DNA of 11,236 nucleotides from an uncultured cyanobacterium (GTDB taxonomy: Bacteria > Cyanobacteriota > Cyanobacteriia > Leptolyngbyales > Leptolyngbyaceae), in assembly GCA_963766075.1 (NCBI GenBank), contig CAVYAN010000055.1, positions 1-11,236 on the forward strand. The letters run 5' to 3'. Of this stretch, positions 1 to 11,236 are shown in pieces. How positions within the stretch are numbered: the first letter of the stretch is position 1; each line of letters begins with the position of its first letter. The notes beneath the pieces are model-generated. The model was not told the origin of the DNA and searched no databases. It worked only from the letters and a program-made list of their open reading frames with translations. The position numbers and the translations under genes were made by a program.

Positions 1-54
1 TTATGCTGTTCGCGTTATGGATTGTGGCAGTAGTTTGAAAGCTCTTGATAGAAA

Positions 55-705
55 TTAAAACACAGGATCAGACCAAGCACATGTTAAGTAGAGTAGTAGA
101 AGATCGGAAATCTCTTGCTCGAACCGGCTATTACTCACAAAACTTGGATGTTCGGTCGCGGCTGAGTGGCATAACGACTCAACCGTTCGACCTAAGATGA
201 AGACAGTCATTTCAAGATTTTGAGGATAAATACGTTGGTGAAGAGAATCGCGCCACCGTATAAGATACGCCCGTAGCAGTTCTGTAATGCGCGCATCCGC
301 GTTCTTCATTTGCTGCAACCGCTCTGAACGCGGAATCTCCTCGTTCAATACTTGGTGAAGACGAGGATCGATAGCATGAGCAGCAATGACTGCTCTTACA
401 AGTTCAGGGATGGCGGTCTCTAATGGTGCATCGAATAAATGTCGGAGTTTTGATTCCACTAATTCAGCAATTTCATTAGAATGTTGCTCCATCAAGGCAG
501 CTATCAAGGATTGCTTGTTCGGAAAGTACTGGTATAACGAGCCAATACTGATTCCTGCTCGTTCTGCAATGCGATTGGTGTTAGCTTTATCGTAGCCCTC
601 CTCCGTCAAAATGTGAGTCGTTGCCTCTAGAATCGCTTCAACGGTCATGTGAGAACGGTCTTGCTGCGGGAGTTTACGGGGGGCTGTGGAACGTTTGCGC
701 GGCAT
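55..705 (-). CDS. TetR/AcrR family transcriptional regulator
   Basis: N-terminal HTH signature: PQQDRS..TVEAILEA..ILTEEGYDKANTNRIAERAGISIGSLYQYFPNKQSL; 216 aa; divergent from the 789 ORF. Confidence 0.95.
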   Translation of the reverse strand: MPRKRSTAPRKLPQQDRSHMTVEAILEATTHILTEEGYDKANTNRIAERAGISIGSLYQYFPNKQSLIAALMEQHSNEIAELVESKLRHLFDAPLETAIPELVRAVIAAHAIDPRLHQVLNEEIPRSERLQQMKNADARITELLRAYLIRWRDSLHQRIYPQNLEMTVFILGRTVESLCHSAATEHPSFVSNSRFEQEISDLLLLYLTCAWSDPVF

Positions 706-718
706 AGAAATCTCTCCA

Positions 719-781
719 TCAAATGCGAGTTGCCAGACATGAGTAATAACTCATATCATACGAATAATCACTCGCATTTGA
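719..781. promoter_or_regulatory. Nested palindromic TetR-type operator overlapping a divergent promoter
   Basis: Perfect 12-bp inverted repeat TCAAATGCGAGT (719-730) / ACTCGCATTTGA (770-781) enclosing ATGAGT-N4-ACTCAT (739-754). Candidate + strand sigma70 promoter TTGCCA (730-735)-N18-TATCAT (754-759). Confidence 0.75.
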
Positions 782-788
782 GCAAGGC

Positions 789-1181
789 ATGATGAATTTA
801 CCTCAATACCGTGTTTTTGTTTGCACGAAGCAACGCTCTGAAAACCCCCCAGAGAGCTGTTGCTGTAACGCAGGTGCATTGGAACTCTACCAAGCCTTTC
901 AAGCTGAAATTCAGAAGCGGCAACTCAGCAATCTCATTGAAGTTTGTCGATCTGGGTGTTTGGATAGTTGTGAGGCTGGAGCAGTTGCATTAGTCTACCA
1001 ACCGCGCCAGCATGAGTTTGCTTGGCTCCCTACAAAGTTACGGCTGAAATTACAACGGTTCTTTACTTCTCAACGGTGTCTGTATGGTCATCTGACTTGT
1101 GATGATGTTCCTGCAATCGTTGACAGCCACTTTGTTCAGGGACAGGCACTAAAACGCTGTCAAATTTCCACCCATTCGTGA
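789..1181 (+). CDS. Thioredoxin-like [2Fe-2S] ferredoxin family protein with an insertion
   Basis: RVFVC12...SCCC24-26...SGC57LDSC61..G...VY.P...YGHLT.DDVPAIVDSHF matches the Trx-like 2Fe-2S ferredoxin pattern, with about 22 extra residues between VYQP and YGHL. Confidence 0.85.
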   Translation: MMNLPQYRVFVCTKQRSENPPESCCCNAGALELYQAFQAEIQKRQLSNLIEVCRSGCLDSCEAGAVALVYQPRQHEFAWLPTKLRLKLQRFFTSQRCLYGHLTCDDVPAIVDSHFVQGQALKRCQISTHS

Positions 1182-1194
1182 AATAGGAGGCAAT

Positions 1195-1591
1195 ATGCCA
1201 ATAACTGATAAAAAGAAGCTAAACCATGTCTACTTCATGCTGGTCAATACCTGCGGCGGTTTGTGGCTGTTGGCTTGTGGCTGCTGCCCTCGTTGGTTTG
1301 AGAGGTCTTATGAATAACTACTTACAAGATCAGGCTCGCTTGAATGCGCTCATCGCTAGCGGCAGTGCGGCAGAAGTCGATCAGTTTATGAAGGCTCTGC
1401 ATGCCCAGTATCACAGAAGCCCCGTGCAGCACATCAAAGTGCATGTGGACTGGATGCGGGTGTATCTCCTCCGCAAGTCGTATCATAAGGTGTTGGGGCA
1501 TGCCTTTGCTGGCTTCATCTTCGCCGTACCTGCCTCGCTGCTAGAAAAATATGCTGGGCTAGTAGTCCCTGCGTTTAAGAACAAGCATTGA
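1195..1591 (+). CDS. Hypothetical membrane-associated His-rich protein (probable true start 1195, apparent +1 frameshift near 1262-1282; ORF track 1226..1591)
   Basis: Strong RBS AGGAGG (1185-1190) precedes ATG 1195, whose frame stops at 1317. Removing 1 or 7 nt in the TGTGGCT-GTTGGCT-TGTGGCT tract joins it to the 1226-1591 frame (~130 aa). Hydrophobic N-terminal segment; HAQYH, HIKVH and HKVLGH motifs. Confidence 0.6.
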
Positions 1592-1596
1592 TAGAT

Positions 1597-1663
1597 ATGT
1601 CCCAAGGCGTTGCACCCGATGCCTTTGCTACGGCGCGGGGTCGGATGAACTTAGGTGTCATGC
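1597..1663 (+). mobile_element. Degenerate attC site
   Basis: Starts 5 nt after the upstream stop codon. L''-like GTT[G]CACCCGA (1609-1619) pairs 9/10 with TCGGATGAAC (1641-1650), followed by a 6-nt spacer and R'-like GTCATGC (1657-1663). R'' has decayed (ATGTCCC). Confidence 0.5.
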
Positions 1664-1793
1664 CAAACCCGATAGGCTCGACAAAATTGTCATTTTTCAG
1701 TCTCAAAAAAGCACTCAAAGATGACTGGCTTCGCTGATGAGTTCCGAGAGATGATTGGCGATCGCAGAGGTAAATAATTGATAAGCGATCGCT

Positions 1794-1881
1794 GCATAAC
1801 AAATCATTGGAGCGGACAATATTGTGATAGTTTGGTGTTGAGTTGAGGGAGGTGAATTGCCGCTCAATTTGGTCGTTATGC
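1794..1881 (+). mobile_element. attC recombination site (88 bp)
   Basis: R'' GCATAAC (1794-1800), 5-nt spacer, left arm ATTG[G]AGCGG[A]CAAT (1806-1820) complementary to ATTGCCGCTCAAT (1856-1868) with two extrahelical bases, 6-nt spacer, R' GTTATGC (1875-1881) fully complementary to R''. Confidence 0.9.
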
Positions 1882-1912
1882 GGCGGTAATTCCGGTTTGA
1901 GGTCTTAACAAA

Positions 1913-2203
1913 ATGAATGATCAAGATAAGGTGCATGCTTCTGAGCAAATTATGGGTGAAGTAATTAATGTTATGGTTGGTGCCACATGGGTTATCTCAG
2001 GCTCTATCTTGGTGGCGGGAGCGTTAATTGGCGTTGCTGCATTTAATGTGTCTGCTGCGATGCAATCACCAATTCCCTGGTGGGTAATGGCTCCAAGCGT
2101 TATTGTTCCTCTTGCTTGGGGTTCCCGGAATATTTGGTTTGGAGCACAGGAATTTGTGGATATCTACAGTCGCCGATTAGTCAATACCAGACACAGATTC
2201 TGA
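1913..2203 (+). CDS. Hypothetical small membrane protein (about 2 TM segments), cassette ORF
   Basis: 96 aa with hydrophobic stretches VINVMVGATWVISGSILVAGALIGVAAF and IPWWVMAPSVIVPLAW. Starts about 30 nt after the attC R' site, with GAGGT upstream. Confidence 0.65.
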   Translation: MNDQDKVHASEQIMGEVINVMVGATWVISGSILVAGALIGVAAFNVSAAMQSPIPWWVMAPSVIVPLAWGSRNIWFGAQEFVDIYSRRLVNTRHRF

Positions 2204-2253
2204 TCCGTCAGGTAAATGCCTGCTGCCAATGCTGCCACTGGCGTTGTAGGCTA

Positions 2254-2259
2254 TATAAT
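2254..2259 (+). promoter_or_regulatory. Putative -10 element for a leaderless rpn transcript
   Basis: Perfect TATAAT 6 nt before ATG 2266, with no Shine-Dalgarno in between. Confidence 0.5.
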
Positions 2260-2265
2260 TCCTTG

Positions 2266-3028
2266 ATGTATGATGATACCTGCCGTTTTCTCGCCGAAAA
2301 CTTCTCCGCCGACTTTGCTAGTTGGTTACTGGGAGAACCTGTTGCCATGACAGAATTAAAGCCATCGGAACTGCTCCCTGGGATTTATCCGTGCCGATGC
2401 CATGATTCTGCTTCAATCCGATGACTCAATTCTCCATATTGAGTTTCAAACGTTACCCAAAAAGAATATCCCGTTTCGAATGCTGGATTATCGCGTGCGG
2501 GGACATCGGTGCTATGAAGACAAAGCCATGCGGCAGGTGGTGATCTATCTAAAGCCCACTACTTCTGAACTTGCCTATCAAACGAGTTTTTCTTTAGAGA
2601 CTACCCGTCACGAATTTCAGGTAGTTCGGCTGTGGGAACAACCCTCCTCAGCGTTTCTTGAATATCCTGGGCTTCTACCATTCGCCGCATTGGGAGAGTG
2701 TGCGGACCCGGCAGAGATGTTGCGCCAAGCGACTCAAGTGGTCGATCAGATTGAAGACCAGACAACTCAATCGAATTTAATGGCTGCCTCAGCGATTCTG
2801 GCTGGGTTAAGATTAGAAGAGGACGTAATTTACCGTTTAGTACGGAGGGACATCATGCAAGAGTCTGTAATTTACCGTTCAATTCAGGTTGAAAAGACTC
2901 GGGAAATCGCGCTCAATCTTTTACGGGGAGGCGTGGATATCAGTCTTATTGCGTCTTCAACAGGTTTATCGGTTGAGGAAATCCGTCAACTTCAGCAGCA
3001 AGTAGGAGATAAATCTCCACAAAGCTAA
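2266..3028 (+). CDS. Rpn/YhgA-like PD-(D/E)xK nuclease (cyanobacterial Rpn family), net +1 frameshift at ~2371-2389
   Basis: MYDDTCRFLAENFSADFASWLLGEP..TELKPSEL in one frame continues as IRADAMILLQSDDSILHIEFQT..PFRMLDYRVR..QVVIYL..VRLWEQ..GLLPFAAL in the next. The C-terminus EIALNLL..G.DISLIASSTGLSVEEI is typical of the family. About 253 aa when joined. Confidence 0.85.
2855..3028 (+). CDS. Putative internally initiated small C-terminal Rpn protein (RpnS-like antitoxin, 57 aa)
   Basis: GGAGG at 2844-2848, 6 nt before the in-frame ATG 2855 (MQESVIYRSIQVEK...). Confidence 0.55.
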   Translation: MQESVIYRSIQVEKTREIALNLLRGGVDISLIASSTGLSVEEIRQLQQQVGDKSPQS

Positions 3029-3050
3029 ATTAATCTGTGCGGCGATCACA

Positions 3051-3135
3051 GCATAACAACCCGGCTGAAGCGGAATGGCAGAAACTGGGGCAAAATTCGA
3101 GAATCGTCTGCATCCGCTTAGCCGGACCGTTAGAT
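3051..3135 (+). mobile_element. attC recombination site (85 bp), last in the array
   Basis: R'' GCATAAC (3051-3057), left arm CCGGCT[G]AAGCGGA[A]TG[G]CAGA (3061-3082) complementary to TCTGCATCCGCTTAGCCGG (3107-3125), R' GTTAGAT (3129-3135) fits GTTRRRY. Lies 22 nt after the rpn stop codon. Confidence 0.88.
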
Positions 3136-3145
3136 TTAATTGGGT

Positions 3146-4504
3146 TTAAGGGGTGGAGATTGCCGATTGACTGGCAGTCATTAAATCGTCTAGTTCGGCG
3201 TAGTCGGGGAGGGTGCTATCGATGAGTTTACCGTCGCGCAGGATGATGCGATCGCGCTGTCCCCGAGACAACAATTCGCTGTAATTGCGGGCTTTGAACA
3301 GCACCAGATTGGCCGGGAGGCCCACGCCAATTCGGCCCATTGTGGGTAGACCCATCAAATCGGCGGGAGTGGTGGTGATCGCGCGGCTCCAGTCGCCAAA
3401 GGGGCGATCGAGGTGGGCAATCTTGGCGGAGAGGCTAAATACTTCTAGAGCATCGTGATCGCCATAGCCATAGAAGGGATCACGGCAGTTGTCGCTGGCG
3501 ATCGCCACGGGGACACCCGCCTGCTTTAACTCATGCACTAGGGTGACGCCGCGCCAGTGAGGCGTGTGGTTGGGCTGGCGATCTTGGAGGTACAGGTTGC
3601 ACATCGGCAGACTGACGATGCCAATGCCCGCTTGCTTGACCAGGGCAATGGTTTGGGCGGCGACGGCGGGTGGTTGCACGGCGAGACTGCAACAGTGACC
3701 ACAGACAACGCGCCCCTGGTATTTGTGGCGTAGGGTGGTTTTGGCGATGTGGTGCAGGGCTTGGGAGGCCGGATCGTTATTTTCGTCCGCATGGAAATCC
3801 AACGACAACTGGCGATCCTTGGCGATCGCAAATACCCGCTCCAACTGGGTGTCGATCTCCGCGTTCATGATGGCTAACCCACCAATAATGCCCCCAGGAA
3901 CGGTGGCCATGAGATCGGCAAGCTGTTCGCCTTCTGGGGTCAGGAAATACTCCAACGGCACTAAACAGGCAGCTTGCAGGGTCAGGCGATCGGCCCAGGC
4001 CGCTTGCAGACTTTGGAAGACTTCTAGACTAATGGTCCCCTGATGGCCGGAGGCGTCAATGTGGGTCCGAATGGCCTGGGTGCCATGGGCGTAGCTGCAC
4101 TTCAGGCCAAATTCCATGCGGCGATAGACATCCTCTGCCTGCCAATATTTGGCCGCGTCCTGTTTGGCGGCGGAAAGGGCACTGCCAAAGGTGCCGTCGG
4201 GGTTGGGGGTACGCTCCCAAATGTGCCCCTTATCCAAATGGGTGTGCAAATCGACAAAACAGGGCCATACCAGGCCACCCCGCAAATCCAAAGAGGGAGC
4301 ACCGTAGTCCGTCAGGGTGCCAGCAGTGGCAATGCTGGCGATCGCCCCCTCGACAATCTCAATATCGACCGATAAAAATTCGTCGGTTTGGGCCATGGCC
4401 CACTGGCGATTGCGGCCCTGCTTGCTGCGCACCATTAGGGGAGCGGGGATGCGGGCGTGGGTTAACCAGTAGTGGTCCGTGTCGAAGAGGGTGTCGAAGG
4501 GCAT
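3146..4504 (-). CDS. codA: Cytosine deaminase-like metal-dependent amidohydrolase
   Basis: Amidohydrolase motifs VDLHTHLDK, IRTHID, DFHADE, GHCCSL and ASDNCRDPF; 452 aa. Exact substrate uncertain. Confidence 0.85.
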   Translation of the reverse strand: MPFDTLFDTDHYWLTHARIPAPLMVRSKQGRNRQWAMAQTDEFLSVDIEIVEGAIASIATAGTLTDYGAPSLDLRGGLVWPCFVDLHTHLDKGHIWERTPNPDGTFGSALSAAKQDAAKYWQAEDVYRRMEFGLKCSYAHGTQAIRTHIDASGHQGTISLEVFQSLQAAWADRLTLQAACLVPLEYFLTPEGEQLADLMATVPGGIIGGLAIMNAEIDTQLERVFAIAKDRQLSLDFHADENNDPASQALHHIAKTTLRHKYQGRVVCGHCCSLAVQPPAVAAQTIALVKQAGIGIVSLPMCNLYLQDRQPNHTPHWRGVTLVHELKQAGVPVAIASDNCRDPFYGYGDHDALEVFSLSAKIAHLDRPFGDWSRAITTTPADLMGLPTMGRIGVGLPANLVLFKARNYSELLSRGQRDRIILRDGKLIDSTLPDYAELDDLMTASQSAISTP

Positions 4505-4506
4505 GG

Positions 4507-4540
4507 GGCGATTGGCGATTTTGGATTGGCGATTTTGGAT
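4507..4540. repeat. Heptamer STRR-type tandem repeat (GGCGATT/TTGGATT)
   Basis: GGCGATT GGCGATT TTGGATT GGCGATT TTGGAT directly upstream of the codA start codon. Confidence 0.8.
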
Positions 4541-4553
4541 CGAGTCTTTCTGG

Positions 4554-4605
4554 GCGTTTCACTGGAGCGTTTCACTGGGGCATTTCACTGGAGCGTTTCA
4601 CTGGG
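4554..4605. repeat. 4 x 13-bp tandem repeat GCRTTTCACTGGR
   Basis: Units at 4554, 4567, 4580 and 4593. The last unit contains the TGA stop of the DMT gene on the minus strand. Confidence 0.9.
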
Positions 4606-4939
4606 GCTTCTCGCTGAAAATCAGGTAGGCTGCCCCGGCCAAGAGCATCGCCGCTAGAAAATAGTTGCGGGTAATGGGAACTTTCATATACCCCACGCTA
4701 AAGCCCGCAAATACCACCATGGCGATGACCTCTTGCAGCACTTTGAGCTGGGGCAAGCTGAAATAGTGGGAGCCAATGCGGTTGGCGGGCACTTGAAAGC
4801 AGTATTCAAAAAAGGCGATCGCCCAACTGACGGCGATCGCCACCCACAGAGGTGCTCCCCGCAAATCCTTCAAATGCCCGTACCAGGCAAAGGTCATGAA
4901 AATGTTAGAGATCAGCAGAAATAGAATCGGTTGAAACAT
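4598..4939 (-). CDS. DMT family small membrane protein (DUF486/DMT_6 type)
   Basis: LLISNIFMTFAWYGHLK...SWAIAFFEYCFQVPANRIG..FSLPQLKVLQEVI matches the family signature; about 4 TM, 113 aa. Confidence 0.9.
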   Translation of the reverse strand: MFQPILFLLISNIFMTFAWYGHLKDLRGAPLWVAIAVSWAIAFFEYCFQVPANRIGSHYFSLPQLKVLQEVIAMVVFAGFSVGYMKVPITRNYFLAAMLLAGAAYLIFSEKPQ

Positions 4940-4988
4940 TCAGCCCTGTAGGTGAGCGAGCGGTTGATCAAGGCCAAAACCCAATTGG

Positions 4989-6113
4989 CTATCGGGGTAA
5001 AACCTGCTGCAAGGTAGTGAGGAAGCGATCGACGACTTCTTTGCGGCTGTTGTAGCCCATTAAGCCGACCCGCCACACTTGACCGGCCAGTTCTCCCAAA
5101 CCACCCCCAATTTCCAAGTTGTATTCCTGGAGCAGCTTTTGGGCAATGGCTTTGCCATCCACGCCGGGAGGAATGCGGACTGTGGTTAGGGTGGGCAGGC
5201 GAAACTCTGGCGCAACGTGCAGAGTCAGGCCCATGTCCTCTAAGCCTGCCCATAGGTAAGCCGCTGTGTCTTGATGGCGCTGCCAGCGGGCTTCTATCCC
5301 TTCCTCCGCCACCAACCGTAGGGCCTCCCGCAGACCGTAGTAGAGATTAATCGGGGCCGTGTGGTGATAGGTGCGCTCCGGTCCCCAGTATTTGCCCAAA
5401 AGGTTCATGTCCAAGTACCAATTGGCCACGGGCTGCGATCGCTGCTGCAACTTTTCCCACGCCCGAGCACTCAGGGTAAAAGGCGACGCACCGGGCGCAC
5501 AGCCCAGGCCCTTTTGGCTACAGCTATAGGCCAGATCGACACCCCACTCGTCCAGGAAAATTGGCACACCGCCCAAACTGGTTACGGTGTCAATCAGCAA
5601 CAAGCAGTCGAATTCACGACACAGATCGCCAACTCCCTCTAGCGGCTGTCGTGCCCCGGTCGAGGTTTCGGCATGGACCAGAGCCAAAATCTTGGGCCGA
5701 TGGGTAGTCAGTGCGGTGCGAAGTTCCTCCAGGCTAAACACCTGTCCCCAAGACTGAGTAATTTTGCGAACATCCGCGCCGTAGCGACCCGCCATATCCA
5801 CTAAGCGGTGGCCAAAATATCCCGCCACACCAATCAACACCACGTCACCAGGAGCGATCGCATTGGCGATCGCCGCTTCCATCGCCGCGCTGCCCGTGCC
5901 ACTGACCGCCAGCGTCAGCGCATTCTGCGTTTGCCAGGTGTAGCGCAGCAACGCTTGAATTTCGTCCATCAGGTGCAGAAAGGTTGGATCGAGGTGCCCC
6001 ACGGGGGACAACCCCATGGCATGCAGCACCGCCGGATCTGCATTGGACGGTCCGGGGCCAAGCAGCAAGCGCGTTGGCGGGTTAAGCGGGGCTAGAGAAG
6101 GTGGGGATTGCAT
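4989..6113 (-). CDS. Alanine-glyoxylate / serine-pyruvate aminotransferase (class V PLP enzyme)
   Basis: LLLGPGPS, SGTGSAAME, HAETSTG, DTVTSLG, SCSQKGL (PLP lysine), YHHTAP, WRVGLMG; 374 aa. Confidence 0.95.
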   Translation of the reverse strand: MQSPPSLAPLNPPTRLLLGPGPSNADPAVLHAMGLSPVGHLDPTFLHLMDEIQALLRYTWQTQNALTLAVSGTGSAAMEAAIANAIAPGDVVLIGVAGYFGHRLVDMAGRYGADVRKITQSWGQVFSLEELRTALTTHRPKILALVHAETSTGARQPLEGVGDLCREFDCLLLIDTVTSLGGVPIFLDEWGVDLAYSCSQKGLGCAPGASPFTLSARAWEKLQQRSQPVANWYLDMNLLGKYWGPERTYHHTAPINLYYGLREALRLVAEEGIEARWQRHQDTAAYLWAGLEDMGLTLHVAPEFRLPTLTTVRIPPGVDGKAIAQKLLQEYNLEIGGGLGELAGQVWRVGLMGYNSRKEVVDRFLTTLQQVLPR

Positions 6114-6150
6114 GGTTTTACCAGGAGAGAAGGATATGAAAGGACTTGAA

Positions 6151-6216
6151 AATTAAAAATACAAAATGGGGTCAAAGTGATCTACTTTTTTAATTTTTAA
6201 TTTTGCATTTTTAATT
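6151..6216. repeat. AT-rich heptamer-built inverted repeat between the 2OG oxygenase and the aminotransferase
   Basis: AATTAAAAATACAAAAT (6151-6167) vs ATTTTGCATTTTTAATT (6200-6216): 16/17 complementary, plus extra TTTTAAT units. The right arm overlaps the last codons of the 2OG gene. Confidence 0.6.
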
Positions 6217-6817
6217 GTTTCTTGGGTGATTTTATAGTTCTAGATTCGATGATAAAGTTTGGAATATCTCGTAATTCTATCTCATCTAAGGCGTACTGCT
6301 CGCAGACAAGGCTGAGGCGGGTGCCGGGGCTTTGGACAACGTTGATGGAATGGGTGAGGTCGCCTTGAAAGTAGATTAGGGTATTGGTTTTAGGGGTGAT
6401 TTGGCCCACTTGGCGTTTGTCGTGCCGGAGGACGAGTTCACCGCCTTGGAGGGGGACAGGGACTTGCACGTAGAGAACGCTGACGGTGGCGGGGGGATTG
6501 ATCGTTTTGCAGTAGGAACGCAGGGAGCGATCGATGTGGGGATCGACGCGGGAGCCGGTTTGCAGCAGCAGGGGATTGAGGTAAAAGGCGTTGCAGGTGG
6601 ATTGCAGGGCGCGATCGAGATAGGGTTTGAAGAAGGGAAAACGCCGCTCGACTTCCTCTAGGCCGGGGCGCTTGAAGGCGATGGAAAAGCCTTTAGTGGC
6701 AACGAAATCGCGATTCAAATTGTTAACCGCAAAGTAGGGACAGGCCAAAATTTCGCCCCGCAGGCGGTACAAATAGTCGGGGTCAAAGGCGTTGGGATGT
6801 TGGCTGTGGTACGGCAT
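6197..6817 (-). CDS. 2OG-Fe(II) oxygenase family protein (likely start 6817, ~206 aa)
   Basis: HID...GGEL...LTHSI...RLSLV provide the HxD..H..R-x-S motifs. The 64 upstream codons of the 7009 ORF look non-coding. Confidence 0.85.
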   Translation of the reverse strand: MPYHSQHPNAFDPDYLYRLRGEILACPYFAVNNLNRDFVATKGFSIAFKRPGLEEVERRFPFFKPYLDRALQSTCNAFYLNPLLLQTGSRVDPHIDRSLRSYCKTINPPATVSVLYVQVPVPLQGGELVLRHDKRQVGQITPKTNTLIYFQGDLTHSINVVQSPGTRLSLVCEQYALDEIELRDIPNFIIESRTIKSPKKQLKMQN

Positions 6818-7053
6818 GAGGAGCGGGAAATGCAGGAGGGGACGCCGATTGCCGGGTACGCAGCAAAAATTGCCCATATAAAATGGTAACCCAAGATGGT
6901 AAACCCAAGACCTGCTCGGAACCTGGAGTGGGTTACTGGCATTTTTCTTGGCCGGCTCGGCGGTCTGGGTGATTTCTCTCCGAATGCGCTTGGGAATTGT
7001 GATTATCATGAGGGGAAAGCAACGTACGGCGGTTTACTGCTGGATGAATTCCC

Positions 7054-9428
7054 ATGACTGATTTCCCTTCCGGTTGGCAAATTCCCCCCGCTCCCATCGC
7101 CGAGATTTTGGCTGTACCGCCCACGCCATCGGTCTATCTGTCGCCGACGGGGCGGTGGCTGCTGGAACTGGAGCAGCCGGGACTTTGCCCGATCGCCGAT
7201 CTGACGGAGCCGGAAATTGGTGTGGCGGGGTTTCGCCTGAATCCTCAGACGAATGGACCGGCACGCCCTACGCCCTATCGCCACATGGCGGTGCAGGATA
7301 TGGCCACGGGGGTGAAGCAAGCGGTGGAACTGCCGGAGGCGGCCCGCATCAGTTTTATTCGCTGGTCGCCGGATGGAGAAAAAGTGGCGTTCGTGCTGAC
7401 CCAGGCGACGGGGTTGGAGTTGTGGGTGATGCCCCTGGCGACGGGGAAGCCGTGGCGGGTGACGGAGCCGATTTTGAATGGGGCCTATGGCATCCCCTAT
7501 CGCTGGCAGTCGGCGGAAACGTTTGTGTGCAAGGTGGTTCCGGGCGATCGCGAGGCTCCTCCGGTTGCGCCCTTGGTGCCCAGTGGACCGATGATTCAGG
7601 AAAATCTGGGCCGCAAAACCCCCAGTCGCACCTACACGAATTTGCTGGCCAGTCCCCAGGATGAAGCGCTGTTTGAATACTACGTGACGGCGGGCTTGGA
7701 ACAGGTGACGTTGGCGGGGCAGCGATCGCCCCTGGTGCCTCCTAGCCTAATCAGTGAGGCGATTCCCTCGCCGGACGGACAGTACATTTTACTCAGTCTG
7801 GTGCAGCGGCCCTTTTCCTATCAGGTGCCGGAGTCGCGCTTTCCGCGCCGAATTCAGGTGCTGGATGCCCTGAGGAACTGTTGTGCATCAGGTGGCGGAT
7901 TTGCCCCTGGATGATCAGCGATCGATTAAGTTTGATGCGGTGCGTTCGGGGCGTCGGAGTGTGGGCTGGCGCAGCGATCGCCCTGCCACGCTGTATTGGC
8001 TGGAAGCCTTGGATGGAGGGGATCCCCAGCAGTCAGTTCCCCATCGCGATCGGATTATGCAGCAGGCGGCACCGTTTACGCAGGAGCCTGAGGAATTGTG
8101 GCGATCGCAGTACCGCTTTCACCGACTGCGCTGGGGTCGGGAGGATGTGGCCTTGGTCTGGGAGCAGGAGTACGATTCTCGCCAAATTCGCCTGTGGCGG
8201 ATTCATCCCGATGCCCCTGCGACGCTGCCGACCTTGCTGATGGAGCGCAGCATTGAAGATCACTACAGTGCGCCCGGTACGCCGTTGATGGTGGCGGGTG
8301 CCTACCATTGGCAGGTGCTGCGGTTTACCCCTGATGGCCAGGGCCTCTACTTTAGCGGTCGCGGAGCTTCCCCGGCTGGTGTGTATCCCTTTTTAGATCA
8401 GATGGATCTGGCGACTGGGGCGCGGCACCGATTGTGGCAGTGCCAAGCGCCCTACTTTGAAGCGATTGTCGAGATGCTGGACTCGCAGCAGTTACTGACC
8501 CGCCGCCAGTCCCAGACGGAACCCCCCAACTATTGGCGGCGATTGCTGCCCGCGCCGACATCTGGCCCCGGATCTGGCTCCGGATCTAGCCCCGGTACCG
8601 CTGACCACCTATCCCGATCCCGCGCCTCAGTTTGCGGCGGTTACCAAGGAGTTGGTGCAGTATCCCCGCGCCGATGGGGTGATGCTGTCGGCAAACTTGT
8701 ATTTGCCTCCGGGCTATGAGGCGGAGCGGGATGGACCGCTGCCGATGCTGTTCTGGGTCTATCCGGCGGAATTTAAGAATCGCGAATTGGCGGGACAGAT
8801 GACAACGGCGGAGCATACCTTTAGTCGTCCGACGCGCACTTCTGTGTTGTTTTTATTAACTCAGGGCTATGCGGTCTTGGATGATCCGACGTTGCCCATC
8901 ATTGGCGAAGGTGATGCCGAACCGAATGACACCTATGTCGAGCAGTTGATTGCTGGAGCTGAGGCAGCGGTAGAGTATGTGGTGGGGCGTGGCGTGGGCG
9001 ATCGCGATCGCCTCGGGATTGGCGGCCATTCCTACGGAGCCTTTACCACGGCCAATTTGTTGGCCCATACCCGCCTGTTCAAGCTGGGGATTGCTCGCAG
9101 TGGGGCCTATAATCGCACCCTGACTCCTTTTGGCTTTCAGGGCGAACAGCGCAATTTTTGGGAAGCTCCGGACACCTATAACCAAATGGCTCCCTTCACC
9201 CACGCGGCTAAAATTCAAGCGCCGTTGCTGTTGATCCACGGGGCCAACGATAGCAATGCTGGCACCTATCCGCTGCAAACGGAGCGGTTGTATGAGGCGC
9301 TGAAGGGGTTGGGGGCCACGGTGCGCTGGGTCGAGTTGCCGCTGGAGGATCATGGCTATCGATCGCAGGAGGCGGTGGGGCATGTGCTGTGGGAAATGGT
9401 GCGATGGTGTGATTTGTATTTGAAGTAA
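7054..9428 (+). CDS. S9 family serine peptidase (glutamyl endopeptidase-like), split by two +1 frameshifts (~7873 and ~8558)
   Basis: The beta-propeller N-terminal part (WSPDG, SPDGQY) runs through three consecutive frames into the catalytic domain GGHSYG (Ser), ARSGAYNRTLTPFGFQ, HGANDSN (Asp) and EDHGY (His). About 790 aa when joined. Confidence 0.9.
8555..8595 (+). repeat. 12-bp tandem repeat (CCGGATCTRGCY) x3 encoding PDLA repeats
   Basis: CCGACATCTGGCC CCGGATCTGGCT CCGGATCTAGCC CCGG. The first unit has one extra base that coincides with the frameshift. Confidence 0.8.
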
Positions 9429-9549
9429 TCGGTTTCGCTCTGCGATCGCCTCAGTTTTTGCGATCGCCGCAATTCTGGGGAAAATGAAAAGCCCTCTAAT
9501 TTAGCGGCGGAGTTGTCCAGAAATGGTACAAGATCTAAGAAACCCCGCG

Positions 9550-9575
9550 CCAATCCCAAATCGCCAATCCCCAAT
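9550..9575. repeat. Heptamer STRR-type repeat (AATCSCM)
   Basis: AATCCCA AATCGCC AATCCCC AAT just upstream of ATG 9582. Confidence 0.65.
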
Positions 9576-9581
9576 GCCTCT

Positions 9582-11171
9582 ATGGAACCCGTAGAACTGT
9601 TCTTTTCCTACTCCCATAAAGATGAGAAATTGCGCGATCGCCTAGAGCCGCATCTGTCGATGTTGAAGCGAGACAAGGTGATCAAGGCTTGGCACGATCG
9701 CAAAATTAGCGCGGGGACAGAATGGGCAAAGGCGATCGACGATAATCTCAACTCGGCGGGGATTATTTTGTTGTTGGTTAGTGCCGACTTTTTGGCTTCG
9801 GACTATTGCTACGACCTGGAAATGCAGCGGGCCATGGAGCGCCACGAGGCGGGAGAGGCGCGGGTGATTCCAATTATTTTGAAGCCAGTGGATTGGACCA
9901 GTGCGCCCTTTAGCAAACTTCAGGCGTTTCCTAAGAACGCCAAGCCGGTCACCAAATGGACCCCGCAGGATGAGGCGTTTGCCAATATTGCCCAGGGGAT
10001 TCGGCAGGCCGCAACGGAGATGGCAGCGATTTTGGCCAGTCGCCGATCGGACACGGATCAACCCCACCCCGTAGATCTGCCGCCCCCGCTACCGCCCCCG
10101 ATTGTGACAGTGGCTGGGTCTGGGGTAGCGTCTCAGGTCGGTTTAATGGAACTCGAAGAAGTGGGTGGGCAGGTGCCCCTGGGATCGGTGTTTTATGTGA
10201 ACCGTCCGCCGATGGAGGAGCGATGTTTTGCGGCGATCGCCAAACCGGGTGCCCTGATCCGCATCAAAGCTCCGCGCCAAATGGGGAAATCTTCCCTGAT
10301 GCTGCGGATGATGCAGTCGGTTTGGGATCGGGGAGAACAGGCCGCTGCGTTGAACTTTCAGTTGGCTGGACAGGATTGTTTGGGTGATTTGGATCGGTTT
10401 TTGCAATGGTTTTGTCTGAGCTTGACCGATCAACTGGATCTGGAGGAACGGTTGGCAGACCATTGGAAGGGCGCGCTGGGCTGCAAAAATAAATGCACCA
10501 ATTATTTTCAGCGCTATTTGCTGCCGGAAATTCAGACGCCGATCGCCCTTTGCCTAGACGAAGTGGATGAGATTTTTCAGCACCCGGCGATCGCGACGGA
10601 TTTCTTTGGCATGTTGCGAGCTTGGCATGAGGAGGCGAAGCTGAAACCGATTTGGCGAAATTTGCGCTTGGTGATTGTCCATTCCAAGGAGGTGTACATT
10701 CCGCTGAATATTAACCAGTCGCCGTTTAATGTGGGGGTGCCGATCGATCTGCCGCCGCTTACGCCTGATCAGGTGCTGGATTTGGCTCGACGGCATGGGT
10801 TGGCATGGGCGGAGCCAGAGGTAGCGGAGTTGATGAGCATGGTGGGGGGCCATCCGTTTTTGGTGCGGGGGGCGTTGGTGCCGATCGCGCGGGGCGAGAT
10901 GACCTTGGCCGAGGTGTTGGCGGTGGCCCCGACGGAGGGCGGCTTGTTTGGCGAGCATTTGCGGCGGCATTTGCTGAATCTGGAGGGCGATGCCAAGCTG
11001 CTGGCGGCGATGAAGTTGGTGCTGGCCATGGATCAACCCGTATTAATTGATACGACGGAGGCGTTTAAGTTGGTGAGTATGGGGGTGGTGCGCTATGAGG
11101 GCAGTCGGGTGGTGCCGCTGTGTGATGTCTATCGGCAGTACTTCGGCGATCGCTTGGGAGTTAGACCGTAA
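9582..11171 (+). CDS. TIR domain + AAA_35-type (STAND-like) NTPase fusion protein
   Basis: N-terminal TIR (LFFSYSHKD...WHDRKI.AG.EW...IILLLVSADFLASDYC...E...RVIPIIL), Pro-rich linker, then GGQVPL.S.FYV.R, Walker A APRQMGKSS, Walker B LCLDEVD, QSPFNVG and GGHPFLV. Start moved from 9513 to 9582 because the intervening stretch is STRR. Confidence 0.9.
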   Translation: MEPVELFFSYSHKDEKLRDRLEPHLSMLKRDKVIKAWHDRKISAGTEWAKAIDDNLNSAGIILLLVSADFLASDYCYDLEMQRAMERHEAGEARVIPIILKPVDWTSAPFSKLQAFPKNAKPVTKWTPQDEAFANIAQGIRQAATEMAAILASRRSDTDQPHPVDLPPPLPPPIVTVAGSGVASQVGLMELEEVGGQVPLGSVFYVNRPPMEERCFAAIAKPGALIRIKAPRQMGKSSLMLRMMQSVWDRGEQAAALNFQLAGQDCLGDLDRFLQWFCLSLTDQLDLEERLADHWKGALGCKNKCTNYFQRYLLPEIQTPIALCLDEVDEIFQHPAIATDFFGMLRAWHEEAKLKPIWRNLRLVIVHSKEVYIPLNINQSPFNVGVPIDLPPLTPDQVLDLARRHGLAWAEPEVAELMSMVGGHPFLVRGALVPIARGEMTLAEVLAVAPTEGGLFGEHLRRHLLNLEGDAKLLAAMKLVLAMDQPVLIDTTEAFKLVSMGVVRYEGSRVVPLCDVYRQYFGDRLGVRP

Positions 11172-11200
11172 AATAAACCTACCCGCTGTTGCTTACCCCT

Positions 11201-11236
11201 ATGCGTCATCCTCACCTCGCCTATATTCTCGCCACT
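11201..11236 (+). CDS. Possible start of the next gene (partial, MRHPHLAYILAT...)
   Basis: ATG 29 nt after the TIR-NTPase stop, open to the window edge, with a signal-peptide-like beginning. Only 12 codons visible. Confidence 0.3.
   Translation, partial: MRHPHLAYILAT

Follow-up and report, generated by a model that had tools for sequence, protein, structure and literature searches.

A short gene-cassette array beside codA in an uncultured cyanobacterium, and integrase-less attI-like heads that may be loaded in trans

Introduction

The integron of Vibrio cholerae is a single, very long, sedentary array. Its integrase, VchIntIA (2A3V), is of the same family as the one encoded in the cyanobacterial genome described here, which, unlike V. 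cholerae, carries many arrays of one to three cassettes. Cyanobacteria are among the listed integron hosts, and both cyanobacterial integrons and CALINs are known (PMC4889954). According to the text of that survey, attI sites could be searched for only in a few classes and not in most integrons, and how CALINs arise is still an open question; in most of them (95%) no intI remnant or pseudogene can be recognised. Mobilisation of cassettes in trans has been proposed (PMC4889954, PMC12444791). In Xanthomonas, as described in PMC12444791, the platform occupies a single locus, ilvD, and groups of strains with a common intI lesion are reported to have "usually identical" contents. Scattered single attC sites, and an IntI that acts away from its own attI on short GWT motifs in host DNA (attG), are features of SALINs as presented in bioRxiv 10.1101/2022.09.11.507474.

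The array studied here resembles the CALINs of PMC4889954, as defined in its text, in having at least two attC sites, small size, no intact intI nearby and an IntI elsewhere in the genome. Unlike them, and given the left neighbour proposed below, it keeps an attI head, so it could gain as well as lose cassettes; the 38-codon intI remnant would probably escape the 50%-coverage rule stated in that survey. Loss or breakage of intI with persistence of cassettes, and several intI copies per genome, are shared with the chromosomal integrons whose intI is inactivated, as far as these are described in PMC12444791 and PMC2426708. Unlike the Xanthomonas case reported in PMC12444791, a single deletion recurs here at three or more loci, and the cassettes at these loci differ. 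Scattered single attC sites are shared with SALINs, as would be an IntI that works away from its own attI; attG sites, however, are short motifs in the preprint's description, whereas what we call heads are attI copies of 100-250 bp, built of repeats as are those found beside intI. The three candidate left neighbours of the array all end in or near an attI-like head. Sedentary superintegrons are delimited in PMC4889954 by more than 19 attC sites per array or by occurrence in every strain of the species; the largest attC cluster of this genome has three sites.

Results

Two intact attC sites and a decayed third

By the window we mean the whole stretch of DNA analysed, 11,236 nt, which is the entire contig C55 of a MAG that is 85% complete (Table 1). 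A reading made from the sequence alone had proposed an integron cassette array in a cyanobacterium, with attC sites at the positions of attC1 and attC2, and had named bottom-strand folding and a covariance model as checks. HMM and covariance-model searches for attC were run over the genome. The bottom strands of attC1 and attC2 fold into attC hairpins with z-scores of -3.05 and -3.42 (top strands, -1.93 and -3.23), and 0 of 200 shuffles folded as well as the bottom strands. Covariance model R2 detected both sites on the + strand, with 55.4 bits (E 3e-12) and 65.5 bits (E 7e-15), respectively. R2 was trained on 23 attC sites from other cyanobacterial genomes, with compensatory changes in 11 of 18 pairs of the training alignment; the test is only partly independent, because these 23 sites were first found by an HMM seeded with this genome's sites. 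Both window sites have R''/R' cores, L boxes, extrahelical bases and a bottom-strand hairpin, and share a single orientation; extrahelical bases, unpaired spacer and variable loop are as described for attC hairpins (PMC2727003). We conclude that the proposed array and the coordinates of its two sites were correct. The first unpaired base of these sites is a G on the top strand.

The decayed third site, which had been placed at about 1597-1663, begins 3 nt past an ORF stop and keeps a 5/6-nt spacer geometry. No fold was obtained for it (z +0.87 and -0.12), it has no R2 match at E<=5 and it is probably non-recombinogenic. Over 83 nt from 1657 onward, the DNA agrees at 71% with a cassette of L031, a Pseudanabaena MAG, in which an intact GTTATGC start lies directly behind an attC. 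Position, spacer geometry and this homology thus support a third site.

The contig break at position 1 coincides with a crossover. In L031, the counterpart of the tetR-ferredoxin cassette (81% over window 1-1250) begins G|TTATGCTGTT behind an attI-like tract, and therefore the TTATGC at the window start is an R' remnant, as had been suspected. A nested insertion, considered when the window start was found to pair better with the R'' of attC2 than with that of attC1, was dropped, since many cassettes here start with GTTATGCNG and the L031 cassette carries that sequence at its own end. At the other end of the array, the last R' ends at 3135 and the codA stop lies at 3146, the predicted distance of 10 nt. 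The array by itself, context aside, is an ordinary case of a known element.

Table 1. Features of the window, in order of position.
Feature	Position	Strand	Evidence or remark
R' remnant TTATGC just past the G|TT crossover, start of compound cassette	1..6	+	L031 cassette start
TetR-family regulator, 216 aa; first gene of the tetR / ferredoxin / darcynin cassette	55..705	-	PF00440 + PF17918
2Fe-2S ferredoxin-like ORF, 130 aa, divergent from tetR	789..1181	+	NF041613 E 1e-17, under cut-off
Darcynin gene, 5' remnant	1195..1250	+	14/22 residues identical to L031 protein (PF17074)
DUF3703-like ORF, 93 aa, fused second cassette	1310..1591	+	ESM Atlas 0.94 to DUF3703 clusters
Decayed attC	1594..1663	+	Both core triplets altered; position and downstream homology
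ORF-less cassette ending in attC1	1657..1875	+	Both HIP1 sites inside (1758, 1785)
attC1	1794..1881	+	Crossover G1875|T1876; fold and covariance model
Hydrophobic ORF, 96 aa	1913..2203	+	No family
Rpn-family nuclease / putative transposase gene	2266..3028	+	TIGR01784 49.4 bits, cut-off 52.1
attC2, last site of the array	3051..3135	+	Crossover G3129|T3130; fold and covariance model
codA-like cytosine deaminase, host gene	3146..4504	-	NF005759 664 bits, above cut-off

A candidate left neighbour with an attI head

By synteny, the best-supported left neighbour of the window is the end of contig C17. When five candidate flanks were compared with 20 codA loci, only C17 matched a codA-adjacent gene (in 7 of 19 relatives, 67-77% at the amino acid level), while the C22 and C13 flanks gave two weak, unrelated matches. 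Among 49 relatives having both genes, codA is followed within less than 2 kb, in the same orientation, by the single-copy FAD-oxidase gene in 14 and lies apart from it in 35. C17 ends ...CGTT within an attC (52.5 bits, R2), and the window begins TTATGC. The join itself is one that we infer. If so joined, the window would be separated by a single cassette from an attI ca. 780 bp to its left, and is probably part of a complete array of three cassettes headed by an attI that lacks its integrase. The putative attI at the array head, which rests on that join, is identified by position and by homology to the intI-adjacent site, a homology that stops at G|TT; only ca. 38 codons of intI are left there, and an intact intI would adjoin the array only if the window instead continued contig C41.

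The resulting island between codA and the FAD-oxidase gene, ca. 5.3 kb with attI, intI remnant and cassettes, would read from C17 into the window as follows: the FAD-oxidase gene; an ORF of a 75-aa family with a SymR-like hairpin leader; the intI remnant; attI; cassette 1 (DUF6883 + DUF4926) with its attC; the compound cassette (1-1875), closed by attC1; the next cassette (1876-3129), closed by attC2; and codA. Further cassettes may be missing in the gap left of the window. No read or contig crosses the C17-window join, each sequencing run holding at most 14% of the window's words. The window's exact start pattern had 0 metagenome matches, and contigs from runs X1, X4, X8 and X2 are pieces of relatives, none of which links position 1 to a known contig. 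A 7-nt overlap with the end of C59 was rejected, since the base ahead of TT is not G.

Of the claims made from the sequence alone, an attI to the left of the window agrees with the attI-like head of the putative neighbour, and the term CALIN applies by definition (two intact attC within 4 kb, no intI on C55). The further claim, that a long array has its oldest part here, is unsupported, the C17 join putting attI so close. The proposed comparison of codA flanks went against an integron conserved at codA, which we rejected: 19 relatives have no attC in the 1.5-kb flanks.

attI heads without integrase across the genome

The genome has one intact intI, on C41, and at least six attI sites. The C41 IntI scores 464.6 bits against TIGR02249 (cut-off 265), and its residues 10-320 align with VchIntIA 2A3V (E 3e-86); on these grounds we count it as an integron integrase with the integron-specific region. 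attI sites were called from position, crossover and repeats only. A Pc consensus scan gave one 9/12 match within the head, and the five matches found, against 2.4 +/- 1.5 expected, are not significant.

In the case of C17, intI beside attI is deleted to its last ca. 38 codons. C17, C31 and C65 have one common ca. 850-bp intI deletion junction and are 90-92% identical across attI/Pc, and they carry three different first cassettes. A comparison of C41 with C17 revealed 83% identity over attI/Pc and 771/776 (99.4%) from G|TT onward. The common deletion with different first cassettes, together with a 99.4% identical cassette on 83% identical platforms, suggests, from the sequences compared, that cassettes are loaded in trans; the 99.4% pair could also be explained by gene conversion. 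C37 and C65, which have different attI types, share the same ORF-less first cassette.

The attC searches yielded 28 matches in 23 clusters, the largest of three sites. It had been stated beforehand that repeats dispersed singly would speak against cassettes. This dispersal is seen in part, 19 of the 23 clusters being single; they reflect many small arrays, several of them behind their own attI, and do not refute the cassette reading. At one attC (C17:107083-107163) the R' falls in an Rpn 3' end, and this site appears, from its sequence, to be an attG-type insertion in this genome. Mobility of the platform as a giant cassette or transposon was rejected, the left ends being ragged with no common G|TT or terminal repeat seen.

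The attI motif in other cyanobacteria

An attI motif was found in 20/60 related genomes and 21/61 genomes, and phylum-wide in 29/401, with 0 matches of the control (a reversed pattern in the related genomes). Outside G000 there are 50 sites: 9 just upstream of a divergent intI, 1 beside a fragment, 5 undetermined and 35 orphans (no intI within 1.5 kb); the motif was partly derived from recovered sites, namely 2 of the 9 linked and 2 of the 35 orphan ones. A same-strand attC lies downstream of 22 orphan sites, while the remaining 13 have no detectable attC downstream; opposite-strand attC occur in 2/41 loci. The single-contig genome G043 has five attI copies with a 172-bp core that is 99-100% identical (one pair 91%, with an insertion), of which only one has intI, and five different cassette starts follow them. 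Genomes G027, G053 and G060 have orphan heads and no full intI, so the heads there may be inert. No description of a one-integrase, many-attI layout was found in the open full texts searched; a prior report of multi-attI cyanobacterial integrons may exist elsewhere.

A model of loading in trans, and its rivals

The explanation that we regard as probable joins the C17 left neighbour, copying of heads and loading in trans by IntI. In this model, intI would have been deleted once, and the attI head then copied to several loci. The route would not involve IntI, given the ragged left ends; homologous or illegitimate recombination via the repeated leader and HIP1 sites is the probable means. IntI from the intact gene, or from a passing one, would work in trans: cassettes would be cut out as folded bottom strands by attC x attC recombination and could enter any of the attI heads, in some cases by copy-and-paste. 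The outcome would be a distributed integron, in which a single enzyme serves many docking sites and the arrays are short. We lean, with less assurance, towards the wider proposal that many cyanobacteria run such a system, with integrase-less heads amplified over the chromosome, outnumbering linked ones ca. four to one, and loaded in trans by one IntI.

The orphan heads could instead be passive relics, loaded while still with an integrase, or copied or converted homologously, and now inactive in trans. Decay throughout the window (the fused cassette, the dead third attC, the frameshifted Rpn gene) would fit this, as would the 13 orphan sites without attC downstream and the common occurrence of intI pseudogenes (PMC2426708). 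We nevertheless consider it unlikely, though deserving some weight: a single common deletion precedes three different first cassettes, identity between C41 and C17 steps up exactly at G|TT, and the near-identical G043 heads bear five different cassette starts. In addition, at least five contig ends lie within 3 nt of a crossover; this is consistent with a sample in which cassette orders are mixed, although repeats could also explain it.

An ordinary complete integron split in assembly is quite improbable. The window would then continue C41, or an orphan attI at the start of C22, both of which likewise stop at the crossover and fit the window start. C41 has an intact intI, an attI and the same first cassette, and ends in the same attC just before the G of G|TT, 1 nt short of the window start; C22, with a different attI type, ends exactly at that G and abuts the window. 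Contig-end overlaps are at chance level (longest 9 nt), and no k-mer overlap decides between the joins. Neither flank, however, matches the relatives' codA-adjacent gene as C17 does, and C41 has an alternative partner in C13, which begins GTTATGT and abuts its end exactly. Highly improbable, finally, is the reading in which a long array has its old, distal end here, or in which off-target attG insertions, with no attI involved, built a CALIN beside codA. Insertion at attG is established (bioRxiv 10.1101/2022.09.11.507474) and apparently occurs in this genome too; most attC clusters are single, and the rightmost G|TT junction by codA could be an attG scar. Against this, all three candidate left neighbours have an attI-like head within 0.8 kb of their ends, and no attC cluster exceeds three sites.

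If loading in trans is true, a large part of the CALINs and single attC sites in cyanobacteria would still be working sites of capture, and would be neither remnants nor accidents of attG insertion. Integrons would then not only lengthen one array but also spread capture sites over the chromosome, here even between two genes of a conserved pair. With a motif that marks linked and orphan heads alike, it can now be asked, and counted, which CALINs still capture genes. The heads and their recombinase also offer native landing sites for cyanobacterial engineering.

Gene content and composition of the window

Cassettes, the mobile units bounded by G|TT and attC, have the same boundaries in L031. 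The TetR-family regulator has relatives of 76-89% identity at nine loci, eight of them labelled cyanobacterial, and promoter-like hexamers (consensus scan only) precede the ferredoxin-like ORF at 730-759. Homology to L031, L033, L029 and L030 ends at 1250, and we infer that the remainder of the darcynin gene and its attC were lost and two cassettes fused through deletion; contigs from runs X1, X2 and X4 also cover the junction. The DUF3703-like ORF has no Pfam match. Its leader, 1251-1309, looks by eye like the cassette start at 1875. The ORF-less cassette resembles the L031 cassette start in its 5' part and the end of an L179 cassette, before R'', in its 3' part, and pieces of it are present in run X8. 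For the hydrophobic ORF there was no Pfam match, no NCBIfam near cut-off and no relative in the metagenome scan. Alignment with a paralog on C60 placed a frameshift near 2373 in the Rpn gene, with the C-terminal frame open. An Rfam scan of the whole window gave 0 matches.

The cassette DNA, as had been noted, is AT-richer, with 46.9% GC, where the flank has 57.2% and the genome 53.5%; equally low GC occurs in 2.3% of 4714 genome windows. HIP1 sites, estimated earlier at 2 versus about 20, number 2 in 1-3135 and 21 in 3136-11236. HIP1 depletion as a sign of foreign origin was rejected (4.3 expected at the genome-wide rate versus 2 seen, P=0.20); the contrast is that of a flank rich in HIP1.

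One integrase gene and several attI heads in the host genome

One intact intI above the family cut-off was found in G000, the uncultured Leptolyngbyaceae genome, together with 28 attC matches in 23 clusters of one to three sites (maximum of the reversed-genome control, 13.4 bits). A separate covariance-model listing also gave 28 sites, mostly the same ones. An attI motif, derived from a set of heads (attI-like sites at array starts), matched six G000 heads with at most one mismatch, and a further attI type was present at C17:102 kb and at the end of contig C22. Contigs C17, C31 and C65 had a common intI deletion of ~850 bp, which removes what we take to be a LexA-box-like motif present at C41; its junction, a near-perfect 18-bp inverted repeat, is consistent with what a template switch would leave. 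The three heads were 90-92% identical and preceded three different first cassettes. Between C41 and C17, identity rose from 83% before the G|TT crossover to 99.4% beyond it, a jump that, judged from sequence, fits copy-and-paste insertion by IntI acting in trans, a process described in PMC8024014; gene conversion is the alternative.

Integrases and attI heads in other cyanobacteria

IntI above the cut-off was present in 30 of 61 genomes (G000 counted), and the attI motif in 21 of the 61; phylum-wide, the motif occurred in 29 of 401 genomes, nearly all of the window's own class, with zero control matches in both sets. Of 50 attI sites of the 61-genome set outside G000 (40 fetched, mostly chosen from those that coordinates had not already put beside intI, and ten placed from coordinates), nine adjoined a full or split intI, one adjoined a fragment and 35 were without intI, the remaining five being too close to contig ends or unchecked. 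An attC lay downstream at 22 of the 35.

Genome G043 contained one intI and five near-identical heads with five different cassette starts. In its loci L160-L164, the 172-bp attI core common to them reads at its left edge like the G|TT start of a cassette on the other strand. L160 and L161 also had attC on that other strand, 1.5 kb upstream; an insertion may have placed a reverse cassette between intI and attI. The 1.2 kb upstream of a further two G043 attI copies was shared and included an ORF that we take to be IS1-like, which suggests IS-driven spread.

Cassettes of the window

Both attC sites lay where the sequence-only reading had placed them. Their folded bottom strands formed long hairpins (0 of 200 shuffles were as good), and attC1 and attC2 scored 55.4 and 65.5 bits with a covariance model of 23 attC sites from other cyanobacterial genomes, which were located by an HMM seeded on G000 and are thus only partly independent of the window sites. 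Compensatory changes were seen in 11 of 18 pairs of this training alignment. The third site yielded neither a hairpin fold nor a covariance-model score; its reading as a decayed attC is supported by its position after an ORF and by downstream homology to the cassette start of L031, a Pseudanabaena MAG locus. The array was indeed AT-richer (46.9% GC, among the lowest 2.3% of genome windows), while the HIP1 contrast was real against the flank but not significant against the genome (P=0.20).

In L031, tetR, ferredoxin and darcynin genes formed a single cassette with the same start as the window, G|TTATGCTGTT, and attC at its end. The corresponding Cyanosarcina cassette (L033) was likewise closed by attC; in close relatives L029 and L030 the genes were present and attC was undetected. 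The window darcynin gene breaks off at 1250 and is followed by a DUF3703-like cassette, whose attC is the dead third site, and then by an ORF-less cassette and attC1. Given this fusion and the dead site, 1-1875 should now excise as a single unit. A contig from sequencing run X2 spanned 74-1727 with 93 differences, so the fusion also exists outside G000. The last cassette contained a 96-aa ORF of no known identity and a frameshifted Rpn gene. Rpn genes have been described as anti-phage toxins carrying internal antitoxins (PMC10400941); fused and ORF-less cassettes are already reported (PMC8876359).

What precedes the window, and its interpretation

The window is the entire contig C55. Three contigs with an end at the crossover were candidate left neighbours: C41, with the intact intI; C17, with the deleted intI and the same first cassette as C41; and C22, with an attI of another type. 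No gap-bridging reads were found in the sequencing runs or by a metagenome pattern search. C17 is favoured on synteny because a gene 2.2 kb from its end, an FAD-binding oxidase, adjoins codA at 7 of the 19 codA loci that were fetched; read from coordinates, it lay within 2 kb after codA in 14 of 49 relatives with both genes, and in 35 the two were separated or lay on different contigs. With a direct join, the island would span ~5.3 kb and contain three intact attC sites; its attI would lie ~780 bp left of the window. A G|TT crossover lay no more than 3 nt from each of five G000 contig ends (C41+, C17+, C22-, C55+ and C13-), a pattern that may stem from the coexistence of different cassette orders in the population sampled.

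We consider it probable, from sequence comparison, that the window array is one attI-bearing, integrase-less node of a putative distributed integron served in trans. That orphan heads (those without a nearby intI) are inert relics, a reading compatible with the C17 join, is unlikely. Still less probable is a plain complete integron, or one with the C22 head, divided by assembly: C41 and C22 do end at the crossover, and the synteny favours C17. The sequence-only reading had proposed the oldest, distal end of an array or a CALIN beside codA; the array and its attC sites were borne out, and a long-array tail or attG cluster is left as a rival of very low probability. Earlier publications already cover cyanobacterial integrons and CALINs, intI pseudogenes, trans mobilisation and attG insertion (PMC4889954, PMC8618304, PMC2426708, PMC3108266, PMC12444791, PMC9668308, bioRxiv 10.1101/2022.09.11.507474); neither the multiplication of orphan attI heads in cyanobacteria nor the present attI motif was found described in the literature searched, coverage of which was incomplete.

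A repeated module and further features

A module made up of a ~75-aa ORF and a hairpin similar to the SymR antitoxin RNA (36 bits against a gathering score of 61, thus under the cut-off) recurred in G000 upstream of many arrays. Same-strand attC lay within 7 kb of 9 of 18 copies, versus 1.1% at random. The left ends of the module were ragged. The ORF matched no Pfam family, and the module is possibly a type I toxin-antitoxin-like unit; other genomes gave 36 matches (G025), 10 (G033) and one adjoining intI (G002).

Features of the window and of other G000 contigs
Feature	Location	Details
attC1	window 1794-1881	
attC2	window 3051-3135	
Third site	window 1594-1663	
codA	window 3146-4504 (-)	host gene
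13-bp tandem repeat	window 4552-4616	within repeat region 4507-4616
7-bp short repeats	window 4507-4616 and 9548-9575	inverted orientation, 5 kb apart
Peptidase S9 gene	window 7054-9428	seemingly three overlapping ORFs (7054-7914, 7883-8719, 8652-9428); apparently frameshifts or assembly errors
TIR + AAA_35 protein	window 9513-11171	552 aa; possible defence or signalling gene
Same short attC, three copies	C65:48666-48807, C37:2700-2840, C11:1587-1670	at C65 and C37 ends a shared first cassette (~140 bp, ORF-less) that follows a different attI type in each
intI 3' remnants	C31:37075-37206, C8:67806-67928	other breakpoint; each upstream of attC sites; without type-1 attI
attC with R' inside 3' end of Rpn gene	C17:107083-107284	Rpn gene 86% identical to window 2910-3047; likely attG-type insertion
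Second tetR cassette	C8:49478-52313	flanked by attC on both sides; 72% identity to window 467-736; also a presumably glycosyltransferase-like ORF
Module	C41:94521-95030 and ~17 other loci	~75-aa ORF and HIP1-bounded hairpin
Other module loci	C2, C8, C10, C17 (two), C21, C22 (two), C31 (two), C60, C65, C69, C72, C76, C90, C117	
AT-rich, foreign-looking DNA (by eye)	C90 from 38131	right of module; possible chimeric contig or insertion
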